IMG/VR virus record: IMGVR_UViG_3300033405_000002
Location: 115,595 to 179,594 of that record
Source of the DNA: a virus
Taxonomy: Duplodnaviria > Heunggongvirae > Uroviricota > Caudoviricetes
Reading direction: 5' to 3' (one strand)
Length of the DNA: 64,000 nucleotides
In this document: positions 1 through 64,000 of the stretch, piece after piece
How positions within the stretch are numbered: position 1 is the stretch's first letter
Layout: each line of letters begins with the position of its first letter
Made by a program: the position numbers and the translations under genes
Notes under the pieces: generated by a model
Told to the model about the DNA's origin: nothing
The model's input: only the letters and a program-made list of their open reading frames with translations
Databases searched by the model: none

Positions 1-446
1 GCCATCGCGCCGCTGACTGCGGTAATGTTGAAAGCCCCACTGACTGCCGGGTCTTCCTGCGAAAGAATAGTAAGTGCTGTTGTGTACGTCGCGGATATTC
101 CAAAACCTGTTTCAGCGGTCGCACCGTAGTTTGCGTGCGTGAAATTGGCGGTAAACCCAGTGTACGTCGGGCCTGCACCGATCAAAGTAGCCACAACAAG
201 GAACACACCGTTCAAGAACGTGGCTCCAGTCATATCGAAAAACTCAATCGCTTGACCAACTGTGAGCGTGTTAGAACCTGTTACCGTCAACACATTGCTT
301 GTAAGCTGCGTGCTGGTGATGCTCACGAAGTTAGCTTGCTGTGCTCGGTTGAGCGAAGCAACGCGGAAAACGGAATCGTACAACGGCCCGTTGCCGTAAA
401 CCAGTGCGTTGAATTGACTATCTGAGGGTTGTCCGTTATATGCCAT
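1..446 (-). CDS. Virion structural protein, N-terminal part (runs off window start); one FCCH-like beta repeat
   Basis: Hand-translated ORF from ATG at 446 (MAYNGQPSDSQFNALVYG...), open to position 1; starts 2 nt after the stop of 448..4326; repeat SITSTQLTSNVLTVTGSNTLTVGQAIEFFDMTGATFLNG is shared with baseplate proteins at 36-64 kb. Confidence 0.8.
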   Translation of the reverse strand, partial: MAYNGQPSDSQFNALVYGNGPLYDSVFRVASLNRAQQANFVSITSTQLTSNVLTVTGSNTLTVGQAIEFFDMTGATFLNGVFLVVATLIGAGPTYTGFTANFTHANYGATAETGFGISATYTTALTILSQEDPAVSGAFNITAVSGAM

Positions 447-447
447 A

Positions 448-3400
448 TTAGAAAATCCACCACTGTGTTCCGTCCCACTGGACGATAATGCTCTGACCCA
501 CTGCGCTCAGAGTTGTAGAGGTTGCAAAGTCGATGTTCACCGCCGACGATATAGTAATCGTGCCTGTGCTGATGTTCTTGATGTAGAACTCTTGCCCAAC
601 CTTGAGTCCGGTTGTTGGCAGCGTCAATGTGAAGGTGCCGTTGCAAAGAATCGTGTGGTCATTTTGACCAGCGGTGTAGGTCGTAGTCTGCGTGGAAATC
701 GCAGTCGCCACACCCGTGAAGCTCGATACACCACCAGCCACGTAGATCGCCCAAGTGTTGGTGAGGGTTCCGCCAGCGCCCGGAGTCGTTTGATCTTCGA
801 TATACAAACCGTAGTTGTTCGTAACAGTGCCGATGACACCACCCGGAGACTGGATGTACACGTGTGCCAGTTGGGTTGCGGTGCAAGTGTTCGCTAAGCC
901 AGTCGATGTCTGGATCACGCGGACATTAGTGGCTGCGGAACCGTTAGCCACAGTTCCAACTGACGCAGTTGCGTCAACAGCGCAAACAAGGGCCGCTAAA
1001 GATGGCGAAGCGCCTGCTTGTGCTGCTGAAACCTCAAGCCCAACAAGGGCGTCGAGAGCACCCGTAGTGCCTGAGATGACATCAGCAAAAATGGCTTCGA
1101 TAGGCTCCGAGTTATAGGTTCCTGTTCCACTCACGTTTACCCGTGAAGTTATACCTGTCCATCCATTTGACGAGCTAACGGGCACATTGACATTTAATGA
1201 CGAGACAAAATTGTCCCAATCTGTGTGTGGAGTGTCCGCTGTAGCATTTGTTGCAACTCCAAGTTGATAGTCACCTGACAATGACCCCTGACCAAATACC
1301 GCAGGCGCGTATGAGTTGCCGTTAGCGGGTAAGACGGTGAACACCGGATTGCCAGCTAGTGTATTGTCGTACACATCAAGGGTGTTGCTTGTACCGTCAC
1401 CTGTGAGAATGGCTGTGGCAAATCCCGACAATTCAGGGTTGATTGTCAACATCACGTATGAGCCGTTCGTGCCGAACTCAGCGATAGCATTTGTGTTGCT
1501 TGGTGTGCTTTGAACGGTCAGAACTGCACCATGCGCCGGGTCTTGAATCGACACGACATTTTCACCCAAACTGTTCGTGTAGAAATCGGCGATGTGGTCA
1601 CCCTGACTGTCACCAGCCACGGTTAGAGCCGCTACGGATGAAGGTGCAACCGCATTGTCCGGCTGGATTGTAAGATCACCGTACTGGTCGAAATATGCTA
1701 CTGGTGCGCCGCCGTTCTCTTCCCAGATTTGGATAGCGGCTGAACCCGGAGCGCCTTCAACCGTCAAGCTGACATCGTTTGTGGTCGAACTTGCGCAGAA
1801 GACGCCGCCACTTCCGAGAACATAGAAGCTGGGGCTAGTGAGTGATCCGGTGCCAAATGCCTGAATAACCCTGGCTGACGGGGAGTCAACATACGCCGTC
1901 AATGATGCGCCCGGTTCTCCGACACCTGTAACTGATCCTGTCGGAGACACAACCATAGCACCGTACTTGGTGATTTGAACGCCAAGAGCGGTTCCACTCT
2001 GCACGTTGCCTGTGTAACCGGGGACGCCTGTGTTGCTGTAAAAATCTGAAATGTCACTACCAGTGGCGTCACCAGTGACGGAGAGCGCAACACTTGTTCC
2101 TGTCGGTGTGATTCCTACAGCACCGTTGGCTTTGATCGCGTAAGTGTTGGTAAACGTGCCTGTAGCTGGATTATCAACCTGCAAACCGATGTTGTTTGTA
2201 CCTGTAAAGCTCCCCGTCAGAACAGGTGCTTGAATCCAGATGCCGTACATGTCGGTGACTGTAGCAACTTGGCTGTCGCCAGACATTCCAACTTCAATAC
2301 CAGCCAGTGCTGCACAGGTGCCTGTGGAAAAATGTCCAACCGACAAGGGGATACCAACGATTGACGACAGCACATTCGATGTGCTACTTCGTCCTGTAAA
2401 CGCTGCAATTTCCAAACCATAAAGAAGCTGAATACTATCACTGGTTCCCATTGCAGTTTCAGAGATAATCGCATTCGATATGGTTGCACTCGCCGAAGGA
2501 TTCGCGGTGCCACTGTAGTTTGCGATTACCTCAAGACCAATGTTAATTGGTCCCCCAGTACCAGTGTTGTTGGTCAAGGTGCGGTAGATGAGTAAATTCG
2601 TCAGGTCGTTGGTGACGGTTGTATCGACAGAACTGAAAAGGGAAAGTGCGCCAACATCGCTGATCGAGACTGCCGGAGAAACGGCACCATTAGCGTACAA
2701 ATTCAAGATATTGCTAGAAGCCGAATCGCCCGTAATGGACAGACCCACGCCTGTGCCCGTTGGTGCCAAAGTTACTGCACCAGCAGTCGTGACCGCACTA
2801 CCTGCGATACCAGCGAACGCACCAGCGAGATTGTATTGAATCTGCGTCGGCGAACCGCCCGGTGTTCCACCGCCGCCGCCTGCTGGCACCCATGCGGTGC
2901 CTGTAACCGTGGAAGACAGCACTTCTCCGCTTGTGCCCGGTGATCCGGTGCTATCATAAAAAGACAAAAGGTTGTGCAGGTTTCCTGTGTAATCAATCCA
3001 AACGACTTTGGTGCTGGGGAAGTGCGTAGAGAAATCCGCAACATCTGGGCTGCCTGCGTTCCCGCCAACAACGGAAAGGGCGGGGAAGGCTCCAATGGAG
3101 ACGTTGCTGATAACACTTACGCCATTACAAATCATGCGACCATCGGCCAACATTTGAGCAACGATGGTGCCTTCGTTCGAGCTATACCAGTCAGTCGCGG
3201 AAACCGCAATGCCGCCTGCTGCACTGATAGTCAGTGCCGTGCTTGCGGTCGGGCTGGAGTTTGGAGTATTTCCAAGCACAATAGCCCCTGACCCGCTGAC
3301 ACTGCTATTAGTCGCACCAGCGAACGTCCCTGCACTATTCCACTGGAGCGAGCCTGTTGGAGTACCCGGTGTTCCGCCTGCTGGTGTGCTCCACTGCGCA

Positions 3401-4326
3401 GTTGTGCCACTCGTGGCTGTAAGAACTTGTCCCACCGTTGGGGCTGTACCGCTGAGAGCCACGCCGTAGATCGTGCTCGCATTGACTATGCCCGTGCCGC
3501 CGAACGTCAACGTTGAGCCAGTGCCCACCGTCATCGTCTGACCCATGTTGATACCGCCAAGGATGTCAGCGAAGTTCGCGGTGCTGGACGCCGTTGGAGT
3601 CCACGCTGTGCCTGACCATATCAGTGCTTGACCGATGGTCGGTGCGGTAGCTGAAATCGCATTACCTTGAATCTGCGTTGCGTTGATGACGCCTGTGCCG
3701 CTGACCGTCAGTGAGGCACCAGTGCCAACTGTCATCGTGGATGACGTGTTGGTGCCGGACCCGATGTTGTTGAACAGGACAGAAGCAGGCGGCGTAGTGA
3801 CGAACAAAATTTGAACGGTGTTGGGCGCTGTCCAAGTCGCCACGATACCGACAACCTGCGGCAGGCTTGGTGAAGAGGTAAGCGTTGGTGCGCCGGGGTT
3901 CGTCGCGGACACGTAGACGGGCTGACCTACACTAGACGAAGTGAATTCCGCAGCGGTGAACGTGAACAAACCACTGAAAGCGACGTTGATCTGTCCCGGA
4001 GCACTAGTGTTCGGGCTTGTGCTGAAGCCGACCGCTGGAACTGGATACGGCGTGCCGGAAGGGGCGGTTCCAGTCGTTGCAGCGTAAGCATTCTGCGCTT
4101 TGAGCGTGCCGCCTTGCTCATACAGATTGACCAAAGCGCCGTTGTTGATCGCCTCACCAGCAATCGCTGTGACACCGCCAAGGCTCGGAATCAACGATGC
4201 GTTGATGTGACCAGTGGAGTCAGTGACAACCGGGATACCAGCGCCAGACACAGCGATGGAACTGGACTGAACTTGGTCAATCAGTGATGTTACCGGATTG
4301 AAGATGCAAATAATCGGAGATGACAT
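448..4326 (-). CDS. Large tail-fibre-like virion protein (1292 aa)
   Basis: Long G/S/T/A-rich ORF; N-terminal capsid-cement-like motif (AGEAINNGALV...VGF...GQPVYVS); internal duplicated ~55 aa repeats (TMTVGTGxxLTxxGTGxxNAxxIxGxAxSxTAPTxGQ); C-terminal phage fibre module (YTAGQNDHTILCNGTFTLTLPTTGLKVGQEFYIKN...DGTQWWIF). Confidence 0.75.
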   Translation of the reverse strand: MSSPIICIFNPVTSLIDQVQSSSIAVSGAGIPVVTDSTGHINASLIPSLGGVTAIAGEAINNGALVNLYEQGGTLKAQNAYAATTGTAPSGTPYPVPAVGFSTSPNTSAPGQINVAFSGLFTFTAAEFTSSSVGQPVYVSATNPGAPTLTSSPSLPQVVGIVATWTAPNTVQILFVTTPPASVLFNNIGSGTNTSSTMTVGTGASLTVSGTGVINATQIQGNAISATAPTIGQALIWSGTAWTPTASSTANFADILGGINMGQTMTVGTGSTLTFGGTGIVNASTIYGVALSGTAPTVGQVLTATSGTTAQWSTPAGGTPGTPTGSLQWNSAGTFAGATNSSVSGSGAIVLGNTPNSSPTASTALTISAAGGIAVSATDWYSSNEGTIVAQMLADGRMICNGVSVISNVSIGAFPALSVVGGNAGSPDVADFSTHFPSTKVVWIDYTGNLHNLLSFYDSTGSPGTSGEVLSSTVTGTAWVPAGGGGGTPGGSPTQIQYNLAGAFAGIAGSAVTTAGAVTLAPTGTGVGLSITGDSASSNILNLYANGAVSPAVSISDVGALSLFSSVDTTVTNDLTNLLIYRTLTNNTGTGGPINIGLEVIANYSGTANPSASATISNAIISETAMGTSDSIQLLYGLEIAAFTGRSSTSNVLSSIVGIPLSVGHFSTGTCAALAGIEVGMSGDSQVATVTDMYGIWIQAPVLTGSFTGTNNIGLQVDNPATGTFTNTYAIKANGAVGITPTGTSVALSVTGDATGSDISDFYSNTGVPGYTGNVQSGTALGVQITKYGAMVVSPTGSVTGVGEPGASLTAYVDSPSARVIQAFGTGSLTSPSFYVLGSGGVFCASSTTNDVSLTVEGAPGSAAIQIWEENGGAPVAYFDQYGDLTIQPDNAVAPSSVAALTVAGDSQGDHIADFYTNSLGENVVSIQDPAHGAVLTVQSTPSNTNAIAEFGTNGSYVMLTINPELSGFATAILTGDGTSNTLDVYDNTLAGNPVFTVLPANGNSYAPAVFGQGSLSGDYQLGVATNATADTPHTDWDNFVSSLNVNVPVSSSNGWTGITSRVNVSGTGTYNSEPIEAIFADVISGTTGALDALVGLEVSAAQAGASPSLAALVCAVDATASVGTVANGSAATNVRVIQTSTGLANTCTATQLAHVYIQSPGGVIGTVTNNYGLYIEDQTTPGAGGTLTNTWAIYVAGGVSSFTGVATAISTQTTTYTAGQNDHTILCNGTFTLTLPTTGLKVGQEFYIKNISTGTITISSAVNIDFATSTTLSAVGQSIIVQWDGTQWWIF

Positions 4327-5048
4327 TATCTAGTCCTTGGAGGCCAATAAATGTGCTTGTGCTTGAACTTTGCCAGTTCGGGAAAGTCTGTCTCAGCTTC
4401 AGCATCAACCAACAGGTTCGCGGGGTTCTTGACCGTCTTGTCATTCTTTGGGGAGTTCCCGGTATCCCATAGATGGCGGTCGTTTCCGCTGGTGCCGCCG
4501 CCGTTGAATACTTCACCACTGGTGTCGTAACCGTAGCCTAGCTTGGAACGGTTCACAGTCTCTTTGTTAGCCTGCAAGGTAAGCCCGTCGAGCAACTTTG
4601 CCAGCTTCATCAAGGCGTAGCTCTGGTAGACCGTAGCCATGCTGTAATCGCCGATTCGCCCATAAGACTCCGCTGTCTCAAAGTGGTGTTTTGCCGTCTC
4701 GGTAGCCCGGAGCACATCTGGGCGCATCGTCATTTGCTTGCTCACGTCTTCCATCCCAAGGATGAGTTCACGAAGCAGTGGCTCAGTCTTCGCGTACATT
4801 TGCTTGTCTTGTTCGGGGTTGTCATTGGTCTCATCCACGACACGGTTGCCCTGCTCGTCCGTTTTGTAAGTGAACGGCTGGTTCTTCTCCCAGATCGCGT
4901 AGATGTCCATGTATGTGTCCCGCAAGTAGTTAACGTCTTGCGGCCACGTTCCTTGGGACATTAGGAGTTCACTGCGCCAGCGCGGGGGCGTCTGCAATGG
5001 TGCGACTGGCGATGCTGCCAGTTTTCGGATGGGAAGGCGAGTCAGCAC
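4326..5048 (-). CDS. Hypothetical protein (240 aa)
   Basis: GTG start with AGGAG 6 nt upstream; stop abuts next start. Confidence 0.75.
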   Translation of the reverse strand: MLTRLPIRKLAASPVAPLQTPPRWRSELLMSQGTWPQDVNYLRDTYMDIYAIWEKNQPFTYKTDEQGNRVVDETNDNPEQDKQMYAKTEPLLRELILGMEDVSKQMTMRPDVLRATETAKHHFETAESYGRIGDYSMATVYQSYALMKLAKLLDGLTLQANKETVNRSKLGYGYDTSGEVFNGGGTSGNDRHLWDTGNSPKNDKTVKNPANLLVDAEAETDFPELAKFKHKHIYWPPRTR

Positions 5049-5089
5049 GAGGTTCTCCTACTTGAAGAGAACCGAAGTTTGAAATCCTG

Positions 5090-5725
5090 CTAGGAGATGG
5101 ATTCGGCGGATTTTAGGGGATTTTTTGGACGGGCGTATTGCTGCCAGACCGCCGTGTCCCATTCTTTGGGCGTAAGCCCACGCTTCTTACCTTCGGAGAT
5201 GAAAGCCTGCTCCAATTCCCGATATTTCTTACCGGGCGGTGGTGTCGTCTTCGGTGCGTTGTAACCGTTGGCGCGGAGCCATTTCAAGATGTGGGTGTCC
5301 AGTGGGATCATCTCTTGGTCAGGGCGGGTGTAGAGTAAAAGCATTCGGGCCGTTTTTGCCCCCACGCCGTGAATCTGCTCAAGCTCTTCCAGTGTGACAG
5401 TCGCCGGATCAATCTGAACCATGCCGCGAAACGCTTTGTCAATTCGTTTGTATTGGCCCATCTTGTGTTTCTTCAGGAACTTGTTCAACGACCCGTGCTC
5501 GATTGCCATCTTCACCAGTTTGAACGGCGTCATGGGGTCACCGCGTCGTGCCATCCGTATGAGCGCCGTGCCGCAGCAGTAGGTTTGAAGGATGTCTTTG
5601 AGTAGAGCTTCAACCTTGTCCGCCGTCTGTCCAGCGGGCTTCCCGGCGACACAGATACCGAACAAGAACCACTCTTGCAGGCGCGTCTGATCCCAAGGGC
5701 GGGTCAAATCGTAAGGGTCAATCAT
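5090..5725 (-). CDS. HhH-GPD superfamily DNA glycosylase/lyase, Ogg2 (8-oxoguanine glycosylase)-like
   Basis: HhH motif LEQIHGVGAKTA with catalytic Lys, LDTHIL with catalytic Asp, C-terminal KKYRELE...WDTAVW as in Ogg2; ATG at 5725 overlaps upstream TGA (ATGA). Confidence 0.75.
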   Translation of the reverse strand: MIDPYDLTRPWDQTRLQEWFLFGICVAGKPAGQTADKVEALLKDILQTYCCGTALIRMARRGDPMTPFKLVKMAIEHGSLNKFLKKHKMGQYKRIDKAFRGMVQIDPATVTLEELEQIHGVGAKTARMLLLYTRPDQEMIPLDTHILKWLRANGYNAPKTTPPPGKKYRELEQAFISEGKKRGLTPKEWDTAVWQQYARPKNPLKSAESIS

Positions 5726-5913
5726 TTGAAACAACTCCCGTTACAGGTTAGCCGACCGCACAACCCGCAGTGCCCCTGACTTGTATCGTAGTGGGAGAAA
5801 CCACTGGATTTCTGCGGCTCAGCCTGCATTGGCGGGCGGCGAGCGCCATTCTCGTCAAGCTCGTACTCATTACCCCATTCGTCGAAATGTTTGGGTTTCC
5901 AGTCGTTGTCCAT
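5722..5913 (-). CDS. Small hypothetical protein with C-terminal Cys motif (HCGLCGRLTCNGSC)
   Basis: Coupled stop/start overlaps on both sides. Confidence 0.7.
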   Translation of the reverse strand: MDNDWKPKHFDEWGNEYELDENGARRPPMQAEPQKSSGFSHYDTSQGHCGLCGRLTCNGSCFK

Positions 5914-6092
5914 CAGTGCTTCTCCACGCACAGTTTCCGCCTGCGTCCTTCTCGTTTAAGTGTACGCGTGATACGCTTGCCAGTTTTTGCGAGTGGATAA
6001 CCGCCGTCGTCCAATCGGTCTTCGTAGATTTCGCTCGCGAAAAGCAAGAATTGGAGTTCCTCGCGTGTCAACTTTTGGACATCAATGGGCAT
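5913..6092 (-). CDS. Small hypothetical protein (59 aa, MPIDVQKLTREELQFLLF...), not in ORF track
   Basis: Hand translation; fills the gap exactly, TGATG overlap with next gene. Confidence 0.65.
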   Translation of the reverse strand: MPIDVQKLTREELQFLLFASEIYEDRLDDGGYPLAKTGKRITRTLKREGRRRKLCVEKH

Positions 6093-6094
6093 AG

Positions 6095-6361
6095 CTATTC
6101 CTCAATCGCTGGTGTTCCGGTTACGCTGATTGGCGTTACGCCTTCTGGCGTAAAGCCTCCCTCGCCTTCGATGGTTGGGTTCGGGAAATATTGCCACTTC
6201 ACCACGTTAGGCTCCACAGATACTTCATGGATCGTACCGTGCGGAGACATTCTCATCATTTCGTCGCGGGAAACTTCAACTTCATAACCACCGCCCGGAA
6301 TCTTTCTACCAAACTTTCTCACCAGTAGAGCGACTGCATTGACTTGTGGATTACCTCTCAC
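6095..6361 (-). CDS. Hypothetical protein (88 aa)
   Basis: Tiles the minus-strand operon; start uncertain. Confidence 0.6.
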   Translation of the reverse strand: MRGNPQVNAVALLVRKFGRKIPGGGYEVEVSRDEMMRMSPHGTIHEVSVEPNVVKWQYFPNPTIEGEGGFTPEGVTPISVTGTPAIEE

Positions 6362-6569
6362 GACGATCCCTCACTTCTCGAAACATGTTAGCCAAGATTT
6401 GTTCAGCCTGCTTACGCAGATCGAAGTGCTCCGCGCAAAGCCAGCGAACCTCTGTCCCCCGCGTAGTCTTTGTTTCCACAAAGTCAACGGCAGGCTTGCC
6501 ACATAGCTCCCCAACCCTTTGATCTGGGCCTCCCGGCGGGTGCTTATATTGACAAGTCTGCCGTGGCAT
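6351..6569 (-). CDS. Small Cys/His hypothetical protein (72 aa)
   Basis: Tiles operon; CQY...ELCG...WLCAEH possible Zn ligands. Confidence 0.65.
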   Translation of the reverse strand: MPRQTCQYKHPPGGPDQRVGELCGKPAVDFVETKTTRGTEVRWLCAEHFDLRKQAEQILANMFREVRDRRER

Positions 6570-6571
6570 TT

Positions 6572-7231
6572 TTACAATTCTACCACAATCGGCGCGTTCA
6601 CGGGTTTGTAGGACTCGTTACAGATCGCCGCGTTAATGAACAACGTGTTTTCGTACTGCGTTTTGCCGTAGCCGCCGTGGATATGTCCGAAGACGTGCAT
6701 CTTTGGCTTCGCACGCTCAACAGCCGCCATCAGGTCTTCACAACCAAGATGCTCGGAACCCAGATGCGGAAAGCTTTGATCGTGAATGCCCAGCGGCGGG
6801 CCGTGCGTAATGAGAACGTCCAAACCTTCAGGAATCAAGTTCCATTTGTGTTTGATCGCCGCGCCACGGTCAAGATTGAAAGCCCAATCGAAGAACGTGG
6901 GCTGCCAAGGACTACCGTAGATGTGCAGTCCTTCGATAGTCACACCACTGTCTTCGAGATAGCTGATCTTGCCGTTGCCGTCGCCGATGATCCCGTTGTT
7001 CAATAGCTGCAAGGCCATCGTGCGGTTCCGTTGAAACATCCAATCATGGTTCCCAGCAACAAAAACCTTGTGCTTGTGCGGCTGCTTACGCAGCCACATC
7101 CCAGCGGCCGCGATCTCGTTCATACGCCCAAGCATGGTAGCATCACCTGCGTGGATGAGAATGTCACCGTCAGGGACAGTCACCTGATCCTGTAGGTCGT
7201 GCGTATCCGAGATGAAAACTATACGAGGCAT
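6572..7231 (-). CDS. Calcineurin-like metallophosphoesterase (MPPED2/239FB-like)
   Basis: Motifs ISDTH, IHAGD, VAGNHD, LITHGPP, HVFGHIH. Confidence 0.92.
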   Translation of the reverse strand: MPRIVFISDTHDLQDQVTVPDGDILIHAGDATMLGRMNEIAAAGMWLRKQPHKHKVFVAGNHDWMFQRNRTMALQLLNNGIIGDGNGKISYLEDSGVTIEGLHIYGSPWQPTFFDWAFNLDRGAAIKHKWNLIPEGLDVLITHGPPLGIHDQSFPHLGSEHLGCEDLMAAVERAKPKMHVFGHIHGGYGKTQYENTLFINAAICNESYKPVNAPIVVEL

Positions 7232-7776
7232 AAACTCTTTCGAAAAACCGCTACTCGATTCAAATACTGCACAAACTCTTCATACGATGAATCACATTTC
7301 CCAAGATTACAGGTGTGGCAACAGGGCACACAGTTTGTGCGCACATACCCTTGCTCACTGTCTTTTCGATCCACCCCGTTGTAAACGAAGTCTCCGTGAT
7401 AATGTGTACCTTTAGTGTGCGATGTTCTGTACGGCTCTCTCCCGCAGTAGTGACACGGCTGCTGTGTTAATGCAAAGAACTGCTCTTCCGTCAGATCAAA
7501 TGGTAGTCCTTTTCGTTTAGCCTTCTTGCGATAATCGGAAAGTCTTCGATTTCGGGCGGACTTTCCGTCCTCAAGACGATTCAAATCACCTACTCTTTCC
7601 GCTTTCAAACAACCACAACTTTTAGTAGAGTGCTTTGTTCTAGTTAAGCTGCCGCTATAAACTGTGACCAGACTCCCGCATACACACTGGCATCGCCAGT
7701 ATTTCAAACGGTTTTTTGAGAACGCGAACTCTAAAACTGTTAAACGTCCGAACTTCATACCGCAAACAACTCTCAT
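7219..7776 (-). CDS. HNH-type homing endonuclease-like protein
   Basis: N-terminal KFGRLTV...WRCQCVCG...KSCGC DNA-binding repeat; C-terminal CHYCG...NGVDRKDS...GY...NCVPCCHTCNLGK. Confidence 0.8.
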   Translation of the reverse strand: MRVVCGMKFGRLTVLEFAFSKNRLKYWRCQCVCGSLVTVYSGSLTRTKHSTKSCGCLKAERVGDLNRLEDGKSARNRRLSDYRKKAKRKGLPFDLTEEQFFALTQQPCHYCGREPYRTSHTKGTHYHGDFVYNGVDRKDSEQGYVRTNCVPCCHTCNLGKCDSSYEEFVQYLNRVAVFRKSLCLV

Positions 7777-7804
7777 ACGTATCTAATACTCAGAAACCAT
7801 CAGT

Positions 7805-8032
7805 ATGAGTGATGATTTCCAGACAGCTTTCCCCGAAGACACCCAGCCGCAGGACGAAACGCCCGTAAATCCTTCTCGTGTTGGTGAAGTTTTGTGCTAC
7901 TACGGCTGCGGTAGACCCGGTCAATACTTCGGCTCAGGGCCACTAGGTGGTGAGTTTCCCCGGTGCTCAAAGCAGCATAGCGATTGTCCAGCACGAGGTA
8001 GAGTTGCGATCCGCGCTGCCAAGAGGAGATGA
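7805..8032 (+). CDS. Cys-rich putative Zn-finger microprotein, paralogue 1
   Basis: FQTAFPEDT...CYYGCGR...RCS...DCPA motif shared with 8792..9034. Confidence 0.75.
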   Translation: MSDDFQTAFPEDTQPQDETPVNPSRVGEVLCYYGCGRPGQYFGSGPLGGEFPRCSKQHSDCPARGRVAIRAAKRR

Positions 8033-8041
8033 AAACGATCT

Positions 8042-8233
8042 TCATTGTAACTCCGATTTAGTTCCGTGCCAGCCGTTCCAACCGAAATGGTCAAAGTGTT
8101 GAACACAGGTCAAACATATCACCCGCTGACAGCCAGAGCAAAAGTTTGGTGTCTTCAACACGAGCTTTTTGCAACACGCACAACGTGCTTTAGTAGTCTT
8201 CTTCGTCTTCGTAGTCTTCGTCTTGGTCGGCAT
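8042..8233 (-). CDS. Small putative Zn-finger protein (63 aa)
   Basis: CACC...CSGC...CLTC...H..H pattern; 5' end overlaps the 3' end of the WGR gene. Confidence 0.55.
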   Translation of the reverse strand: MPTKTKTTKTKKTTKARCACCKKLVLKTPNFCSGCQRVICLTCVQHFDHFGWNGWHGTKSELQ

Positions 8234-8765
8234 ACTCGTAGCCCTTCTTCAGTTTCTCCGCGAGAATCTTGTCATAAATAGTCTTCGCATCTGCGTATGA
8301 AAGCTGAGTTCCCTTCACATCGGTCTTAATCTTGCCGCCGCGCCGACCGTAATCGCCTTCAACACGATAGCCAAAGTTTGCGGTGTCCGGCTCCAGACGC
8401 AGGACATATACCTTGTCCGAATTTCCTGCTTGGCAGGACAGGCTGGCTGTGTGAGTCGTATAAACGTCTTCTGGCTCTTCTGATTCTTCGGACCCATCGT
8501 CACCTTCGAGTCCCCAACAAACGGCGATCAACTTCTCGCCTTCAGCCGCATATTTCTCCGGCAGTTTGGTAACTTCCACACCTGCCCAGTTCAAAATCCC
8601 GGTCATGTACTCGCTGCGCCAGTGCGCGTCATTCAACGACCAACTGTCAACAAGCTCAAGCTTGCCGTCTTTGATCTCGAAGAAGCCGTCAGCTTCCCCA
8701 ATATTCTCTCCGCAGAAGTAGCTGTGATACAGTGTCTTTTTGGGTTGTTGCTTTGCCTTTGCCAT
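8190..8765 (-). CDS. WGR-domain protein
   Basis: C-terminal GNSDKVYVL...YGRRGG...AKTIYDKILAEKLKKGY matches WGR-domain pattern (WGR present as YGR); acidic linker and tail. Confidence 0.75.
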   Translation of the reverse strand: MAKAKQQPKKTLYHSYFCGENIGEADGFFEIKDGKLELVDSWSLNDAHWRSEYMTGILNWAGVEVTKLPEKYAAEGEKLIAVCWGLEGDDGSEESEEPEDVYTTHTASLSCQAGNSDKVYVLRLEPDTANFGYRVEGDYGRRGGKIKTDVKGTQLSYADAKTIYDKILAEKLKKGYEYADQDEDYEDEEDY

Positions 8766-8791
8766 ACCATTCAAATACTGAATTCATCAGT

Positions 8792-9034
8792 ATGGACGAG
8801 AAATTTCAAACCGCGTTCCCGGAAGACACGCTCCCAGAACCAGACGGAGTGGCATGTTATTACGGCTGCGGTCGGGCCGCGAAGTACGGAAACATGGGGC
8901 CCAGCTTCAACCAGAACCCGCACGATCCGCCACGGTGTTCTCCAAGGATGAGTGATTGTCCTGCTGTTAGGGGAACCGCTTTACGCGCTGCGAGACGTGC
9001 AGGACGTTTGGGCGGCGGGCGCGGACGCTTCTGA
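8792..9034 (+). CDS. Cys-rich putative Zn-finger microprotein, paralogue 2
   Basis: MDEKFQTAFPEDT...CYYGCGR...RCS...DCPAVR; clear paralogue of 7805..8032 with identical CATCAGTATG start context. Confidence 0.75.
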   Translation: MDEKFQTAFPEDTLPEPDGVACYYGCGRAAKYGNMGPSFNQNPHDPPRCSPRMSDCPAVRGTALRAARRAGRLGGGRGRF

Positions 9035-9178
9035 ATCAAGCTGATCGGCAACCCACTGGTGCGCCGTATGCTGCCATGTTGGTCTGTGACCCTTCTTGCG
9101 GACACAACGGTGTACGGGCCATGTGCTATCGAGGCTGAATCCGATGCAATACTCTTCGTTGCAGAGTTCCATAAAGTT

Positions 9179-9252
9179 TGGTAGCCCTAAGGGGAATCGA
9201 ACCCCTGTTATCGGATTGAGAGTCCGGCTTCCTGCCACTAGAAGATAGGGCC
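9179..9252 (-). tRNA. tRNA-Glu(CTC)
   Basis: Cloverleaf, anticodon arm CCGGA-CT-CTC-AA-TCCGA, GGTTCGATT T-loop, encoded CCA. Confidence 0.9.
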
Positions 9253-9642
9253 ATGTTTCAAAGCGTATAGTTCACGACGGCGTGCAAGCCATTTCTCACG
9301 TTTGACCGGATCACTATACATCTTTGCAAATTTTTTCCGTGCTTGCTCGCGGCGATCTATTATTCTTGGTCTCGATCTTCTCGCACCGGAGTTGCATTTT
9401 TTGTGAGAAGCCGCGAGATTCTCCAAATCCCAATACAACGCGGTGCTAACATGCAGCCATGCTTGCTTATGATCCACCGAAAACGTAGCAAGCGTTTCAA
9501 TTCTCTTGCCACAGCGATAACAAGCGTCTTTCCCGGCGTCTTGAAGCAGCTTAAAAAGCCACATTCGAAGCAGCTTTACAGCGGCCGTCCGTCCGTGCAT
9601 ACCCAGTTGTGCGTCTTTCGTCTCTTTCGATCCCATGTACAC
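9238..9642 (-). CDS. HNH endonuclease
   Basis: CYRCG...FSVDHKQAW...DLENLAASHKKCN; stop codon lies inside tRNA-Glu. Confidence 0.8.
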   Translation of the reverse strand: MYMGSKETKDAQLGMHGRTAAVKLLRMWLFKLLQDAGKDACYRCGKRIETLATFSVDHKQAWLHVSTALYWDLENLAASHKKCNSGARRSRPRIIDRREQARKKFAKMYSDPVKREKWLARRRELYALKHGPIF

Positions 9643-9663
9643 TAATACTGGTTAGACGAAATT

Positions 9664-9727
9664 TGGTGGACCTAGAGGGAATTGAACCCCCGACGGGCAA
9701 CGTCCTAGGCCGCTAGACGAACGCGCC
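9664..9727 (-). pseudogene. Chimeric anticodon-less tRNA (Glu/Asp-type 5' half fused to Ala-type 3' half)
   Basis: GGCGCGTTCGTCTAGCGGCCTAGGACGTTGCCC joined to GTCGGGGGTTCAATTCCCTCTAGGTCCACCA; no anticodon loop, acceptor strands do not pair. Confidence 0.7.
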
Positions 9728-9732
9728 AAACT

Positions 9733-9808
9733 TGGTGGACCTTGTCGGGCTCGAACCGACCACCTCGTGCTTGCAAAGCACGCGCTCTCCCAGATGAGCT
9801 AAAGGCCC
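9733..9808 (-). tRNA. tRNA-Ala(TGC)
   Basis: CGTGC-TT-TGC-AA-GCACG; G3:U70; CCA. Confidence 0.95.
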
Positions 9809-9879
9809 GCGTGGTGCTTTCTGTGGCAGTTCGCGCACAGAAGATCAATCCATTCACACCGTACAATTGTTCCATCTAT
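9802..9879 (-). pseudogene. C-terminal remnant of an HNH endonuclease gene
   Basis: Frame reads IDGTIVRCEWIDLLCANCHRKHHAGL*, preceded by in-frame TAG and no start; LLCANCHR is the typical HNH terminal motif. Confidence 0.5.
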
Positions 9880-9881
9880 CT

Positions 9882-9890
9882 ATTATACCA
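9882..9890 (-). promoter_or_regulatory. Putative extended -10 promoter (TGGTATAAT) inside tRNA array
   Basis: Exact TGnTATAAT match in an intergenic spacer. Confidence 0.4.
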
Positions 9891-9895
9891 GAACT

Positions 9896-9970
9896 TGGAG
9901 CGGGAAACGGGATTCGAACCCGCGACAACTTGCTTGGGAAGCAAGGACTCTACCACTGAGCTATTCCCGC
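9896..9970 (-). tRNA. tRNA-Gly(CCC)
   Basis: CTTGC-TT-CCC-AA-GCAAG; CCA. Confidence 0.95.
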
Positions 9971-9976
9971 AAAACT

Positions 9977-10051
9977 TGGAGCGGACAGCGGGATTCGAAC
10001 CCGCGACCCCCGCCTTGGCAAGGCGATGTTCTACCGCTGAACTATGTCCGC
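9977..10051 (-). tRNA. tRNA-Gly(GCC)
   Basis: TCGCC-TT-GCC-AA-GGCGG; CCA. Confidence 0.95.
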
Positions 10052-10066
10052 GTTACTACTTAATAC

Positions 10067-10142
10067 TGGTGCGCCGTGCAGGATTCGAACCTGCGACTCC
10101 GACCGTGTGAAAGTCGTACTCTGGCCTCTGAGTTAACAGCGC
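10067..10142 (-). tRNA. tRNA-Val(CAC)
   Basis: CGACT-TT-CAC-AC-GGTCG; CCA. Confidence 0.92.
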
Positions 10143-10150
10143 AACAAACT

Positions 10151-10207
10151 TGGTGGACGCTATGGGATTTGGCACCCAATTAAGCCGCCTTACCACTACG
10201 GACGCCC
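10151..10207 (-). pseudogene. Degenerate tRNA-like element ending in CCA
   Basis: GGGCGT...GCGTCC-A-CCA with G3:U70, D-loop-like TAGTGGTAAGGCG, altered T arm TGGG-TGCCAAAT-CCCA, no anticodon arm. Confidence 0.55.
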
Positions 10208-10249
10208 ATCTTTACAACAAACTCAGCATAAGCGGCGATAGCTGATTCT

Positions 10250-10327
10250 TGGTAGCGTTGACGGGAGTCGAACCCGCATTGTCCTGATTGAAAGTCAGGT
10301 TTCCTAGACCATTTAGAAGACAACGCC
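10250..10327 (-). tRNA. tRNA-Glu(TTC)
   Basis: CCTGA-CT-TTC-AA-TCAGG; CCA. Confidence 0.95.
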
Positions 10328-10333
10328 ATAACT

Positions 10334-10409
10334 TGGTGCGCCGTGCTGGACTCGAACCAGCGATCTCTGCCTTGTCATGGCAGCGATTTGGCCGCTAATC
10401 TAACAGCGC
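10334..10409 (-). tRNA. tRNA-Val(GAC)
   Basis: CTGCC-AT-GAC-AA-GGCAG; CCA. Confidence 0.93.
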
Positions 10410-10419
10410 ACATCAAACT

Positions 10420-10495
10420 TGGTGGAGCCGAGGGGAGTTGAACCCCTGACCTTCGCAGTGCGAGTGCGACGTTCTCCCAACTGAACTACGACCCC
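10420..10495 (-). tRNA. tRNA-Ala(CGC)
   Basis: TCGCA-CT-CGC-AC-TGCGA; G3:U70; CCA. Confidence 0.95.
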
Positions 10496-10496
10496 A

Positions 10497-10557
10497 TACA
10501 GGGCGGACATCGAACCCGCCGCTGGTGTTGCGTGCTCCCGACATCTGAGCACCTGTA
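10497..10557 (-). ncRNA. Anticodon-less tRNA mimic (acceptor + D arm + T arm, no CCA)
   Basis: TACAG/CTGTA closing stem, GCTC-AGATGTCGG-GAGC D arm, GGCGGG-TTCGATG-TCCGCC T arm, 13 nt unpaired linker replacing the anticodon arm. Confidence 0.55.
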
Positions 10558-10561
10558 AACT

Positions 10562-10637
10562 TGGTGGACCTAGTGAGATTCGAACTCACGACCTTTTCCA
10601 TGCCATGGAAACGCGCTCCCAACTGCGCTATAGGCCC
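10562..10637 (-). tRNA. tRNA-Ala(GGC)
   Basis: TTTCC-AT-GGC-AT-GGAAA; G3:U70; CCA. Confidence 0.93.
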
Positions 10638-10650
10638 ATACTTATAAATC

Positions 10651-10727
10651 TGGTAGCGCACGTGAGATTCGAACTCACATTTCACACGCTGAGAACGTGG
10701 TTGCCTAAACCGTTAGCAGAGTGCGCC
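10651..10727 (-). tRNA. tRNA-Glu(CTC), second copy
   Basis: CCACG-TT-CTC-AG-CGTGT (27-43 mismatch); CCA. Confidence 0.85.
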
Positions 10728-10742
10728 ACTTACTTCTTAATC

Positions 10743-10819
10743 TGGAGCGGGCGGGGGGATTTGAACCCCTCATCCGAAGCTTGGAAGGCTCCTATTCTGC
10801 CAGATTGAACTACGCCCGC
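10743..10819 (-). tRNA. tRNA-Gly(TCC)
   Basis: GGAGC-CT-TCC-AA-GCTTC; CCA. Confidence 0.95.
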
Positions 10820-10828
10820 AAATTTTAG

Positions 10829-11121
10829 TATCAAGCCTGTAGCCGGGATTCTGTCGTGGACGACCATTCGTCTAGGCGCTGCATCGCTGCAACGCTCAAG
10901 CACGCTACCCGCTGATTCATAACGGATCGAGCCGATCCTGTCAGCCTATTTGCGCTTGCACCGCGTAGAGATTGCCCGTTTCACCCGCACTTAAGCGGCT
11001 CGTCTCTGTTGCTCTAATCGTCATCGGCTTTCACCGATGCGTGGGAGTTGCCCACTACGCTGCTCTACGGTGTCCCGAACTTCCTCCCCCGCTTGCGCGG
11101 CGGCGGTCGTCCAGCTTGATA
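10829..11121 (-). ncRNA. rnpB: RNase P RNA (bacterial A-type catalytic domain, P13/P14 absent)
   Basis: P1 TATCAAGCT/GGCTTGATA; P2 GGACGACC/GGTCGTCC; P4 GAGGAAGTTCGGGA with ACAGAATCCCGGCTA and bulged U; AGAGCAACAGAGA and GGGTGAAAC S-domain motifs; GCAAG...CAAATAGG, GGGTAG (L15), GCTTGAG, CTAGACGAATG conserved runs. Confidence 0.92.
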
Positions 11122-11125
11122 CATT

Positions 11126-11202
11126 TGGAGGACTGGGTGGGAGTCGAACCCACTCTCTACTCCTTTGCAGGGAGAGCCTTCCTACCGTTCAGGTTCCAAT
11201 CC
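11126..11202 (-). tRNA. tRNA-Cys(GCA)
   Basis: TCTCC-CT-GCA-AA-GGAGT; U73; CCA. Confidence 0.85.
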
Positions 11203-11289
11203 AAACTCAACGCACGACCCCTGTTACAAAAAAGCGCGGGATCGGCGAATGCTGTTGTGCGCTACGCTCATACACACAACAATCTATCT

Positions 11290-11364
11290 TGGCGGTGACG
11301 ACGAGATTTGAACTCGCATCCTGCCCCGTGACAGGGGGAAACTCTACCATTAAGCTACGTCACC
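11290..11364 (-). tRNA. tRNA-Asp(GTC)
   Basis: TCCCC-CT-GTC-AC-GGGGC; G73; CCA. Confidence 0.9.
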
Positions 11365-11370
11365 AAAACT

Positions 11371-11448
11371 TGGCGGGGTGTACGGGACTTGAACCCGTGA
11401 TCTCTTCCGTGACAGGGAAGCGTGAACTCCAGACTTCACCAACACCCC
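11371..11448 (-). tRNA. tRNA-Asp(GTC), second copy
   Basis: CTTCC-CT-GTC-AC-GGAAG; G73; CCA. Confidence 0.93.
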
Positions 11449-11451
11449 AAC

Positions 11452-11526
11452 TGGAAGCCGGGACGGGGATCGAACCCGCGAATAATGGTTTTGCAGACCA
11501 TCGCCTTACCACTTGGCTACCCGGCT
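11452..11526 (-). tRNA. tRNA-Cys(GCA), second copy
   Basis: ATGGT-CT-GCA-AA-ACCAT; U73; CCA. Confidence 0.92.
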
Positions 11527-11536
11527 TACATCGAAA

Positions 11537-11640
11537 TTTAGCCCGGATGCTCAAAGAGCCTGACGCTCTAACACCGTGCCCTATGGCTCGTAAGCCCTAT
11601 GGCATCGGCTGCTCTCGCCGTCCGGGACGGCACACCTAAA
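11537..11640 (-). ncRNA. Unassigned structured RNA candidate within tRNA array
   Basis: Closing stems TTTAG/CTAAA and CCCGGA/TCCGGG enclose three hairpins, one built from a 10 nt direct repeat (GCCCTATGGC at 11578 and 11594). Confidence 0.4.
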
Positions 11641-11641
11641 C

Positions 11642-11716
11642 TGGTGGACACAGGGAGATTCGAACTCCATCCTTCTCATTGCAAGTGAGACGCATTCCCA
11701 ATTATGCTACTGGCCC
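11642..11716 (-). tRNA. tRNA-Ala(TGC), atypical second copy
   Basis: TCTCA-CT-TGC-AA-TGAGA; acceptor stem needs a bulge or has two mismatches; CCA. Confidence 0.75.
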
Positions 11717-11718
11717 AT

Positions 11719-11797
11719 TGGTAGTCTGGGTGGGACTCGAACCCACGGTAATCGCTGTTTGTAAGACAGCGGGCATCGCCACTCGCTCCACCAGACC
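11719..11797 (-). tRNA. tRNA-Val(TAC)
   Basis: GCTGT-CT-TAC-AA-ACAGC; GGTCTGG/CCAGACT acceptor; CCA. Confidence 0.88.
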
Positions 11798-11808
11798 ACA
11801 TTTACCGC

Positions 11809-11841
11809 AAAAACAAAAAGGACGCTCGATTTGAGCGTCCT
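11809..11841 (-). terminator. Intrinsic terminator (attenuator hairpin) immediately upstream of first tRNA
   Basis: AGGACGCTC-AAATC-GAGCGTCCT 9 bp stem followed by TTTTGTTTTT. Confidence 0.85.
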
Positions 11842-11888
11842 CGTGATTCGAACTTGTCAGGTCTTAGCCGACTCGAATCTCCGAGGAC
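11837..11888 (-). promoter_or_regulatory. Antiterminator helix overlapping the terminator 5' arm
   Basis: GTCCTCG-GA-GATTCGA (11888-11873) pairs with TCGAATC-A-CGAGGAC (11851-11837), 14 bp. Confidence 0.75.
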
Positions 11889-11989
11889 ATGGTATCTCCT
11901 GCCGCCGCGCAAGCGGCGACCGTACCACGTTCACACACGACTGCTACAGTCGCGGCGGAAACATTCGTGTTGGCGTAAGTGTTGTTCAT
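11864..11989 (-). CDS. Putative attenuator leader peptide (41 aa) MNNTYANTNVSAATVAVVCERGTVAACAAAGDTMSSEIRVG
   Basis: Hand-translated ATG 11989 to TAA 11864; 23/41 codons are Ala/Val/Gly/Glu/Asp/Cys; stop lies 22 nt before the terminator. Confidence 0.75.
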   Translation of the reverse strand: MNNTYANTNVSAATVAVVCERGTVAACAAAGDTMSSEIRVG

Positions 11990-12020
11990 GACTCTAACCT
12001 GATACTCGATATTCGCAAAA

Positions 12021-12047
12021 CCTGTGCGAATTGTCAATCAAAAAGTT
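12021..12047 (-). promoter_or_regulatory. Putative promoter -35 (TTGACA) followed by a 7-7-7 inverted repeat operator
   Basis: TTGACA at 12047-12042; ATTCGCA-N7-TGCGAAT at 12021-12041; no consensus -10 at 17 bp. Confidence 0.4.
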
Positions 12048-12245
12048 GTTCCCCCTATCTAACGCGACCTTTCAGCTTCGGTGAATCTCTGCTGAAGGCG
12101 GGGGCTGCGCGACATGCTCGGGGCTATTCACACCCTTTCGTCCCTTGGGCAGATTCTCCTCTTAGGAACAAGCAGCGGTCTATCGCAGGCTTAAATCAAT
12201 CTCTCATGTATGATACTGGAAGTCAAGCAATTTCGCAAAAGTTAT

Positions 12246-12267
12246 GGCCCCGGTGATTGCCGGGGCC
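12246..12267 (-). terminator. Probable terminator after sigma factor gene
   Basis: GGCCCCGG-CAATCA-CCGGGGCC followed by ATAACTTTT. Confidence 0.55.
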
Positions 12268-12312
12268 GTTAGCCGTGGTTTCCGAGGCCGTAGCCTAGTG
12301 CGGATTTCTCAC

Positions 12313-13026
12313 CTAATCCGCTGTCACATCCAGTATACGGGACTGCTGGCAGATTTGGCTAGGAATTCTGGAATTTTTTTCCACCTGCTCTATCAACAAC
12401 TTACGCGCTCTCAGGAGCCGGGACTTTACTGCGGACAGCCGGACCTTCTTCCCGGCACTCAGGTTGAGCACTTGCCGAATATCTTCCACGGTCAAGCCTT
12501 CCCAGAAGCGAAGGTGCAGGATGTCGCGGTACGGCGCTGGCATCCGTTTGATCGCCATGTCAAGGACTTGACGATCCGCTAGTCCTTCCAGATCGAGGTC
12601 GCGGAGAGACAACCGTTCAACCAGCTTCGCCGGGACTTTATTGTGTTCAGGGCCAGTGCCATGCGTCCCTGTGGAAACCATCAGGCTGTCGAGTGAAACT
12701 TCGTTGGCGCGGCGCAGCGCGTTGCCGTGGCGTTTCTGCATCAGAGCTTCGTTGATTGCGATTCGCGTTACCCACGTGCTGAACTTGGACTTCTCATCGA
12801 AAGACGGCAGCTTTTCCCAAACCTTCGTCAGAGCGAGATTCGCTGTCCACTGTGACAGGTCTTCACATTGCAGAAATCGGTTGATGACGGCACAGACTCG
12901 CGCATAGTGGTGGTTGTAGAGCGCCGTGAACGCGGCTTCACTACCAGCCTTCGCTTGGCGCACCAGTTGAAGTTCTTCCGGGGAATCGTAAATTTTCTTC
13001 GCTCTTGCTGCGGCAACTGATGCCAT
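12313..13026 (-). CDS. ECF-type (sigma-70 family group 4) RNA polymerase sigma factor
   Basis: Region 2 AKAGSEAAFTALY...KVWEKLPSFDEKSKFSTWVTRIAINEAL; region 4 ILHLRFWEGLTVEDI...VKSRLLRARK; AGGAG upstream of ATG 13026. Confidence 0.9.
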   Translation of the reverse strand: MASVAAARAKKIYDSPEELQLVRQAKAGSEAAFTALYNHHYARVCAVINRFLQCEDLSQWTANLALTKVWEKLPSFDEKSKFSTWVTRIAINEALMQKRHGNALRRANEVSLDSLMVSTGTHGTGPEHNKVPAKLVERLSLRDLDLEGLADRQVLDMAIKRMPAPYRDILHLRFWEGLTVEDIRQVLNLSAGKKVRLSAVKSRLLRARKLLIEQVEKNSRIPSQICQQSRILDVTAD

Positions 13027-13076
13027 TCGGTCGTCTCCTATCAAGAACCAGTATACAAAGCCAGATGAATTTTTGG

Positions 13077-13367
13077 CTACTTCTGCGCTTCCGGGATGTC
13101 GTTCATGTCCACTTCACACCAATAGCCGCCGCTTCCCGCCCAGATCACTTTTGGGTTCCAGCCTGTCGTTGTCCGACCGTGGCGCTCCATGTATGCGATC
13201 TCGGCGGCGTCCGGCACGTATCCGTTCAGCACATGATGCACCTGAATTGTAAACGTGCGTCCGGCTGGTTTCGTTTCGCCCCGGCTGCGCACCATGACGC
13301 CTTTCTTGATCGTCACTTTGTCACCGGATTGAATCGGTAGCTTCTCGCAGTATCCTGTCAGCTTCAT
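13077..13367 (-). CDS. Hypothetical protein (96 aa)
   Basis: AAGGA RBS, tiles operon. Confidence 0.7.
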   Translation of the reverse strand: MKLTGYCEKLPIQSGDKVTIKKGVMVRSRGETKPAGRTFTIQVHHVLNGYVPDAAEIAYMERHGRTTTGWNPKVIWAGSGGYWCEVDMNDIPEAQK

Positions 13368-13375
13368 GCGGTTCC

Positions 13376-14326
13376 TTACGCGGACGCCTTGCTGCCATAC
13401 TTGAGCGGTCGGAGCGTCCAGCCTGTGATCTTGGCGTTATTGACGGCGATGTCCTGCTTCACCATATCCAGTTTATACTCAAGACGGGACTTGCGGTGGG
13501 CAATCTCCTGATTGAATTCATACTCGTTGGCTTCTTTCGTGTAGGTCACCGAGACGGTAACGCGTTTGCCGCCTTCCCACTTGTCCCGCTGCACGTCTAC
13601 GCTAACCAGCTTCGGCAGCGTCTTGATCGCGGTGACGATTCCTTTGCGGTGGTTCTCAAGCACCGGAGCGAAGGCAATGTTGGCTTCGTTCGATAGCTCG
13701 TAAGGCTTGTACGCCACACCAAAGCATTTTCCCATCCGGTAACCAGCGTGATTGTACTCGCTCATTTGGTAACCGTGCATCACTATGCTTTGGGAGCCGT
13801 CGAGCTTCTGACGATTGGCACAGATAGCGCACTCGCCAGTGTTGAAATTTTCTTCGGTGATCTGCGCTTCGGTCTTGTTCTGGTTAGGCTTGCGTCCCTT
13901 CTTGATGATCGGCTTGAACGTCTTCAAGAACTGGAACCACTCGTTGATCTGTTCCAGAGTGACGATATAGTCCATGAGTTCAAACGAGATGTCAGCCAGA
14001 TCGAGTTTGCGGAGTCTACGCGCCAGTTTCGCTGCTTGGTTCATGCCGAAGGCATAGCCGATGTCATGCCGGGGATCGGACGAAGGCAGCGCACGAGTCT
14101 CATCAGTCCGCGCCTTGTCAGCGGCGATGTGCTGCGCATGTTCGCAGCCGGACGAGATGTACGATTTGGCGTTCTGAAATTCTTGGTTGTAGATTTCACC
14201 AACCAGTTTCGCGGCCTCAAGAGTTGCTACGGCGGCGGCGAAGCGGTCACCCTGCGCGAAGGCGGAACGAATGTAAGGGGTTGAGAACGTCGCGGTGATT
14301 AAGTCTGTGGCAGGTGTTGTCATCAC
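13376..14326 (-). CDS. Hypothetical protein with CxxC...HGY...C motif (316 aa)
   Basis: Long ORF preceded by TATACT -10 and AGGTG; GECAICAN...MHGY...GKCFG. Confidence 0.8.
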   Translation of the reverse strand: MMTTPATDLITATFSTPYIRSAFAQGDRFAAAVATLEAAKLVGEIYNQEFQNAKSYISSGCEHAQHIAADKARTDETRALPSSDPRHDIGYAFGMNQAAKLARRLRKLDLADISFELMDYIVTLEQINEWFQFLKTFKPIIKKGRKPNQNKTEAQITEENFNTGECAICANRQKLDGSQSIVMHGYQMSEYNHAGYRMGKCFGVAYKPYELSNEANIAFAPVLENHRKGIVTAIKTLPKLVSVDVQRDKWEGGKRVTVSVTYTKEANEYEFNQEIAHRKSRLEYKLDMVKQDIAVNNAKITGWTLRPLKYGSKASA

Positions 14327-14380
14327 ACCTAGTATACGTGAAGCTAGGCGGATTCGTCTGGAAATATCTGCTTTGTTTTG

Positions 14381-14623
14381 TTAGGTTTGCGGGTTCTCTT
14401 CAGGCAAGTCTATGATTTCAAAGCCGGATTCTTCGTCTTCTTCAGCCAGCCGGAGCAGGATGTAATCCTTGGAGATGTTACGAACGTTCACCGCAACGCC
14501 CTCCAACATCTCAAAATCGGCGCGGCTGATGACCTGTTCACCGTCAAGCTTGTTGAGAAGCACCGCGAGCAATCGCAAAAGCGTTTCGATCTTGGCTTCG
14601 GAGGGAGTAACAATCTCTTCCAT
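14381..14623 (-). CDS. Hypothetical protein (80 aa)
   Basis: AGGAG RBS. Confidence 0.7.
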   Translation of the reverse strand: MEEIVTPSEAKIETLLRLLAVLLNKLDGEQVISRADFEMLEGVAVNVRNISKDYILLRLAEEDEESGFEIIDLPEENPQT

Positions 14624-14649
14624 GGAAAGTCTCCTCGAAAAAGAATCAG

Positions 14650-14952
14650 CTAGTCGTCTTCTTCCGACTGTTCATGAGTTGCTTTTTCGCCGAAGATGGC
14701 TCGAAGAAGTTTTTCCTCAGGAGACAACGCAATGTTTGGATCGTCCGGGTAGAAGAAAGCGATCTTCGTGCAGCAAAGCAGAGCAAGCTTGCCGTCAATC
14801 AGAACCACTCGAAGCTCATACTGCGAGAACCAATCATCGTGACAGGTTTCGCAGCAAGGGACTCCGGTGTAGTCGAAGTCCTTGCAAGTAAGGTCGTAAG
14901 TTTTATCGCTTAGGTGGTAGATCATCGCAAGCTTGTGGTCGTCCGGCCCCAT
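14650..14952 (-). CDS. Hypothetical Cys-containing protein (100 aa)
   Basis: Tiles operon; CCETCH...LLCC motif. Confidence 0.6.
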   Translation of the reverse strand: MGPDDHKLAMIYHLSDKTYDLTCKDFDYTGVPCCETCHDDWFSQYELRVVLIDGKLALLCCTKIAFFYPDDPNIALSPEEKLLRAIFGEKATHEQSEEDD

Positions 14953-14999
14953 CTACGGGCGGAAAGTCACAATTGACCTGCGGGTTGATCGGTAGCCAG

Positions 15000-15284
15000 T
15001 TAGTCAAGGGTCACTCTCGGAACCGGAATCTCTGTCGCATCAGCGAGAATAATGCTCGGCAGTTTGCATTCTACCATGGCAATCTGGCTGGGGCAGAGAA
15101 GGACATAGTGATCCTTTTCCGGCTGGCGAAGCATTCCCACAGAAACATACTGACCAAACATCTGTTGCATGAGCGCCTTCATCTGTGTCTCAACAGGATG
15201 ATTCGGGTCAGCCTTTACGGTGATGTCCTGCGTGGTCTGCTCACCGGATACAAAAGTGATGTTGAACGAAAGCTTAATTTCCAT
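15000..15284 (-). CDS. Hypothetical protein (94 aa)
   Basis: Starts 5 nt after RNR stop. Confidence 0.7.
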   Translation of the reverse strand: MEIKLSFNITFVSGEQTTQDITVKADPNHPVETQMKALMQQMFGQYVSVGMLRQPEKDHYVLLCPSQIAMVECKLPSIILADATEIPVPRVTLD

Positions 15285-15288
15285 GCCG

Positions 15289-17193
15289 TTAAACTTCGCA
15301 CGCGCCAGCGGAACAAGCGAGTTCCTTTGCGGCCGTGGTCATGTCCTCTTTTTCAAAGTCAGGGAGCTTAGACCAGTCAATGACTGGCATCTTCTCTCTC
15401 AACTTCAAATACTCAGCTTCCGTGATTTCTGCGTAAGGTGCCTGCTTATACACGTGGTCTGAGTGAGGCATGAAACTGATCCCACCGATGACATCGAAGT
15501 GCTTGTAAACCCACGCGAGCACGTCTGTCCATTCGTTTTCTTTGACATGGATCGTGCAGGATGGGTTGTGCTCTGTCCAGTGGAGTTTATAGGTCAGGTA
15601 AAGCTCAAGCTGTTCCAGTGCGGTGCGGTCATTGCGGCAGACGCTTGTCTCCGGTGACTCCAGCGGCCAAAAGAACATATCGACGTCGTTCGGGCTTGCA
15701 CAGTAAGGCTCATTGTGGCAGCCGATGGATTTCAAGAACGCGTTGATCGGACTCTTGCGGTCTTCTTGCGTGCCGCGAAGCAGCCAGTGTGACCAACGGC
15801 TATGGATTCCCGGCGAGCAATTCACAAGCTGGCTCACAGTGCCGGACGGTTTGATACAGGTGATGGCAGCGGGGACGGGGATGCCAAGTTTCCCCGCCCA
15901 CTCCGTTGCCACTTCCACGGAATACTCACGAAGCTCGTCCAGTAGCTTTGCGAGTTCCGGCCCGTTGGTGTACATCAACGGGTTGTCCATGATCCCGGTC
16001 AAGCTGACACCGAGTAAGCGTTCTTCTTCGGCGTTCTTCTGCCACTCTTTGCGGAGATAGCGGAACTCAGTCAACGTGGATTGGAGACACCCGATAATTG
16101 TAGCGATGCGTACCTTGCGTTTGATCGTAGCCTTGGTGTCATGCGGTCGTACAATCACTTCTGAGAGGTTACAGAAGCCTTTAGAGCGTAGATTGATCTC
16201 CGCGCAAGGATTACAGCCAAAATCAATTCCTTCCCACTTCCTGCGCCCTGTCTTCTTGGCGGCATTGGTCGCGGCGATACGATTGAAGATGCCGCGTTCA
16301 CCAGACTTCGACTCGATCAAAGTCAAAAATTCCCGGATGAAAATCTCCGGGTCTGGTTTCTCAGTGTAGGCTACAGAGTTGTTCGCGAGACGGCGATGAT
16401 TAAACTCGTTCCACCATTGTCCGTTCTTCGCGTTGCGCATACGTTCGTCCGATAAGTTCGACAACGAAAGCATAGCACTCCGGCGCACACCACCCACCAC
16501 AACGATGTCAGCAACCATGCACATCAGGTCATGGCATTCGAGTGAGTTGAGTTTACGTCCTGCGGCTTTCTGGAAGGTTGCTACGGTGAACTTGAAAAGC
16601 TTGTCGAGCGGATCGGGGCCGGATGCGCGTCCACCCATTGTCTTGAGCACGGCACCTGCTGGGCGCACCGCACTCAAATCCCATGTGGGGATCGAACCGG
16701 AATACAAAAGAGAGATCAACTGTCGAAAAGCGTTCGACCAACCGATCTTGGAATCCCTTACTTTGATGCACGTTTCGACGGGATAAAAATTTTCCGCGAT
16801 GACGGGAAGCTGGTTCACGTACTGGCGTTCGACGGAAAAACCCACACCTGTGCCGCACATCGAAAGGTACATCGCTTCGTCAAATGCCCGTGAGTCATCA
16901 ACCGCGATGTAGGAGCAGTTGTAGCCAGCGGCGTTGTCCTTCTCAAGCGCCGGACCAGCGGTGCTCATGCTGCGCATGGACGGCATAACGTCCATGTTTA
17001 GAATAGCTTTTTCAAGTTCGATGGAGACTTCTTCTCGGCAGGCTTTTGGAATTCGCGGTGTGAAAAATTCAACGTAGCGGTGGACTGTCTCATCCCAATT
17101 TTCTCTGCGTTGTTTCTCGTAATCCCAGCGGGCGTAGCGTGATTTGTGGATGAATTCTTGATACGGGGAAATATTGGAAGCCTTGCTAACCAT
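15289..17193 (-). CDS. nrdJ: Class II (adenosylcobalamin-dependent) ribonucleotide reductase
   Basis: YQEFIHKSRYARW...RENWDETVHRY, GYNCSY, GGVRRSA, GCNPCAEI (thiyl Cys), FCNLSEV, TCIKPSGTVSQL, C-terminal CSAGACEV; no small subunit adjacent. Confidence 0.9.
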   Translation of the reverse strand: MVSKASNISPYQEFIHKSRYARWDYEKQRRENWDETVHRYVEFFTPRIPKACREEVSIELEKAILNMDVMPSMRSMSTAGPALEKDNAAGYNCSYIAVDDSRAFDEAMYLSMCGTGVGFSVERQYVNQLPVIAENFYPVETCIKVRDSKIGWSNAFRQLISLLYSGSIPTWDLSAVRPAGAVLKTMGGRASGPDPLDKLFKFTVATFQKAAGRKLNSLECHDLMCMVADIVVVGGVRRSAMLSLSNLSDERMRNAKNGQWWNEFNHRRLANNSVAYTEKPDPEIFIREFLTLIESKSGERGIFNRIAATNAAKKTGRRKWEGIDFGCNPCAEINLRSKGFCNLSEVIVRPHDTKATIKRKVRIATIIGCLQSTLTEFRYLRKEWQKNAEEERLLGVSLTGIMDNPLMYTNGPELAKLLDELREYSVEVATEWAGKLGIPVPAAITCIKPSGTVSQLVNCSPGIHSRWSHWLLRGTQEDRKSPINAFLKSIGCHNEPYCASPNDVDMFFWPLESPETSVCRNDRTALEQLELYLTYKLHWTEHNPSCTIHVKENEWTDVLAWVYKHFDVIGGISFMPHSDHVYKQAPYAEITEAEYLKLREKMPVIDWSKLPDFEKEDMTTAAKELACSAGACEV

Positions 17194-17261
17194 GATGACT
17201 CTTTCTCGAATGTAATCTATGTTTGGTAATACTCAGGACGATAACTAAGGGACGGAGATTG

Positions 17262-17356
17262 GCGAAAAAATTTCACTAGCGAAAAATCGTCCAAAGAAAT
17301 TTTCGCTGTGTTGATGGGCTTTCCGCACCGCATGAAATTTGGGGAAAACGAAAATC
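17262..17356. repeat. Cluster of GCGAAAA(A)TTTC-like repeats in AT-rich intergenic DNA
   Basis: Copies at 17262, 17279, 17296 (inverted), partial at 17334 and 17349. Confidence 0.5.
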
Positions 17357-17374
17357 TTCAATAATGATGGAGAA

Positions 17375-18013
17375 TCACTCAAGCACACATTCGCACGGAG
17401 AAACTGTTGCTTCGGCTCTTCCATAAAGTGGGTGACCGGGGAACATAGCGATGTTGTATTGGCCACGACCATGACACCGTGGACAACTCTTTTTTGCAAG
17501 GAAAGGGATCGTGTATGATGTGACACCACATCGGTTGCGCACAAGAATCCTTTCTTCTTCCGTCAGATTCTCACGCGTGATGATGGTGATCGTGGTTTCA
17601 GCATCAATTTTCTTTTCAGTGATGAGCGGGTTCTTCTCCGGTGGTTGCCAGTTGGGGGGCGTGTCTTCGTGAAGTTTCCGCGCCTTGCGTCGGATGTACC
17701 CTTCCGTCAGGTTCATCTGGTAGAACTTGTCTTTCTTGACATCAAGCTGAAAGATGACGCAATTCCGAATACGCTCCGCAGGGATACCATCAACATCATC
17801 CGCCCAGTTGCGGAGATCGGAAAGGACGGTCGTAGACGCGTTTGGATTCATCACGCCGAGTGCGGGCTGCGGCGCTGCCGCGCCATCGGTCGCCTTGCGT
17901 GTTGGAGCAGTTTGAATTCCTTGAATCAATTTCTCGCGCTGGTCGTCAGAGTAGTTGTTCCATTCGTCATCTGAGATGTAGCGGAGCTTGAACGGTTTTA
18001 GTAATCGGGCCAT
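17375..18013 (-). CDS. Hypothetical protein with C-terminal Zn ribbon (CPRCHG...CEC)
   Basis: 212 aa ORF in replication operon. Confidence 0.8.
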   Translation of the reverse strand: MARLLKPFKLRYISDDEWNNYSDDQREKLIQGIQTAPTRKATDGAAAPQPALGVMNPNASTTVLSDLRNWADDVDGIPAERIRNCVIFQLDVKKDKFYQMNLTEGYIRRKARKLHEDTPPNWQPPEKNPLITEKKIDAETTITIITRENLTEEERILVRNRCGVTSYTIPFLAKKSCPRCHGRGQYNIAMFPGHPLYGRAEATVSPCECVLE

Positions 18014-18018
18014 TGGAA

Positions 18019-18603
18019 TTAAATACCCGCCTTCTTAGCTTTTGTGTCCGTAGGTTCCGGGGCGGTTTGTGCCCCTCCCGTCTCCCCTATTTCATTTTCA
18101 CCGTCTTCACTATTTAACAATCTTGACTGTCTTATATCTAGTAAAGGCACAGCCAGCGCACAGTCTGAGCACTGCGTCAGCACAACGTCAGCACGGTGTC
18201 CCCACAGCCTGAGCACAGCGTCAGTGTGGCGTCTGTTTAGGGACTCATAGTGGACCCGCTCGTAAGTCTCATCAACGAAACCACATAGGCGGTATCCCTT
18301 CAGCACACCGTCAGTTGGTTGATCGTTGATAATTAGAACAGGGTAATTCCCTTTCCTGCCTTTTCCTTTCGGATATTGTATGTAACCTTCTTCGCGTAAA
18401 ATTCGCATGTCGTTCTGCACAGTGGTCACATTTTCGCCGAACGCGGTAGCGATACTGTGTGAATTGGTGAAGCACACACCAGATGCCCAACGGCGGCGCT
18501 GAAGTAGGTATGCAAACAGTCCATAAGTGCGCAGGCAGAATCGTCCTTCTTCCACGTGCTCAAGGATGCCGTTGCGTAGTTTTAAGAAGCCTTGATCGCT
18601 CAT
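18019..18603 (-). CDS. Winged-HTH replication initiator-like protein
   Basis: YGLFAYLL...SHSIATAFGENVTTVQNDMRILREEGYIQ; coupled (ATGA) to primase-helicase. Confidence 0.6.
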   Translation of the reverse strand: MSDQGFLKLRNGILEHVEEGRFCLRTYGLFAYLLQRRRWASGVCFTNSHSIATAFGENVTTVQNDMRILREEGYIQYPKGKGRKGNYPVLIINDQPTDGVLKGYRLCGFVDETYERVHYESLNRRHTDAVLRLWGHRADVVLTQCSDCALAVPLLDIRQSRLLNSEDGENEIGETGGAQTAPEPTDTKAKKAGI

Positions 18604-21539
18604 AGCTCCTCGTCGAATGATGCTGCCATAGATTTCTCACATGCGTCTTCCGCACTCACAACCGCGAAGGGACGCTTCTTTTCCGTCATGTAGTTTGAGT
18701 CCGGGTCAACGCTGAACTCCAGAACCCACTCACGTCCAGCGTTACGGTCTCGTCCACGAACCATGAGACCATCATTGCCGTTCTTGGTGAGAGTAGCAAC
18801 GCCGATGCACAAGTCACATTTTTCAATGATCGTAGTCAACGAGTGAATGTTGCCATCTCGCCGCAGAATGCTTTCAATCTCATCGTCAAAGCGTTCCACG
18901 CCGCCGTTCTTTTCCTGAATCTTTTGGATGTCGCGGACAGCACTGGAGCCGAACTGCGCAGTGATAATCACCATGCAACCCTTTCCCCCGAACGCATGAC
19001 GGCTAAACTGGAACAGTCTTTCAATCGCTTCCGCTCGAAGATCGTAGGTCAGCGCCCTACCATGTGCATCAACAGAAGGCATAATGCTGTCAACCGGATC
19101 AATGATAATGAAGTCCCATTGATACTTTGCATACGTTGATTCCGCGTATGCCAGCAGAGCTTCAATTTTATTCTCTTCACCACCAGCGATTACACCGATG
19201 TTCTGCGGCTCAAGGTAACCGGGGACGATCTCCCCCGCTTTAAGCTTCAGCAACAGCGTCTTGATCTTTGCAAGGTCTTCTTCGGTTGCCGTGACAGTCA
19301 GCCCATCCCACGCATGTGAGCCGGGAATTGGGCCAATCTCTGGGTCTTCCCGGTAGAAGTGGGAAAGCTGTAATGTCAACTTGTCGAGAACTTTGTCTAC
19401 TTGGTGTTCTCCGGCGAAGAAGATTCCGTTCTTGCCTTGAATAGCGTAATTCAACCCCAATGACATAACTGCCGTTGTTTTACGGTTGTTGGATGGGCCG
19501 CAGAAGCAGATGTAGCGACTGCCGTCCAATCCGATGTTCGCGCCGGAGTTGTCAATCGTCGGGAAGAATGTCTTGAACTTACGTGAGTCGTCCACACCAC
19601 TCAGCTTGCGTGCGAAGCGGTCGTAAATTTCTTCTGTCTTCTCCTGCCAAGCGCCTTGACTGAAGTTCGAATCCTGCGCTGTGCTCTTGTTCTGGTTGCG
19701 TCGGAGCGCGGAACGAAACTCTTGAATGTTCCAATCTTCTTTGAGGATCGGGATTGCAGCACGGAGCGCACGAATCTCGAAGCGCACATCCAAGACTTTA
19801 AGCAACTGCGTGGCGGTCTCATCAAACTTGCTCGCTGGCTGCTCCGTCAAGCTGTCAATATACTTGACCATCTCATCTTTGAACTGACTGAGAACTTTGT
19901 CCTTTTTCAGATCGTCATTGATGAGAATGAAATTCTTGAGCGCTTCCTTGTCCGGCAGCTTTTTGTGCGCGTCTACGTACTTGATGAGTGTCATCAAAGT
20001 TGGACCAAACGGAACACTGATTGTGACTTCGCTCACTTCTCCACGTGGCGGCTTCCGCTTTGACGGCGGATTGTTCATCCCTAGCTTGTCTTTGATCCGC
20101 TTCTTGTAGTGAATGAATCCGTCGATATACGTGTCTTCCGGGTGATGCAGCATAATCGCAAGCAGATCATGCGTTCGTTCGTCGCAGAATTTATCCGCAT
20201 CATCCGGCTTGCGGGAGTCAGGTGTAGGTTCTTCGCCGGGTTCCGGCTCTGCCTTCACCGTTAGCTCTTCTTCAATCTCTGCTGTGATGCCAGCTTCGAT
20301 ACGAGCTTCTGCATCTTTCGCTTCTTCCGCAAACTCTGCAACTGCATCAAGTCCTTCATCCACGAAGACCGGGTAAGGATAAGGCTTGTATAGCGGATTA
20401 CCCTTTTCGTCAACAGCTTCGCGGAGAATCTTGAAGATGGTGCCGATGGTGCTGCCCTCGCAGTCATCCGAGAAGCAGTGATACCCGAAGGTGTCACCAA
20501 TAACGAAGCCGGAAAGAGACGAACCAGTGTGCTTGTGTCCGGCGACCAAGCACGTGTCCGTGACAACAATGGTCATGCCATTGGTTTCACGCGTGCCATC
20601 AGTAGCGAACGCACCTTGGTTCTCGTACCATTCAATCCAGTCGTTCGGATCAAACCCTTCTACCAACTCTGGAACATCGTCCGAACGGCGGTTGGTGACC
20701 GGGACGGCACTACCAAGCTGAAGAATCTGATCGAGCGTTACCGCAAGGATCGGTGCTTTTGGCGGAAGCAGACGGTTTCTACGGAACGGGCGCTCCGGCG
20801 TATTGGTGCCTTTGCGCGTTGTGGTCCCGTAGGCACGAGTAAGACGTGACGCGTTGAATACAGCGCAGTCAATATCTGCAACGGCGCAGTTGTGTTTTGC
20901 CGCAAGAGCTTTCAGGCAGTCCACCAGCATGTGAATGTTATGCTGGTTGTTTCCCATGTTGAGCTTGCATAAAATATGGAAGCCATTGCCTGAGTCACCG
21001 AGAAGTGGCTGAGGCCAACCCCGTGCATCAAGGTCTTGTAGAATGTTTGTGGCTACAACCTTGGTTGCGGCCTTCTCCGCGTCCGTGGAGCATTCGTGCT
21101 GAACCGCGTCAAACTCTTTTTTGCGTTCCGGGTCGCCAGCAAGCTCAGGGGATCGCGTAGTGTCAATGTCGATGAACAACCACTGCAATGTGTCGATGTC
21201 TTCGTTTTTCGTCAACTCACGTGACGGGCCGGAGAGAATTTCTTCAACCTGCTCAGCGTTTGGATTTTCAACTACGGAGTCTCCCGCCTTCTGCCGTTCC
21301 CTTACGAAGTTTGGCTTGACAGGGTTGATGACGTAATAGAGACTGACCACGCGGGGATCGGCATCGAGCCGTTCAACTGTTTGGGCAAGCTGCTCGTGGT
21401 CGGAGAAGTAGAGGCCCTTCCAGTAACCTTCGGTGTTCTTGATACGAAACTCAACGAGTTGTCCCGGCTTGAATAGCAGGGAGATTCCAAGTTTGATGGT
21501 GTTGAGTTGCGAAATGTCAGAAGCCAAAGATTCCCCCAA
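18600..21539 (-). CDS. Bifunctional primase-helicase (AEP-like N-terminus, SF4/DnaB-like C-terminus)
   Basis: WLFIDID, DSGNGFHIL, NASRLTRAYGT primase motifs; GPSNNRKTT, IIIDPVD, IITAQ helicase motifs. Confidence 0.8.
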   Translation of the reverse strand: MGESLASDISQLNTIKLGISLLFKPGQLVEFRIKNTEGYWKGLYFSDHEQLAQTVERLDADPRVVSLYYVINPVKPNFVRERQKAGDSVVENPNAEQVEEILSGPSRELTKNEDIDTLQWLFIDIDTTRSPELAGDPERKKEFDAVQHECSTDAEKAATKVVATNILQDLDARGWPQPLLGDSGNGFHILCKLNMGNNQHNIHMLVDCLKALAAKHNCAVADIDCAVFNASRLTRAYGTTTRKGTNTPERPFRRNRLLPPKAPILAVTLDQILQLGSAVPVTNRRSDDVPELVEGFDPNDWIEWYENQGAFATDGTRETNGMTIVVTDTCLVAGHKHTGSSLSGFVIGDTFGYHCFSDDCEGSTIGTIFKILREAVDEKGNPLYKPYPYPVFVDEGLDAVAEFAEEAKDAEARIEAGITAEIEEELTVKAEPEPGEEPTPDSRKPDDADKFCDERTHDLLAIMLHHPEDTYIDGFIHYKKRIKDKLGMNNPPSKRKPPRGEVSEVTISVPFGPTLMTLIKYVDAHKKLPDKEALKNFILINDDLKKDKVLSQFKDEMVKYIDSLTEQPASKFDETATQLLKVLDVRFEIRALRAAIPILKEDWNIQEFRSALRRNQNKSTAQDSNFSQGAWQEKTEEIYDRFARKLSGVDDSRKFKTFFPTIDNSGANIGLDGSRYICFCGPSNNRKTTAVMSLGLNYAIQGKNGIFFAGEHQVDKVLDKLTLQLSHFYREDPEIGPIPGSHAWDGLTVTATEEDLAKIKTLLLKLKAGEIVPGYLEPQNIGVIAGGEENKIEALLAYAESTYAKYQWDFIIIDPVDSIMPSVDAHGRALTYDLRAEAIERLFQFSRHAFGGKGCMVIITAQFGSSAVRDIQKIQEKNGGVERFDDEIESILRRDGNIHSLTTIIEKCDLCIGVATLTKNGNDGLMVRGRDRNAGREWVLEFSVDPDSNYMTEKKRPFAVVSAEDACEKSMAASFDEEL

Positions 21540-21718
21540 AGTTGGCGCGGGACTCTCAGCTTGAGGGTCACTGGAGTCCCCGCCACAATCTCACGGAGCT
21601 ACCGGAGACGGTACAACAACAGTTCTAATACCAAGCTTGTGCCATTTTCTAGGTATTTACCCATCAGGACGAACCCGACAGTAAATCCCTGTGTCCGGTC
21701 TACGCGTCTCAAAATTGC

Positions 21719-22222
21719 ATGGACACATTCGAAATCAAGCTGCTCAACTTCGTGTTTTGCTTCCACCGTCTGTCATGGCGCGAAGAGTTCGGCATCAAGT
21801 ACCCGCCGAACGAAGATCGTCGCCGTGTGCAGTTGGCCTATGGCTTAACGGAGGTCTCCGGCTTGAAGGTTGCATCCCCAGAAGAAGCCTTAAAAGTGTT
21901 CAAGGCTATACCCATGTCCGTTATCCACCGCGTCTACATCCTGTACATGGACGCGCTTCAAACCCCACGCATGTTCAATACTGTTGGGCTTTACCAAGCG
22001 CCGGAACCTAACAGGCTGGTGCGGAAGTTTGAAGAGCAGGAAGAGCAACGCGAGCGGATCATGGATCGTGTGGAGCAAGAACTGGAAACGAAATTCGGAC
22101 GCAAAGAGCTGGATGAACAGCGCGAAATTGAATTGCAAATGTTGAAGAAATCCAAGGGCCGTGGGTTGACTAAAGCCAGCCCGGATGTTCCAGCGCCAAA
22201 GCCGAAGATGAACAATGACTAA
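21719..22222 (+). CDS. Hypothetical tail-module protein (167 aa)
   Basis: First ORF of plus-strand structural run. Confidence 0.7.
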   Translation: MDTFEIKLLNFVFCFHRLSWREEFGIKYPPNEDRRRVQLAYGLTEVSGLKVASPEEALKVFKAIPMSVIHRVYILYMDALQTPRMFNTVGLYQAPEPNRLVRKFEEQEEQRERIMDRVEQELETKFGRKELDEQREIELQMLKKSKGRGLTKASPDVPAPKPKMNND

Positions 22223-23300
22223 ATTTACCAAAGGCAAAGAAGCATCTCTCGGCATGGACATCATGCGCCGGATCAGCGATGGGCAAACTCAACTCGCCCC
22301 GGCCGAAGATGTTGAGCGCATCAAGCAGGAGATCAGTGAAAACTGCGAAGAACTCATTGAGATTGGCGCTCGTATCCGCCCGTTGATGTGTGATGGTAAA
22401 CAAATTGGCTGGGTGCGTGGGATTCATTCGGCGGAACGAAAGATCATGCGGCGCTGGGTGAGAGACCCCAACGATTACGTGGCGATGACAATCTTGCACG
22501 CTACCACGTTTACCAAAGAAGAGATCGAGGCGATGCAGGGGCTTGAAATTCGCAGCATCGTGGAAGTTATCAAGCAGATGAGCAACTACGATCTTTCATT
22601 GTACCCGTACCTTGCGGCATACGTCACTACGTCATCGTCGGAAGCTCTCTGGTATGGCAAGGGAGAAGACCTTACATCGTTCGATCATAAGGTAGTCACC
22701 ATGCCGGACGGCAAGAAGATGACCATCATGGCCCCGCCTGACCATTCGCGCCTGTGGGCAACGCTCTGCAACTACCGGGAGCAAGCTAAGAAACGGCTGG
22801 AAGACAACTTCAATTCTTTGTTCATTGTTCGTCCATGGGCGGGCAAAGGGGCTGACCCTATCGCGCACGAGTTGAAGAACATCTCGCGTCAGTTGGAAAC
22901 GAACTCTAACCACATGTGGGAACAGGTTGTGCGCGTGCCTCGCGCCGTGGATAAGAACGACGGCTGGGGTCACCCCGGCGATACGGTCGATGACTTGATT
23001 CGTGAGATGAAGGGCATGATGGAAGGGGATAAGCACGAGCGCCTGATGGACGCATGGCAGAAGCAGATGGTTGCCGAAGCAGAAGCGAAGAAGAAAGCAA
23101 TCGAAGAAGCGCGGAAGAAGCGCGGCGTGGAAGGGCCGGGAATTAGCGCGGAACGCACCGAAGTGCTTACGGACGCACAGGTTAAGGCGCGTCAAGCCGC
23201 GTTGAGAGCCGGGAAGATGCCGGGAGCGGTGACGCGCCGTGAAACGTATGAGAAGGACTCAACGGACTTGCAGATCGAGAAGATTAGCAAATACCGTTAG
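22215..23300 (+). CDS. Hypothetical protein, possible tail assembly chaperone (361 aa)
   Basis: Helical, charged ORF upstream of tape measure; function by position only. Confidence 0.65.
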   Translation: MTKFTKGKEASLGMDIMRRISDGQTQLAPAEDVERIKQEISENCEELIEIGARIRPLMCDGKQIGWVRGIHSAERKIMRRWVRDPNDYVAMTILHATTFTKEEIEAMQGLEIRSIVEVIKQMSNYDLSLYPYLAAYVTTSSSEALWYGKGEDLTSFDHKVVTMPDGKKMTIMAPPDHSRLWATLCNYREQAKKRLEDNFNSLFIVRPWAGKGADPIAHELKNISRQLETNSNHMWEQVVRVPRAVDKNDGWGHPGDTVDDLIREMKGMMEGDKHERLMDAWQKQMVAEAEAKKKAIEEARKKRGVEGPGISAERTEVLTDAQVKARQAALRAGKMPGAVTRRETYEKDSTDLQIEKISKYR

Positions 23301-23968
23301 ACAAGCTGCGCTACGCCGTTCGGCTGGATGTGGAATATCAGCTTCGGCGTATTGCACGTGGCGGCATACTCCGGTCTGACATTGCCGTCCGCGTCATGCG
23401 TGCTGGCGAACATCAGCCTGTAGCCTTCTTCGCAATGACCTTTCTTGCGCTTGCACACCGGACAGGACTGACAGTGCAGGACGTAGGGATCAGTCTCAGG
23501 CGGTATCACCTTCTTGGTGCGCGTCAGGTAAACGATTACGAGCGGGAAGAAAGCCGCAACTATCAATCCGGCGAAGTAAAGCACTAAGCCGAAGGGATGA
23601 CCGTTCGGGACGTTGAACATCAGCGAAAAGACAACTTCGGTGATGATGGAGCCGAAGAAGCCAAGCAGCATGTATCCGGTTCCGGCGACCATGCCGCCGA
23701 TGCTGACGCGGTAGATCGTGCCGTCCGCCGTGATCCGTTTGTAGCGGCGGTGTAAAAGAGCGATCAGCGTCCAGCAAGCGCAGGTTAAGGGGCCAAGCAG
23801 CTTGAAGAACACGGACAGGTTATAGAAACTGCCGTGGGGGTCAACCGCAATCAGGATGAAGGGAACGAACAAAAAGAGAACGGGCCCGATGAAAGCCGCG
23901 ATCAGCAGAACGATATTCCAGATCAGGAACCGTCCGATGCTCTCGAAAAGGTGTCCAAAGGATTTCAT
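23297..23968 (-). CDS. Multi-pass membrane protein with C-terminal Cys/His motif
   Basis: Four to five hydrophobic segments; CQSCPVC...HC; own TATACT -10 and GGAGG RBS; antisense to flanking operon. Confidence 0.8.
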   Translation of the reverse strand: MKSFGHLFESIGRFLIWNIVLLIAAFIGPVLFLFVPFILIAVDPHGSFYNLSVFFKLLGPLTCACWTLIALLHRRYKRITADGTIYRVSIGGMVAGTGYMLLGFFGSIITEVVFSLMFNVPNGHPFGLVLYFAGLIVAAFFPLVIVYLTRTKKVIPPETDPYVLHCQSCPVCKRKKGHCEEGYRLMFASTHDADGNVRPEYAATCNTPKLIFHIQPNGVAQLV

Positions 23969-24126
23969 GTGCCCCTCCAGTTCTAGTATACGCCAAAACA
24001 GGCACTTTTATCCACTTTTAACCCTTTGAAAACACATAAGATACAGCCCTTTTTCCCCGAATTCGGTATTAAGAATCAACGATTTCGGCTTTTCAGGCTG
24101 CAAATCTACTTTACAGAAGGACTCGC

Positions 24127-24780
24127 ATGGACAACGTTGAAGCAGCAAAGCAAGAACTGAATGAGATCGCCCCGGCGTCCCCCCAAACCGCCGCGCCGAA
24201 GTCTCTGGAAGATGTAATCGCCGGACTTAAAGGCTTCGGCATCGAAGAGTTCGAAGAAATCCTGACCGTTCGCTGCAAGGGTAAAGACCTTCGTCTGAAG
24301 ATCAGCAACATTCCCACCACGGACGAAATGCTCGCGGTTCAAGCGGCGGACGAATTCAAGGGTTATCTTTGGATCAAACGAGTGAAAGTTGAACTGATCT
24401 CGCGCTCGATTTCTTGGATCGACGGGATCAGCATCCGCGATCTGGACGGTGACAAGCGTTACATCCCAGACCCTACCGACCCGGCAAAGTCGCTACGCGA
24501 TATTCAAGTAGTGCTCCGCAACATTCTCATGGGCTGGGGGCAGGAGCTTGTTGAAGTTTTATGGAAAGTGGTTATGAACCACTCTCAGAACATCGAAGAC
24601 AAGTTGAAAGAACAATTCCCAAGCAGCGCGATTATGACTGAAGTGGAAGCCCGTCTGTTCGAGCGAGCACGCAAGCAGATGGAAGAAGCCAGCAAGGTCA
24701 TTCTCGAAGAGCAGGTTTCTAAGTTGTATGACACAGCCACGGGTGTCCCAGAAGAGCAACCCGTGGAACAAGGGAACTAA
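24127..24780 (+). CDS. Probable tail assembly chaperone (217 aa)
   Basis: Acidic helical ORF immediately before tape measure; AGAAGGA RBS. Confidence 0.6.
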   Translation: MDNVEAAKQELNEIAPASPQTAAPKSLEDVIAGLKGFGIEEFEEILTVRCKGKDLRLKISNIPTTDEMLAVQAADEFKGYLWIKRVKVELISRSISWIDGISIRDLDGDKRYIPDPTDPAKSLRDIQVVLRNILMGWGQELVEVLWKVVMNHSQNIEDKLKEQFPSSAIMTEVEARLFERARKQMEEASKVILEEQVSKLYDTATGVPEEQPVEQGN

Positions 24781-24783
24781 TAA

Positions 24784-27700
24784 ATGGCAGCAGGTAATCC
24801 AATGGGTCCGGGCGGGCCGGGAACTCCCGGTGGTCCACAAGGCCCGCCTGACAATACCGACAAACTAACCGCGTCCATCAACACGTTGACTCAGGCGGTA
24901 ACTTTCCTCGTGAAGCTTTACGGCGAGATCGAGGAGAGTACGGAGACTGTTGCCGAAAACATCCAGATGGGCAACATGAAGTTGCGCGACCATATCAAGA
25001 TGTCTGACAGCCTTGAGAAGAACATCAAGCGCATGAACGAACTCTACAGGAAAAAGGGTAGCATGATGGATAAAGAGTTCCGTGAGTCTACTAAGGCTCA
25101 AAAGATGTTGAAGGAACTCGCCGATACTTACAAAGACGTTATGAAGAGCGCACAAGGTAACGTCACGGCTACTACTGCCCTGCAAAGCAAACTTACCAAA
25201 GTTGAAGCGCTCATGAAAGAGATTGGTAAGACAGCCACACTGAACAACGATGAGATGAGTAAGTTGGCTCAAGTGGTTGAAGATGCTACTGAGAATGTCG
25301 GTGCCCTTTCGAAGGCGTTGAAGGATATTGGCCCGCGTGCCGCAGCTATTCGTGGTGCAGTGGGAATGCTCGGTGGTCTCGGCATCGGAAAAGGTTTGCA
25401 ATACAAGGTCGATCAGCGGTATCGCCAAGTGCAAGAACTGAAAGACAAGGCGACAGAATCCCGCGCCACTCGCACAGAAGCTCAGCACAGGTACATGACG
25501 GACAGACGTGCGAAGGAAGTTGCAAAGATGGCGATAGAGAACCCTGACTGGGTTGAGGGCGGCAGGGCAAAAGGCGAGGGCGTTCAAGTTTTGGCGCAGC
25601 GTTTGTTTGGTAAAAGGGCGCAGGGCACCAAGATGTTTGGTGACTTTGTTGCTGGCGAAGCAGCAGGTGGCGAAGCGGCGGGCGGTGGTGTGGGGGCCGC
25701 GTATAAAGCGGCGATGACGGCTGGCGGCGGCGGTGCGCTAGGTGGTGCTGTGGAAATGCTGGAGACCGGAATTATGGAATTGACAGCAATGGCACCTGAG
25801 ATCATCGTCCCACTGGAGATTTTGATCGCTGCGGTTACGGCGTTAGCCGACTTGTTCGAGACTTACGTTCAGCAGAATAAAGACATTGAACGAAATCTAG
25901 GCAAAGGCGGGCTATTCACACAACCCGGAGTCGGCGCTGGTTCGGCGTTCATGGCCGCCCGTAATGTGCTTAACCCCGGACTCGTCGGTCAAGGCTTGGG
26001 TCTTGGTGTAACTTTTCAGAGAAACATGGAACTCGCCGGAGGTCTTGCAAACGCGGGACGCGGTGTAGGCGGCATGGTCATGGCGGCCAACGCCCCCGGC
26101 GCTACAGACTTAGCGAATCAGAGACCCGGAGCACTTGGTGGTGAGTTTATGAAGGGCGCTCTCGGTGAGATGCAGCGCGTTGTTATGGGTGTGAGTCGCG
26201 TAGCTGGACTTACTGACCAAGAAGGTGTTGCCAACCTCATCAAGATGCTTGACCAATACCGCGAGACAACGGCGTCAACCGAAGAGTTCATGGTTCGGCT
26301 GAACAAAGATACAGCCGCCGCTGGTATCTCCACAACAAAGTACCTGCAAATCATTGACGACGTTAACAGTCATTTCGACCGCATGAATAAGTCACTGGAG
26401 CAGACGAGCACCTTGATGCGCGACCTTAGCCGCGATGGTTCGATCAGCGCTGAAACGCTCAAGGACACGATGGAGTTCTTGACTAACACCGCACCTAAGA
26501 CAAGTGTAAGCAACATCGCAACTGCGATCTTCACGGAAAGCATCAAGAGCAAAGGCAACCTCGATGCACTCAGGCAGGCTGAGTCAAACACTTTGAACGA
26601 CTACCTGCTCAACGCAAAGAACGCCGGGGCCATCAATGACATTGACATGGGTAAGGTGCAGAAGTTAGCGGCTAGTGGCAGACAGGAAGATGTCGCGGAG
26701 GCGCAGAGAATGATTTCGAACGCGCTGGCAGCGACGGGAACGCTTGAACCGGAAAAGCAGAAGCAAGCGAACGAAGCGCTCATTAAGATCAAGGATCAAA
26801 TCAGAAAGGTTGCAGGCGTGGCGGGCGGGGCCGGGGAACGCGCCACAGGCAAGCTAGTTTACGGTGCGGATACTGCACAGCAGATTTCTGACCTGCAAGC
26901 CATTTTGGAAAAAGCGGCAGGAAGCTCCGGTGGTCTGCACAATCTCTACACCGGAAAAGTTTCAATGCAGGCTGGTATCCAAGCTGAAATGCTCGGTCAG
27001 ATGCTCGGTCTGAACAAAGAACAGGTCTTCGGTCAAATGGCTGACATCTCTTCCCGTATCGCCGCGTCTCAGATCGCAGCCGCAGGGAAAGAGACAAACC
27101 TGACCGATAAACGCCGTGATTACAAAGAGTTGTTCAAGATGATGTGGGCCAACCCGAACATGCGCGGCATGGCACGTCAGTTGAAGGATCAAGGTATGGG
27201 TATGGACGAAGCCTTCAACAACATCTATGACTCAGACAAAGACCAGCAGGCTATCGCCAAGCAGATCGCGGACAACACCGATACCATCGAAGAATCCCCG
27301 GACATCATGAACAAGATGCTTGGGCGTCTCGCGGAGCAGAACAAGATCGGTGACGACCAGCTTGCACAGCAACTCAATCAAGCGCGGGGCATCGGCATCC
27401 GCACGCAGACTCCGGCTGAGATGATTAAGAACGTCTTTGCTCCATGGATGACGGAACTGGTTCACGGTGTGGAATACATCGCAAAAGTTCTGGGGGGAAA
27501 TGTTGGCTTCACTGATACGCAGGAGCAACGGGATAAGATCATGGCGAAAGTCCCTGACGCCATCGCTGATGTGAGTAAGAAGGGCGAGAAGATGTATCAG
27601 GACTTGCAAGATATTAGAGATCGCCGTGATGCCAAAACCGGGAAGCTCTCGGATGCGGATCAGAAGCAGTTCGATACACAACTCGCCGCGTACAAGCAGA

Positions 27701-28071
27701 ACCAAGCAACGCTCTCGTACTTACAGGGGGTGCAGGATCAGGGCGGCTCGTTCTTGTCGCCAGACCAAGAAAAGAACGTAGTGGAAACACTCAACGCGAT
27801 TCACAGCGGTAAGGACGTTCAAGCACCAAAAGCCGCTGATGATGTTACGGGCGGCAGCCCACTCTGGAACGCCACTAAGTTCTTGGCAAAGCTGGCTGTT
27901 CCGCCATTAGCGGCTGCGGCGGAAGCGAAACAGGCAATTAACAACTACTACTTCAGCGCGGATGTGAACCAGTTGCTTAACAACAACGATCAGAGTGTAG
28001 GCACTGCATCTCAAGAAGCGGCAAAGAATGCGACCGCTGGTTCGATGCCAACAGGCGGGGGACATAGATGA
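24784..28071 (+). CDS. Tape measure protein-like (1095 aa)
   Basis: Long A/G/K/Q-rich helical protein preceding baseplate genes. Confidence 0.75.
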   Translation: MAAGNPMGPGGPGTPGGPQGPPDNTDKLTASINTLTQAVTFLVKLYGEIEESTETVAENIQMGNMKLRDHIKMSDSLEKNIKRMNELYRKKGSMMDKEFRESTKAQKMLKELADTYKDVMKSAQGNVTATTALQSKLTKVEALMKEIGKTATLNNDEMSKLAQVVEDATENVGALSKALKDIGPRAAAIRGAVGMLGGLGIGKGLQYKVDQRYRQVQELKDKATESRATRTEAQHRYMTDRRAKEVAKMAIENPDWVEGGRAKGEGVQVLAQRLFGKRAQGTKMFGDFVAGEAAGGEAAGGGVGAAYKAAMTAGGGGALGGAVEMLETGIMELTAMAPEIIVPLEILIAAVTALADLFETYVQQNKDIERNLGKGGLFTQPGVGAGSAFMAARNVLNPGLVGQGLGLGVTFQRNMELAGGLANAGRGVGGMVMAANAPGATDLANQRPGALGGEFMKGALGEMQRVVMGVSRVAGLTDQEGVANLIKMLDQYRETTASTEEFMVRLNKDTAAAGISTTKYLQIIDDVNSHFDRMNKSLEQTSTLMRDLSRDGSISAETLKDTMEFLTNTAPKTSVSNIATAIFTESIKSKGNLDALRQAESNTLNDYLLNAKNAGAINDIDMGKVQKLAASGRQEDVAEAQRMISNALAATGTLEPEKQKQANEALIKIKDQIRKVAGVAGGAGERATGKLVYGADTAQQISDLQAILEKAAGSSGGLHNLYTGKVSMQAGIQAEMLGQMLGLNKEQVFGQMADISSRIAASQIAAAGKETNLTDKRRDYKELFKMMWANPNMRGMARQLKDQGMGMDEAFNNIYDSDKDQQAIAKQIADNTDTIEESPDIMNKMLGRLAEQNKIGDDQLAQQLNQARGIGIRTQTPAEMIKNVFAPWMTELVHGVEYIAKVLGGNVGFTDTQEQRDKIMAKVPDAIADVSKKGEKMYQDLQDIRDRRDAKTGKLSDADQKQFDTQLAAYKQNQATLSYLQGVQDQGGSFLSPDQEKNVVETLNAIHSGKDVQAPKAADDVTGGSPLWNATKFLAKLAVPPLAAAAEAKQAINNYYFSADVNQLLNNNDQSVGTASQEAAKNATAGSMPTGGGHR

Positions 28072-29714
28072 GCAATTCTTATCTCAACTTAGCCCCAGCG
28101 ATTCAGCAGCAGATCATGAGTTATGCTTCACAGTATAGCTTTGATGGTCTGACCGCGTGCGCCGTGGCTCAGATTATATCTGGTGGGAACCAGTTCAACT
28201 CAAACAACAACCTACTTGTTACTAACTACGGCGTGGGTGTGATGGGTGTGAGCCTGTCTTTGGCGAGTTCTTTGGGCCTTGACGCTTCGAACGAAAACCA
28301 GAACATTCAAGCTGGTGTGATGTACTTGAGTCAATTGCTCGCGGCATTCTTCGGAAATTACGCATTGGCATTGGCGGCGTATGTGACTTCAGTTGCTACG
28401 GTTCAATCGTTCAACGGCGTGCCGCCCCTCCCGATTGTGCAGAATTTTGTATACAACGTAAGCACGATTGCGGCAAAGGCAGGCAGCAGTGCTGTATCCG
28501 GCTTGTATGCGATACGTAATCAGGTTGTGGCAGACCCAACAGCAGCCGGAACTGAAACGGGAAATATCATCGCACCGACTACACACGGAATAAACTACGG
28601 CAGCGGCTACACGCCCGAACAAGGGGCACAGAATTTGGCGGAACTCGCGAACGCAATGGACCCGTCAACTTTCGTTGACGACCCTTCGTTGAATAACACA
28701 CCTTGGTATCAGGATCAAGGACTGGTGACGGGAAACTCCCGCGTCCGCAACAGCGTTCAACCCGTGGCGTTCACTGTTTATCTCGACAGGAGCAACCCCA
28801 ATAGTTTAATCATGAATTCCAACGGACAGCCAGTTGAGATTCAGTTGAACACGTCGATGACAACGTTTGAAATCACCAGCAAACACGTGTACAACCGCAC
28901 GCCTTCGCGCACAGGGATGCACATTACTCTCTGGGGAATGCAGCCCGATTTAATCAGCGGCACGGGTTCCACTGGCGTTTTCATGAACCAATTTGGTATC
29001 ACGGACTTTTTCAGTGTCGCTAACGTGACCGATGATGTCCGTCAACTCGTCACGAACGGATTCAGTCAATCATTCAAGTCAAACTACTCGGATCAAGCAG
29101 GTGTATCAACGACAGGAGTGGTCAGCGCCGGAGGCAACAGCGTAGTCCCTACGTCCAGCGCAACCAACACGGCATTCTCTACCGGGCAGGTTTTCACCAA
29201 CTCGGCATCCGGCTCCCCGACGCTATCAGACAACATCATCAACTCCGTAGCGGAGCAAGACCCCGCTGATGCTTTTCGAGTTGCTGCGCAAGACGCATTC
29301 GTTGAACTGTTGAAGCTGTTTCAGATGAATGGCAATGTTTGGTTCAACACCCCCGGCTGGCAGGGCTACTTCGATGGTCAGGAACAGCAAGGCGTCAACG
29401 CTTGGTCGCCAAAGACGGGTGCGAGCAGTTTCCAGCAGCATTCGCGCAACAATGACGTGATGACTCGCGGCTATGTGTCCATGCGTTACAGAAACAATGT
29501 TTTTCTTGGCTACTTCAAGACCTTGAGTTGGACACAGGACGCGGAGTCTCCGTTCCAGTGGAAGTTCAATTTTACTTTTCAGGTGGAGCGCACTTACACA
29601 GCACTGTATTTCCCGAATTTCTCCGTCACGCAGTCGAACCAAGATACGAGTTCAGCGCCGCAGCCGAACCAACTGCCAAATCAGATTTACACGAACGAGA
29701 CTTATTCTGTCTAA
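28068..29714 (+). CDS. Baseplate/tube-initiator-like protein with N-terminal degenerate SLT (lytic transglycosylase) domain
   Basis: AVAQIISGG...GVGVMG...NQNIQAGVMYLSQLL...GNYALALAAYV follows the SLT pattern with ES, GLMQ and AYN motifs altered. Confidence 0.65.
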   Translation: MSNSYLNLAPAIQQQIMSYASQYSFDGLTACAVAQIISGGNQFNSNNNLLVTNYGVGVMGVSLSLASSLGLDASNENQNIQAGVMYLSQLLAAFFGNYALALAAYVTSVATVQSFNGVPPLPIVQNFVYNVSTIAAKAGSSAVSGLYAIRNQVVADPTAAGTETGNIIAPTTHGINYGSGYTPEQGAQNLAELANAMDPSTFVDDPSLNNTPWYQDQGLVTGNSRVRNSVQPVAFTVYLDRSNPNSLIMNSNGQPVEIQLNTSMTTFEITSKHVYNRTPSRTGMHITLWGMQPDLISGTGSTGVFMNQFGITDFFSVANVTDDVRQLVTNGFSQSFKSNYSDQAGVSTTGVVSAGGNSVVPTSSATNTAFSTGQVFTNSASGSPTLSDNIINSVAEQDPADAFRVAAQDAFVELLKLFQMNGNVWFNTPGWQGYFDGQEQQGVNAWSPKTGASSFQQHSRNNDVMTRGYVSMRYRNNVFLGYFKTLSWTQDAESPFQWKFNFTFQVERTYTALYFPNFSVTQSNQDTSSAPQPNQLPNQIYTNETYSV

Positions 29715-29722
29715 GGTAATTT

Positions 29723-30853
29723 ATGGCTGACTATAACGACAACCTGAGTGATGTAAGACCAGATGCGGGTACAAACCCGAACATCTCGCCGAACCAGCTT
29801 CCCATGCGTGGGGAGAAGCGCATCATTCCGGCCCCCGTCAGCCCATACGACGTAAACGGTGAGTTTACCCGCTCTTATTTTCTCTCTGGTCAGCAGCCGC
29901 CGTTCAACGGAAACATCGTAGAGACAGATGACTTCAACACAACGGCAGCACTGGAGCCGTTCGTAGATTATGTCCTTGTGCGCCTGTACAACCGTGGTCT
30001 AGGTGGGAACGGACAGCCGGACGGCAATCCCGCTGTCTATCGCTTCTTGATTAACCCGGCGCAGGTGCAGATCAACCGCCAGACTCTTGACGGTCAAGCG
30101 ATGGCTCGTGGCGGATGGCAGATTGGTGTGTGGGGTGAAGATGCTTTCATGGTGACATTGACCGGGAAGACGCCGGGACAGTATTTTGCCCTTGGCACTA
30201 CCGACCAATACCAGCCTTACACCATATCCTATCGTAACCTTGAACAATTAGTGGCTGTGTTCGAGAACAATGGGTATTGGTTTGAAGGTGAACAGGCGGG
30301 TGAGGGGCCGCTGGCGTCTAACGGTGTCGGTTTCTCTGGCGGCGGGGACTTTACGCGCCGCATCATCAAAATGCACGCGGACGTGCAGCTTATTGTCGGT
30401 AACTTTATCTGGCAGGGGATGTTTGATAGTTTGACGGTCTCACAAAACGCCGATGAACCATTTTTGATGTCGTTCAACATCAGCTTCGTCGCTTGGAAAG
30501 AGCGCTTCCGCAGCGGTTCGCCGTATCAGGATACGATTCACAACGATGTACTGCGCGGGCATGACTACGGAGCATGGAAGAACACGGCGATTCAGGTTCA
30601 ACAGAACACACAAGGGTATTCTTCCGCGACCGCTACAGCTTATACACCGGACGTGCCAACTACCACGTCAGAGATCAATACTTTGATCCCTGAACCGACG
30701 CCTACACCGACCGCGCCAGCCGTGGCTTCCGCACAGGCGAGTAACACTTTACCGCAGGTTGATCCTACGGCGAATGACTCGGTGCCGATGCAAAATGTGC
30801 TCAGCCCGTACTCAACGACAAACTCTAGCTTCTGGAATGGGACACTCGTCTAA
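29723..30853 (+). CDS. Baseplate-associated structural protein (376 aa)
   Basis: YRFLINP...LTGKT...GMFDSLTVSQNADEPF..SFNISF resembles tube-initiator fold; synteny. Confidence 0.6.
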   Translation: MADYNDNLSDVRPDAGTNPNISPNQLPMRGEKRIIPAPVSPYDVNGEFTRSYFLSGQQPPFNGNIVETDDFNTTAALEPFVDYVLVRLYNRGLGGNGQPDGNPAVYRFLINPAQVQINRQTLDGQAMARGGWQIGVWGEDAFMVTLTGKTPGQYFALGTTDQYQPYTISYRNLEQLVAVFENNGYWFEGEQAGEGPLASNGVGFSGGGDFTRRIIKMHADVQLIVGNFIWQGMFDSLTVSQNADEPFLMSFNISFVAWKERFRSGSPYQDTIHNDVLRGHDYGAWKNTAIQVQQNTQGYSSATATAYTPDVPTTTSEINTLIPEPTPTPTAPAVASAQASNTLPQVDPTANDSVPMQNVLSPYSTTNSSFWNGTLV

Positions 30854-33759
30854 TGGCAGCAAACGCGAATAACACGAACTCACCCCTGCCACAGCTTTCG
30901 TACACCAACACGATCCGCAGTGGAATTTCGCAGACGGTGCAAGAGCGCGAGATCATCAAGACCGCGCCGGACATCGTTGTGTTCATAGATGGGTTGCCTT
31001 ACTTAACGAACGTCTTTCTCAACCCACCAAACACAGGGCAGAAGTTCACTTTGGTCAATTTCAACGAGCATGTAACGACCTTCAGCGCCACTTACGACGT
31101 CGATGCGATGGTGCCAAATTGCTCAATCGGCTTGCAGGTGCCAAATTACCAAAAGTATCTTTACCAGATGCCGGGGGGAAACAACCTACTTCAAACGATG
31201 GCACAGGTGCAGGTTTACGCGAAGTCGTACAACATGGCGAGCACCGGGGATACTGTCTACCGCCGCGTGTTCAAAGGTGTGTCTTCACACATCAGTTACA
31301 ACGATAACGGTAAGACGCTGGAAATCTCTTTGCAGTGTCAAGGCGCTCTGTACATGCTGGAGAAGATGCAGATCAACATCCACCCGTCTGCTAACAACGT
31401 GACGCACAGCGGCTCACGCCAGACTATCTTCCAGTCTATCTTGGGAACAGGTGACTGCTTCTCTATTTTGTCCGCTTTGTTCACTGAAGGCTTGCGCTCT
31501 GACGGCTTCCAGTTTGGCTCGCTCAACAACGATACGCTACTGCCGGGGCAGAACAACACGAGTGCGTTCTACGATTCTGTCACCCGTGGCTACATCACTA
31601 AGTGGCAGGCGATCCTGACCAACATGGTGAAGGACGTTCATATCTACGGCCCGAACAAGGACAACCTTGGGGATGAGCTACCACTGGATCGCGATCCGAA
31701 TTACGGCAACATGGGGAAGATGCTTCGTCCCGCTGCGCTGGCAAAGCGCCCAACGAAGAATGAGTCACAGACTGCTACGGACTACGGCACGTATTACACG
31801 CAGATTCAAAAATACTACCCGTTCAGAAACATTACCGCACTGGACATGTTCAATGACGTGATTGTTAATCGTCTGGACGTGATTCGTGAAGTTGTGCGGA
31901 AGATGGACTTCGAAGCATATCAGGACATTGACGGCAAGATCATCATTAAGCCGCCGATTTACAACCTAGACGTAGTGAACCTTGGCCCGCAGTCTTCAAT
32001 GACAAGCACAGCGTTGAATAGCTCGTCCAACAGTCTCACTAATGCTGCGACACAGATTTATCCGACAAACAATCCGTTTGTGATTTATCTATCTGAAATT
32101 CTCACGGAACAAGAGACAGAGGATCAAGCTGCTATTCGCAGAACGCGCACCACGATTGTCGGTAACATTCTCCGCGAACTCGGCAACCAGTACCCGGTGC
32201 CTGTTTCTCAGGTTGGCGAGTACATTGACATCCCGAAGCTCGCTAAGTTCGGTCTGCGCGAAGAACCGCTTTATCAGGTGCCGTGGATTGCAGAAGCGGA
32301 CAAGGCTACTCTTTTTGCCCACGCCGCCGCAGAGACCGTTCGCGCTAACCGTGGCTACAGAACCTATACGTTTACCATTCCGATGCGCCCAGAACTGAAG
32401 ATTGGGTTCCCCGTCTTCATCCCGCATAAGGACATGTACTGCTACATCAAGTCGATCTCGTGTAACTATACCGTGGGCGGCACCGCAACCATGACGGTTA
32501 CGTGTGACTCCATCCGTCGCCGCGTACTCATCAACACGCAGCAGACAATCGGCACAGGTAGCAGCACTAAGTCAAATTCGGCGTATACGTCGGCACCGAA
32601 CCTTGTGTTTTCGTGGACAAAGAACGCGCCGCAACCAACACAGCCTGACCCCGCGCAAGCACCTAGTAACTCAGAGTATTGGCAGTCACAGGCTTCAAAT
32701 GTCTCGCAGGGCGGAAGCGCTGTAAGCAATAACCAAACGAATCCGTCCAGTCCAATCGGCGTGGCGCAGTTGATGCCTAGCCCTAGCGTGAACCCAGATG
32801 GCTCGAAGTACGGCCCGTCCCCGCAACAGTTGAAGGTTTACACCACGCAAGCACAGAACATCGGCTCTACGCAGGGCAACATGTTTAACACTCCGTATGC
32901 AACTTACGTGGTTGCCAATGACGGTGATAAGAACGCCGGGACAGCAGCAAGCCCGATTGTAGTCAACGGAACAACTTATTGGTCGCCGGGACCGGGGGGC
33001 GGGTATTTCACCAGCCAACGCCCAGCCGACTATTGGTACGTCCAAGCGCTCTGCGGAAACACAGGTGTCGCGGGCTTCACGGGTTCTGGCTCTGTTCTTC
33101 CTTACACAGATGACAAAGGCTACGAGCTTATCTCGCCGTTCCCTTGGGGCCGCTGGATTGACTTGAACACCGCGCTCAAGGAATTTACAGAGCAAGGCTG
33201 GGTGCAGGGTACTACATCTGCAAACGGCACACAGACACCGCAAAGTTTGAATGATCTGGTCACCTTGGCGAACACGGACGCTTTCTTGTTCGCCGGACTT
33301 GGCACTCCAAGCGCTACGGGGGACTCGGCAACGCAGTTGATTCAGGCTCTCAACGAGCAGATTCAGCTTGTGGGTGGTTCGAGCATTGCGACGGCACCGC
33401 CAGTTCAGACGAGCAACAGCGCTAACACAAACACGACGTTCACAAATCAGTCGTCCATTGTTCAGCCGGACTTTACTGTCATTGTGTTGCACTACGACCC
33501 AAGCCAGCCGGGTTCATTCGCCGACAACAGCCTGCTGAATCAGCCGCAGCCGGAGAACAAATACGCCGAATCGCTTTTGACAACCACACAAAGCTCTACT
33601 CAGCAGCTTGTTAACGTATTAGTCAGTGGGGTGGTAAACCCAATCCCAACGGCGCAGGAGCAGGTGATCGTGTTGAATCAAAAGAATCCGGCCGCACAAA
33701 ACGTGAAACTGCTCAACACGATAACACCTAACCCGAACGCACCAGCAGGACAAGAGTAA
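30853..33759 (+). CDS. Baseplate hub protein-like (968 aa)
   Basis: RVFKG...ISLQCQG, FEAYQDIDGKIIIKPP, IPMRPELKIGFPV...YIKSISCNYTVGG.ATMTVT hub-like motifs. Confidence 0.65.
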   Translation: MAANANNTNSPLPQLSYTNTIRSGISQTVQEREIIKTAPDIVVFIDGLPYLTNVFLNPPNTGQKFTLVNFNEHVTTFSATYDVDAMVPNCSIGLQVPNYQKYLYQMPGGNNLLQTMAQVQVYAKSYNMASTGDTVYRRVFKGVSSHISYNDNGKTLEISLQCQGALYMLEKMQINIHPSANNVTHSGSRQTIFQSILGTGDCFSILSALFTEGLRSDGFQFGSLNNDTLLPGQNNTSAFYDSVTRGYITKWQAILTNMVKDVHIYGPNKDNLGDELPLDRDPNYGNMGKMLRPAALAKRPTKNESQTATDYGTYYTQIQKYYPFRNITALDMFNDVIVNRLDVIREVVRKMDFEAYQDIDGKIIIKPPIYNLDVVNLGPQSSMTSTALNSSSNSLTNAATQIYPTNNPFVIYLSEILTEQETEDQAAIRRTRTTIVGNILRELGNQYPVPVSQVGEYIDIPKLAKFGLREEPLYQVPWIAEADKATLFAHAAAETVRANRGYRTYTFTIPMRPELKIGFPVFIPHKDMYCYIKSISCNYTVGGTATMTVTCDSIRRRVLINTQQTIGTGSSTKSNSAYTSAPNLVFSWTKNAPQPTQPDPAQAPSNSEYWQSQASNVSQGGSAVSNNQTNPSSPIGVAQLMPSPSVNPDGSKYGPSPQQLKVYTTQAQNIGSTQGNMFNTPYATYVVANDGDKNAGTAASPIVVNGTTYWSPGPGGGYFTSQRPADYWYVQALCGNTGVAGFTGSGSVLPYTDDKGYELISPFPWGRWIDLNTALKEFTEQGWVQGTTSANGTQTPQSLNDLVTLANTDAFLFAGLGTPSATGDSATQLIQALNEQIQLVGGSSIATAPPVQTSNSANTNTTFTNQSSIVQPDFTVIVLHYDPSQPGSFADNSLLNQPQPENKYAESLLTTTQSSTQQLVNVLVSGVVNPIPTAQEQVIVLNQKNPAAQNVKLLNTITPNPNAPAGQE

Positions 33760-36713
33760 TGGCACCCGTCAGAGACAACACGAAATTCTATCCAACGCCG
33801 CCGTTTGACAGGACAAACACACGCCTTTCTACGGAAATTTTCGTCGTTGAAGTGATGTCCGTGGACTTCGAGCGCCGCGTTCTGACGGTGCAAGATGTCA
33901 AGGATAACTTGCTCTACCGGGACATCACGATCTTCCCCGCCGCCAACGCTTCTCTGGAAGGCAACGAGCAATACATGCCGGAGCCGGGATCAATCGGCCT
34001 TGCGTGCAACTTTGCCTATGCCAACGGCTATCGCATTGTCATGATCCTAAGCTGGATTCAGTCCCAGCTTTACATCAGTGTGGACACCATTGCCAACCGC
34101 GTGCTTTCCGGTGACAAGGTGCAGGGCTACTCGGATCGCTACCGTGGCTCGTATCGCAAGGCTTATCCGGGGCAAAAGACGGCATCTTACACGGGCGGTT
34201 TCACTGAAAAGATTGACACCGCTTGGGATAGACAAGGCAACGATTACAGCCGGGACAAGAACGACTCTGATAGGCGTCAGTGGACACAGATCGCCGGACG
34301 CCGTGTTCAATACTCTGACGCTGGTGTTGCTTACCAAGGTTCCGTCAGCAGACCCGGAGCGAAGCAATTGGTTCCTGTCATTCTTCCTGATGGCACGTCA
34401 GACTACATCGTCTACTTGCAGCCGGGGGCCCAACCATCGGATCGCTATATTTCAGGTAAGCCGGATGTGATTCCGTTCTCGGAGCACACCGAACTCGTAC
34501 AGGAATTCTCGCTTGATTATCCGGTGCCTTATGAAGTCCTGCAAACCAGCCTGCTTGACACAATTCTCGGCACCACAGCCAGCGCATGGGGCAGCACCAC
34601 TGTCACATCGCCCAGCGGACAAGTAGCTTTCGATAGCGAGTCGTTCATGATTACCCAGCAATGGGACGATCCTTACGATGATCGCGTGCAAGCGGTTGGG
34701 CCAACACTGAAGGAAGGCACCACACCGCAGCGCCGTGGCTACATCCTTGAGAAAGCGCAAGGCACGCTTGTTGGTTACAGCCTGTTTGATACCACGACTT
34801 ACGGTTTCGTGCTCAAGCCGCAGCTTTTCGTTTCACCGACGACACAAACACGTCTCGGACGTTTCGGCTCGGACGTTGAGTCCGCTTACGTTCCAGTTGT
34901 GGATGGGCCTTACCACGCCGAAGCGCGGCTCGCGGCATCCTGCTTAGCAATCCGCTTCCCTTACGAGCAGAACACAACGCGCTTGGACGTGACCAAGGAA
35001 GGCTTCACTTCGCTGGAGATCGGCTCTACCTTACCGAAAGAGAACATCCAGAAGTTTTGGACGACGAGCAACTACGAACACCCGCACGGTGCTGGTCGCT
35101 CGCTGGAAGCTCACCTTGTTGGTTCCGCCAAACTGGTTATTGGCAAGAACCGTGATGAAGAGGACGCTCTTGACGCAGCCATTTTAGGGCAGACCGTGCT
35201 TCGCCTTGGCGCTGATGATACATCACAACCGAACGCAGCCCGCACCGCAGCGAGCGGTAGCGGCTCTGCCTGTGCCACGGGCACGAACCCAACGCCAACA
35301 AGCGTAACCGGAACAGGACGTATTGTTCAAACTCAGATCAGAAGCCAGAACGACAAATTAGCACCAAGAACGCTCCAGTATTGGACTCCGACTTCTACGC
35401 TCGGCGATGCTGGATGCTTGACCAACAAAACAGGCATGGAGAACATCTCGCTGCGCGGGGCGTTCGATGGCGGCACTGTCCTTCGCCTTGGTGGGAGAGA
35501 CCCACACTCGAAGCGTCGTCATTTGATGAACGGTTACATGGACGGCCCCGGCAAACAGCAATGGGGCGTGAACGACACGAATCGTGTAGACTCAAAGTCA
35601 CCCGGACGCCCAGATTATGGCGCTGGTGATTCTGTTTATGCTTTTTCGCACCCGGCGAACACAGTTAGCCCGTCAACCGGAAGTGATCTAACCACAGTAG
35701 GCGCACCGATCAACACATACGCTCCGTATGCTTGGTCAGGTCCGGCTGTTGTCAGCACTACAAACCCGTCATCTCCTCTGGATTCGCACGGTCTGTCTTT
35801 GGATGTTCATGCAGTTCGTGACATCATGCTCCGTGTGGGAGCCAACCCCGACTCCGGTCAATCCCTTTTGATGGACTTAGCTGGTGGTATTGTTGCCGCA
35901 CTCGGTCTGGATAATCAGGGCCGTTCCATCACCGCCGCTCTGGATGGCGGCATTGAAATCACAATCCGCCCGAACAAGCAGGGTAAGGCGATACGGCTGA
36001 ATATCATTGGGGACATTGACGTAACGCATCAAGGCAACCTGCACTATCACTCGACTGGTGACTGGATCACGGAGAACACCACGTGGCGTCATGTGACAAA
36101 AACGGATCGTGTCTTCTCGTCTCAGAAGTCAGTCGATTCTACGCTCTCGCAGGCAACGCACGAAAGCCCAGAGATCGTTCACAACCAAGGCGGCTACGCG
36201 GGGACTAACCCACAAGTTACGCCGAACACGGCAGCAGCCGCAACATCCACGCCGCCGCCAGCGATGCCGTCTACGCCGGGATCAACATCCCACAACAGTG
36301 ACCACTCGCTCACAGGTGCGGAGATCACGAACGATCCTAGCACGTGGCCCACAGGGGATTGCAACTGGAATATCGCGCACGCTATCGCCATGGCTGAAGG
36401 TTACAACGTCGGTACAGGCACCGCGCCTTACGATTTGAATAACCCCGGAGACATCAGTGATTACGCATCTGAATATGGATCACAGTATCACGGCGGCTCG
36501 AACATCACCACGTTCCCGACTGCGGAAGCAGGTTGGACAGCCCTGCACGGCAAGGTTGCGGCTATGGTGAACGGAACAAGCACCGTGTACTCAAACAAGA
36601 CATGGGCACAGGTTGCACAGACCTACGCTGGCAACTCTTCGGCATGGTTGAACAACGTGACGAAACAGCTTGGTGTTGACCCGAACTCGTATCCAAAGGA
36701 TTATAAGTGCTAA
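33759..36713 (+). CDS. Baseplate central spike-like protein with C-terminal lysozyme-like domain (984 aa)
   Basis: N-terminal OB-like (VMSVDFERRVLTV...MPEPGS); C-terminal AIAMAEG...NNPGDI...FPTAEAGWTAL...YAG...VTKQLGVDP. Confidence 0.65.
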   Translation: MAPVRDNTKFYPTPPFDRTNTRLSTEIFVVEVMSVDFERRVLTVQDVKDNLLYRDITIFPAANASLEGNEQYMPEPGSIGLACNFAYANGYRIVMILSWIQSQLYISVDTIANRVLSGDKVQGYSDRYRGSYRKAYPGQKTASYTGGFTEKIDTAWDRQGNDYSRDKNDSDRRQWTQIAGRRVQYSDAGVAYQGSVSRPGAKQLVPVILPDGTSDYIVYLQPGAQPSDRYISGKPDVIPFSEHTELVQEFSLDYPVPYEVLQTSLLDTILGTTASAWGSTTVTSPSGQVAFDSESFMITQQWDDPYDDRVQAVGPTLKEGTTPQRRGYILEKAQGTLVGYSLFDTTTYGFVLKPQLFVSPTTQTRLGRFGSDVESAYVPVVDGPYHAEARLAASCLAIRFPYEQNTTRLDVTKEGFTSLEIGSTLPKENIQKFWTTSNYEHPHGAGRSLEAHLVGSAKLVIGKNRDEEDALDAAILGQTVLRLGADDTSQPNAARTAASGSGSACATGTNPTPTSVTGTGRIVQTQIRSQNDKLAPRTLQYWTPTSTLGDAGCLTNKTGMENISLRGAFDGGTVLRLGGRDPHSKRRHLMNGYMDGPGKQQWGVNDTNRVDSKSPGRPDYGAGDSVYAFSHPANTVSPSTGSDLTTVGAPINTYAPYAWSGPAVVSTTNPSSPLDSHGLSLDVHAVRDIMLRVGANPDSGQSLLMDLAGGIVAALGLDNQGRSITAALDGGIEITIRPNKQGKAIRLNIIGDIDVTHQGNLHYHSTGDWITENTTWRHVTKTDRVFSSQKSVDSTLSQATHESPEIVHNQGGYAGTNPQVTPNTAAAATSTPPPAMPSTPGSTSHNSDHSLTGAEITNDPSTWPTGDCNWNIAHAIAMAEGYNVGTGTAPYDLNNPGDISDYASEYGSQYHGGSNITTFPTAEAGWTALHGKVAAMVNGTSTVYSNKTWAQVAQTYAGNSSAWLNNVTKQLGVDPNSYPKDYKC

Positions 36714-36714
36714 G

Positions 36715-39700
36715 ATGAGCAGCTTCCCAAACGTTCCATCCAATTTGCAAGCGGGACTAACTTGGCCCATCCAAGTTCAGGGCGCGGTGCAACGCTTTAG
36801 TCCGTATGGTGACCCTACCATCGAGACTTACTATCACAAAGCGATGGAACAGGGGCGATTCCTTGAAACCAGCATCGGGGACGCTAACAACTGGCTTTTG
36901 CAAAAGAAGCAACAGCTTCTCTATCACATCAAGCTGTTGACTCACATGAACTCGCTCGCCGTGGACGGTCAGCTTGGACATACGCCACGCGTGCCAAAAT
37001 ACATCGCTGACTCTGAGAATATTTTACAAACCGTAAATCAGTTCTTGACGGAGATTCAGCAACTAGTCGCCGCCATTACACAGAACGTCGCGCTGCTCGC
37101 TCAGATGGAAGCCAACATGATTCACATGTTGCAGGCGAACCTTAACGCCTTGGCGAATCTGTTGAACAATATCTGTAACTGGGGTCTGCCTGCGCTTCTA
37201 TCAATCCCGCAGTCCTTGCCGGAGCAAATCTGGAACTGGAACGGGTTTGGTTTCGCTCCACTGGCACAGTTCACACTGAGCAATTTCAGCCAGACCACGA
37301 AAGTTGTTGGTTCGCTCGCGCAGTCAATCGCAACTGGCTCTATTGCAACGCCAGTAATGGCAGCGGTAGCTCCCCTTTCGAACCCGCAGTTCGATCAGCA
37401 GTTCCAATTCAGCCATTGCACACTGAATCCGACTAACAACTTGACACAGGCGGCAACTTCGTCGCCAACGAGCGTAAGCACCTACACGGGCTTGAACTTT
37501 GGTACAAGTTCAGACGGCACCACGCTGTACATTCCGCCGCTTGCCGGGACATCCACCCCGCCGACACAAAACTTGACTGATCCAACGTTTGTCAGCACGA
37601 TGCAGGGACAAACCACCCCGCCAGTTTACGGGCCTACGTTTAACCCAAGCACGAGCATGATTGGTTCTGTCCCTGATCCGCACACGATCATTGACAACTA
37701 TCAAATGCCCGCTTCGGTGTTCATTAACAACATCATCGCCATCTGCCCGCAGTTGACAAACAACACGATTGAGCCGTCCGCGCCGGACTACGCAAACCCG
37801 AATTACGCCGTGCGTAATCCGCAAGAGCGAAAGGCGTTTGTTCACTTCATCACGCTCGCTGACATCGTTGAGAACAATTTCGATCCGTTCATGCTGAGTG
37901 CATGGTTGCTGTACCTCAACGCAGACCGTCAAGCTCGCGGCGGTGCATGGATTCCAAATTTCGAAGTGGTGTACCAGCAGTATATTCAGCCTTCCGTGGA
38001 TTATTTGACGGCAACGCCGTGTCCGTGGAACAACGTGTTGGGTATGTCCAACCTGCTGTACCAGAGCATCTGGAGCAACACCCAGACTTATCAGATCAAC
38101 GATGTAGTAACTTATAACGGCACTCTTTACATCGCCAACTTGCAGAATGTGAACTCGGAGCCTGACTTACTTGAGTCTTGGACGGTTGCTACGGCCCCTT
38201 TGGTTTACAGCAACGCCCCAACACTTCCGCTCGTCACAACATTTTTGTCATTGAGTGAAAGTGACCTGAACATTTTGCTCTGGCAGTTGTCCTACATTGA
38301 AGCTTCGATTCTTGGGTATTCGCGCAACAGCCAGTGGGACACGACGCAGAACACAACATACTTGTCCGGGCCGACTGGCCCTGATCTTGACTACAAGCCG
38401 ACATCTGTTTCGAGCACGCAGACCAGCCTCGTCCTTGGGCAGGGCACAGCAGAATTCCCTGTGACCATTGTGTTTCCGACGTCGATCAAGAACACGCTGA
38501 CGGCTGTCATTGACCTCGCTACGATCAACATTCAAAATGACCCGAATTATTTGTCGCCACGGCTCGGCAATCGTTTCACATACAATCAATTCGCACAGGC
38601 GACAATGGTTGATCGTTACAGCCAATTCTGGCGTGACTTTGCTTCGAATCTGTCAAGCTTGCTTGTGCAAGACCCTTACTTAGTTCAGTTCACCGTCACC
38701 TATGTTGAGATTCTTGACGGTGCGGTTGACCCGCTATCAGGCTTCACGGCGGCTTACACGGCGCTTCAACAAGACGTAGCATCACGCAACCGCTCATGGA
38801 CACCCGGCACGCCGTTACTTTCTTTGCCGATTGCTCCTGTGGTCACGTATTCGAGCACAGCGACCCCAACAGGCAGCGGATGGACGGGTGTTGATTTCGA
38901 TCCGACTGTATTCTTGGCACGCCCAGATGTGCAGAGCCAGACGCTTCCAGTACAGATGGCAATGCTGCGTACAAACGTGAGCTACGCTAGTTTGCAGCAA
39001 TTCCAGAACGAGTTTCAGCAGGAGATCATGAATCAAATGGCGACGGCGGCATCCGTCGTTGCACAGTTGTCAGCCGGACAAATCTCCGGCACTTCGATCT
39101 CCGGTGGTGTGCTCACAGTGGTGACATCGAATACATTCACCGCTGGCGACAACGTTGAATTGATGGGGACTCAGGAAGCTTACTTGAACAACCAAACTGT
39201 TACGGTGACATCCGCATCGAGCACACAGTTTACGGCTACGCCGCCCGCTGGTTCCCCGCCGTCACTGGACAATCCAAGTGACACGGGCCTTGCTTGGCAA
39301 GCAACGCCAAGTCAGGCATATCAAGGTGATGCGCTTCCGTTCACCGCGAGCAATCCGCTCCCGGCTTGGGTTGGCGCGAATATTCCTGCTCTCACCCCGG
39401 TGCGCGTCCGCGTGCAGTCCGGTGGGAACATCTCTCCGATTGATGTCTTCATCGCAACCATCGCTAACATCGCCATCGCGTCGAATGTGCTGACGGTAAC
39501 TTTCACAGCGGCCGGACATCACTTTGTCAATGGCGAGAACGTGACATTTGACGGTCTCGAATCAGCGACGTTCCTCAACGGCACTACGGCCAGTAACATT
39601 ACCGTGGTAAGCAGCACGCAGATTACCGTTGGGTACTCCCACGCCGATTACGCTTCGACCCCGGACTCCGGCTCCGTTTTGCTGCTTGACCCGTTCGGAC

Positions 39701-40083
39701 AGATTGCCGCACCGTTCCCCGATGGTCTGGCGGTCAGCGGCCCCACGGCCCCCGGAACCAACGCCGAAGTTGTCCTCGAATATGGGACGATCTACACCGT
39801 GCCAACGGCAAACGATCCGCTCACTGGTCAGCCGTTCGTGGTGGGTGGTCTGCTTTACGCTCTCCCGGTTGGAGCGCCGGGGAACTATGCCGTGGGCTTG
39901 ACGCAAGATTACAACGCGCTCATCGCGCTCGGCACCGCAGGCTGGGTTGTTTGTATCGGCAAGGTGATCGAGCTACCATTGCCGTCCGTGCCGCCGCCGT
40001 CACCGCCAGCGATTCCCGCGCAGGCGGGGCAGATGGCTTTCCTTTATGAGCCGCACATTCCGACGCGCCTGACGGCACTCTAA
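36715..40083 (+). CDS. Virion structural protein with CBM5/12-like, FCCH-like and cement-like modules
   Basis: ATG at 36715 just after spike stop; WSNTQTYQINDVVTYNGTLY; two FCCH-like repeats. Confidence 0.75.
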   Translation: MSSFPNVPSNLQAGLTWPIQVQGAVQRFSPYGDPTIETYYHKAMEQGRFLETSIGDANNWLLQKKQQLLYHIKLLTHMNSLAVDGQLGHTPRVPKYIADSENILQTVNQFLTEIQQLVAAITQNVALLAQMEANMIHMLQANLNALANLLNNICNWGLPALLSIPQSLPEQIWNWNGFGFAPLAQFTLSNFSQTTKVVGSLAQSIATGSIATPVMAAVAPLSNPQFDQQFQFSHCTLNPTNNLTQAATSSPTSVSTYTGLNFGTSSDGTTLYIPPLAGTSTPPTQNLTDPTFVSTMQGQTTPPVYGPTFNPSTSMIGSVPDPHTIIDNYQMPASVFINNIIAICPQLTNNTIEPSAPDYANPNYAVRNPQERKAFVHFITLADIVENNFDPFMLSAWLLYLNADRQARGGAWIPNFEVVYQQYIQPSVDYLTATPCPWNNVLGMSNLLYQSIWSNTQTYQINDVVTYNGTLYIANLQNVNSEPDLLESWTVATAPLVYSNAPTLPLVTTFLSLSESDLNILLWQLSYIEASILGYSRNSQWDTTQNTTYLSGPTGPDLDYKPTSVSSTQTSLVLGQGTAEFPVTIVFPTSIKNTLTAVIDLATINIQNDPNYLSPRLGNRFTYNQFAQATMVDRYSQFWRDFASNLSSLLVQDPYLVQFTVTYVEILDGAVDPLSGFTAAYTALQQDVASRNRSWTPGTPLLSLPIAPVVTYSSTATPTGSGWTGVDFDPTVFLARPDVQSQTLPVQMAMLRTNVSYASLQQFQNEFQQEIMNQMATAASVVAQLSAGQISGTSISGGVLTVVTSNTFTAGDNVELMGTQEAYLNNQTVTVTSASSTQFTATPPAGSPPSLDNPSDTGLAWQATPSQAYQGDALPFTASNPLPAWVGANIPALTPVRVRVQSGGNISPIDVFIATIANIAIASNVLTVTFTAAGHHFVNGENVTFDGLESATFLNGTTASNITVVSSTQITVGYSHADYASTPDSGSVLLLDPFGQIAAPFPDGLAVSGPTAPGTNAEVVLEYGTIYTVPTANDPLTGQPFVVGGLLYALPVGAPGNYAVGLTQDYNALIALGTAGWVVCIGKVIELPLPSVPPPSPPAIPAQAGQMAFLYEPHIPTRLTAL

Positions 40084-40115
40084 ACCATAGATTCCAAATA
40101 AATTAGGGGATTTCA

Positions 40116-40144
40116 TTGAGAAAATCCTGACTTCGTGGTATTCT
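40116..40144 (+). promoter_or_regulatory. Sigma-70-type promoter TTGAGA-17-TATTCT with TG extension
   Basis: Exact 17 bp spacer, intergenic AT-rich context. Confidence 0.6.
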
Positions 40145-40294
40145 TACATACGGGGAGCAACATGCGGTCACAAGACCAAAGTGCTCCCTGAACTGTTTTT
40201 GGGAGGAAAACAAAATATAAGTCCAACCGAATCTATCTTTTACGGATGGACGAAAAGACGAAAATACCCGTAGACTATACTCACGGAGGAAAGA

Positions 40295-40837
40295 ATGCGA
40301 ACTAAACTGTTGCTGCTCATAGCGCTTGTGCTGTTGCCTGTTTTCGGCGGCGCACAAACCGTGGACAAGCAGAAGGTGAACACTTTCGCCGCTGCCGTCG
40401 CCCATGCCGAAGGTTTCGGTAAGCGACACGCTATTCCAACACGGTATCACAACCCCGGCGATCTCAAGACGATCCCCGCCGCAAAGAAACTGCCGGGACA
40501 AAAAGCCATAGGCAAAGGCGGTCACGTCATTTTCAACAATGACGACGCCGGATGGAACGCCTTACGGACGTTAATCACGAAGATGGGAACGGGAGAATCC
40601 CGCCACTTCAAACCAAACATGACCTTGGTACAGGTCGCACGCATGTACGCCGGGAACTGGCGTCCGTGGCTCAAGATTGTGTCCACTGAACTTGGCGTGC
40701 CGCCTACTACTCGTGTCTGTGACCTGCTCGCACCAGACCCGGAGCCGGAGCCGCCAGTCGTGCCGTTCACGACGTCGGTTGCTGAATTGAACTTGCCGCA
40801 GCACACGCCTGTTCTTCCCGTACTTTCGCAAAATTGA
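40295..40837 (+). CDS. Signal-peptide-bearing lysozyme-like protein (endolysin candidate)
   Basis: MRTKLLLLIALVLLPVFGGA signal; AVAHAEG...HNPGDL...FNNDDAGWNAL...MYAG...VSTELGVPP; GGAGG RBS. Confidence 0.65.
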   Translation: MRTKLLLLIALVLLPVFGGAQTVDKQKVNTFAAAVAHAEGFGKRHAIPTRYHNPGDLKTIPAAKKLPGQKAIGKGGHVIFNNDDAGWNALRTLITKMGTGESRHFKPNMTLVQVARMYAGNWRPWLKIVSTELGVPPTTRVCDLLAPDPEPEPPVVPFTTSVAELNLPQHTPVLPVLSQN

Positions 40838-40851
40838 AGTATTAGGGGAGT

Positions 40852-41091
40852 ATGAAAGTCATTCAACTCCCCGACGTTTTGCACGAGTACCTAGTTCACG
40901 TGATCGAGAAGCACGCTGGCAGCGGCATTCACCCCGAAGAAGGGCTTGCTGTCTCCAAGCTGTGGGAAGCGGTCACCGTGAAAGCAACTCACATTGACGA
41001 CGCTCAAGTTCAGAAGATGGCGGCGGCTGCTACACCTAGCGGTCAGAGTCCTCTTCCGCCAGAAGCATCTTCGGATGGGAATGTCGCATAA
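40852..41091 (+). CDS. Hypothetical protein (79 aa)
   Basis: GGGGAG RBS; TAATG coupling. Confidence 0.7.
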   Translation: MKVIQLPDVLHEYLVHVIEKHAGSGIHPEEGLAVSKLWEAVTVKATHIDDAQVQKMAAAATPSGQSPLPPEASSDGNVA

Positions 41092-41465
41092 TGGCTACCG
41101 CTAAACAAAAACGGCAGGTCACCGTCGAAGATCACTGTGGCAAGAAGGTCAAGGTGGAGTGTGCCGCGTGCTTCGATGAATACGGCAGCTACGCCTGTCT
41201 GCGTCCGGCGCACGGCATCATTCCCAGCCCATTCAAGACGAAGGTTGTCCAAGACGAAGAAACCCCGGTTGAGAAGGAAGTGCTCGCTACAGCGATCACC
41301 GCGATCAGTGATGCGGTCAAAAAGCTGGAGAAGAGTGGGCTTAACCGCAAGGCGATTATCGCACTCATCAACGACGACACGAAGCTTGGTAAAGGGTTGA
41401 TCGAGACAGTATTGATCTCACTGCGCGATCTCGAAAAGAACTACGCTAATCCAAGATCGAAGTGA
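41091..41465 (+). CDS. Hypothetical protein (124 aa) with N-terminal His/Cys motif
   Basis: HCG...CAAC...CLRP.HG; coupled start. Confidence 0.7.
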   Translation: MATAKQKRQVTVEDHCGKKVKVECAACFDEYGSYACLRPAHGIIPSPFKTKVVQDEETPVEKEVLATAITAISDAVKKLEKSGLNRKAIIALINDDTKLGKGLIETVLISLRDLEKNYANPRSK

Positions 41466-42231
41466 AGTCGATCTTCCCTTCGTGAACAATCCCGCCGCGA
41501 CAAGCAATCGTGCCGCGTCGTGAGCAGGTATCCCACTGGAACTGCGGGTTCGCCAGCATCGCACGTTGGTACGCATAACTCAGCAATAATCTCGCCAAAT
41601 CATCGTTCAGTGAATTCGCTTGCCAGATGGCATAGCACTTCGGATCATTCACTTGCGCAAACGCAAGCACGTCAATGATCGCTGGCACCTGTCCTGACGG
41701 CACAGGCGGCACCGTGTGGTGCCCAACTGTCATTCCGCCTTGCTGCGTCACCAAATCGAAGAAGAAAGCATACGGGCGGCTCCGGTCGGTATAATCCGGG
41801 CAATACGCCGCTACTTCGCGCTTCGCATGGCCCAGCACGCCGTTGGATGCTGTTGCGACTTGGACTTCGATTGATTCTGGCTGCCCAAGAAAGTTCACCC
41901 ATCTCGCTTTCGCGCTGGGATCAACGTTCTTGGTGCCGTTCTCAATGTAGTGTTGCAGGCACCACGCGATCCCGTCCGCTGGCTTCGTTTGGGAGAAGGC
42001 TTGGATGTCAGAAGAGAAAAACGTCTTGGCTTTTGCCCAGCCCATTGCGTTGCCGATGTTGGCGACGAGAGTTTGAAGAGTTCCTTGTCCGGCGTTCCAT
42101 TGCAGGATGCCAGCCGACATCCCCATGCCGTCAAAGTTGCCGGAGATGTCAGTGTAAGAAGCGGCCCCGGTGGATTCAAACCCACCGGAGACTTTCAAGC
42201 ATAATTCGAGAAGCGATTTGTCGTCCATCAT
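41446..42231 (-). CDS. Putative lysozyme-fold peptidoglycan hydrolase (261 aa)
   Basis: GGFES...GNFDGMGMSAGILQWNAGQGTLQ resembles chitosanase/lysozyme-like catalytic modules. Confidence 0.55.
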   Translation of the reverse strand: MMDDKSLLELCLKVSGGFESTGAASYTDISGNFDGMGMSAGILQWNAGQGTLQTLVANIGNAMGWAKAKTFFSSDIQAFSQTKPADGIAWCLQHYIENGTKNVDPSAKARWVNFLGQPESIEVQVATASNGVLGHAKREVAAYCPDYTDRSRPYAFFFDLVTQQGGMTVGHHTVPPVPSGQVPAIIDVLAFAQVNDPKCYAIWQANSLNDDLARLLLSYAYQRAMLANPQFQWDTCSRRGTIACRGGIVHEGKIDFTSILD

Positions 42232-42845
42232 AGTGCCACATCCAGATAAACAGAGTCTTGAACAAAATCAATCGAGACTACCATGCTCGACTGCGCCGAA
42301 GGGCTGACAGGTTCAGTCTGCGGCGGAATCAAAATCGGGTGTGTCAGGTTGTCCGGCTGGTTGCCGGGGTCAGGGAGATAGGTGACTGAGATCACACCGT
42401 CCGCGTAGCATAGGCTCTGTGGTAGGAAGCCTTGCAGCGCTGGCGTGGTGAGACCAACGCCGTAAAAATTGTCGGTGAGCGCGTAGCTCCCGCCTGACGA
42501 GCCTGCTGTATCCCCTAAAATAAACTGCATCCAAAGGGGAAGCTGAGAAGCTTGCGTGACAGCCACAGCTTGGTTGAAGATCGCCAGCGACACCGGGGAG
42601 AGCAATACGAGACCGTAAGCCGGGAAAGCCGCTTGGCTACCACGGAACTCATTGCCACTGGTGCCGTACTCAGTAAACCACGATGCCTGCTGGTGTCCTT
42701 GCTGCAAAACCCCCAGCGAATAGTAGTTGCCGTCATACGCATACCCTGTGTGAGAGTTGAACGTAGGGTTGTAAAACGAGTCGTCGGTGTGTGACTGAAT
42801 CAGGCACGATGCGACGATATTCTGGTCTATGGTATCGTATGCCAT
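42228..42845 (-). CDS. Hypothetical virion-like protein (205 aa)
   Basis: Coupled (ATGA) to the hydrolase; composition like structural proteins. Confidence 0.7.
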   Translation of the reverse strand: MAYDTIDQNIVASCLIQSHTDDSFYNPTFNSHTGYAYDGNYYSLGVLQQGHQQASWFTEYGTSGNEFRGSQAAFPAYGLVLLSPVSLAIFNQAVAVTQASQLPLWMQFILGDTAGSSGGSYALTDNFYGVGLTTPALQGFLPQSLCYADGVISVTYLPDPGNQPDNLTHPILIPPQTEPVSPSAQSSMVVSIDFVQDSVYLDVAL

Positions 42846-42909
42846 TGTCCCGCCTATATGTGCTTTTGCTAGTTGAAAACCGTTTTCCCACTACCGTTAT
42901 CAAAGATAG

Positions 42910-43335
42910 ATGAGCGAACCAAGAGACCTCACAGGAATGCGTTTCGGCCTACTTTCGGTGCAAAGCCGGGAGCCGGGTGAAAGACCCATGTGGCGCGTTC
43001 ACTGCATTTGTGGAAATGAACGCGTGGTTCGAGAAGATCATCTGCTCGCCGGACGCACTAAAAGCTGTGGCTGCGCAACCAGTCGCTTCAAGAAAGCGAA
43101 GATGGAAAAACGCTACAGCCTTGTCAATAAGCGATTCGGCAAGCTAATTGTTGTTTGGCGGGACGGCTCCGAGAAGATCGGGGAGTCTTCACATGCTTTA
43201 TGGAAATGCAAGTGTGATTGTGGCGGCATGATTACCGTCCGTGGCGGCTTGCTAAACAGTGGCAGGGTAACACATTGCGGTTGTATGGCAATGCCAGTAT
43301 TGAATCTTGAGGCTCTGGCAGCGAGGCAAGCATAA
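42910..43335 (+). CDS. Tandem Cys-rich DNA-binding repeat protein (homing-endonuclease N-terminal type, no nuclease domain)
   Basis: Two copies of DLTG.RFG.L.V...W.C.C.CG...L..G...SCGC. Confidence 0.7.
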   Translation: MSEPRDLTGMRFGLLSVQSREPGERPMWRVHCICGNERVVREDHLLAGRTKSCGCATSRFKKAKMEKRYSLVNKRFGKLIVVWRDGSEKIGESSHALWKCKCDCGGMITVRGGLLNSGRVTHCGCMAMPVLNLEALAARQA

Positions 43336-46300
43336 TGGGATCATCTACTTTTCAATATCCAACACTCGTAAGTCGCACCCTTGACCCGAAAGGCAAGGCG
43401 CTACGCACCATCGTTGCCATTCACGACCATGAGATCACCGACGCCGATCTCAACCTCATGCAGGACTTGCAGGACAACAAGCGTGCTGCCATGGTTGCTG
43501 ACATGGTGTCTTCTGGTTCTTTGACCTACGCGCCGATGCAGTTCAACACCATCAACCCCTGCGTGTTCACCATTCCCGGTTTCGATGTCATGTTCAACGG
43601 TCAAGTGGTTCACATCACTGGCAACGCTTCCGCTGACATCACGATGAATCGTGTGCAGATTCCGCAGCCGCCTTTCTGGGCCCCCGGAACTCAAGAAGAA
43701 GATGCGCGAATCTACATCGTGTTTCTCGAACTCTGGTATCAGTCACTCAATCCGATCACAGGACAGGGCTACTATCAAGACCCGACAACAAAGCTTTTCT
43801 ACTACTATCCTTACGGCTGCGTGAACCCGAACACCGCGAATTTTGAAATTTACCCGGACGATTCCACCGATCCGTTCCAAGGTTTGTTCACCACAGAACG
43901 CGCACAGATTCAATGGCGTCTAAACGTCCAGCGCGTGGGTTTGAACTACAACTTCAGTCAGTACGCGTGGGGTTTGACACCCGATACGACAGACACCCCG
44001 GCATATTCAAACATCTACAACGCTGTCTACGCGCAGGCGCAGCCGGGAAGTCTACAACCGACGCCGGGAGTCTCCCCACTTCAGGGCTTGCTCCCATACC
44101 AATACACGTGGATGGGTGGTTCTTCAACGATTTCGAACTGGAACAGCACCGCAACTTACGTTGACGGAAACATTGTCCTGTATAACGGTGTCTACTACGT
44201 CGCATATTTGAACGTCCCAGCCGGAATCACACCACCAAACCCGGCGTACTGGAACGTGTTCCCGATCAACGGCGACACAGGTTTGTGGTGTGCTGGCGAT
44301 GGAAACGTAAACAACTCGCTCGGCACAATGGATGGCTACAGCTACGCCATGCCTGTTGCTGTTGTGTTCCAGCGTAACTATGGCAACTTCAACGTGTCAA
44401 CCAACCTCTTTGGTTGTGCGAACCCCAACGTCAGTGTGGCGAACAACGGACTCATCGCGTCCGGCGTCAGCGGGCGTTATGACTCAGAGCTTGCCGATCA
44501 GGTTTATCCGGCTGATGTGGTGGACACTCGTTCTATCGTCCAATTGACCGGGACACCGGACTATGACGATTTGATGCGCTTCGGTTTTGGCGATCTCGTC
44601 ACCGGACACACAACGCTTGCCATCTCTCGCGGCAACCCGAAGGGCAGCAAGGCGGAAGCACTCGGCTCCACTCTGGAATACAACGTGTCAATCGCGCCGC
44701 CAACAACCAGTGTGGCAACATCTCTGGTCAACACGGACTTAGTTGGTCAATGGGATGGCTTTAGCAACGGTTTCAGTTCCGACCAGCGGACGTTCCAAAC
44801 AACTTTCGCCATCAGCACGACTCAAAAAACGACAGGCGTAATCGGTGGGCCTTGGGTGCTTAATGACTCATTCACTGTCCAGTTGCCAACCGCATCACCA
44901 GCGACGATCACTGGCATTGACGTAGTGGCACTGGTTAGCAACACGGTAACAGGTACGAAAACACCAGCGGCACTTCTGCAAGGACAATTCGCACTTACCG
45001 GACTCAACACAACGTCAGCCACAGTCCAGTTCATCGTGAACTTGACCGGAACAGCATTTGATCCCGGCTCGAATAACCTGTACGTGACGGTAAGCGTGAC
45101 ATACCCGGCAGGCTCGGCAACGAATCTTCAAGAAATTCCGTTCGCTGTAGACGGCGGCTCTTTGAACGATCAGGCTGCTGCGGCGATCTTCCCTGTCTAC
45201 GGCGTCTCAGAGTATGACGCACAGGATCAGCAGGTGTCGCTCCCGCCATCGAATCAAACTCTCGTATCATCCGGTGTGACAGTCAACGGTGTCTATGCCA
45301 TCAACCCTGAATACTCGGACATCTTGATTGGCACCAAAGTTCAGTTAGCCGTTCCCGGCTCGCTGGGTGTGCAAACAACCGTGAGTGGCACCACGATTAC
45401 CACGTTCATTCTGCCGATGAATGGAATCGAAGGTACATTAAACGGTCTGTACTGCACCCATGCTTTTGACTCAGTTACGCAAGACTTGTACACAATCTCT
45501 GGTCGCACCATGGGCACAACATCTGGTGCCAACACGCAGACTGTCATCACGATTCAGGCGGCGGTGCCTCCAACCAGCACCGTGATTATGTCCTTCGTGG
45601 CTCAGGGCACAGCACAGTTAGCATTCAACGCGCCAGTCAAGGGCGTAACCGCCATCGAAGAAACCGTACTGATTGGCAACTTCAGCACAACGTATGGCGT
45701 CAGCGGCGATTCCAACTATCCGATGGACGGGCGTGTCAACGTGGAAAGCGTCACTACTGTGACAACCGCAAACGGCCCCGTTAGCACAATTGTGCTTGGC
45801 TCCAACGGCTGCGAAATTACGGGCATCTCCGGCGACAACGTAAACGGTATCATTTGGCTCGCCAGTCAAGCGGCTGGACAGCCGTGGCTTTTCACCGCTG
45901 TAACGTTCCCGGCATCAGCCATCAACTTCATTCAGGGTACAGTAACAATCACCGTGTCAGGCGTCACGCTCGCTGGAGCAAACGCACAACCGTTCTTCTT
46001 CGTGGGTTCGATCAATCCAGCGTTTACTTCGGCATCGAGCTTGATTGTGTCCTTGCAGTACATTCCGTACCAAGGCGAAGGTGTGTTAAACCGTAACTAC
46101 GAAATCATTCACACCGAAGACACCGCGCTCCTAACTACCAACGGCACAGGAGCCGCACCAGTGATTGGTCTCGCGGATGTTTACCCATACAACCGTCAGC
46201 TTCCAATTATCACCATGCTTCCAGCGCAGGCAAGCTGGCTCGACTCAGGTTTGACTAATACGCCGATTGCGTCATTGTTTGATAGCAACTACGTCGCCAT

Positions 46301-47426
46301 GCAGCAGAACAACGTGGAAGATACGTTCGATGTGCCACTGCACACTAACGACTTCATCCCGCCACTCAACAAGGATACACGTAAGACTGTGGCATTCACA
46401 GCAGTTGCGACAGGTGGACGTGGATTTGCGACAGCGATCCCGCACCTTGGTTATGCCATCACCGCTCCTACACCGCGCACTGTGCTCGGACAGAACTTAC
46501 AGACTACAATCGCACCGATCACTCTGTACGTGGACAACTCTGTTGGCAACGATGCAAACTCCGGTCTTTCGCTACAGACCGCGAAAAAGACAATCGGCGC
46601 GGCACTTGCAGAGTTGCCGCCAGTATTGACCTTCCCTTGCACAATTTTCATCAACGACACTGGTGTCCCGTTCTTGATTGAACAGTTGCAGAGTTCTATG
46701 GAAGTTGTAGCTTTGGGGGACGGTGACATTCGTTCCGCAAAAATCTACGCCCTTGGCAATTTGTCCCGCGTCATTCAGGAAGAAGGACGTTTGGTGATCT
46801 CGGTTGTTCAAGGCGCTACCAACCCGGTTGTGATCGACGCTACGGGCTTCGCAGGATTTGGCGATGGCCCAACTTGTGCTTTCTACATTGACACTAGCCG
46901 CGTGATTTTGAATGGTCTCACGTTCCAGAACTTCCAGAATCCGGCTATTGTAGCGTACAACGCAGACGTTGATATGGTTGCTTGCAACTTTAACGGCAAT
47001 GCGCAAGCAGGCTCTTATGTCGGATGCGACAGCGTAATCTTTGACGGCGGCTCGCTCTCCGTACCAGACAACTGTGCGGGTCAAGTGGCTGTTCAAACGA
47101 ACGTAACAATATCGAACGTTTCACTCACCGCCAGTGGGCCAAGCAGTCCGCCAGTACCGGGGGCTTTCTTCACCGGAACGCGGCAGTCAACGTTGAATTT
47201 CCAGTTGCACTTACCAGCCAACGAGACAGGTTTTGGCGGAAGTCCGGCACCAGTTACGGCCGAAGTGCAGTTGAATTCGAGCATCGCGGTAACCACGACC
47301 TTCCAGTCAAACGGTGCGGCGATCTTACAAGCCAACAGCGTTTTATCTCAAACAACATCGCTGATTCCGTTTCTCGGTGGGGTTACTACGGATGCAAGCA
47401 GTTCAATAGTGACACAGGTGGGATAG
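43335..47426 (+). CDS. Large virion structural protein (1363 aa) with CBM5/12-like motif and C-terminal beta-helix-like region
   Basis: WNSTATYVDGNIVLYNGVYY; ITLYVDNSVGNDANSG...AKKTIGAAL pectin-lyase-like start. Confidence 0.7.
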   Translation: MGSSTFQYPTLVSRTLDPKGKALRTIVAIHDHEITDADLNLMQDLQDNKRAAMVADMVSSGSLTYAPMQFNTINPCVFTIPGFDVMFNGQVVHITGNASADITMNRVQIPQPPFWAPGTQEEDARIYIVFLELWYQSLNPITGQGYYQDPTTKLFYYYPYGCVNPNTANFEIYPDDSTDPFQGLFTTERAQIQWRLNVQRVGLNYNFSQYAWGLTPDTTDTPAYSNIYNAVYAQAQPGSLQPTPGVSPLQGLLPYQYTWMGGSSTISNWNSTATYVDGNIVLYNGVYYVAYLNVPAGITPPNPAYWNVFPINGDTGLWCAGDGNVNNSLGTMDGYSYAMPVAVVFQRNYGNFNVSTNLFGCANPNVSVANNGLIASGVSGRYDSELADQVYPADVVDTRSIVQLTGTPDYDDLMRFGFGDLVTGHTTLAISRGNPKGSKAEALGSTLEYNVSIAPPTTSVATSLVNTDLVGQWDGFSNGFSSDQRTFQTTFAISTTQKTTGVIGGPWVLNDSFTVQLPTASPATITGIDVVALVSNTVTGTKTPAALLQGQFALTGLNTTSATVQFIVNLTGTAFDPGSNNLYVTVSVTYPAGSATNLQEIPFAVDGGSLNDQAAAAIFPVYGVSEYDAQDQQVSLPPSNQTLVSSGVTVNGVYAINPEYSDILIGTKVQLAVPGSLGVQTTVSGTTITTFILPMNGIEGTLNGLYCTHAFDSVTQDLYTISGRTMGTTSGANTQTVITIQAAVPPTSTVIMSFVAQGTAQLAFNAPVKGVTAIEETVLIGNFSTTYGVSGDSNYPMDGRVNVESVTTVTTANGPVSTIVLGSNGCEITGISGDNVNGIIWLASQAAGQPWLFTAVTFPASAINFIQGTVTITVSGVTLAGANAQPFFFVGSINPAFTSASSLIVSLQYIPYQGEGVLNRNYEIIHTEDTALLTTNGTGAAPVIGLADVYPYNRQLPIITMLPAQASWLDSGLTNTPIASLFDSNYVAMQQNNVEDTFDVPLHTNDFIPPLNKDTRKTVAFTAVATGGRGFATAIPHLGYAITAPTPRTVLGQNLQTTIAPITLYVDNSVGNDANSGLSLQTAKKTIGAALAELPPVLTFPCTIFINDTGVPFLIEQLQSSMEVVALGDGDIRSAKIYALGNLSRVIQEEGRLVISVVQGATNPVVIDATGFAGFGDGPTCAFYIDTSRVILNGLTFQNFQNPAIVAYNADVDMVACNFNGNAQAGSYVGCDSVIFDGGSLSVPDNCAGQVAVQTNVTISNVSLTASGPSSPPVPGAFFTGTRQSTLNFQLHLPANETGFGGSPAPVTAEVQLNSSIAVTTTFQSNGAAILQANSVLSQTTSLIPFLGGVTTDASSSIVTQVG

Positions 47427-47428
47427 TC

Positions 47429-47863
47429 ATGAAAAAGAGTAGGTTTACTACGTATTACTACAAACGACGTGGTTCAGGTCGTTGTCTTGGCTGTTCCAGC
47501 GCGGAAGAAATCGGCACAGATGTCTACTGTTCGGTCTGCAAGAAGAAAAGAAGTGAAGGGGCACAAAAACGTAACCAAATTTTGAAACAGACCGTCATTG
47601 AGCATTACGGAAATAAATGTGCTTGGGTTGGCTGTGATGTTGCGGATTTAGACATGCTGAGTATTGACCATATCGAAAACGATGGAGCACAGGAGAAAAA
47701 AGTGTACCGATCTGCCGGATTCAACTTTTACCGTTACGTAATAAAAAACGGGTTTCCAGAAGGAAAGTACCAAGTGCTCTGTTTCAACCACCAATGGAAG
47801 AAACGAATGATGAGTCTTCGCAACGAAAAATTACCTGTAGTAACGAAGAAGGCGGTAGCTTAG
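47429..47863 (+). CDS. HNH endonuclease-like protein inserted in structural operon
   Basis: HYGNKC...LSIDHIENDG...YQVLCFNHQWKK (usual NCN altered); low-GC codon style. Confidence 0.7.
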   Translation: MKKSRFTTYYYKRRGSGRCLGCSSAEEIGTDVYCSVCKKKRSEGAQKRNQILKQTVIEHYGNKCAWVGCDVADLDMLSIDHIENDGAQEKKVYRSAGFNFYRYVIKNGFPEGKYQVLCFNHQWKKRMMSLRNEKLPVVTKKAVA

Positions 47864-47864
47864 T

Positions 47865-50800
47865 ATGCCAGCACCTTACTTTTACATCTCGGCACCAGCG
47901 GTAGCATCAATCGACCAGTACAACAACTTCGTGTTAAACTGGACACCCACACCCGATCCAGTCACAGGTTCGTACTCTGCCTACGATTACTGGAACATCA
48001 CCATCAATTCACAGATTGTGAAGTTCCTCGCCCCGGCTGGATACTCCGGTGGGCAGCTTACATACTCGCAAGTCCTTACTACGGACGTGGTTTCTCTAAC
48101 TATGCAGGCATATCAAGCCTTGCCTTCCGTTCAACCATTGACGAACCCGTGGGGAACAGGGGCTAACGGTGCGACTATTGGCGCACCCCCGTTTGTAGCG
48201 GCCCCCAGAGCGTTCCCCGACCCCCTTACAGCATCTTCGATCACATTCAGTGCTGTGTCGCTCTTGCTCGATCAAGCCTTGACGGTCACCCTGAACAACA
48301 GTTATATCAGCCAGATTCCAACTCCCGCTGACCAATGGCAAGTGCTCTGGCCCGACAACACATCGACAGGTTGGTTGCCGCTCACATCGCCTGTAGTTAC
48401 GAAGTCTTTCAGTACGGCTGGCGCGGCAAACGTAATTGTTCAGACGCGTAAGAACTACACAGCGGCGAACGTCTACAACCCGGTTACTTCACTGATTAGC
48501 ACTTACACACAACAGATTTTCGTCGTAGATCAGCAAGCAACAGGGACAACGGCGGGTCAGTCCGGCATCGCTGGCGCTCTTGGCATCGGCGGACAGCAAG
48601 GGTACGAGATCACCAACAATACGAGCGGAACAGTGGCCCCGGAACCTTGGGAAGTGATCGCTCGCGCACTCGTGCGTGATACGGTTACCAACGAACTGAA
48701 GCTCTTAGTTCCTACTTCGCGCTTCTCTAACGCAAGCTCCCTGCTTGGCACTATGGCGATTGACGTTTTCCCGATTGAGGGACGCCCACGCGGTAAGGAA
48801 CTCGTCGTGCCGCCATACGAATTGACCGTGACATCAGAGACAGAGACGGTTCCGGTTGCGATCACTACGGCATCATTCCCAACACTCTACGTTGGAAAGT
48901 CCGTGGTACAGGCACTTGGCACACCGTTCAGTTTCGCCGCGCAGAACGGCATTCTTCCGTATGTTTGGAGTTCTACTGGTTTACCGGAGGGACTCAGCAT
49001 TAACACTAGCGGTGTCCTAAATGGCACGCCATTGGAGCTAGGAACTTTCTCCGTCACGGTTGCCGTACAAGACTCCAGCGTCCCGTTCTCGATCTCTGAG
49101 ATGACATACTCGTCTGTAGTTGAGACGGATTTACTCGTTGAGATCGCGGCGAGTCAGATGGACGCCAAAGGTAACACACTCTCGCAGACCGGGACAACAC
49201 TCGGTTACGCGCAGGTTGGCACGGCTTATAGCGTTCAAATGGATGTTGGCAACGTTGATCCGCTCGCCACGACTCCCGGTGGTTTACCGCCGTATTCATG
49301 GAGCGCACCCGCCGGAGCATTTCCGGTTGGTCTGAGCATCAACAGTGCTGGATTGATCTCAGGAACCCCAGCCACTTACAACTCCACGACTGACTTTAAC
49401 ACGACATTCAGCGTGACAATTCAGGTCACTGATGCCATCGGTGCGAAAGCTACGCAGACGTACACGATACAGCTTATACCAGAAGCGCTGTCCTTCGGCC
49501 CACTCAATCAGCCGACAGTTTACACTCGCCAAGATTTCAAATTGGTTGTGCCCGTTTTCGGCGGTCTTTCGCCCTACACGCTCACAACTTTTGCTCCAGT
49601 CGGTTCAGTAGATGGGCAGTATTACGGCCCCGTTGCTTTGGTCGATGGTCAAGTTGAGATTCCAATCGGACAAGGCGCATTCACGCCCGGTGGTCTTCCC
49701 ACCACAGGGTCGCACGCGTTCATTCTGACGGTTACGGATAGCTCCACACCCGCAAACGCACTGACAACTCAGTTCACTTACACGGCTGAAACCGAGATTG
49801 CTGATGTCCGTTTGGTTTATGGCTATCTCGAAAACTTGGCGCACAGCAGCGATGGAAGTTGGGGCATCTTTGATTCGTCAGAAGCAGGTCAGTTAGTTCC
49901 AACCGCTGGCCCGATTGAAGTTGACGGCGACCTGACGGTTAACAACAAGTATTTCATCAGCGGTTACAGAATCAATCTGACGCAGGCTACGGCAAACGTC
50001 GGCACAGTTGTGTACACGATGCCAAGCAACTCAGACTTCGCCGAATTCATCGGAGAGACCTTCTTTGTATCTGGCTTTACCAACGCCGGGAACAACGGCG
50101 CGTTCACTTGCTCCGCGTCATCGTTAACCTCGATCACGTTGAACAACGCTAATGGTGTGAACGAGACACACGCCGCCAAAGCATTACTGGCGACAGTGCT
50201 GGCAAACGGTGTCTCTGTTGCCGTTGATCCCACGACCACAACGGTTTCAGGCAAGCCTGATGTTGAATTCTACGGGCCTCCGGGACCAAACGCGGTTAAC
50301 GCATCAGCGGTGTTTAGCAACGCAGAGTATCGCGTCCCGCTAGTGGTTAACCAAGAATCTGAACTCACGGCTGCTGCGGCTGCTGTGGGTGGAAAAACGA
50401 CTTACACCGGAACCATTGAAGGCGGTGCGGGTGTTGTTGGTCAGACATTCTACGTGTTCGGCTTCACCAACTATCAAAACAACGGCACGTATGTGGCACA
50501 GACGGGCACAAACGCAACCACTCTTGTTCTCAACAACCCAAACGGTGTGGCTGAAACTGGTGGAAGCTACCTCGCCGCCAATATCTCTGTCCCATTGTTC
50601 ACGGTGTCTCGCGCCTACACTACCCTTACGCATGATGACCCAGCTACGTACAGCATCACGTCCGTAGCGAACGCTGTCAGTGGAAGCACGACTTACACCG
50701 GAACAATCACAGGGGGAGCAGGCAACGCCTTTGCAGGATATTATTTCTCAACCAATGGCTTCGCTGTTGGGGCGAACAACGGTTACTTCCTATGCACAGC

Positions 50801-52565
50801 ATCTACCGCAACAACGCTCGTGCTTGACAACGCGAATGGCGCAACGGACACCACGGGTAAGGCTACGGGTGACATCGGGAGCATCATCACGAATGCTCGT
50901 CCTTTTATCGTAGGTGACGTTGTAGGAATGAACCCCCGCAAGCCGTACTTTAACTCACCCGATCTTCCACCGATCAACAATCAAACGAGTGAACCATCGC
51001 CATACGAAGGTGGTACGTGGCTCGCGGCGGTCGCTGCGGGTTCGACACTTCCTCCGGGATTGTCCTTGGACGCTAACACAGGCTTGATCTACGGGACGCT
51101 GATTGGTAGTGCGATCTCGTCCAGCACCATCAAGTATGTCGATCCATCCGGCGCGGCTCACGGGTCTGTTGTTGTCAACTGGAACACACTCGCAAACAAT
51201 TTCCAGCTTACCTACAACGAAAATCTCGACAGTCTCGTGGTCGGAACAGCATACCCGACCATTAACGCTTTCTCGGCACAACCGGGGGTTACGCTAGTTG
51301 GTACACCGTCTTTCTACGGGACGTTACCCGCTGGTCTGACGATCCAACCCACAGATGGGACGAACATTATTTTGTCCGGCACCCCGACTGAGGCTGGTTA
51401 CTTTGATGTGTGGTTTACAGCATCTACGGCGAGCGGCGAGAGCGCGTCAATCTATCACCGTATCTCGACCATTGTGCCTATCGCGACGTTGAATATCCCC
51501 GGCTACTCGGATTATCCATACGTTCCCGGCACTTCAGTTGTTCAGTCATTCCCGTTGCCGAACGCAACAATTGGCGCGTCCTATGAAGACCCGCAAACCT
51601 TGGCGAACTACACCTTGGTTGCGGTTAATGGTGACCCGCCTTACACGTTCTCAAGTTCGCCGACATTCCCGTTCCAAGGGATCAGTCTTGCAACCACGGG
51701 AGCTACGGCTGGGCAATTCAGCGGCAGCGCCATTGGTCCGGCTGGAACATATCTCTTCGACTTCACAGTGACGGATTCATTGTCCAACACATTCACAGTG
51801 AACAACGTTCCGTTGACGTTCCAAGCATCAGGCTTGAACATCACGACGGTTTCATTGCCAAATGCTACTTCAGGTCTCGCCTACAATGTGACACTGGCGG
51901 CGACGGGCGGCATAGTGCCTTACGTGTGGTCTATCTCTCCTGTGTCTCAGAATCAGTTACCCACAGGTCTGAGTATCGGAGCGTCCACCGGAGCCATCAC
52001 TGGCACGACTTTGCAGGGCGGGTTCAGCAAGCCGATCACGTTCCGCGTTACTGACCATGTTGGGTCATACGCTGACAAAACGTTTACCCTAACGGTGAAC
52101 GTCGGTCTCCAACTGCACGCGGGGCCAGATTACGTAGAGGGAATTTCCCCGGCGTCGAACATCCTTGGGTACTTGGACAACGGGAGTACAACCACCATTA
52201 CCACGCGCCCGAACCTGTCATTTTATGTTGTGGCTACGGGTGTGGTTAGCACATCAATAGCTCAGATGTCGGCGTCAACAAATGCCCCTGACATCTCCGC
52301 GACAGTGGTGTCTCTGAATACTAGCACTCATGTTGCACAGATCGCTTTGAGTGGGATTGGGTTTGACGCTTTCCATCCTGTTCCTGAGTATGAGGGCCCA
52401 GTTGGACATCAGATTGTTCAACCATCGCCGCAGACCCTCACCGTAACGGTAATAGATTCAGGTGTTACGGTTTCACAACTCTTTACATGGCAAGTATATG
52501 CTAATGGCACTATGAGTTTGGCGGCGACAAACACATTTCCGACCAGATTGACGACACCAAGCTAA
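47865..52565 (+). CDS. Multi Ig-domain (He_PIG-like) virion protein (1566 aa)
   Basis: Repeated ITT.S.P...G.AY...L.A.GG..PY.WS....LP.GLS.....G.I.GTP motifs; three FCCH-like variants. Confidence 0.8.
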   Translation: MPAPYFYISAPAVASIDQYNNFVLNWTPTPDPVTGSYSAYDYWNITINSQIVKFLAPAGYSGGQLTYSQVLTTDVVSLTMQAYQALPSVQPLTNPWGTGANGATIGAPPFVAAPRAFPDPLTASSITFSAVSLLLDQALTVTLNNSYISQIPTPADQWQVLWPDNTSTGWLPLTSPVVTKSFSTAGAANVIVQTRKNYTAANVYNPVTSLISTYTQQIFVVDQQATGTTAGQSGIAGALGIGGQQGYEITNNTSGTVAPEPWEVIARALVRDTVTNELKLLVPTSRFSNASSLLGTMAIDVFPIEGRPRGKELVVPPYELTVTSETETVPVAITTASFPTLYVGKSVVQALGTPFSFAAQNGILPYVWSSTGLPEGLSINTSGVLNGTPLELGTFSVTVAVQDSSVPFSISEMTYSSVVETDLLVEIAASQMDAKGNTLSQTGTTLGYAQVGTAYSVQMDVGNVDPLATTPGGLPPYSWSAPAGAFPVGLSINSAGLISGTPATYNSTTDFNTTFSVTIQVTDAIGAKATQTYTIQLIPEALSFGPLNQPTVYTRQDFKLVVPVFGGLSPYTLTTFAPVGSVDGQYYGPVALVDGQVEIPIGQGAFTPGGLPTTGSHAFILTVTDSSTPANALTTQFTYTAETEIADVRLVYGYLENLAHSSDGSWGIFDSSEAGQLVPTAGPIEVDGDLTVNNKYFISGYRINLTQATANVGTVVYTMPSNSDFAEFIGETFFVSGFTNAGNNGAFTCSASSLTSITLNNANGVNETHAAKALLATVLANGVSVAVDPTTTTVSGKPDVEFYGPPGPNAVNASAVFSNAEYRVPLVVNQESELTAAAAAVGGKTTYTGTIEGGAGVVGQTFYVFGFTNYQNNGTYVAQTGTNATTLVLNNPNGVAETGGSYLAANISVPLFTVSRAYTTLTHDDPATYSITSVANAVSGSTTYTGTITGGAGNAFAGYYFSTNGFAVGANNGYFLCTASTATTLVLDNANGATDTTGKATGDIGSIITNARPFIVGDVVGMNPRKPYFNSPDLPPINNQTSEPSPYEGGTWLAAVAAGSTLPPGLSLDANTGLIYGTLIGSAISSSTIKYVDPSGAAHGSVVVNWNTLANNFQLTYNENLDSLVVGTAYPTINAFSAQPGVTLVGTPSFYGTLPAGLTIQPTDGTNIILSGTPTEAGYFDVWFTASTASGESASIYHRISTIVPIATLNIPGYSDYPYVPGTSVVQSFPLPNATIGASYEDPQTLANYTLVAVNGDPPYTFSSSPTFPFQGISLATTGATAGQFSGSAIGPAGTYLFDFTVTDSLSNTFTVNNVPLTFQASGLNITTVSLPNATSGLAYNVTLAATGGIVPYVWSISPVSQNQLPTGLSIGASTGAITGTTLQGGFSKPITFRVTDHVGSYADKTFTLTVNVGLQLHAGPDYVEGISPASNILGYLDNGSTTTITTRPNLSFYVVATGVVSTSIAQMSASTNAPDISATVVSLNTSTHVAQIALSGIGFDAFHPVPEYEGPVGHQIVQPSPQTLTVTVIDSGVTVSQLFTWQVYANGTMSLAATNTFPTRLTTPS

Positions 52566-52574
52566 GGAAAAACA

Positions 52575-55500
52575 ATGGCAATCGTAACAGAAACAATTAC
52601 AGTCACAGTCACAGGGGTCAACCCGCAGACGTTCACCGTTGGCGCGAACGTGAATACCGACACGGGTGCAGGCACAGGTCCGATTAGCCTCACGTTTACA
52701 GGCACCAAAGCGGGCACAGACTCAATTACGGCTACGATGACTTCGCACACATTTACTGGAAACACATCCAATGTGGCGGAAATTGTTTGGCAGCCAATCA
52801 ATGGGCAGATCGCCGTTGCTTCGCCGTTCTCGATCACAACTTACGGCAACCCCAACAAGACAACTGGTTGGCCCGGTTTTTACACTGGCGGCTCGTCCGA
52901 TGGAACGGGTCGTACATTCCCGTACACCACGAACGGATGCACTTCGCTTGTGTGGAACCAAGTTACGGCGAACAACCCAATCAATCCTTTCTGCGCACCG
53001 AACAACGTTTCAGGTTGCGGCGGCGGTTACAAAGCAGACCCAATGCTTGTTGTTCAGCAAACCAGCACAGGCACGGGCGCTGGCTCACTCTCGATCAACG
53101 GCACGAATAACAACCCGGACAACGGTGGAAACTGGCCCGGATTTGTTCTGGATTGCAACACAAGTTTAATCGTCTCGCAGGCTGGTACTTACACATTCTA
53201 CGTGAATAGCGCTGACGTAGCAGCATTTGCGGTGTACATCGGCGGCGGTGCAACTTTCTCTAGCGCCAGCTATGGTAGTCGCTCCGGCAATAGCGGAAAT
53301 TCGTTCCCGGCTACAGGCCCAACAACGACAAGTGCAAAGCTCGCTATTGTTGAGACGAATCCGAACACGTTGTATCCGCCTAACGTTTCAACTTACGTAA
53401 CGTTTCCGAAGCCCGGTGTGTACCCAATTGAGATTGTCTACAACCAGTTCTATAACATCCAGTTCAGCGGGGACAACAACGGCTATTTCCAGTTGACATA
53501 CGGGTATGGACAGTTGAACCAGAACCTCGGAAACGGGACAGTTGGTGTCCAGAACTTCCCGGTAGCGCTCGCGACAGCGCCCCCGGCGGGCAGCCCACCA
53601 ACGAGCGCCTTGCAGTTGACTCCAGTGGGGGGCGCTACAAACTTGCAGCTTCAAGGTGGGTCTGAATCTTTGACTCTCACCATTCAAAACGTTCCTTACA
53701 CGAACATTGTGTATTGCCCGATTTTGGAAGGCACGCAAGGGAGTCTTTCAATTTTCAACAATTCATCCACCAGCACGTTCTCGTTCCCTGAATTTCCGAA
53801 CGCGAGCGACACTTTAACCCCGGTTGACTATCCGTCAGCGGCTACGAATGTCTTCACGCTCAGCGGAGATAACACCGCATGGATGGGGTTATTCACAATC
53901 ACGCCCAACGCGACTACATCTTTTTCTTTGAACTACAACGGTGGGCCTTTCACTTTTGCCACACCGGGGACTGACATCGCAACAACAAACCTGCAAGTGA
54001 CCGCCAATGACATTGCTTGGTTCAACCCGGTCAATAAGAGCTACGATGTGTTCACTCGTAACACTAGCGGGCAGGGCGGTATCGGCTACTCTATTGAGAT
54101 GGACTACATGACGATGCCCACGGTCCAATCCGTTTCCCCGACTTCAATGGTTGCGGACGGAAAGACTCATCCGTTAACGATCAACTTATCACGACCGATG
54201 TCTCCGCAACAACAGGGTTCATACGGCACCGGAAATACGATCCTGCCCTACGCGCAGATTTTGGGCGGCGCGACATTCGCATCAGCTTTCACGCCGATTT
54301 TGGATAGCAACTCGTTCCTGCTCGGCTGGACAACGAGTATCACTGTTCCGTTGTCTACGAGCAACAGCACGCTGACTCTAACGATGTGGCTGCATGGCAC
54401 ATTGACCTATCTGAGCGGAAACACGTTTGTAAATAACGGAGCGGTGAACTATATCGGCAATGGCCCAACACTGTCCGATTACGCTGTGGTGGGGACTATC
54501 GCTCTTACAGGTAGCCAATATGTAGCTCCGGTAGCAGAGGCATTCAGTATCACAGGCGCATCTGGTACTCAAATCGGCTCTAACAACACGTTGTCCGGCA
54601 CGGTGTACACATTTGACAACAACCCTGTGAACTTGCAGTTCCAGTACAAGTTCAACACAAGCGGCACCATCGTTAACATCGGTGGTCTACAAACTTCGCC
54701 GAACGGGGGACACTCAACGATCACTGTTGGCGGCAAGACCGCTTATCAAAGCATTTTCAACCTGTCTTGGGCACCGGGAACAATTCAAGTTGCGTCTGAA
54801 TCGGCGGCACAAGTGCTGCTCGGATACACCGTTACAGACCCAACCAGCGGCTTGTCCACACAGTATTTCAGCAGCACGATTTACACCCTGCCTTACACGA
54901 TTATCGTAGTCTGTTTCACCGGGAATGTGGGCGTCAAGACGCCGGACGGCTTTACTTTGTTTGAAGAGCTTCCGCGTGAAGAGCAGTTCAAGATTACAAA
55001 CAAGTCCGGCACGTTCGACGCTCAACTTATCACCCATGAGTATGCGGGCTGGATGCTTGAGTTTGCGGACGGCAAACTGGTCACACTCGATCACCCGATG
55101 GGAGAGTCGGAAGGTGTATGGGTTGATGCTGAAGTTAAATTCGTTGGTGCGAAGCGCGTGTGGTACGAAGGTACTGTCTACAACATGCACGTACTTGCGG
55201 ATAAATATGACGACCAACACTACATCCTCGATACCGGGGATGTGGCGCACAACAAAGGCGGCGGCGGGGGTGGTTGCCCTGCGGTTGAGATGTTCATCAG
55301 CCAGTACGCGCAGGTTTACGACATCACTGACGGTATGCTGGTCAAAACTTTGGCGGGCAATACCGAAGAATACTTGTCCACTGAGATCACAACCGAACAT
55401 CACCGGGTTGAGTGGCATGATTTCAGTGAGCAGCCTTGCCATCGTCTGCTCGCCGAAAACGGGGCGGAAGTTACCGTGTCTGCCAGCACACCCGTTCCGA

Positions 55501-55754
55501 CGCGTCAGAACATTGAAGCGATGAACGAAGGTGTGCCAGTCGAACAGATCGCGGTGTTTGCTAGTGAAATGCGTGCAGGCATGGATGTCATTACTGACAT
55601 CGGATACGGCCCGGAATGGTCACGCTTAGTGGAGACGGAAGCTGTGGGTATGCGGCGCGTGGCGCGAGTTTACTGCGGTGGGCGCAACTTTGCCACTGGT
55701 ACTAAACCCGGCAAGTACATCTACACACATAACGTACAGCCGATTGTGAAGTGA
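52575..55754 (+). CDS. Virion protein with Ig-like and PA14-like domains and two C-terminal Hint domains (1059 aa)
   Basis: PA14-like GTYTFYVNSAD...GVYPIEIVYNQ; Hint1 CFTG...TLDH...VYNMHV...AHN (54912-55253); KGGGGGG; Hint2 CPA...YTHN (55275-55733). Confidence 0.8.
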   Translation: MAIVTETITVTVTGVNPQTFTVGANVNTDTGAGTGPISLTFTGTKAGTDSITATMTSHTFTGNTSNVAEIVWQPINGQIAVASPFSITTYGNPNKTTGWPGFYTGGSSDGTGRTFPYTTNGCTSLVWNQVTANNPINPFCAPNNVSGCGGGYKADPMLVVQQTSTGTGAGSLSINGTNNNPDNGGNWPGFVLDCNTSLIVSQAGTYTFYVNSADVAAFAVYIGGGATFSSASYGSRSGNSGNSFPATGPTTTSAKLAIVETNPNTLYPPNVSTYVTFPKPGVYPIEIVYNQFYNIQFSGDNNGYFQLTYGYGQLNQNLGNGTVGVQNFPVALATAPPAGSPPTSALQLTPVGGATNLQLQGGSESLTLTIQNVPYTNIVYCPILEGTQGSLSIFNNSSTSTFSFPEFPNASDTLTPVDYPSAATNVFTLSGDNTAWMGLFTITPNATTSFSLNYNGGPFTFATPGTDIATTNLQVTANDIAWFNPVNKSYDVFTRNTSGQGGIGYSIEMDYMTMPTVQSVSPTSMVADGKTHPLTINLSRPMSPQQQGSYGTGNTILPYAQILGGATFASAFTPILDSNSFLLGWTTSITVPLSTSNSTLTLTMWLHGTLTYLSGNTFVNNGAVNYIGNGPTLSDYAVVGTIALTGSQYVAPVAEAFSITGASGTQIGSNNTLSGTVYTFDNNPVNLQFQYKFNTSGTIVNIGGLQTSPNGGHSTITVGGKTAYQSIFNLSWAPGTIQVASESAAQVLLGYTVTDPTSGLSTQYFSSTIYTLPYTIIVVCFTGNVGVKTPDGFTLFEELPREEQFKITNKSGTFDAQLITHEYAGWMLEFADGKLVTLDHPMGESEGVWVDAEVKFVGAKRVWYEGTVYNMHVLADKYDDQHYILDTGDVAHNKGGGGGGCPAVEMFISQYAQVYDITDGMLVKTLAGNTEEYLSTEITTEHHRVEWHDFSEQPCHRLLAENGAEVTVSASTPVPTRQNIEAMNEGVPVEQIAVFASEMRAGMDVITDIGYGPEWSRLVETEAVGMRRVARVYCGGRNFATGTKPGKYIYTHNVQPIVK

Positions 55755-55761
55755 GGAATAG

Positions 55762-56445
55762 ATGGCAGGCAATGGATACGTATACGGTTACACAGGACCG
55801 CCGTTCAACTTTCTTGGGCACTTCTGCTTAACACAGCAGACAGCGTTCAACAGTTGGGTGCGTGCTCGTGAGAAGAACTTTGCCCCGATCCAGCAGCATT
55901 ATCAGATTCGCGCCGCGCAGCTTCGCAAGACGGCTGGCGTGCTTGAGAAGTTTTATTCCACGTTGAATGACGAACCACTCTCGCCTACGTTCAACAAGCA
56001 AGTCTGGAAGCCGGGGGCACAAGGGCACTTCAACTATCCGAATCGTGACGATCAAGTTCCAATGGTTGCTATGTACCAGATCAAGCAATACATGAAGGAA
56101 CAGTTTCAGCGGCAAGACGAATCTGTGTTTCAGATGAACAACCTTCGCAAAGTTATTGAAAAGGTTGAAGATAAGGCTGAAGTCAACTATCTGGCGATGA
56201 ACCAAACGCAGTACAGCAACGACACTGTGGAATCTCTGATTAGCCGAATCAACGGTTATTTCGGCTTAGCGGCCTATCAAGCTGTTTTAGTGAACGACCA
56301 AGCTGACGTGTATCCCACGGGCACCACGCAGCCAAGGTTCCGCGTGCATCAGTTGGATGTGCCTACTCAGTACGAGATCGAGCAGGCAGCGAACGCTCCT
56401 GCTGGAACTGGGCCGTATCTTAACACGAAAGAAGTTTCACCCTAA
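55762..56445 (+). CDS. Hypothetical structural protein (227 aa)
   Basis: GAGGA RBS; tiles operon. Confidence 0.75.
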   Translation: MAGNGYVYGYTGPPFNFLGHFCLTQQTAFNSWVRAREKNFAPIQQHYQIRAAQLRKTAGVLEKFYSTLNDEPLSPTFNKQVWKPGAQGHFNYPNRDDQVPMVAMYQIKQYMKEQFQRQDESVFQMNNLRKVIEKVEDKAEVNYLAMNQTQYSNDTVESLISRINGYFGLAAYQAVLVNDQADVYPTGTTQPRFRVHQLDVPTQYEIEQAANAPAGTGPYLNTKEVSP

Positions 56446-57236
56446 TGAGCTACGACTACAACGTTTTGACGGTCGATCCTATGACAAGGCAGCCTATCGG
56501 TGCCTGCGACCATCATCAGTGGTTCGAGCGATATGTGGTGAATCAAGACGATTTTCGCACGCTGAATTACGCGGGTATGCCGTCAATAAACATGCGTGCG
56601 CCGATCAATGGTTCGTCTGTCGTGCAGATGTGGATTCATGATGAACAGGTGTACTCAGACGATCCAGTTTACGGTTGGCAGGTGGTGCTTGACCCTGACC
56701 GTGTAGACATCGCGACAGCGGCGATATTCTACAAGATCGTCTTCAACAAGCCTACGCGTTTGCTTCTGCCGCTGATCGAAGTCAGTTACATTACGCAGCA
56801 GGGCTACTGCATGAAGTGCAGCGCCACAGGGTTTGTGAACGATCTTAAGCTGGCGGCAACGGCCGATTTTGTACAGGTGACGCAAGGCACCAAACTGGCG
56901 CAGAAGGCATTGAAGTGGATTCTTAGTTCACAATGCCCGTTCTACCCGACATTTACGTGCGTCATAAAGAACTATATCGGCAAGAAACTGGGTATTCAAA
57001 TAACAGATACCGACATTCAGACATCGCTCATCAACGCCCTTAGCACCATGCAGTCCGTGCAGATGGCACAAGGCACCGTGCAGACGCTTGATCCGCAGGA
57101 GATTTTGAAGGACATCATTAGCGTGAACGCGTCAACCGATCCAAACGACCCAACGGTTGTTCGAGTCAGCGCCATTGTGTCCAACTACAGCGGGCAATCG
57201 GTGCCGCTAGGCTTCACGATTAGGATGAATCAATAA
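56445..57236 (+). CDS. Baseplate wedge protein, gp25/GPW-like C-terminus
   Basis: KLAQKALKWIL...ILKDIISV...DPTVVRVSAIVSNYSG; precedes baseplate J-like gene. Confidence 0.65.
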   Translation: MSYDYNVLTVDPMTRQPIGACDHHQWFERYVVNQDDFRTLNYAGMPSINMRAPINGSSVVQMWIHDEQVYSDDPVYGWQVVLDPDRVDIATAAIFYKIVFNKPTRLLLPLIEVSYITQQGYCMKCSATGFVNDLKLAATADFVQVTQGTKLAQKALKWILSSQCPFYPTFTCVIKNYIGKKLGIQITDTDIQTSLINALSTMQSVQMAQGTVQTLDPQEILKDIISVNASTDPNDPTVVRVSAIVSNYSGQSVPLGFTIRMNQ

Positions 57237-60200
57237 TGCCAACACCTACTACGACATTGACGGCGCTTCAACTGGTAACCCCAGTTCTGCCGCCGAATAC
57301 GTCCGTCTTGTCAACGGATTCGTCCGTTCTGCCTTTCGTCATCAATGGCGACACGAATACAACCCGCATCGAGATTGGCATCTACAACACGGTCTACGGC
57401 CTCAACACGTACACCACGGCCCCCGCTCTGGTTTGGAGTCCGTCTACGACCTACTCTGCTGGGCAGCTTGTCACGTATCTTGGGGCGGCTTACATCGCCA
57501 AGGCAAACGCAAACGCAAACCTTGACCAAAGCCCGCCAGTGTCTCCCGATTTTTGGGCGCTTTACACAGGCTCGACCAACCAGAATCAGTTCACACTAAC
57601 AGTTCCAATCACAACTTCCATTGCGCAGACGAATGTGCAAATCGTGGGAAGGAACTATGATCCAAGCGCAACTTGGGAAGCCAACTTCGCTTACTCAACA
57701 GGCGCACGCTTCGCGGACAGCAACGGCAATGTTGAAGTTGTTGTTGCAGTCACATCTGGCGGAACATCAGGCCCTACCCAGCCTTCATGGGCAACCTTCC
57801 TACCTATCGCGGGAACGAGCGTCACGGTAAACAATAACGTTCTAACCGTCGCCGCGCCGAACGTTGCTTTTAGCTCTGGTCAGTTGGTGTATTTCACCAA
57901 TTTCGTTAACGCAACTTTCTTGAACGGTCAAGTGTTGACCGTAGCTTCTGTGACGCCGGGAGTTGGATTCACAGCGCCGATTACTGCGTCAAACTACGTA
58001 ACAACAGTGGACACCGGAACAGTTCAATCCGCAACGTCCGATGGGGCTGTCACTTGGGCTAACGTGGGCGGCATAGCTGTTACCCCGATTGTCAAGTTTG
58101 CGTTCCTGTATTTCCAGAGTGACCTTGCAGCATCCATTGCGCCGCCGTCCGGCATCTCCGCGTTAAAGAATCAGACGGACTGCACGCTACGGTGGGTTAC
58201 ACCAGATTATCCGGGCTTCATTGGTGTGCGTGTTCAGATTTCAACTGACCCCGCTGGTGTCAATCCGCCATTCACGCAGTACGGTGACCTCATCACAAAC
58301 GTGACGACTTCTGTCCCCACGGTCATCAACACCACTACAGCCACTTCGGTTAATATCCCCGAAGCTCTGATTACGGGTGTGTCGCTCTCGAACAACCTGC
58401 TTACTGTCCTTGCGGCAAACAGCTTTGTTCAAGGCACTGTCGCTACACTAGGTGGACTCGCGAGCGCCACGTTCTTAAACGACGAGACGATCACCGTGCT
58501 GTCCGCTTCTCCCACGTTTTTCACCGCGAGCTTCACCGGAGAGAACTACGGCAACAGCATTACAGCTACATCTATCTCCGGCAACACCTTGACAGTTACG
58601 GTGTCCAATGAGTACGTCACCGGGGATCAGGTAGTGCTTAATGGCACGCAAGAAGGGTTCCTCAACGGCGTAGTGCTGACGGTTCTAACCGCCACGGCGT
58701 TCCACTTTACAGCGAAAGCCCCTATTGTAGTAACACCATACACGAACCCGGCAGACACAGGCGTTGCAACCATTGCTGACAGTGGTATCGCCACGAGCAT
58801 CATCAGCACCAGCACAACGCAAGCGACGAACACAACGATGACCACAAACTACAGCACCGTGGACATCCCGTACTCCATCATCAATCAGCAAGTGTTCTAT
58901 GCGATGTTCTCTACGGTTATTCAAGACCCACAAACAAACATCATCTATGAATCCGTGGAGAATGGCCCACTACTTTGCGGCTTTGTCAATTTGAAGCTGG
59001 CTGGCCCAACGGACTTCCCTGTCCTTCAACGTAAAGAAGACATCGCTGGACGTTTGATCGCGCAGATCAACAAGCAGCTACCTGATCTCGATCTATCTCC
59101 GCGTTCTGAAGCGCGAGACCTGTTCATTGATCCGTTCTCAATTGAAGCAGCGAACATGTCCGTGCGTGAATGGTTCGCCCGCGTGTCCACGAGCATTTCC
59201 GCGATTTCACAGGTAGATGACTCCACGGGCAACGGTGTGTCCGATCCGTTCCAGTCATCGCCATACAAGCAGCAGATCGCTCGTGCCTACGGTTTGTCCC
59301 CGCAGGATACGCAGAATTTAATCAATGAGCAGTTTGATTTGTTAGGTGAGCAAGCCGGACTTGTCCGTCTCGGTTCAACGGCATCTACTGTGGTGCTTAC
59401 GTTCTACACGTATCAGCAGCCACAGTCCAGTATTGTGATCCCTGAAGGTGCAACAGTAAGCACCATTCCCAGCGCTACAACGTCTTCACTCACATTCCAG
59501 ACACAAGGGCAGGGTGTTATTGACATCACCAACTTGGCATCGTTCTACAACTCCACCACGGGCTGGTGGGGTGTAAGCGTTCCCGCACAATGCACTCAGC
59601 CGGGGTCAATCGGCAATGTGGGCGCGGGCACGATCACACAGACAGTCGCCAACACGCCAGCCGGGATCAACGTTACGAACCTGATTGGTGCTCAGTTTGG
59701 TAGTGACCAAGAATCCAACTCTGGTTTTGCGGCGCGTATTCAGGCTCGCTTGGTTACCGGAATTGATAGTAGCTCGCGCAACGGCTACCTCGTTGCCGCG
59801 CTCAGCACACCGGGAATCATCGGCGCACAAGTTGTCGCGGCGGGAGATTTGTTCATGCTTCGTGATTGGGACCCAACCCGTCAGAAGCACGTGTACGGCG
59901 CAGTGGACATCTACGTTCAAGGTAACACCCTTTCACAGCAAGACAACTTCGTGCCGTTCGTCTACCAAAACAACGGCACATACGGTGTTTACACATCGTA
60001 TTCTTCGCTTACATATCTTGGCAACAACACGTTCCAGATCAACAATTTCAACTCACTGGCTTTCCCGCCTTACGATGGTGTTGAGCTTTACGTGTCTCGC
60101 TCGTCCGGCAGTTTCTACCTTTCGCTTGACAGAGCGCAGTTCTTCGGCGGCACCATCATCATCAACGGTAATGACATGGCATATCAATATGTGGGAAGCG

Positions 60201-62539
60201 CAACCACGTATGCCAAAGTTCCGCTTATCATCAACACGAACCCCGCCACAAACACTGTTGCCCTTGGCACGCTGGCTGGTGCTACGTCAGGAACCTACAG
60301 TTTCCAGTTGTTCATGCGCGAAGGTTCCCCGCTGAGCTACGTGCCATCGTCACAGCCTGTGTTGCAAGTTTACTCGGTTACAGGATCGTCCACCGAGACA
60401 GGCGCGATACCGAGCGACGACATTACACTGATTCACACATCCGACTTCTTGCTGGAAGGCGGCTCTAACGCCGCAGGCGACACGGTGCAGGTCTCGTTGA
60501 CGAGCACCCCCGTAACAAACATGGTTACAGTTGCTTCCCCGTTGACATCGCCAACGTTGATTGACATCGGCATGGCACAGACTATCGCGGCGAGCGGCAG
60601 TCCGGGCAACGTCCTGTCCGTGCGCAGTAGTGACCTTTCGACGCTGTATCAATATGGGATTGACTACACTATCGTCCCGTATGGCCCGTACTTGCAATAT
60701 GCACTGCAAGCACTGACATCATCAGTGGCGATCAAGTCTGTAGCGATTCTGAACAATGTGCTTACAGTGGTGTGCAACAATGAGTTCAGCGCGAACTCGG
60801 TCGTAACTCTGTCTGGTTTAACCAATGCCACGTTTTTGAACAACCAGCCTGTCACTATCGCGACAGCTACACCGACATCGTTTACCGCTGTCTTCACTTA
60901 CAGCAACTACCCGACTCCGGCGGGCATCACGGCGACTTCAATCTCGAACAATGTCTTGACCGTCACCGCGCCAAACAGCTTCACCGTCGGGCAGACGGTT
61001 GTTCTCAGCGGCACGTCCGAAGCGTTCTTAAACAACCAAACGGTCACCGTGCTCACGGCGTCGAACACGCAATTCACCGCTAACTTCTCCGGGGCTAATT
61101 ACACGAACAACAGCGACACAGGTATCGCCGCGTCAACCACGCCTGACACCGGAATTGTAACTGGTAGCGCGATCCAGCCTAACCAGCAGTTGTCTGTGAC
61201 CTACAACAAGTATGTGTTGTACGAGCGTCTTTCGTTCATCGCCAATGAGTCTCAAGTGCTTAGCGGCACGCTGCCAACTACATTGGACAACGACGGCTTC
61301 GTGAACAACACGTGGCTGCCGCAGAGCTATACGATTGGTATTCCAACATTCCCTGTCACCCAACTCGGCTACAGTCTGATCTTAGACGGCTGGGACGGCG
61401 CGTATAACACGACAGACGGCGGCTTGGACATCGCAGGATCACTGGCGTATGACCCATCCGGTCTTGTCGGCAACGGCGTACCGTATGCTTCTCGTTACAT
61501 CAAAGTGACCTACAACAACGGCGTAACAAACGTTGTCATGAAACAGAATTTGGATTACACGTTGACGGTTGATCCGGTATCAGGCTCCGCTACTCTCGCG
61601 AGAATCGTGACAGGAGCGATCCCTGACGGCGCGACTGTAAACGTGTCCTACTTTGTGACTGAGACCTTCACGATCAGCACGCAGTACCCGACGTTCGTTC
61701 AGATGCTTGCAAACACAATCGCTGAAACGAAGTCCGCAGGAGCAAGTGTTCTGGTCAAGGCGATGGTTGCAAATCCAGTTGACATTACGTTGACTGTGAC
61801 CTTGGACGCGAACACGTCAGCAGCGACAGTTGATCCGGTCATTCGCACGGTCATCAACATTGTGCTGGACAACTCGGTCGGCACGCTGTACCAGTCATCA
61901 CTGATTCAGCAGATTCAGAACATCACAGGCGTGAAGAGCGTGGAAATCCCACTCATCAAGTGCGCTAAGTCTAACGGTTCCTATGACATAGGGGTTGTAG
62001 TCCCAACCGGAACACCTTGGACTAAGCTGAGTTCTGATCCGGCGTTCTCCGGTGTAAATTCTTCCGTGAATGGTGTCCCGGTCAGCATCCCGCAGAATAG
62101 CTGGATCACAACCGCGCAGGTTTTGTCCGACTCAACAATCCCATCTGGCGGCGATCCAAACGCTATTGTGGACTTCTTGTATCAGGGTCAGGCATTCGAG
62201 CGTGCAACATCCGTCAGCAGCTTCTTGACCACGGCACTTAGTGTACCGCATCTTGCAGTTGCACCCGGAGCTACGTTCGATTCGCCGGGATCATTTTACA
62301 TCATTGGTGTAAACGATCCGTACTTCATCAACAACCCGAACCTTACGGCTTACGCTACGGCATACGAAGGCAAGGTCATGGTCACTATCCCAACTGACGT
62401 GGCGAATCCCGGCAACCTGCCTTACTTCTGCACTTATCAGGTGTTTGATGAAGAAGGCGCGAGTGACGTTACTGTGTCGCCGACTGAGTATCTATCACCG
62501 GGCACTATCACCATCAACTATGTGACACCAACGAGCTAA
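57236..62539 (+). CDS. Giant baseplate J (gp6)-like protein with accessory repeats (1767 aa)
   Basis: DLSPRSEARDLFIDP, IPEGATV, VPAQCTQPGSIGNV, GSDQESNS.FA.R, VDIYVQG J-like motifs; five FCCH-like and two CBM-like modules. Confidence 0.8.
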   Translation: MPTPTTTLTALQLVTPVLPPNTSVLSTDSSVLPFVINGDTNTTRIEIGIYNTVYGLNTYTTAPALVWSPSTTYSAGQLVTYLGAAYIAKANANANLDQSPPVSPDFWALYTGSTNQNQFTLTVPITTSIAQTNVQIVGRNYDPSATWEANFAYSTGARFADSNGNVEVVVAVTSGGTSGPTQPSWATFLPIAGTSVTVNNNVLTVAAPNVAFSSGQLVYFTNFVNATFLNGQVLTVASVTPGVGFTAPITASNYVTTVDTGTVQSATSDGAVTWANVGGIAVTPIVKFAFLYFQSDLAASIAPPSGISALKNQTDCTLRWVTPDYPGFIGVRVQISTDPAGVNPPFTQYGDLITNVTTSVPTVINTTTATSVNIPEALITGVSLSNNLLTVLAANSFVQGTVATLGGLASATFLNDETITVLSASPTFFTASFTGENYGNSITATSISGNTLTVTVSNEYVTGDQVVLNGTQEGFLNGVVLTVLTATAFHFTAKAPIVVTPYTNPADTGVATIADSGIATSIISTSTTQATNTTMTTNYSTVDIPYSIINQQVFYAMFSTVIQDPQTNIIYESVENGPLLCGFVNLKLAGPTDFPVLQRKEDIAGRLIAQINKQLPDLDLSPRSEARDLFIDPFSIEAANMSVREWFARVSTSISAISQVDDSTGNGVSDPFQSSPYKQQIARAYGLSPQDTQNLINEQFDLLGEQAGLVRLGSTASTVVLTFYTYQQPQSSIVIPEGATVSTIPSATTSSLTFQTQGQGVIDITNLASFYNSTTGWWGVSVPAQCTQPGSIGNVGAGTITQTVANTPAGINVTNLIGAQFGSDQESNSGFAARIQARLVTGIDSSSRNGYLVAALSTPGIIGAQVVAAGDLFMLRDWDPTRQKHVYGAVDIYVQGNTLSQQDNFVPFVYQNNGTYGVYTSYSSLTYLGNNTFQINNFNSLAFPPYDGVELYVSRSSGSFYLSLDRAQFFGGTIIINGNDMAYQYVGSATTYAKVPLIINTNPATNTVALGTLAGATSGTYSFQLFMREGSPLSYVPSSQPVLQVYSVTGSSTETGAIPSDDITLIHTSDFLLEGGSNAAGDTVQVSLTSTPVTNMVTVASPLTSPTLIDIGMAQTIAASGSPGNVLSVRSSDLSTLYQYGIDYTIVPYGPYLQYALQALTSSVAIKSVAILNNVLTVVCNNEFSANSVVTLSGLTNATFLNNQPVTIATATPTSFTAVFTYSNYPTPAGITATSISNNVLTVTAPNSFTVGQTVVLSGTSEAFLNNQTVTVLTASNTQFTANFSGANYTNNSDTGIAASTTPDTGIVTGSAIQPNQQLSVTYNKYVLYERLSFIANESQVLSGTLPTTLDNDGFVNNTWLPQSYTIGIPTFPVTQLGYSLILDGWDGAYNTTDGGLDIAGSLAYDPSGLVGNGVPYASRYIKVTYNNGVTNVVMKQNLDYTLTVDPVSGSATLARIVTGAIPDGATVNVSYFVTETFTISTQYPTFVQMLANTIAETKSAGASVLVKAMVANPVDITLTVTLDANTSAATVDPVIRTVINIVLDNSVGTLYQSSLIQQIQNITGVKSVEIPLIKCAKSNGSYDIGVVVPTGTPWTKLSSDPAFSGVNSSVNGVPVSIPQNSWITTAQVLSDSTIPSGGDPNAIVDFLYQGQAFERATSVSSFLTTALSVPHLAVAPGATFDSPGSFYIIGVNDPYFINNPNLTAYATAYEGKVMVTIPTDVANPGNLPYFCTYQVFDEEGASDVTVSPTEYLSPGTITINYVTPTS

Positions 62540-62541
62540 TC

Positions 62542-64000
62542 ATGGCGACGAATAACAACCCTGACCTGCTCTATCTGAGATCGAGAGAAGACCTTCTTCA
62601 GTATGAAGACGCGAGACTAAATTCGCTGCTTCAGGCTGTGGCGAACTTTTATACCACGCGCAACGATCAAAGCACGTGGGGAAATTTCCTCCGCGCCTTG
62701 GCTATCGAACTCAGTAAGCTGGACTACGACTATTCGTATGACTTGGTGAACAAAGACCCAAGCTTCTTGACCCCGCCAGACATCCGCCGTCGTTGGGCAG
62801 CACCGCTCTACATCTCATCCAACTGGCCCAGCCCGCAGCAGTTTGACACGCAGTTCAAGACAATGCTTGTGGAGTTGATCGCCGCCTATAAGCAAGGCAC
62901 AACTGTTGACGCGATCCAAGACGTGATCTTTGCTTACACAGGGCTGAAGATCGTTGTGCAAGAACTCTACAAACAGATTGGCAATGGCGTCTACGATGAG
63001 TCAGACGCTAACTCTATTCTTGTGTCAGTGCAGGTCGGTAACGCAGGCTCAAACCCGCTAACCACCGTGACTTCTCTCGCGCAGCTTCAGGCAATCATCG
63101 CCAGTCTCTACGGCGCTATTGACCTTGCTAAGCCAGCACACGTTGGTTTGGAATTCACTACAGTGTTTGGCGAAAACGAAGCCGCGCTTGATTGCTTTAT
63201 CAGTCCACGCTATCTCACCGCCACACAGTACAACGAGTTGAGCGGTTTACCTACTGAGCAAAGCTACTACGAATTTACCGGATACACCCAGCTTCAACCT
63301 GCGTTGTTCTGGCAGAAAAATTCGGTGTTCACGCTGGGAAGTTTGGTTCTCGACAGCAATAAGAACTTTCAGCTTTTGACAAGCATCGGCTCGTTTCCGA
63401 ATGAGAGCGGCGGCACGGTGCCCGTGTGGAGCAAGACATCTCTTATCAACACGGCTGACGGTAACTTGACGTGGCAAAACATCTCGCCAGCAGTTGTAAG
63501 CACGTCTGTGACATCCAATATCGTTACAGTTGACCTCAGCTTCAGCGTCCCGATAACCTCTGGCATGGTGGTTACACTCGTTTACCTTGGGAACTCCACG
63601 TTCTTGAACGGCGTGCCGCTTAAGGTGCTCAACATTACGGGTAACTCGTTTACAGCATCATTCGTTCACGCGGATTACGCCACTGCTGCGGAAACACAGG
63701 GAACCGCAACGTTCGGTTTTCCTGCGGCTACAAACATCTTGCAATACCAAGCACTCAACGCGCAGTGGCAATCGCTCTATCAGCAAGCATACTCGAACAT
63801 GTATTGCGAGTGCCTGAATACAGGATGCCCGGATGCTGGCTGCCCGGACGACACGCAATGGTCAGTCCCAACAAGTGATTCATGCGTAGGTGTGGGTGGG
63901 ATTGATGACATTCTGCGTATCTTCGTGCAGCAGTCTGAGGCGGAACCACTCAGTCCAATGTTGATTCAAGCACCTGTCCTTAATCCGACGCCGATCCCAA
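62542..64000 (+). CDS. Baseplate wedge protein (gpI/gp7-like), runs off window end
   Basis: Hand-translated from ATG 62542 (MATNNNPDLLYLRS...); AYKQGTTVDAIQDVI...LAKPAH wedge-type motifs. Confidence 0.7.
   Translation, partial: MATNNNPDLLYLRSREDLLQYEDARLNSLLQAVANFYTTRNDQSTWGNFLRALAIELSKLDYDYSYDLVNKDPSFLTPPDIRRRWAAPLYISSNWPSPQQFDTQFKTMLVELIAAYKQGTTVDAIQDVIFAYTGLKIVVQELYKQIGNGVYDESDANSILVSVQVGNAGSNPLTTVTSLAQLQAIIASLYGAIDLAKPAHVGLEFTTVFGENEAALDCFISPRYLTATQYNELSGLPTEQSYYEFTGYTQLQPALFWQKNSVFTLGSLVLDSNKNFQLLTSIGSFPNESGGTVPVWSKTSLINTADGNLTWQNISPAVVSTSVTSNIVTVDLSFSVPITSGMVVTLVYLGNSTFLNGVPLKVLNITGNSFTASFVHADYATAAETQGTATFGFPAATNILQYQALNAQWQSLYQQAYSNMYCECLNTGCPDAGCPDDTQWSVPTSDSCVGVGGIDDILRIFVQQSEAEPLSPMLIQAPVLNPTPIP

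What the first reader, a model, noticed from the sequence alone, without database searches (positions are those of the whole stretch)
9179..11797. tRNA array is exactly the complete GNN codon quadrant plus Cys
Seen in sequence: 17 tRNAs, namely Val GAC/TAC/CAC, Ala GGC/TGCx2/CGC, Asp GTCx2, Glu TTC/CTCx2, Gly GCC/TCC/CCC and Cys GCAx2. These are all 12 standard bacterial anticodons ending in C36, with no ANN or CNN decoders and no UNN decoder except Cys. The virion proteins are very rich in Thr/Ser/Asn, which are not covered, so simple codon-demand matching does not explain it. Inference: (a) the genome partitions tRNAs by codon box into separately sensed operons, (b) these tRNAs depend least on host position-37 hypermodification (t6A, ms2i6A, m1G), or (c) the set counters a particular host tRNase.
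Basis: partly seen in the sequence, partly recalled or inferred. Interest (0 to 1): 0.8.

Follow-up and report, generated by a model that had tools for sequence, protein, structure and literature searches.

The report
Self-sensing GNN-codon phage tRNA operon
A 332-kb peat-soil phage keeps all its tRNAs for codons starting with G, plus cysteine, and its own RNase P ribozyme gene in one operon; a tiny leader gene written in those same codons sits in front, so the phage probably makes this tRNA set only when ribosomes decode those codons slowly.

Summary
There are 17 tRNA genes on the minus strand at 9179-11797: all 12 non-A34 GNN-decoding anticodons plus two Cys-GCA, and nothing else.

The set is conserved. 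In 13 syntenic loci (about 10 lineages, neighbouring sigma factor only 46-58% identical), all 194 tRNA calls are GNN decoders or Cys, despite reshuffling and ORF insertions.

Reading (a) is supported. The genome holds five tRNA clusters sorted by amino acid:
- Phe/Met/Pro
- Leu/Tyr
- GNN+Cys
- Gln/Lys/suppressor
- Ile/Thr/Gln

Four of them are preceded by a promoter, a short leader ORF enriched only in that array's own amino acids, and an antiterminator/terminator pair. The GNN leader (11989-11864) uses 16 of the 18 GNN+Cys codons and is conserved in all lineages.

Reading (b) is not supported, because Cys breaks it. Reading (c) is untestable here but fits as the trigger.

Why the G row in particular is grouped remains unexplained. 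Nothing is experimentally shown. This scan has already noted the same design on other DNA, on this genome and on this window. I found no publication of it.

The parts
12009..12037 (-). Promoter-like site of the operon: TTGACA, 17-nt spacer, TGn-GAATAT (extended -10)
   Evidence: Read from the sequence. The same layout stands upstream of the leader in L002 and L003 and in L086, L088 and L089. The consensus scan did not flag it, because its -10 hexamer matches only 3 of 6. Function inferred.
11864..11989 (-). Leader ORF: 41 codons plus stop (MNNTYANTNVSAATVAVVCERGTVAACAAAGDTMSSEIRVG). 23 of 40 codons after the start are GNN or Cys, and 16 of the 18 possible GNN+Cys codons are used.
   Evidence: The ORF is kept (39-46 codons, all length changes in frame) in 10 lineages, always with at least one Cys codon. 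Translation not shown.
11889..11928 (-). GC-rich hairpin built from leader codons about 21-34 (Val/Ala/Gly/Asp codons); candidate pause hairpin
   Evidence: ViennaRNA folds. Nucleotides nearly invariant across lineages (alignment A2). Role inferred.
11837..11888 (-). Antiterminator hairpin. Its 5' strand is the last 8 leader codons, the stop codon lies in the apical part, and its 3' strand overlaps the terminator's 5' arm.
   Evidence: Energy -25.8 kcal/mol, z = -5.0. The equivalent hairpin is present in all 9 lineages folded (-24 to -31 kcal/mol). It persists with the ribosome A site at codons up to 29 and is melted from codon 31-33 on. RNAalifold recovers a 9-pair base helix with a compensatory C-G to U-A change in 3 sequences.
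11808..11842 (-). Intrinsic terminator (10-bp stem, 5-nt loop, T-run), about 10 nt before the first tRNA
   Evidence: Terminators of 8-11 bp with different stem sequences stand at the same place in all 9 lineages folded.
11719..11797 (-). tRNA-Val (TAC), first gene of the array in every lineage
11646..11716 (-). tRNA-Ala (TGC), atypical 71-nt copy with a bulged acceptor stem but G3:U70; conserved as the second or third gene
   Evidence: Low covariance-model scores here and in relatives (36-51 bits).
11452..11526 (-). tRNA-Cys (GCA), copy 1, U73
11290..11448 (-). Two diverged tRNA-Asp (GTC) genes (11371-11448 and 11290-11364), both with G73
11129..11202 (-). tRNA-Cys (GCA), copy 2, ending 6 nt before the RNase P RNA
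   Evidence: Rfam 48 bits. Missed by ARAGORN here and in L084. Holds the same position in nearly all lineages.
10824..11122 (-). Bacterial type-A RNase P RNA, 299 nt, without P13/P14 and with a short P12; flanked directly by tRNA-Cys and tRNA-Gly
   Evidence: RF00010, 189 bits, E = 1e-59. Present between Cys and Gly-TCC in all 9 relative loci scanned with Rfam (178-269 bits). No RnpA protein gene in the genome.
10250..10819 (-). tRNAs Gly-TCC, Glu-CTC, Ala-GGC, Ala-CGC, Val-GAC, Glu-TTC
10151..10207 (-). tRNA-like element with acceptor, D and T arms and CCA but no anticodon arm
   Evidence: Read from the sequence and folded. 78% identical copy in L084. Function unknown.
9733..10142 (-). tRNAs Val-CAC, Gly-GCC, Gly-CCC, Ala-TGC (copy 2)
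9664..9727 (-). Chimeric tRNA remnant: 5' half like the terminal Glu-CTC gene, 3' half like an Ala tRNA
   Evidence: blastn of the two halves against relatives' tRNAs. It lies beside the HNH ORF, so it is read as an insertion scar (inference).
9238..9642 (-). HNH endonuclease ORF inserted between Ala-TGC and the last tRNA
   Evidence: Pfam PF01844, E = 2e-5. In L003 the two tRNAs are 7 nt apart.
9179..9252 (-). tRNA-Glu (CTC), last gene of the array

Best explanation
The GNN+Cys array is one regulon of a codon-sorted, feedback-controlled tRNA supply system in a clade of huge peat and soil phages.

How it would work:
1. A sigma-70-like promoter (12037-12009) starts a transcript whose first 126 nt encode a 41-codon leader. 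The leader is written mostly in GNN and Cys codons and samples 16 of the 18 such codons.
2. The last eight leader codons form the 5' strand of an antiterminator hairpin. Its 3' strand overlaps the 5' arm of a strong intrinsic terminator that stands about 10 nt before the first tRNA.
3. If the ribosome reads the leader quickly to its end, it melts the antiterminator. The terminator then forms and transcription stops.
4. If the ribosome stalls on any GNN or Cys codon because the matching charged tRNA is scarce, the antiterminator persists. The same happens if translation fails altogether. RNA polymerase then reads through into the 17 tRNA genes and the embedded RNase P RNA.
5. The RNase P RNA probably works with the host RnpA protein, since the phage has no rnpA gene. 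It would help cut the precursor, including its own 3' end at the start of tRNA-Gly.

On this view, array membership is set by which codons the leader senses. That explains why no other tRNA has entered the array in any lineage and why Cys, whose codon is kept in every leader, belongs to it.

Shown: genes, conserved set, leader ORF, codon match, alternative RNA structures. Inferred: translation of the leader, stalling, readthrough, processing. Not explained: why the G row was pooled.
For: Array content
- 17 tRNAs with the stated anticodons.
- All 194 tRNA calls at the syntenic locus in 13 loci are GNN decoders or Cys. The neighbouring sigma factor is only 46-58% identical. Gene order changes, and HNH, PD-(D/E)XK, DUF4031, HTH and mini-GlyRS-like ORFs are inserted.

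Genome-wide pattern
- Five clusters sorted by amino acid.
- Each of four leaders is enriched only in its own array's amino acids. In the sensing window p = 4e-4, 4e-4, 2e-3 and 3e-8, with no off-diagonal enrichment. The true pairing of leaders to arrays scores best of the 24 possible permutations.
- Arrays A, B and E share a near-identical promoter, and B and E share a near-identical terminator, yet their leaders differ.

Leader C
- In 10 lineages, 55-63% of codons are GNN or Cys (each p <= 0.013).
- 13-16 of the 18 target codons are used, against about 9.5-10 expected.
- At least one Cys codon is always present.
- The ORF is kept in frame despite indels.

RNA switch
- Co-transcriptional folds show an antiterminator in all four leaders. 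It survives only while the ribosome sits on the cognate-codon run.
- It is present in 9 lineages (-24 to -31 kcal/mol, z = -2.9 to -6.3).
- It has a compensatory change.
- Terminators covary.

Other
- No consensus promoter between terminator and array or inside the array.
- A relative (G001) keeps the Leu/Tyr and Pro/Met/Phe arrays with matching leaders.
Against: - There are no expression data of any kind.
- The Shine-Dalgarno signal of the leader is weak (AGG/GAG).
- Enrichment of leader C is only 1.6-1.7 fold, because GNN+Cys amino acids already make up 36% of phage proteins.
- The most conserved leader block is invariant at the nucleotide level. It could be conserved as RNA or as a peptide rather than as sensing codons.
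- In full-length minimum-energy folds the terminator wins under most ribosome positions. The switch appears only in co-transcriptional (truncated) folds.
- The antiterminator also forms with no ribosome. The logic therefore differs from trp, where no translation gives termination.
- Internal promoters for the phage's own sigma factor cannot be excluded. The consensus scan even missed the leader promoter.
- All relatives share ancestry, so conservation counts as one origin of the GNN grouping.
Confidence: 0.68

Rival explanations
1. The sorting is a frozen accident. The array was assembled once in an ancestor and simply inherited, and the upstream ORF and terminator form an unrelated small gene or structured RNA. 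The GNN pattern would then have no regulatory meaning.
For: All loci compared share synteny and therefore ancestry. The chance probability of the grouping is small but post hoc (0.002-0.006). The conserved leader block is invariant at the nucleotide level.
Against: Four independent leaders each match only their own array. Arrays A, B and E share promoter or terminator modules but have diverged leader codons. The arrays are reshuffled and invaded by ORFs, yet never by a foreign tRNA in 194 genes. The terminator leaves no room for a separate promoter before the first tRNA.
Confidence: 0.12
2. This is plain codon-demand supplementation. The phage carries tRNAs for its most used codons, and GNN decoders sit together only because they are the biggest demand class. 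There is no sensing.
For: GNN codons are 34.8% of phage codons, and the array's six amino acids are 36.1%. These amino acids are slightly more used in the co-oriented early/replication module (36.3%) than in the virion module (33.5%). Thr is higher in the virion module, next to the Thr array (10.3% against 6.5-6.8%).
Against: Demand does not explain physical sorting into separate units, the strong terminator in front of each unit, or the codon-matched leaders. Cys is the rarest amino acid (1.3%) yet has two conserved genes here. Host codon usage is unknown, so the classical phage-versus-host test could not be run.
Confidence: 0.1
3. The array is a counter-defence set. It replaces host tRNAs destroyed or inactivated by a host tRNA-targeting system, which is the reader's option (c). 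The leader may or may not be the trigger.
For: Four anticodons have two old, strongly diverged copies (Asp, Cys, Ala-TGC, Glu-CTC). The genome has 2-3 RNA-ligase-domain ORFs. The switch is ON by default when translation fails.
Against: To my knowledge, no known anticodon nuclease or tRNA toxin targets the whole G row plus Cys. The phage supplies near-complete sets for 15 amino acids in all, which suggests general rather than targeted replacement. RtcB is absent. Host and defence content are unknown.
Confidence: 0.07
4. The set was chosen because these tRNAs need no bulky position-37 modification, which is the reader's option (b). Alternatively, it arose by tandem duplication with change of the middle anticodon base within the G row.
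For: By textbook knowledge GNN decoders carry A37, m2A37 or m6A37 rather than t6A, ms2i6A or m1G. GNN anticodons differ only at position 35.
Against: Both Cys tRNAs have A36-A37-A38, the MiaA (i6A) determinant, and Cys is conserved in all lineages. tRNAs cluster by amino-acid family. Pairs of different amino acids are no more alike within an array (0.514 identity) than between arrays (0.497). Other arrays mix t6A-, m1G- and i6A-type decoders.
Confidence: 0.03

Closest known systems
Multivalent leader-peptide (ribosome-mediated) transcription attenuators of enterobacterial amino-acid operons (thrL for Thr/Ile; ilvGMEDA leader for Ile/Leu/Val; trpL, hisL, leuL)
   Same: A short translated leader rich in regulatory codons, an intrinsic terminator, and an overlapping antiterminator. 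The position of the ribosome decides which structure forms. One leader senses several amino acids.
   Different: The controlled genes are the tRNAs that read the sensed codons, plus an RNase P RNA, rather than biosynthetic enzymes. Six amino-acid families and up to 16 different codons are sampled. The antiterminator forms by default without translation. The system is viral.
E. coli pheST attenuator (pheM leader) and T-box riboswitches
   Same: Both regulate a translation-apparatus gene (an aminoacyl-tRNA synthetase) according to the charging state of the cognate tRNA. This is the nearest logic to supply of decoding capacity on demand (established knowledge).
   Different: Their targets are synthetase genes, not tRNA genes. 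The T-box binds uncharged tRNA directly without a ribosome. No T-box or other Rfam cis-regulator matched here.
Phage tRNA gene clusters (T4, T5, huge phages of Al-Shayeb et al. 2020, PMC7162821; Tunturi 5 of Acidobacteriota with 43 tRNAs, PMC11924767)
   Same: Many tRNA genes are clustered in a large phage genome, interleaved with homing endonuclease genes. The habitat and probable host phylum match Tunturi 5.
   Different: The clusters I know of (T4, T5; from memory) mix amino acids, and the Tunturi 5 paper gives tRNA counts only. None that I know of is described as sorted, gated by leaders or carrying RNase P RNA. No cultured phage in the collection is a relative.
Bacterial type-A RNase P RNA (Rfam RF00010; E. 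coli M1 RNA)
   Same: Full-length match to the model with the conserved core strings. It sits among its substrates.
   Different: It is encoded by a phage, is 299 nt, and lacks P13/P14 with a short P12. It is flanked directly by tRNAs. In 33 Acidobacteriota genomes rnpB is never next to tRNA-Cys. No rnpA is in the phage.

Membership tests
Ribosome-mediated (leader-peptide) transcription attenuator | Short ORF at the 5' end of the transcript, enriched in codons tied to the regulated function | tested here: met
   41-codon ORF. 23 of 40 codons are GNN or Cys (p = 0.005) and 16 of 18 target codons are used (p = 0.0008). The same holds in 10 lineages.
Ribosome-mediated (leader-peptide) transcription attenuator | Intrinsic terminator between the leader and the regulated genes | tested here: met
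   10-bp GC-rich stem plus T-run at 11842-11808. Present in all 9 lineages folded.
Ribosome-mediated (leader-peptide) transcription attenuator | Mutually exclusive antiterminator whose formation depends on ribosome position | tested here: met
   In silico only. The hairpin overlaps 5-7 nt of the terminator's 5' arm. It is intact with the A site at codons up to 29 and melted beyond codon 31-33.
Ribosome-mediated (leader-peptide) transcription attenuator | Leader is translated, and readthrough rises when cognate charged tRNA is limiting | not testable with these tools
   No RNA data set holds the locus. This needs reporter or 3'-end mapping experiments.
Ribosome-mediated (leader-peptide) transcription attenuator | No translation gives termination (the 1:2 pairing of the trp type) | tested here: not met
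   With no ribosome the antiterminator still forms in co-transcriptional folds of leaders B, C and E. The default is therefore readthrough, which makes this a variant of the class.
Phage tRNA gene cluster | Bona fide tRNA genes, clustered, in a viral genome | tested here: met
   ARAGORN and Rfam agree on 15 genes. Each adds one or two more (17 in all). Identity elements fit. The record is a 332-kb IMG/VR virus, CheckV 100% complete.
Bacterial RNase P RNA, type A (RF00010) | Score above the Rfam gathering threshold over the full model with the conserved core | tested here: met
   189 bits against 100, model positions 1-367. Relatives score 178-269 bits.
Bacterial RNase P RNA, type A (RF00010) | Complete specificity domain (P12, P13, P14) | tested here: not met
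   43 model positions (P13/P14) are absent and P12 is shortened. Catalytic activity not tested.

The most novel reading that the evidence does not exclude
Sorting by first codon base is itself functional. One multivalent leader reports the decoding speed of all G-starting codons, a third of all codons, plus Cys, and acts as the master switch. It drives both the largest tRNA set and the phage's own RNase P ribozyme. Together with the other leaders, this gives the phage an autonomous homeostat of decoding capacity, resolved by codon class, that fires when the host loses or destroys its tRNAs.
Probability: 0.35. Interest if true: 0.85.

Novelty: new variant of a known kind. Interest (0 to 1): 0.72.

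Why it matters
Phage tRNA genes are usually explained by codon-usage mismatch or, more recently, as replacements for tRNAs destroyed by host defences. How their expression is controlled is largely unknown.

Here the physical sorting of tRNA genes becomes intelligible. Each block is a feedback unit whose leader tests the very codons the block serves. This would extend classical attenuation from amino-acid synthesis to the supply of decoding capacity itself, and to a virus. It would also tie a virus-encoded RNase P ribozyme to that control.

The idea is directly testable with reporter fusions. If true, it offers natural sensors of codon-specific translation speed. It also offers a way to read, from sequence alone, which tRNAs a phage expects to lose during infection.

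Tried and rejected
Searches for relatives
- Exact-pattern and single-protein scans of IMG/VR for close relatives found nothing. An alignment-based scan was needed.
- No cultured relative turned up by DNA or by two proteins.
The genome-wide partition in relatives could therefore be checked only in one 170-kb IMG/VR record.

Expression
- No RNA holder is listed for the locus. Only two peat DNA runs hold it.

Folding
- Full-length minimum-energy folds did not reveal the switch. Only folds truncated before the terminator's 3' arm did.
- RNAalifold on the truncated alignment gave no consensus because of misalignment. The longer alignment gave the base helix.

Explanations rejected
- Duplication with anticodon shift as the origin of the G-row grouping: no extra similarity within the array.
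- Co-capture of tRNA-Cys with rnpB from the host: 0 of 33 Acidobacteriota genomes have a tRNA-Cys within 1.5 kb of rnpB.

Genes looked for in this genome
- RnpA and RtcB: no match.
- The mini-GlyRS-like gene of relatives: no match.

Literature
- Searches for attenuated tRNA operons or phage RNase P RNA found nothing relevant. The library lacks most subscription journals.

Not attempted
- A host codon-usage comparison and a survey of host anticodon nucleases, because the host is unknown.

Full report
**1. Observation**

ARAGORN tRNA genes on the minus strand between 9179 and 11797 and none elsewhere in the window. Rfam's tRNA model confirms them (15 at the gathering run, the 16th in the more permissive run) and adds one gene at 11129-11202. 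Its anticodon loop reads GCA.

- Val TAC, GAC, CAC
- Ala TGC twice, GGC, CGC
- Asp GTC twice
- Glu TTC, CTC twice
- Gly TCC, GCC, CCC
- Cys GCA twice

Acceptor-end identity elements agree with these calls for 14 of the 17. G3:U70 with A73 occurs in the four Ala, U73 in the two Cys and three Gly, G73 in the two Asp, and A73 in the three Val. The anticodon calls are therefore not artefacts.

- A 299-nt bacterial type-A RNase P RNA lies at 10824-11122 (189 bits, E = 1e-59). It lacks P13/P14 and has a short P12.
- An HNH endonuclease ORF lies at 9238-9642.
- There are two tRNA-like pieces.

**2. Context**

The window is part of a 332,300-bp IMG/VR virus record, 53.5% G+C, rated complete. Two peat metagenomes hold the locus. 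Few of its proteins match phage families, and no cultured phage is related.

Whole-genome ARAGORN finds about 50 tRNAs in five clusters:
- A: Phe, Met, Pro
- B: Leu, Tyr
- C: the present array
- D: Gln, Lys and three CUA suppressors
- E: Ile, Thr, Gln

Each amino-acid family sits in one cluster, except Gln. No tRNAs for Ser, Arg, Asn, His or Trp were detected. With the 15 families dealt at random into arrays of the observed sizes, that outcome has p = 0.002, or 0.006 for any five-member row or column.

**3. Relatives**

The ECF-type sigma factor gene just upstream (12313-13044) has a distinct clade of about 70 homologues at 46-58% identity. They lie on metagenome contigs of up to 458 kb. The next-best hits are bacterial sigma factors at about 30-35% identity, among them ones from Acidobacteria.

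I fetched 13 syntenic loci, representing about 10 lineages. The gene order helicase, ribonucleotide reductase, sigma factor, array, WGR protein, metallophosphatase is kept.

Every tRNA at this locus is a GNN decoder or Cys-GCA: 194 calls with no exception. This holds although:
- the internal order differs;
- copies are gained and lost;
- various ORFs have inserted, including a 248-residue ORF whose best, sub-threshold matches are glycine-tRNA ligase models, in two lineages.

The RNase P RNA is present in all 9 relative loci scanned with Rfam, between a Cys tRNA and Gly-TCC.

**4. What precedes the array**

Upstream of four of the five clusters I found the same layout: a promoter-like site, a short ORF, and a GC-rich hairpin with a T-run ending 10-60 nt before the first tRNA.

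The ORFs are enriched in the amino acids of their own array and in no other array's set. In the part upstream of the antiterminator, the results were:

| Leader | Own-set residues | p |
|---|---|---|
| A | 7 of 14 | 4e-4 |
| B | 7 of 14 | 4e-4 |
| C | 20 of 32 | 2e-3 |
| E | 13 of 16 | 3e-8 |

All off-diagonal tests are non-significant, and the true pairing of leaders to arrays scores best of the 24 possible permutations. Backgrounds come from 92,232 phage codons.

Arrays A, B and E share a near-identical promoter that occurs nowhere else in the genome. B and E also share a near-identical terminator. Their leaders nevertheless differ, which points to selection on leader codons.

Leader C (11989-11864) uses all four Val codons, all four Ala, both Cys, both Glu, three Gly and one Asp. 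That is 16 of 18 target codons, against 9.5 expected (p = 0.0008). In ten lineages it holds 55-63% target codons, 13-16 distinct target codons, and always at least one Cys codon. Its reading frame survives all length changes.

**5. The switch**

Full-length minimum-energy folds mostly keep the terminator. I then folded the transcript as it exists before the terminator's 3' arm is made. In that state each leader shows a stable hairpin that pairs the terminator's 5' arm with the distal leader codons (A -23, B -30, C -26, E -35 kcal/mol).

This hairpin stays intact while a modelled ribosome sits on the cognate-codon run. It is melted once the ribosome moves on to the ORF end.

For array C the hairpin is present in nine lineages (-24 to -31 kcal/mol, z = -2.9 to -6.3), with the stop codon in its apical part. 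RNAalifold recovers its 9-pair base helix with a compensatory C-G to U-A change in three sequences. The terminators themselves have different stem sequences but the same shape.

This is the geometry of classical attenuators, with one difference: without any ribosome the antiterminator still forms, so the default is readthrough.

**6. Explanation**

The most economical reading is that array membership equals the set of codons that the leader senses. The array and its RNase P RNA would be transcribed when those codons are read slowly. This accounts for several observations:
- the sorting;
- the exclusion of foreign tRNAs over long divergence;
- the presence of Cys, since its codon is conserved in the leader;
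- the strong terminator directly in front of the genes.

It does not explain why the G row was pooled. GNN codons are 34.8% of phage codons, so this is the bulk-demand class. The array's amino acids are slightly more used in the co-oriented early module, while Thr is enriched in the virion module next to the Thr array. These effects are modest.

Two historical explanations were tested and not supported:
- The array's tRNAs of different amino acids are no more alike than tRNAs from different arrays.
- rnpB is not next to tRNA-Cys in 33 Acidobacteriota genomes.

Option (c) cannot be tested, but it fits as a possible cause of stalling. Weak context for it comes from old, diverged duplicate tRNAs, tRNA look-alikes and RNA-ligase-domain genes.

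**7. Comparison with what is known**

The mechanism works like the multivalent leader-peptide attenuators of enterobacterial amino-acid operons. In logic it resembles the pheST attenuator and T-box elements (established knowledge). However, its targets are tRNA genes and a ribozyme gene, and it is viral.

Searches of the held literature found no attenuated tRNA operon and no phage RNase P RNA. The paper on the cultured acidobacterial jumbo phage Tunturi 5 reports 43 tRNAs and mentions neither feature (PMC11924767).

Earlier notes of this scan describe the following:
- the same GNN+Cys arrays in other genomes of the clade;
- the leader on this very window;
- the Ile/Thr/Gln leader in this genome;
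- many codon-matched leaders and phage RNase P RNAs elsewhere.

I reached the reading before opening those notes and re-tested it here. They are AI notes, not independent evidence.

**8. Verdict**

Interpretation (a) is supported, (b) is not, and (c) is open. This is a new variant of a known kind of control, apparently unpublished, and wholly computational so far.

Noticed in passing
window 12045-12215 (-): A structured stretch of about 170 nt (-45 kcal/mol) with its own promoter-like site (12238-12210). It ends in a GC stem plus U-run just before the leader promoter. It is conserved at 72-86% identity in five relatives, with compensatory changes in one hairpin, and has no Rfam match. Possibly a small RNA.
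   Followed up: partly
window 11527-11645 (-): The 119-nt spacer between Ala-TGC and Cys-GCA folds stably (-43 kcal/mol). It is partly conserved in L089, L002 and L001. It may be another small RNA or a processing element.
   Followed up: partly
window 10151-10207 (-): A tRNA-like element with acceptor stem, D and T arms and CCA but no anticodon arm. A 78% identical copy sits in the array of L084. It resembles the anticodon-less look-alikes noted earlier in another array of this genome.
   Followed up: partly
window 9238-9727 (-): An HNH endonuclease ORF has inserted between Ala-TGC and the final Glu-CTC. Beside it lies a chimera of a Glu-CTC 5' half and an Ala 3' half, apparently an insertion scar. 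The ORF's stop codon lies inside the Glu tRNA gene.
   Followed up: partly
window 11646-11716 (-) and orthologues in all relatives: The first Ala-TGC copy is atypical: 71 nt, a bulged acceptor stem, low covariance-model scores. Even so, it is conserved in position in every lineage.
   Followed up: no
L002 14934-15680 and L003 13773-14519: A 248-residue class II synthetase core, most similar to glycine-tRNA ligase (E = 4e-12, below the family cut-off), sits inside the GNN array of two relatives. It has no match in this genome.
   Followed up: partly
genome 191.5-192.5 kb (outside the window): Three tRNAs with a CUA anticodon (amber suppressors), one of them with a short intron, lie in a genome whose long ORFs are intact under the standard code. 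An intron-containing tRNA-like gene lies just upstream of that array.
   Followed up: no
genome 329706-330758, 52416-53837 and about 12164-12577 (outside the window): Two ORFs exceed the Pfam cut-off for the RNA_ligase domain (PF09414) and a third matches weakly. They are candidates for RNA repair.
   Followed up: no
window 12313-13044 (-): An ECF-type sigma factor gene always lies directly upstream of the GNN array in this clade. Its nearest cellular relatives include sigma factors of Acidobacteria and NC10, a hint about the host.
   Followed up: partly

Follow-up and report, generated by a model that had tools for sequence, protein, structure and literature searches.

RNase P RNA is the ribozyme that trims tRNA precursors; its gene is normally strictly cellular, and it has been treated as a hallmark of cellular life. 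The RNase P RNA of Escherichia coli is 377 nt long, the GGU of L15 in type-A RNase P pairs with the 3′ CCA of pre-tRNA, pre-tmRNA is an RNase P substrate too, and bacterial RNase P RNA without its protein requires unphysiological salt. A 2016 review listed RNase P in the three cellular domains only (PMC4919922). Megaphages have been described whose Rfam matches are limited to tRNAs and a tmRNA, and this profile was taken, for a 0.5-Mb circular sequence, to indicate that it was no ordinary cellular genome (PMC8172020). Our literature search turned up no account of an RNase P RNA encoded by a virus, and a phage-only lineage of such RNAs, like the one characterized below, was likewise not found described.

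Phage nature of the source record

The window (the whole 64,000-nt stretch of DNA analyzed) corresponded to positions 115595–179594 of a 332,300-bp IMG/VR virus record (G000) from an uncultivated virus in peat, which displayed a CheckV completeness of 100% and had no terminal repeats. The record was a jumbo phage: a family scan of 59 ORFs outside the window recognized a major head protein (phrog_2522, 7e-43), clamp loaders, and a UvsX-like recombinase, and the ORFs of the window itself had matches to tail-fibre, lytic-tail, DnaB-like helicase, and sigma-factor-like genes. The Pfam models Terminase_6N and Terminase_6C had no match in the record, and thus phage identity rests on the other hallmark genes; many large ORFs of the record were without family match. 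The initial annotation had taken the ribozyme gene to be encoded by a phage, and this is upheld by the hallmark genes, the CheckV completeness, and a search of the record for 16S rRNA that found none; its counter-possibility, a bacterial chromosome segment, was not borne out.

The phage further encoded, outside the window, a set of RNA maturation and repair proteins composed of a tRNA nucleotidyltransferase (CCA-adding), PNKP, Rnl1-type and Rnl2-type RNA ligases, and a TROVE/Ro60-like protein. A 5-hmdU DNA kinase was also encoded outside the window, which suggests hypermodified thymidine in the phage DNA.

Architecture of the RNase P RNA

An Rfam scan of the whole 332-kb record gave a single match to RF00010 (RNaseP_bact_a), namely, the window gene of 299 nt at 11122..10824 on the minus strand (189.3 bits, E 1.2e-59; gathering score 100 bits). 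The match covered the full model (positions 1–367), and the gene, ending in a 3′ tail UAAA, encoded an intact bacterial class-A RNase P RNA from end to end. An RNase P RNA had been proposed at 10829–11121 before any covariance model was applied: the identification held in the RF00010 check, and the coordinates proved nearly exact, but they missed the outermost P1 pair (G1 at 11122 with 10828) and came without a strand.

The RF00010 alignment and the RNA-defined helices gave the following order of elements: (i) P1 of 11 bp, P2 of 7 bp, and a short P3 with a GCAA loop in the 5′ part; (ii) J3/4, P4, P5, P7, P8, P9 with a GAAA loop, P10/11, and P12 after P3; and (iii) P15, P16, P17, and P18 with a GCGA loop in the 3′ part. 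L3, L9, and L18 were all GNRA tetraloops, and P3 contained a G·G mismatch, which is counted against a functional reading. P12 was a minimal 4-bp hairpin (CCGC–UUAAGU–GCGG; 10985..10998, minus strand) that ran directly into GGGUGAAACGGGCAAUCUC, and P13/P14 were therefore missing, leaving 43 model positions unfilled in the RF00010 alignment; this absence does not disqualify the RNA from class A, since RNase P RNAs of cellular Burkholderiales as a rule lack P13/P14 as well. All the elements listed in the initial annotation (P1–P9, the 4-bp P12, P15–P18, and L15 GGU, with no P13/P14) were recovered from the RF00010 and homologue alignments.

The sites for folding and substrate contact were also in place. 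The L17 strand of the P6 pseudoknot, GCUC (10929..10932, minus strand), paired with GAGC at 11062–11065, and the L15 GGU lay at 10907..10909 (minus strand) with CGGGUAG/GGGUA conserved in the RF00010 alignment. The same alignment contained J11/12 CAACAGAGACGAG (ACAGAGA) and GCAAUCUC as elements of the T-loop recognition site, which we take to be composed of the J11/12 ACAGAGA plus the A–A bulge in P10/11.

The P4 helix variant

The J3/4 plus P4 5′ strand (GAGGAAGUUCGGGA; 11073..11086, minus strand) and the P4 3′ strand (UCCCGGCU; 10841..10848, minus strand, inside the conserved ACAGAA...GGCU block) were both gap-free relative to the RF00010 model, and RNA positions 42–50 paired with 275–282 to form 8 bp with one U bulged. 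The initial annotation had read this helix as a variant one A shorter than usual with a U–G pair; its J3/4–P4 letters were as quoted and the U–G pair was present, but there was no net one-base deletion, and the variant was instead composed of four compensated pair changes that kept the canonical geometry. The pairs, in the numbering of E. coli M1 RNA, were A66–U360, G67–C359, and U68·G358, followed by the bulged U69 and then by C70–G357, G71–C356, G72–C355, G73–C354, and A74–U353, as in the canonical helix, where a bulged U separates 3 bp from 5 bp. Compared to E. coli P4, the phage pairs G67–C359, U68·G358, G71–C356, and A74–U353 replaced A–U, G–C, C–G, and G–C, respectively.

Pair 67–359 was variable among cellular relatives too. 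Among the cellular matches listed, pair 68–358 was G–C in 105/105 relatives and pair 71–356 was C–G in 104/105, while the phage copies (see below) had U·G at 68–358 in 9 of 15 and G–C at 71–356 in 13 of 15. U68·G358 and G71–C356 were found in phage copies only when the 15 phage RNAs and the 105 cellular RNAs (the latter among the matches listed) were taken together; these departures from near-invariant cellular pairs count against a functional reading.

The tRNA array around the ribozyme

Seventeen tRNA genes in one orientation, serving Val, Ala, Asp, Glu, Gly, and Cys, formed an array around the ribozyme gene (9179..11797, minus strand); 16 of them were called by ARAGORN and one by Rfam only. 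The latter, a second tRNA-Cys(GCA) (11126..11202 including CCA, minus strand; Rfam tRNA 48 bits at 11202–11129), ended its CCA at 11126, 3 nt (AAU) before the ribozyme G1. On the other side, tRNA-Gly(UCC) (10743..10819, minus strand) began 8 nt past the last P1 pair (10828), and thus RNase P cleavage there would create the 3′ end of the ribozyme. CCA was encoded by 16 of the 17 tRNA genes of the array, a match to the L15 GGU. Intra-array gaps of 87 and 119 nt could hold signals breaking co-transcription and were counted against it, and a sigma-70 promoter scan around the array gave no more sites than shuffled sequence did.

Metatranscriptome signal from two runs was considered for 10600–11400 and rejected: the contigs covered only 10944–11025, the universally conserved core, at 90–95% likeness, and their loose ends differed from the window, which assigns them to RNase P RNAs of other organisms and not to this gene.

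A 480-nt gap of the array (window 9253–9732, minus strand) started with a tRNA-like fragment ending in CCA, followed by an ORF whose HNH-type Cys/His pattern makes it look like a homing endonuclease inserted among the tRNAs.

The whole record carried 49 tRNAs plus a permuted tmRNA according to ARAGORN, the tmRNA being matched by Rfam as well. The ~50 tRNA genes were distributed over three record blocks (71.7–85.8, 124.8–127.4, and 191.5–197.7 kb) sorted by codon family (Phe/Met/Pro/Leu/Tyr; Val/Ala/Asp/Glu/Gly/Cys; Gln/Lys/Ile/Thr), with many isoacceptors duplicated. The two-piece tmRNA (record G000 187543–187893, L040 9575–9802) had the tag ANAPKAMAAHA in ARAGORN and matched RF04321 at 69.6 bits; it was tried as a clue to the host and discarded, since Rfam has a single permuted-tmRNA family and the match gives no clade. 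Two CUA-anticodon tRNAs (amber suppressors) lay outside the window (record G000 192202–192488, L040 14202–14488), and TAG ended 34 of 204 long ORFs in the record, so that whole-genome recoding was not obvious.

Phage relatives, synteny, and covariation

The exact 16-mer of the P4 variant was present at 31 IMG/VR loci, of which 29 were rejected as chance matches and only two were true RNase P RNAs: L013 (103-kb contig, 165 bits against RF00010) and L030 (224-kb contig, 139 bits). Both RNAs sat between Cys/Asp tRNAs and tRNA-Gly(UCC) as in the window, and both kept the tight junction between ribozyme and tRNA-Gly(UCC); the two contigs came from other samples than the window, and this synteny thus rules out a chimeric assembly. 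The P12–P11 junction pattern identified 15 further IMG/VR loci, all among tRNAs and with full-length RF00010 scores of 141–208 bits, giving a total of 17 other IMG/VR contigs (42–463 kb) with a homologue inside tRNA clusters. Removal of duplicates left 15 phage sequences that were 60–76% identical to the window RNA. One contig spanned the ribozyme region without differences in two peat runs, and these runs may be the source sample. Distant-mode blastn against 50,697 phage records found only the Salmonella chromosomal rnpB filed there, and the 3.5-kb array matched other phage records at tRNAs only.

Canonical pairing and double-sided change per pair were counted across the 15 non-redundant phage RNAs. 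Pairing was canonical at 100% in P4 (120/120 cells, with double-sided change in 5/8 pairs), P7 (4/5 pairs), and P10/11 (2/6 pairs); at 98% in P5 (2/4), 97% in P16 (4/5), 96% in P8 (4/5), and 95% in both P6 (3/4) and P15 (3/4); at 93% in P12 (2/4) and P18 (8/8) and 90% in P9 (6/8); and at 89% in P1 (9/11), 88% in P2 (2/7), 84% in P17 (4/5), and 75% in P3 (4/7). Helix covariation of this kind over the 15 phage copies indicates that the RNA is under selection for its fold.

A module composed of GUGUGCUUGGAAGCG, a hairpin, and UCCCAACCAAGUCC was carried by 6 of the 15 phage RNAs and by none of the 105 cellular RNAs among the matches listed, and it was absent from the window RNA. It was inserted at the P3 tip in L013 (about 3800–3760, inside the RNase P RNA) and L030 and at the P9 tip in L058, L055, L067, and L073; a portable module for tertiary contacts and a small mobile insert are both possible readings of it.

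Origin of the phage lineage

A junction pattern search of 185,579 species genomes yielded at least 120 loci, nearly all in Burkholderiales (matched genera and families included Polaromonas, Variovorax, Hydrogenophaga, Rhodoferax, Rubrivivax, Comamonadaceae, and Sutterella), and an RNase P RNA lay at the match in 119 of the at least 120 cellular loci. The Burkholderiales RNAs and the window RNA shared the missing P13/P14, the 4-bp P12, the P12-to-P11 junction GGGUGAAACGNGCAAUCUC, and J11/12 CAACAGAGACGAG (identical in 99/105 copies among the matches listed), but they differed in length and setting: (i) the 105 Burkholderiales copies compared, among the matches listed, had a median of 342 nt (range 301–471), and the 299-nt window RNA was shorter than every one of them, mainly on account of its minimal P3; and (ii) the Burkholderiales copies lay outside tRNA clusters (at least three tRNAs within 1.5 kb at 0/119 loci, among the matches listed), while the window RNA lay inside one.

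The term streamlined, used at the outset for this RNA, accordingly suits its length relative to the 105 cellular relatives among the matches listed but not its P12/P13/P14 features, which are normal in Burkholderiales; since the same form is normal in those cellular RNAs, the lack of P13/P14 and the minimal P12 were probably inherited and not a product of phage streamlining. A Burkholderiales rnpB lacking P13/P14 is the most likely donor type, and the phage lineage probably derived from an rnpB of this type.

The window RNA had 70–76% identity to the nine phage copies nearest to it, and its identity to cellular copies among the matches listed did not exceed 69%. A quick maximum-likelihood tree, for which the phage and cellular sets were both retrieved with one sequence pattern and which does not set the branching point among all bacteria, needed only two label changes for the 15 phage rows; the tree with the phage copies held as one clade had a better likelihood than the free search and was not rejected (AU test p 0.905). 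On this tree evidence, the phage copies form one lineage. Two sequences, L103 (Rickettsiales MAG contig, 19 kb) and L105 (Alphaproteobacteria MAG contig, 122 kb), nested in the phage clade beside L072 on long branches, for which either mis-binning of phage contigs or a long-branch artefact may account.

A predicted leader-peptide attenuator upstream of the array

Three elements were recognized ahead of the array on the minus strand: (i) a leader ORF of 41 codons plus TAA with an MN start (11864..11989), rich in Val, Ala, Gly, Asp, Glu, and Cys codons and conserved in frame in six phages; (ii) region 2 (UGUCCUCGG, about 11889–11881), conserved, lying inside the leader ORF and able to pair with the terminator 5′ arm; and (iii) a terminator hairpin with a 10-bp stem plus U-run (11818..11842), 20 nt before the first tRNA, Val-UAC. 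The window leader had 21 GNN plus 2 Cys codons, i.e., 23/41, against a genome background of 36%.

The leader–terminator element was also found upstream of tRNA-Val(UAC) in L013 (4778–4930), L030 (6497–6650), L073 (2160–2306), L070/L059 (5553–5706 in L070), and L049 (2424–2570), making six phages with the window. The six leader ORFs had 35–48 codons, kept their frame across a 3-nt indel, and placed TAA in the same alignment column; the predicted peptides began with MN and had many V, A, G, D, E, and C residues, which are the amino acids served by the array. The distance from leader stop to terminator stem was 23–26 nt, the region 2/terminator 5′ arm duplex had −13.8 kcal/mol in the window and −16.5 to −20.6 kcal/mol in the relatives, and the terminator was conserved with two compensatory pairs in a consensus fold that also paired region 1 with region 2. 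The RNase P RNA followed 0.7–1.5 kb downstream of the leader, on the same strand, in each of the six phages.

That an attenuator lies upstream of the ribozyme had been supposed in the initial annotation, and it is strengthened by the conservation, in six phages and on the same strand, of the predicted leader ORF, terminator, and antiterminator pairing; a trp-type leader-peptide attenuator logic upstream of the array thereby gains sequence-level support. The leader as the head of the array was rejected: tRNAs lay upstream of the element in L013 and L030, which ties it to tRNA-Val(UAC) and the genes downstream and not to the array start. If real, the attenuator would be a new way to regulate tRNA genes, for which attenuator control would be unusual.

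A sigma-factor-like gene (phrog_1740, 3e-13; window 12313–13044, minus strand) was located directly upstream of the leader and array, and a homologue of 31% identity was located near the array in L055.

Proposed function and alternative readings

We hold with good confidence that the locus encodes a functional RNase P catalytic RNA of the phage, which would be transcribed within the co-oriented operon of 17 tRNA genes, released by tRNA processing, combined with host RnpA, and gated by the attenuator. Its 5′ end would be released by 3′ processing of tRNA-Cys, 3 nt upstream, and its 3′ end by RNase P cleavage at tRNA-Gly(UCC), 8 nt downstream. The likely role would be to keep RNase P capacity up, or to increase it, during expression of the ~50 phage tRNAs and the tmRNA, and the leader-peptide attenuator would probably gate the block according to how much charged tRNA is available for Val, Ala, Gly, Asp, Glu, and Cys.

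A tentative extension, which we put forward as a possibility and with some doubt, makes the block a self-regulating tRNA factory: when charged tRNAs for Val, Ala, Gly, Asp, Glu, or Cys run short, the attenuator would sense this and permit read-through, the read-through would produce precisely the tRNAs in short supply and, along with them, the RNase P RNA, which would mature them and free its own 3′ end, and the phage-only P4 changes would adapt the catalytic helix, where U68·G358 and G71–C356 might alter metal binding or protein-cofactor dependence.

The partner protein is the point at which other readings enter. The initial annotation had noted no rnpA in the window, and this was extended by six-frame PF00825 searches of the whole record (E ≤ 1) and of five other large phage records with an RNase P RNA (E ≤ 0.1; three of the five at least 99% complete), neither of which gave a match, with PF00825 controls matched in 10 bacterial genomes. 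Since the searches of the phage gave no gene for an RNase P protein, host RnpA is the most likely partner with which the phage RNA would assemble; RnpA proteins are exchangeable between bacterial species (PMC4919922), and compatibility with the host RnpA is an assumption.

The lack of a PF00825 match in six large phage records would equally suit a ribozyme that works without host RnpA, either through an unrecognised phage protein cofactor or by being independent of protein in vivo, so that the RNase P of the phage is insulated from the host; the many large ORFs without family match leave room for such a cofactor, and the phage-only P4 changes together with the phage-only module inserted in relatives point to a lineage that evolved independently. 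We nevertheless judge this reading unlikely, because the RnpA-contact regions (J18/2 CCUAGA..GAAUG, P2/P3, and P15) still follow the bacterial consensus, RnpA proteins can replace one another between bacteria, and the salt needed by bacterial RNase P RNA alone is unphysiological.

A decoy or competitor, titrating host RnpA or competing with host RNase P RNA and thereby lowering host tRNA maturation or diverting processing to phage transcripts, would have to draw on the host protein pool given the lack of an rnpA match, and the phage does supply its own tRNAs, CCA-adding enzyme, and tmRNA; however, the protein-binding part alone would suffice for a decoy, while the catalytic core, T-loop site, L15 CCA site, and P6/P4 were all kept by compensatory change over 15 diverged copies, and we regard this reading as very unlikely. 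Least probable of all is a recently captured, neutral or decaying host rnpB, or bacterial DNA joined by misassembly or flanking a prophage: the absence of P13/P14, the minimal P12, and the J11/12 sequence are indeed those of the cellular Burkholderiales form and the record has no terminal repeats, but the gene has phage genes to either side, at a depth of 11 kb in the window and 126 kb in the 332-kb record, keeps its synteny in contigs of other samples, is closer to its nine nearest phage copies (70–76% identity) than to any cellular copy among the matches listed (at most 69%), belongs to a single phage lineage, shows covariation that speaks for continued selection on structure, and sits in a record in which no 16S rRNA was found.

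Read as a functional phage ribozyme, the conserved phage-only lineage would add the core of tRNA 5′ maturation to the translation functions of large phages (tRNAs, tmRNA, and CCA-adding enzyme). It would also offer natural compact RNase P variants (299 nt, no P13/P14, and altered P4) for structure–function work, and it calls for caution where rnpB serves as a cellular marker in metagenome binning.

Comparison with known systems

With bacterial type-A RNase P RNA (RF00010; E. coli M1 RNA, rnpB), the window RNA shared P1–P12, P15–P18, the P4 and P6 pseudoknots, the L15 GGU, the T-loop site in J11/12, and GNRA loops at L9 and L18. Compared to bacterial type-A RNA, the window RNA was viral, was placed between tRNA genes with spacers of 3 nt and 8 nt, came without an rnpA match in its genome, and lacked P13/P14, its length being 299 nt against the 377 nt of E. 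coli.

The predicted phage leader–terminator element and the trpL/hisL/leuL attenuators shared a short codon-enriched ORF, a stop near a Rho-independent terminator, and mutually exclusive antiterminator/terminator pairings, but they would differ in three respects: (i) the phage element would control tRNA genes plus a ribozyme, instead of biosynthetic enzymes; (ii) it would respond simultaneously to six amino acids; and (iii) it would be phage-borne.

Follow-up and report, generated by a model that had tools for sequence, protein, structure and literature searches.

Leader-peptide attenuation is a textbook mechanism that controls amino-acid biosynthesis and a few synthetase and stress genes. 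Multivalent enterobacterial representatives are the leader of the ilvGMEDA operon (Ile/Leu/Val) and the thrL leader of the thr operon (Thr/Ile). Judged at the level of sequence, a leader-peptide attenuator is also what we see in the anatomy of a phage locus that lies within a window of 64,000 nucleotides (the whole stretch of DNA that was analysed; bases 115595–179594 of a 332.3-kb IMG/VR virus record with a G+C content of 53%), with the multivalent ilv and thr leaders as its closest described counterparts. Common to all of them is a short translated ORF (translation being a prediction for the phage leader) rich in codons for several amino acids, the 3’ end of which is part of an antiterminator whose formation shuts out (in the phage, by prediction) the intrinsic terminator ahead of the first gene, such that the position of the ribosome serves as the signal. 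There are differences as well: the ilv and thr leaders control biosynthetic enzymes, whereas the phage leader would control tRNAs and the RNA of RNase P; it would sense six amino acids, with synonymous codons spread over the isoacceptors; and it is a phage-borne element with two hairpins that lacks a clear 1:2 protector and whose antiterminator and terminator overlap by 4–5 nt.

With respect to purpose, and arguing by analogy, pheST attenuation and the T-box riboswitches appear to be nearest, both serving translation supply. The pheM leader of E. coli pheST is likewise a leader-peptide attenuator that tunes the translation apparatus upon slow decoding of cognate codons, but it resides on the chromosome, responds to a single amino acid and has a protein, phenylalanyl-tRNA synthetase, as its target. 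T-box riboswitches likewise sense a specific tRNA pool and choose between antiterminator and terminator ahead of translation-supply genes; they do so by binding uncharged tRNA via a specifier codon and without a ribosome, whereas the window locus has a conserved reading frame and no T-box match. Searching the window against Rfam at gathering scores returned no leader family (Trp, His, Thr, Leu, Phe leaders etc.) and no T-box, and a search of positions 11800–12320 (leader plus upstream spacer) at E ≤ 1 yielded nothing relevant apart from one chance hairpin hit. Another upstream-ORF sensor is the Ala-rich upstream ORF that controls whiB7 in mycobacteria and senses alanine/aminoacyl-tRNA shortage (PMC10274678). 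It resembles the window leader in its design as an upstream-ORF sensor, but controls a transcription-factor gene, responds to one amino acid and belongs to a bacterial stress response (PMC10274678). The earlier note on this DNA had remarked that known attenuators control amino-acid biosynthesis genes and not tRNA arrays; this overlooks pheST; even so, control of tRNA genes by such an attenuator appears to be undescribed. A full-text literature search, whose incomplete coverage makes a prior description possible, turned up no attenuator before tRNA genes or phage tRNA arrays and no sensor dedicated to an individual array. The tRNA blocks of large phages are regarded as cargo that serves codon usage or counter-defence, making up for tRNAs that are depleted or cleaved in the host, and to our knowledge the accounts given so far treat phage tRNA arrays as simply transcribed.

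Our analysis suggests that a ribosome-mediated (leader-peptide) transcription attenuator gates the Val/Ala/Gly/Glu/Asp/Cys tRNA array of the window together with an RNase P RNA, a reading to which we assign a probability of a little over three in four, going by sequence evidence. The earlier note had arrived at the same interpretation, which gains support from frame conservation, covarying helices and a match between codons and array content over several arrays and genomes. According to ARAGORN, the whole record contains about 50 tRNA genes, which are sorted by amino acid into five blocks: Pro/Met/Phe, Tyr/Leu, Val/Ala/Gly/Glu/Asp/Cys (the window array), Gln/Lys/amber-suppressor, and Ile/Thr/Gln. 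Within the window array, ARAGORN predicts 16 tRNAs, and one further tRNA-like match was missed by this program. The coordinates of the individual features are compiled in Table 1. The source record turns up in peat metagenome runs.

Table 1. Features of the putative attenuator and of the tRNA/RNase P RNA array; all coordinates are window positions, and the features from the promoter-like site onwards are on the minus strand.
Feature	Position	Details
ECF-type sigma-factor gene	12313–13044	directly upstream of the leader region
Promoter-like site	12009–12037	TTGACA 12037–12032, 17-nt spacer, GAATAT 12014–12009
5’ UTR	11990–12008	Shine-Dalgarno-like AGG(A); AGG 8 nt upstream of ATG
Leader ORF (predicted)	11864–11989	ATG at 11989, TAA 11866–11864, 41 sense codons
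Sensing stretch, codons 10–32 (predicted)	11894–11962	19/23 codons from the Ala/Val/Gly/Glu/Asp/Cys set
GC-rich hairpin inside the ORF, codons 22–33	11891–11926	conserved
Antiterminator stem-loop (predicted)	11837–11888	5’ arm 11888–11868 (last ORF codons), 3’ arm 11860–11837
Intrinsic terminator (predicted)	11809–11842	9–10 bp stem 11842–11818, T5GT5 tail ending at 11809, −15.6 kcal/mol
First array tRNA, tRNA-Val(tac)	5’ end 11797	11 nt past the terminator T-tract
Controlled unit (proposed)	9179–11797	16–17 tRNA genes, Val/Ala/Gly/Glu/Asp/Cys only; RNase P RNA and HNH ORF embedded
RNase P class A RNA (bacterial type)	10824–11122	inside the array; 189 bits
HNH-endonuclease ORF	9238–9642	embedded in the tRNA array

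The 41-codon leader ORF was found as the earlier note had described it, with its start and stop codon at the positions given in Table 1. Direct reading of its codons recovered all four Ala codons (GCC, GCG, GCA, GCT), all four Val codons (GTT, GTA, GTC, GTG), both Glu (GAA, GAG) and both Cys codons (TGT, TGC), three Gly codons (GGT, GGA, GGC) and the Asp codon GAT, all in agreement with that note, as was the count of set members among codons 10–32; for codons 10–30 it amounts to 17 of 21. The set had further been said to coincide with the amino acids decoded by the downstream array, and indeed all 16 ARAGORN tRNAs fall within Val, Ala, Gly, Glu, Asp and Cys. For 11 of the 13 anticodon species of the array a Watson-Crick codon is present in the leader, where synonymous codons are distributed over the isoacceptors. 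Taken over its entire length, 23 of 40 leader residues belong to the set, compared with a background of 0.36 in the long ORFs of the phage (p = 0.005), and the first 8–9 codons lie outside the set. The ORF also encloses a GC-rich hairpin that neither competes nor pairs with the antiterminator arm and, as far as can be judged from its sequence, may act as a polymerase pause or synchronising hairpin until the ribosome arrives. Part of the GCN/GTN richness of the leader stems from this hairpin, which is itself the pattern used in one of our searches for relatives.

Downstream of it, the last ORF codons form one arm of a stem-loop with the TAA stop in its apical loop, the other arm of which overlaps the base of the terminator. 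The 14-bp helix proposed in the earlier note, between 11888–11873 and 11851–11837, consists of 7 + 7 bp around a 2 × 1 internal loop, and RNAfold adds 5 bp (11872–11868 with 11860–11856); the fold of the window sequence cut before the terminator 3’ arm has a free energy of −25.8 kcal/mol. Among 1000 dinucleotide-shuffled sequences, a single one had an upstream helix of comparable stability that also covered the base of the terminator. The U-tailed terminator, expected to have 9 bp and to end about 12 nt before the first tRNA, has a stem of 9–10 bp and a gap of 11 nt. As for the idea that the helix sequesters the terminator 5’ arm, this applies to the basal 4–5 nt, but the rest of the 9-nt arm is left uncovered. 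The sequestered nucleotides belong to the stem base beside the U-tract, the part that must close for termination. The overlap of 4–5 nt is the weakest link of the attenuator model.

The mechanism that we envisage is as follows. Transcription would start about 15–20 nt upstream of an ORF whose middle is written in the codons of the downstream tRNAs and whose last codons would provide the 5’ arm of the stable stem-loop, while its 3’ arm would take in the basal nucleotides of the terminator. When decoding is fast, the ribosome would arrive at the apical-loop TAA before polymerase has left the terminator, and by covering the 5’ arm it would permit the terminator to form, bringing transcription to a halt 11 nt before the first tRNA. 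Scarcity of any cognate charged tRNA would instead make the ribosome lag at or before codon 30, upon which the antiterminator would form and polymerase would enter the array, with the outcome that tRNAs are supplied on demand. The usual assumption for the ribosome footprint is that unwinding extends about 12 nt in the 3’ direction, counted from the base with which the A-site codon begins. By this arithmetic, a ribosome at the TAA would span 11888 to ~11854, i.e., the 5’ arm and the apex, leaving 11851–11837 free, and a ribosome that stalls no later than codon 30 would end upstream of 11888, leaving the antiterminator intact. Stalls at codons 31–33 would be enough to open the outer antiterminator pairs; thus, with the footprint limit at codon 30, the stretch that can be used for sensing would comprise codons 10–30. 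We infer that the ORF is translated, that the coupling is kinetic and that the switch has the direction outlined, and likewise infer its physiological trigger; to name host anticodon nucleases as this trigger is speculation.

Equilibrium folding with simulated ribosome footprints, a fold that the earlier note had proposed, rendered the terminator probable in most states, and a clean switch was absent at equilibrium for the window leader as well as for the leader of the Ile/Thr/Gln array of the same genome. Because attenuation is a kinetic process, these folds weigh neither way. Since only 4–5 nt are shared, the terminator is compatible with an antiterminator of reduced length, and any real switch would have to be decided kinetically, as it is in classical attenuators. 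The folds of the window leader displayed no obvious protector pairing of the 1:2 type, so that read-through may be the default state of a leader that is not translated.

Relatives of the locus were obtained along two routes. The sigma-factor gene has hundreds of homologues; a locus search with the sigma protein alone gave zero relatives, and these came instead from a search for homologous proteins followed by inspection of the encoding contigs. Four contigs of 98 to 458 kb, encoding sigma homologues that are 50–54% identical, share the synteny ribonucleotide reductase, sigma factor, gap, metallophosphatase, and in all four the gap consists of a tRNA array confined to Val/Ala/Gly/Glu/Asp/Cys that starts with Val(tac)-Ala(tgc) and is preceded by a homologous leader. 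The second route, a pattern search with the GC-rich hairpin of the ORF, matched 72 loci (7 viral and 65 metagenome loci), about 30 of which were discarded as chance hits inside long GC-rich bacterial genes. Together, the window, the four sigma-derived loci and the pattern hits make up 40 true leader loci with 24 distinct sequences, which derive from soil and peat jumbo phages. The hairpin is also found in the four sigma-gene-derived relatives, and thus independently of the pattern search. All loci with enough downstream sequence have an array of only Val/Ala/Gly/Glu/Asp/Cys tRNAs, RNase P RNA lies inside the array in all five relatives tested for it, and among the sigma-derived relatives the ECF-type sigma gene is always adjacent to the leader/array locus. 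Five distinct relatives (L005, L006, L066, L068 and L070) have an additional segment of 0.4–0.7 kb between terminator and first tRNA, and in L005 and L006 it contains an endonuclease-like ORF. When positions 9000–13000 were compared with cultured phages by blastn, the similarity was confined to the tRNA level, and tblastn with the neighbouring 979-aa protein gave distant matches only; from these two outcomes we conclude that the phage has no cultured close relative.

Upstream of the leader, the relatives have the arrangement TTGACA-N17-[GT]A[AC]TAT at a place equivalent to that of the promoter-like site in the window. A consensus promoter scan did not call the window site, whose second hexamer (−10) is weak, matching at 3 of 6 positions; it is the conservation of the arrangement that leads us to infer promoter function from sequence. 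The 176-nt spacer upstream of this putative promoter folds no better than shuffled sequences (z = −0.03). The 5’ UTR of the window fits a motif conserved in the relatives, ..GTATCAGGATAGAGAC.., which could be placed in 22 of the 24; in the other two it was not, or wrongly, located.

A conserved leader frame had been named in the earlier note as something to look for in related genomes, and this is what the relatives exhibit. In the variable part of the leader, frame 0 is stop-free in 24/24 sequences, whereas stops interrupt frames 1 and 2 in 20/24 and 14/24, respectively. If all three frames are considered, the ATG that comes first downstream of the 5’-UTR motif shares its frame with the hairpin codons in 22 of 22 cases. 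The distance from the ATG to the hairpin takes 10 different values between 45 and 87 nt, every one a multiple of 3, and the five values of the distance from hairpin to stop are all multiples of three too, with TAA invariant. Within the variable part, there is little conservation of the peptide sequence, but its composition persists: the Ala/Val/Gly/Glu/Asp/Cys set accounts for 48% of the codons as opposed to 20% in the other frames, and a Cys codon occurs in each of the 24 leaders, though such codons are rare in the phage (1.2%). Conservation of composition, frame and Cys is, as far as sequence comparison can tell, the signature to be expected of a sensor ORF, and not of a peptide with a function of its own or of an RNA that escapes translation.

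The alternative helices are conserved alongside the frame. In 24/24 relatives, the cut fold is a long stem-loop of −24 to −33 kcal/mol with the last codons in its 5’ arm and the TAA in the apical loop, and the antiterminator 3’ arm shares 4–7 nt with the terminator 5’ arm, again in 24/24. The terminators of the 24 relatives range from −12 to −22 kcal/mol, with a conserved T-tract and a covarying upper stem. Covariation, also among the checks proposed earlier, is evident in compensatory changes of the outer antiterminator helix, including, for one pair, coupled changes from CG to UA counted by RNAalifold. This outer helix occurs in at least five complementary versions, e.g., GUCCUCGGA/UCCGAGGAC, GUCCUUCGGA/UCCGAGGGAC and GUCCCUUGGA/UCCAAGGGAC, and the inner helix is different in nearly every lineage, yet still complementary. 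Alignment with MAFFT followed by RNAalifold recovered the outer antiterminator helix only, indels misaligning the inner one, and was replaced by folds of the individual sequences and a chimera test. In the latter, because indels defeat column-wise counting, 5’ and 3’ halves were swapped among the 19 distinct versions; the native combinations averaged −28.1 kcal/mol and the chimeras −22.2 kcal/mol (permutation p ≤ 5e-5). A terminator retained together with loss of antiterminator complementarity, a constellation that would have spoken against the attenuator reading, occurred in 0/24 relatives.

That the alternative helices are the best-conserved feature of the locus could also be accommodated by a switch that operates independently of translation, in which a protein or RNA ligand (uncharged tRNA in a T-box-like manner, or a phage antiterminator protein) decides between the two structures and the ORF is incidental. 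Such a switch would be compatible with the constant proximity of the ECF-type sigma gene and with the 7-bp GC-rich closing stem and T-loop-like GTTCGAATC of the window antiterminator; this T-loop-like motif, however, is not conserved among the relatives, and matches to a T-box or any other Rfam leader were lacking even at E ≤ 1. Moreover, frame, start and stop were kept through many indels, which an element acting at the RNA level only would not need. We therefore regard this explanation as quite improbable.

Ribosome-mediated attenuation makes the further prediction, already contained in the earlier note, that codon sets track array content, and the genome itself provides the material for this comparison, as three of its other arrays are likewise headed by a promoter and a short ORF, with a U-tailed terminator immediately preceding the first tRNA gene. 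The leader of the Pro/Met/Phe array has the run ..RPFTMFRP.., that of the Tyr/Leu array ..LSLALLYTLL.. and that of the Ile/Thr/Gln array ..TQTTRTTTTQRIIT... In a 4 × 4 matrix of leaders and arrays, each diagonal cell is the top of both its row and its column, and among the 24 possible assignments the true one ranks first (combined p = 3.4e-7), which supports the tracking of array content. The cut folds of the Tyr/Leu and Ile/Thr/Gln leaders pair the ORF 3’ end with the terminator 5’ arm (z = −3.8 and −4.8, respectively); structure and terminator are less clear for the Pro/Met/Phe leader. At the head of the Gln/Lys/suppressor array, no leader was found and a protein gene precedes the tRNAs. An exact search with the phage promoter motif common to these three leaders gave matches solely in AT-rich contigs that are unrelated and lack tRNAs.

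Further support comes from a related 463-kb record (G001) with arrays that are absent from this genome. Its array of Ser(gct, gga, tga, cga) and Leu(taa) tRNAs is preceded by a leader with the run ..SSLSSSSSS.., in which all six Ser codons (Ser enrichment p = 1.6e-4) are accompanied by TTA, and then by a U-tailed terminator. In the leader of its Trp/His/Arg/Asn/Gln/Cys/Lys array, 12 residues in a stretch of 15 belong to that very set. Since these sets are not GC-rich, the codon match is no by-product of GC-rich hairpins.

This bears on a third explanation, according to which the leader is an independent micro-gene that encodes a small protein and has its own terminator or insulator, the array being transcribed from other promoters or because the terminator leaks, and the codon likeness arising as a by-product of GC structure. 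In the window leader, the GC-rich hairpin does yield GCC, GCG and GTC codons automatically in the leader frame; but matched leaders also exist for AT-richer sets (Ser; Thr/Gln/Ile; Lys/Asn/His), which go beyond what GC structure can explain. Termination is favoured in equilibrium folds, as a terminator belonging to such a gene would have it, and the extra 0.4–0.7 kb in five relatives would be in keeping with separate transcription of the array, whereas the 11 nt between the T-tract and the first tRNA in the window offer no room for a promoter. A protein-coding function is at variance with the finding that the peptide outside the structured part is conserved in composition only, and an insulator would not require that the stop codon always be located in the loop of a helix overlapping the terminator. 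Taken together, we consider the micro-gene highly improbable, the least credible of the explanations discussed here.

One could also ask whether the leader monitors translation in a generic manner, as a coupling sensor of overall ribosome availability or speed (for example during host shut-off or under ribosome-targeting defence), with codon bias as a secondary tuning. The two-hairpin design without a protector helix, by which delay or lack of translation should favour the antiterminator, would suit such a device, as would a leader whose first 8–9 codons are outside the set. A sensor of this type would, on the other hand, have no need for distinct array-matched codon sets in at least six leaders, for a rare Cys codon in 24/24 leaders of an array that carries tRNA-Cys, or for TTA beside six Ser codons where the array includes Leu(taa). 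This leads us to judge generic sensing unlikely and to favour codon-specific, ribosome-mediated attenuation.

Extending this reading from the window to the clade, we would tentatively consider, as an option that we hold somewhat less probable than its opposite, that these jumbo phages run a modular tRNA-supply homeostat, in which operons for groups of amino acids are each gated by their own multi-codon ribosomal sensor. If so, the sensor would sample nearly every isoacceptor under its control, and a drop in one tRNA would turn on the operon that replaces it; RNase P RNA, which is needed for tRNA maturation, would be induced together with the tRNAs of the window array. Possible triggers of a homeostat include host defences based on anticodon nucleases or tRNA depletion, shut-off of host tRNA synthesis, and codon-usage mismatch.

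The leader/array module has a wide distribution in metagenomes from soil and peat, the 40 loci having been found chiefly via a narrow pattern search. Leaders of this kind would offer a compact natural means of sensing how fast chosen codons are decoded. The same logic that is known from biosynthetic operons would here close the loop on tRNA supply, as the sensor reads the class of product that is under its control. If the attenuator is real, a ribozyme gene, that of RNase P RNA, would be under translational sensing, the sorting of phage tRNA genes into amino-acid-specific blocks would find an explanation, and phage tRNA arrays would have to be viewed as regulated and demand-driven instead of constitutive.

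The RNase P RNA gene within the tRNA array occupies the same position in all five related phages tested (L007, L008, L020, L034 and L051), and the synteny of the ECF-type sigma gene with the leader is likewise kept in all relatives examined. Between this gene and the leader, the G5/C5-closed hairpin probably terminates the unit before the leader; it recurs at the related loci L007 and L017, where the inner stem differs. The other three leaders of the phage genome have another promoter motif in common, GGACAA-N16-GTATAC.., which is of phage type and is present elsewhere in that genome as well.

Within the array, the spacer between tRNA-Ala(tgc) and tRNA-Cys appears structured by the look of its sequence. 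At the related loci L005 and L006, the leader terminator and the first tRNA are separated by ORFs that are HNH-like or bear an HTH. A similar gap of 0.4-0.7 kb between these two elements is seen in L066, L068 and L070.

Features in and around the tRNA array, in other tRNA blocks of the 332-kb phage genome (G000) and in its 463-kb relative (G001)
Feature	Location	Strand	Remark
HNH-endonuclease ORF	window 9238-9642	-	in array, flanked by tRNA-Ala(tgc) and last tRNA-Glu(ctc)
RNase P RNA, bacterial class A	window 10824-11122	-	in array, attenuator upstream
17th tRNA-like gene	window 11129-11202	-	Rfam tRNA model, 48 bits; without ARAGORN call
119-nt spacer, tRNA-Ala(tgc) to tRNA-Cys	window 11527-11645	-	without called gene
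G5/C5-closed hairpin, then T-run	window 12046-12110	-	just 5' of leader's -35 element
Second terminator-like hairpin	window 12267-12246		
ECF-type sigma-70 family gene	window 12313-13044	-	directly 5' of leader
Pro/Met/Phe leader	G000:C1:78259-78432	-	outside window; TAG stop
Gln/Lys/suppressor block	G000:C1:191380-192490	+	outside window; without leader ORF
Ser+Leu(taa) and Trp/His/Arg/Asn/Gln/Cys/Lys arrays (L081, L082)	G001:C1:62300-64700, 87100-94800		leader gating predicted

Unlike its 463-kb relative, the 332-kb genome encodes zero Ser, Arg, His, Asn or Trp tRNAs. Its Gln/Lys/suppressor block starts 6 nt 3' of a protein gene, and some of the tRNA-like genes in this block carry long insertions. 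The phage combines a TAG-terminated Pro/Met/Phe leader with its own tRNAs bearing a CUA anticodon. If this TAG were suppressed, the ribosome would continue through the putative terminator stem, a conceivable second input to the Pro/Met/Phe attenuator.

Follow-up and report, generated by a model that had tools for sequence, protein, structure and literature searches.

Why would a phage tail protein end in two domains that look made for cutting themselves off? The question is raised by P0002, a gene in the 64,000-nt stretch of the genome of a giant soil phage (Caudoviricetes) analysed here (the window; positions 115,595 to 179,594 of IMG/VR record IMGVR_UViG_3300033405_000002). Judging from sequence and predicted structure, the reading we lean towards, and on balance believe, is that P0002 encodes an adhesin-like tail/baseplate precursor whose obligatory, self-removing cassettes are of the bacterial intein-like (BIL) type. 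Its two Hint cassettes, A and B, belong to two large families without names, whose members for the most part make up the very C-terminal end of tail or adhesin proteins of phages, and in P0002 neither is recognised as a Hint family by Pfam, PHROGs or NCBIfam. Large uncultured phages, and some cultured Xanthomonas jumbo phages, appear to use such cassettes as a standard but swappable way of ending tail and adhesin proteins.

The end of P0002 and its tail/baseplate setting

Translation of positions 54912-55754 gave exactly the layout that the original prediction had read from the DNA: a first Hint domain with the motifs TLDH and VYNMHV, Lys-Gly6, a second Hint domain and VQPIVK (Table 1). Seven residues lie between domain A and domain B, and six follow domain B. 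Neither domain has a second copy elsewhere in the phage genome.

Table 1. Parts of P0002 and their positions in the window
Feature	Positions	Strand	Description
Whole gene P0002	52575..55754	+	1059-aa tail/baseplate-module protein with two Hint cassettes; from ORF list and translation
N-extein, body residues 1-779	52575..54911	+	Thr/Ser/Gly/Asn-rich; ends ...PYTIIVV
Hint domain A, Cys780-Asn893, 114 aa	54912..55253	+	Cys1-Phe2, block B T-L-D-H, block F V-Y-N-M-H-V, terminal A-H-N
Linker Lys894-Gly895-900	55254..55274	+	Mini C-extein of A plus poly-Gly N-extein of B
Hint domain B, Cys901-Asn1053, 153 aa	55275..55733	+	Cys1-Pro2, second Cys at 955 (invariant), S-A-S-T-P at the place of T-x-x-H, block F/G ...C-G-G-R-N-F-A...Y-T-H-N
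Mini C-extein of domain B, VQPIVK plus stop codon	55734..55754	+	Final Lys is a signature of the family

Where does this protein act? In gene order, a He_PIG giant protein is followed by P0002, two small genes (~222 and ~264 aa; in the window at 55762-56445 and 56445-57236) whose synteny is conserved, and a Baseplate_J giant protein. On phage contigs of 450-460 kb, this He_PIG/Baseplate_J slot is taken by orthologues with 32-52% identity across residues 1-775. From its place in this tail/baseplate gene block we infer P0002 to be a tail/baseplate protein and presumably a component of the virion. Other carriers of the cassettes contain Phage-tail_3, Rcc01698_C, GpJ-FNIII, PA14, GLEYA, Laminin_G_3 or CBM domains.

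The body of P0002 has no Pfam, PHROG or NCBIfam match; aligned across 38 sequences, it shows a mean identity of 40%, and it is probably made of beta-sandwich or PA14-like adhesin domains. The earlier label, an Ig/PA14 protein, is best taken as tentative: what points to it is one orthologue with a PA14 match, a profile match to a PA14 chain (E 0.12) and an Atlas lead (score 0.83). A match of P0002 to the LtfC beta-sandwich was set aside as chance (19 bits versus a cut-off of 27 bits), as were sequence matches to phage CI repressor and IF-2 entries in the PDB.

Hint fold, active-site residues and known classes

Modelled by AF2 separately, the two Hint domains reached pLDDT values of 92.1 and 92.5, with low confidence in the C-terminal tail of domain B. 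All structure matches of the models were Hint-fold entries, the two characterised BIL domains being among the nearest solved structures. The horseshoe-like, all-beta Hint fold runs from the first to the last residue of each module. Alignment to inteins places the Cys of the models on intein residue 1 and their Asn on the last intein residue; the N-terminal Cys/Ser nucleophile of the HINT superfamily is represented by Cys780 and Cys901.

These positions are strongly conserved. Cys1, Phe2, the block-B His and the terminal Asn are invariant in 76 aligned A domains, and Cys1, a second Cys, Thr-Pro and His-Asn in 66 aligned B domains; Cys1 occurs in 117 of 122 A domains, and 113/122 A and 81/82 B domains end in HN. 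At block B, typically Thr-x-x-His, domain A reads T-L-D-H, its His being invariant across the A family. The second domain had been described as lacking this His, and by sequence register it seems to: S-x-x-T stands at this place (S-A-S-T, then an invariant Pro), and by the same register the block-F Asp is missing, too. As block-B His and block-F Asp normally drive the N-S shift, the activity of domain B is less certain than that of domain A. Domain A, for its part, is preceded by Val779 rather than Gly, and a Val before Cys1 of an intein tends to slow the first step. Taken together, sequence and models indicate that A and B are most likely catalytically competent Hint autoprocessing domains of BIL type.

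To which of the described classes do they belong? The original prediction had assigned both a BIL character on the grounds of Cys1, a terminal His-Asn and a +1 residue other than Cys, Ser or Thr, an assignment that our results support. The +1 residues are Lys894 (A) and Val1054 (B), at odds with the Cys/Ser/Thr of canonical class 1 inteins, and in short C-terminal tails across the families this position is never Cys and only occasionally Ser/Thr (5/88 in A, 7/81 in B). The cassettes also differ from class 1 inteins in insertion site, being C-terminal and having no complete cassette-free orthologue among those found, and modules of 114 and 153 aa are too small to hold a homing endonuclease. A non-nucleophilic +1 residue is, in turn, the defining BIL trait (PMC4031507). 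Type B BILs, which are without a terminal His-Asn, do not fit A and B, both of which end in an invariant His-Asn, whereas type A BILs (Amitai 2003; Dassa 2004; C. thermocellum BIL structure 2lwy, Aranko 2013), as defined and summarised in PMC4031507 and PMC7765530, share with them Cys1, the terminal His-Asn, the lack of Cys/Ser/Thr at +1 and a location in variable, non-housekeeping surface proteins, here tail and adhesin proteins. For type A BILs, cleavage is expected and ligation of the flanks by aminolysis is possible.

The phage cassettes depart from type A BILs in other respects: each comes last in a tail protein, has poly-Gly in front and is followed by no more than 4-7 residues of C-extein with a conserved Lys, and in domain B the His of TxxH is replaced while a second Cys is invariant. 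In sequence, neither the solved BIL nor the inteins of the PDB show a detectable resemblance to them: searches of PDB sequences, one with P0002 and one with a profile of 15 A sequences, matched neither 2lwy nor any intein. Likeness to the original A-type BIL family is structural only, as seen in the predicted models. The two phage families are likewise unrelated to each other in a profile-profile comparison, which found no homology past the Gly run and Cys, and hence do not stem from a recent duplication. The Pfam family Vint (PF14623) has no match in P0002 even at E<=1; it is matched by 35/76 A-family relatives (best 1e-6) and 8/59 full-length carriers (best 1.9e-11), with scores of 22.6 and 25.8 bits among the matches, against a profile cut-off of 27 bits. 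Hint PF01079 was matched by 1/66 B domains (E 0.007).

Two further classes invite comparison. Hedgehog Hog domains (PDB 1AT0, 6TYY) are likewise C-terminal in their precursor, have a thioester that is resolved by some nucleophile that is not a Cys of the extein, and are cleaved at Gly/Cys, often Gly/Cys-Phe as in relatives of domain A. Unlike the phage domains, however, they do not end in His-Asn, and their Hint fold is followed by a sterol/adduct-recognition region; each phage domain is followed by a short tail (six residues in B) and the His-Asn of B is invariant. Pre-toxin HINT domains (PMC3482391) resemble the cassettes in lying towards the C-terminal end of long proteins of filamentous or repeat type, in some cases with tail-fibre repeats, and act as a built-in releasing peptidase for the toxin domain after Hint. 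In P0002, by contrast, the ORF stops at the hexapeptide past domain B and no immunity gene is adjacent.

Spread and exchange of the cassettes

How widespread are such endings? At E<=1e-3, 324 protein clusters match, 127 of them at E<=1e-10. Among 188 proteins, the architectures were A (84), B (80), A-A (12) and A-B (2), and in 176/188 the cassette lies <=25 residues from the C-terminus. Two patterns per family, which set the sensitivity of the search, found no relatives of A or B in 185,579 species-representative prokaryotic genomes. Regarding Hint domains on phage tail proteins, the literature searched yielded only terminase/RNR inteins and polymorphic-toxin HINT.

Across the family, the tandem is not the functional unit: A, B, A-A and A-B occur interchangeably as the ending of orthologues at the same baseplate slot. 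When 44 orthologues were placed on a tree by their N-terminal bodies, the cassette type switched at least 10 times, a count no different from that with shuffled labels. Near-identical sisters can differ in their cassette (P0010 has B, P0045 has A), with the poly-Gly run as the switch point. A body-only search retrieved no complete orthologue without a cassette; two short matches stop just before the Gly run, and one of these, P0200, is known solely from a 3.2-kb contig. In some A-A tandems, the second domain has lost its terminal Asn (HD, LD, ND), so decay of activity does occur in the family. Owing to the interchangeability of the cassettes, the earlier proposal that splicing of the first Hint domain leaves a Gly6 thioester describes something peculiar to P0002 and not a conserved design.

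Poly-glycine junction, tail lysine and the fate of the cassettes

Two features are new, as far as the sequences tell: poly-Gly before Cys1, and a Lys, almost never Arg, in the C-extein of 4-7 residues. Poly-Gly is usual across the families, with a run of at least 5 Gly ahead of Cys1 in most B domains. Lys occupies one of positions +1 to +3 in 98/113 A tails; in B tails it is the last residue in 64/81, where Arg never occurs, and lies within the last two residues in 74/81. Arg without Lys was seen in one A tail and in no B tail, although inside the domains Arg is at least as frequent as Lys. Some B tails have a Gly spacer before the Lys. The idea that the terminal Lys codon is kept for a downstream ribosome-binding site was discarded: AAA and AAG are both used and the downstream spacing and sequence vary, so selection at this position acts on the protein. 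That Lys is not replaceable by Arg points to chemistry rather than structure; instead of accepting an acyl group, however, the conserved Lys could serve as a general base or as a structural contact.

In the self-removal that we favour, the peptide bonds Val779/Cys780 and Gly900/Cys901 would be converted to thioesters by an N-S acyl shift, while Asn893 and Asn1053 would cyclise and thereby cut the bond behind them. The Hint domains would remove themselves, and the mature protein would end at or just past the junction, that is, in poly-Gly in most relatives. The cassette would then be an obligatory, interchangeable maturation device—a transient cap or an assembly checkpoint—and not a selfish intein. 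Self-removing domains had been the alternative put forward in the original prediction, and they are at least as well supported as the Gly6-thioester model. A role as folding or trimerisation chaperone is without structural support here because Hint domains are normally monomers.

S74 peptidase domains, also called C-terminal intramolecular chaperone domains, are found on phage tail spikes and fibres such as the K1F endosialidase and T5 pb1. In outline they are alike: a C-terminal fibre or spike domain is needed in maturation and then removes itself autocatalytically. Fold and chemistry are unrelated, S74 being a Ser-Lys dyad protease in a trimer that leaves no activated intermediate behind, and Hint a monomeric, single-turnover Cys thioester and Asn lyase. 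If the cassettes only cut, they represent a second, chemically different answer to the problem of the self-removing C-terminal domain, and they show where many receptor-binding proteins truly end once mature, which is relevant to host-range modelling and engineering.

Is the thioester, then, simply hydrolysed? We give roughly one chance in three to another outcome, in which the conserved Lys in the short C-extein of the cassette itself takes the place of water in resolving it. The acceptor would be either the epsilon-amine, as in BIL2 of Tetrahymena thermophila, or, in line with what has been proposed for type A BILs, the freed alpha-amine, and the short tail peptide would stay joined to the new C-terminus. 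That the Gly run and the tail Lys are kept through cassette swaps suggests such re-attachment of the cut end without a helper enzyme. To our knowledge, ubiquitin-like, ATP-independent isopeptide chemistry of the Hint type has so far been reported only for the ciliate BUBL/BIL2 system. BIL2 of the T. thermophila BUBL1 polyubiquitin-like locus (PDB 6Y75/6TMM; Chiarini 2021; described in PMC8616854) is reported to splice, without ATP or E1/E2, to an isopeptide between a Lys epsilon-amine and the C-terminus of its N-extein, and a phage tail Lys would allow the same. Compatible with this are, by sequence, the Gly end of the N-extein across the families, as in BIL2, and a C-extein Lys rarely replaced by Arg. 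BIL2 is eukaryotic, has ubiquitin-like flanks and an acceptor Lys in a folded C-extein, whereas the phage N-extein is a tail protein of ~780 aa and the C-extein a hexapeptide. Still, the conjugation without E1/E2 that was originally envisaged has published precedent (PMC8616854, PMC4031507), and the family Lys and poly-Gly fit its chemistry.

A broader version of this idea is that the cassettes are enzyme-free protein ligases, their Gly-Cys thioester being resolved by a Lys epsilon-amine in cis or in trans, which we hold to be conceivable but doubtful. In cis, the conserved Lys of the mini C-extein would yield a branched, capped C-terminus; in trans, the thioester would react with a Lys on a different baseplate protein or with a host-envelope amine, and giant phages would finish or anchor their tail proteins by ubiquitin-like, ATP-independent isopeptide chemistry. 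Taken by itself, conjugation in trans, the main idea of the original prediction, wherein the Hint thioester is held until a foreign nucleophile (a Lys of another baseplate protein, or a host-envelope amine or hydroxyl) attacks and the Gly end becomes covalently fixed, strikes us as unlikely. It would amount to a ubiquitin-like, E1/E2-free cross-link or to a covalent step in adsorption. Several observations suit it: BIL2 also transfers its N-extein to Lys residues of proteins other than its own C-extein (PMC8616854), the poly-Gly N-extein resembles both the Gly-Gly end of ubiquitin-like proteins and the Gly/Cys site of Hedgehog, the proteins that bear cassettes at their distal C-terminus have carbohydrate-binding or adhesin domains, and any type of Hint suffices, as expected if the thioester alone matters. 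The conserved Lys, however, belongs to the tail of the cassette itself, and this speaks rather for an acceptor within the molecule or for a part in catalysis; moreover, we identified neither a conserved partner protein nor an acceptor motif, and found no precedent for Hint-mediated virion cross-links in the literature searched.

Do the cassettes cut at all? Retained, non-cleaving Hint domains, acting as structural or binding modules at the tip with catalytic-looking residues kept for the fold, would account for the missing canonical block-B His of domain B, the lost terminal Asn in some A-A second domains and the beta-branched Val before domain A. Yet Cys1 and His-Asn are near-universal in two sequence families unrelated to each other, the exchange of A and B among close orthologues is hard to reconcile with a specific binding role, and the resistance of the tail Lys to replacement by Arg speaks for chemistry, all of which leaves this explanation improbable in our eyes. 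Least of all do we expect selfish intein-like elements, that is, mobile parasites that splice out without benefit to the phage, domain A being a recent insertion directly upstream of the Gly linker in a B-type protein. P0002 does have the look of a B-type orthologue into which A was inserted ahead of K-G6, gain, loss and swap are frequent on the tree, and flank ligation is possible for type A BILs (PMC4031507). A homing endonuclease and a +1 nucleophile are absent, though, the extreme C-terminal position leaves merely 4-7 residues to 'restore', and neither a complete cassette-free orthologue in the body-only search nor any relative in the prokaryotic genomes, with the patterns used, came to light; we consider this origin very improbable.

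Should the tail Lys prove to accept the thioester, Lys-directed protein splicing would have its first example in a prokaryotic virus, and natural modules as small as 114 aa would be available for joining C-termini without an enzyme. Three features lend themselves to direct tests by mutation: the Lys that Arg does not replace, the junction at poly-Gly and the block-B His that family B lacks. Cassettes also occur in cultured relatives, namely Xanthomonas phages LucasX (LUCX_306), whose published description contains no virion mass spectrometry, and PhiXhv-15 (XYR93251); in cultured Xanthomonas jumbo phages, it is a protein adjoining the tail-fibre genes that ends in a B cassette.

Fold and class of the two C-terminal domains

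Translation of 54912-55754 reproduced exactly the predicted layout of the 1059-aa protein's end: Hint domain A, a K-G6 linker, Hint domain B and a closing VQPIVK (table). The gene is single-copy in the 332.3-kb source genome, an IMG/VR virus record rated complete. No Hint family was found for this copy in Pfam, PHROGs or NCBIfam, and PDB sequence searches gave chance matches only; the Hint assignment is thus drawn from relatives and structure rather than from sequence libraries applied to the 1059-aa copy. HMMER, run in full against 1.84 billion cluster representatives, retrieved 324 clusters at E≤1e-3, of which 127 reach E≤1e-10. Across 76 aligned A-type modules, Cys1, Phe2, the block-B His and the terminal Asn are invariant, the Thr of TxxH and the penultimate His nearly so; across 66 B-type modules, Cys1, a second Cys (Cys955 in the 1059-aa protein), a Thr-Pro pair, one Gly and the terminal His-Asn are invariant. 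AlphaFold2 models built from these alignments were confident (pLDDT 92.1 for A, 92.5 for B), and Foldseek matched both to Hint-fold proteins exclusively: A to Tetrahymena BIL2 (top), a C. thermocellum bacterial intein-like (BIL) domain, mini-inteins and a Vint domain, B to DnaB inteins, Hedgehog and BIL2. In structural alignment, the model Cys coincides with intein residue 1 and the model Asn with the final intein residue. Conserved residues and fold matches together confirm that both modules are Hint domains. The profile search suggested at the outset found Pfam Vint in 35 of the 76 A modules (best E 1e-6), the 1059-aa copy itself giving no match, and just one of 66 B modules touched any Hint profile. 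No relationship was detectable between A and B. By sequence register, B carries Ser-x-x-Thr in place of the intein Thr-x-x-His, in agreement with the lack of a block-B His originally noted.

Positions of the Hint-capped gene, its domains, its neighbours and two cultured-phage relatives
Feature	Position	Strand	Source	Remark
He_PIG giant, 1566 aa	47865-52565	+		upstream; five He_PIG Ig-like domains
Hint-capped protein ORF, 1059 aa	52575-55754	+	ORF list, translation	
Two Hint domains, linker and tail	within 54912-55754	+	translation	
Hint domain A, 114 aa	Cys780 to His892-Asn893		translation	with T-L-D-H and V-Y-N-M-H-V
Linker between A and B	Lys894 + six Gly		translation	
Hint domain B, 153 aa	Cys901 to Thr-His-Asn1053		translation	
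C-terminal tail of domain B			translation	VQPIVK, then stop
Small ORF, 227 aa	55762-56445	+		directly downstream; no family match
Small ORF, 263 aa	56445-57236	+		second downstream; no family match
Baseplate_J giant, 1767 aa	57236-62539	+		after the two small ORFs; N-terminal CBM_5_12 module
PhiXhv-15 XYR93251, ~450 aa	L002 (phage contig) 4900-6291			unannotated, beside tail-fibre genes; B cassette after G10-G14 run
LucasX LUCX_306, ~450 aa	L003 (phage contig) 5080-6426			unannotated, beside tail-fibre genes; B cassette after G10-G14 run

The residue after the terminal Asn (+1) is Lys894 in A and Val1054 in B, neither Cys, Ser nor Thr, and across both families it is hydrophobic or Lys. Type A BIL domains are defined by Cys1, a terminal His-Asn and the absence of Cys, Ser or Thr at +1 (PMC4031507; PMC7765530), so A and B match this definition, in line with the BIL-type character originally proposed. 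Such domains mostly cleave; they can also ligate their flanks, through attack on the thioester by the amino group that Asn cyclisation releases (PMC4031507; PMC7765530). Canonical inteins were rejected on the missing +1 nucleophile, the missing endonuclease, the extreme C-terminal position and the absence of a complete cassette-free orthologue from a body-only search, Hog domains on the lack of an adduct-recognition region after Hint, and pre-toxin HINT on the lack of a downstream toxin. Neither the Hint fold nor the BIL-type set of residues is new. New relative to the literature we could find are the two unannotated families themselves, the way they serve phage tail proteins as obligatory yet interchangeable ends, the junction with poly-Gly, the mini C-extein with its Lys, and the non-canonical block B and second Cys of family B.

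Carriers and exchange of the cassettes

The gene lies within a run of very large plus-strand genes, and genes farther upstream have weak matches to tail-protein PHROGs; from this context, it is reasonable to infer that the product is a virion protein. Full-length orthologues of its body (residues 1-775) are 32-52% identical to it, and 450-460-kb phage contigs (L004, L005) conserve the order He_PIG giant, orthologue, ~222-aa gene, ~264-aa gene, Baseplate_J giant. The two small downstream genes thus keep size and position across related phages, and their 227-aa and 263-aa products are candidates for interaction with the processed protein, as partner or as acceptor.

Of the 188 proteins retrieved, 84 carry A alone at the C-terminus, 80 B alone and 12 A-A; A-B occurs in two (the 1059-aa protein and one fragment), internal A in eight and internal A-A in two. 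The idea of the tandem as a conserved two-step device is not upheld, A-B being only one of several arrangements among relatives. Carrier domains are of phage tail or adhesin type (Phage-tail_3, Rcc01698_C, GpJ FNIII, PA14, GLEYA, Laminin_G_3, CBMs, fn3). B ends ~450-aa hypothetical proteins adjoining tail-fibre genes in the cultured Xanthomonas jumbo phages LucasX and PhiXhv-12/15/16, of which LucasX and PhiXhv-15 are usable experimental systems; tblastn also matched B in Erwinia and Xanthomonas phages Ep032 and Ep026 and Stenotrophomonas phage DLP_6.

On a maximum-likelihood tree of 44 orthologous bodies, cassette type (A, B, AA, AB) switches at least 10 times, no fewer than with shuffled labels. 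The near-identical sister proteins P0010 and P0045 carry B and A, respectively, their similarity stopping inside the poly-Gly run. Most B modules have 5-11 Gly immediately before Cys1, and about half of A modules have Gly or Gly-Ser/Ala/Thr there; the 1059-aa protein has a Gly run at the second junction only, IIVV directly preceding the Cys of the first. When the body alone served as query, no complete orthologue lacking a cassette was retrieved. Two short body matches (P0192, P0200) stop exactly before the poly-Gly run, P0200 being recorded only on a 3.2-kb contig. Breaks of assemblies or gene calls at the Gly-coding repeat may hide such cassettes in databases.

The C-terminal lysine and predicted autoprocessing

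The C-extein is typically 4-7 residues long and almost always holds one Lys, which in A tails sits at +2 (58%), +1 (21%) or +3 (12%), falling within +1 to +3 in 98 of 113. In B tails, Lys is the final residue in 64 of 81, independent of tail length and in some cases behind a Gly spacer. Arg replaces it in one A tail and no B tail, while inside the domains Arg at least equals Lys in frequency; Lys makes up just 2.3% of residues in these proteins. Since AAA and AAG both occur, ahead of variable downstream sequence, the constraint acts on the protein. That Arg does not replace this Lys, which lies beside a predicted thioester-forming site in each of two unrelated Hint families, indicates a role for the amine itself, which could serve as acceptor or base. 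A precedent for Lys as thioester acceptor is BIL2 of the Tetrahymena BUBL locus, A's closest structural match, reported to splice with a Lys-epsilon isopeptide to the N-extein C-terminus without ATP or E1/E2 (PMC8616854).

What, then, might the cassettes do? Judged from the sequences compared, the cassette is obligatory and its type free. This combination suggests a generic chemical or processing role, whereas neither specific binding nor a dispensable parasite would fit it well; that the cassettes are selfish elements we consider very improbable. Both domains are probably active single-turnover autoprocessing modules, and the predicted self-removal of the cassette would be an obligatory maturation step: each would form a thioester before its own Cys1 and cleave behind its own terminal Asn, yielding the mature tail protein. 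Tail spikes have C-terminal chaperone domains that remove themselves; the cassette would work alike, but by Hint chemistry. Weak points of autoprocessing are the missing canonical His of B and the Val ahead of A, and retention of inactive Hint domains is accordingly to be weighed; like selfish elements, we hold it to be less likely, indeed quite unlikely.

Within autoprocessing, plain hydrolysis may resolve the thioester. Attack by the cassette's own Lys or freed alpha-amine, which would leave the tail peptide on the protein, is a possibility we rate somewhat lower. Transfer to another protein or a host surface, the covalent cross-linking of the original prediction, seems doubtful.

Other uses of family A

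In a few large metagenome proteins (P0090, P0100, P0136, P0137, P0159), A is internal, and the several hundred residues behind it open with a common F-x-C-T-T-A-G-[TV]-S-type motif. The family is employed differently there, for either two-part cleavage or true flank ligation. In some A-A tandems (P0080, P0091, P0114), the terminal Asn is gone from the second domain (HD, LD or ND end), whose tail is longer; such domains could then carry out no more than the N-terminal step.
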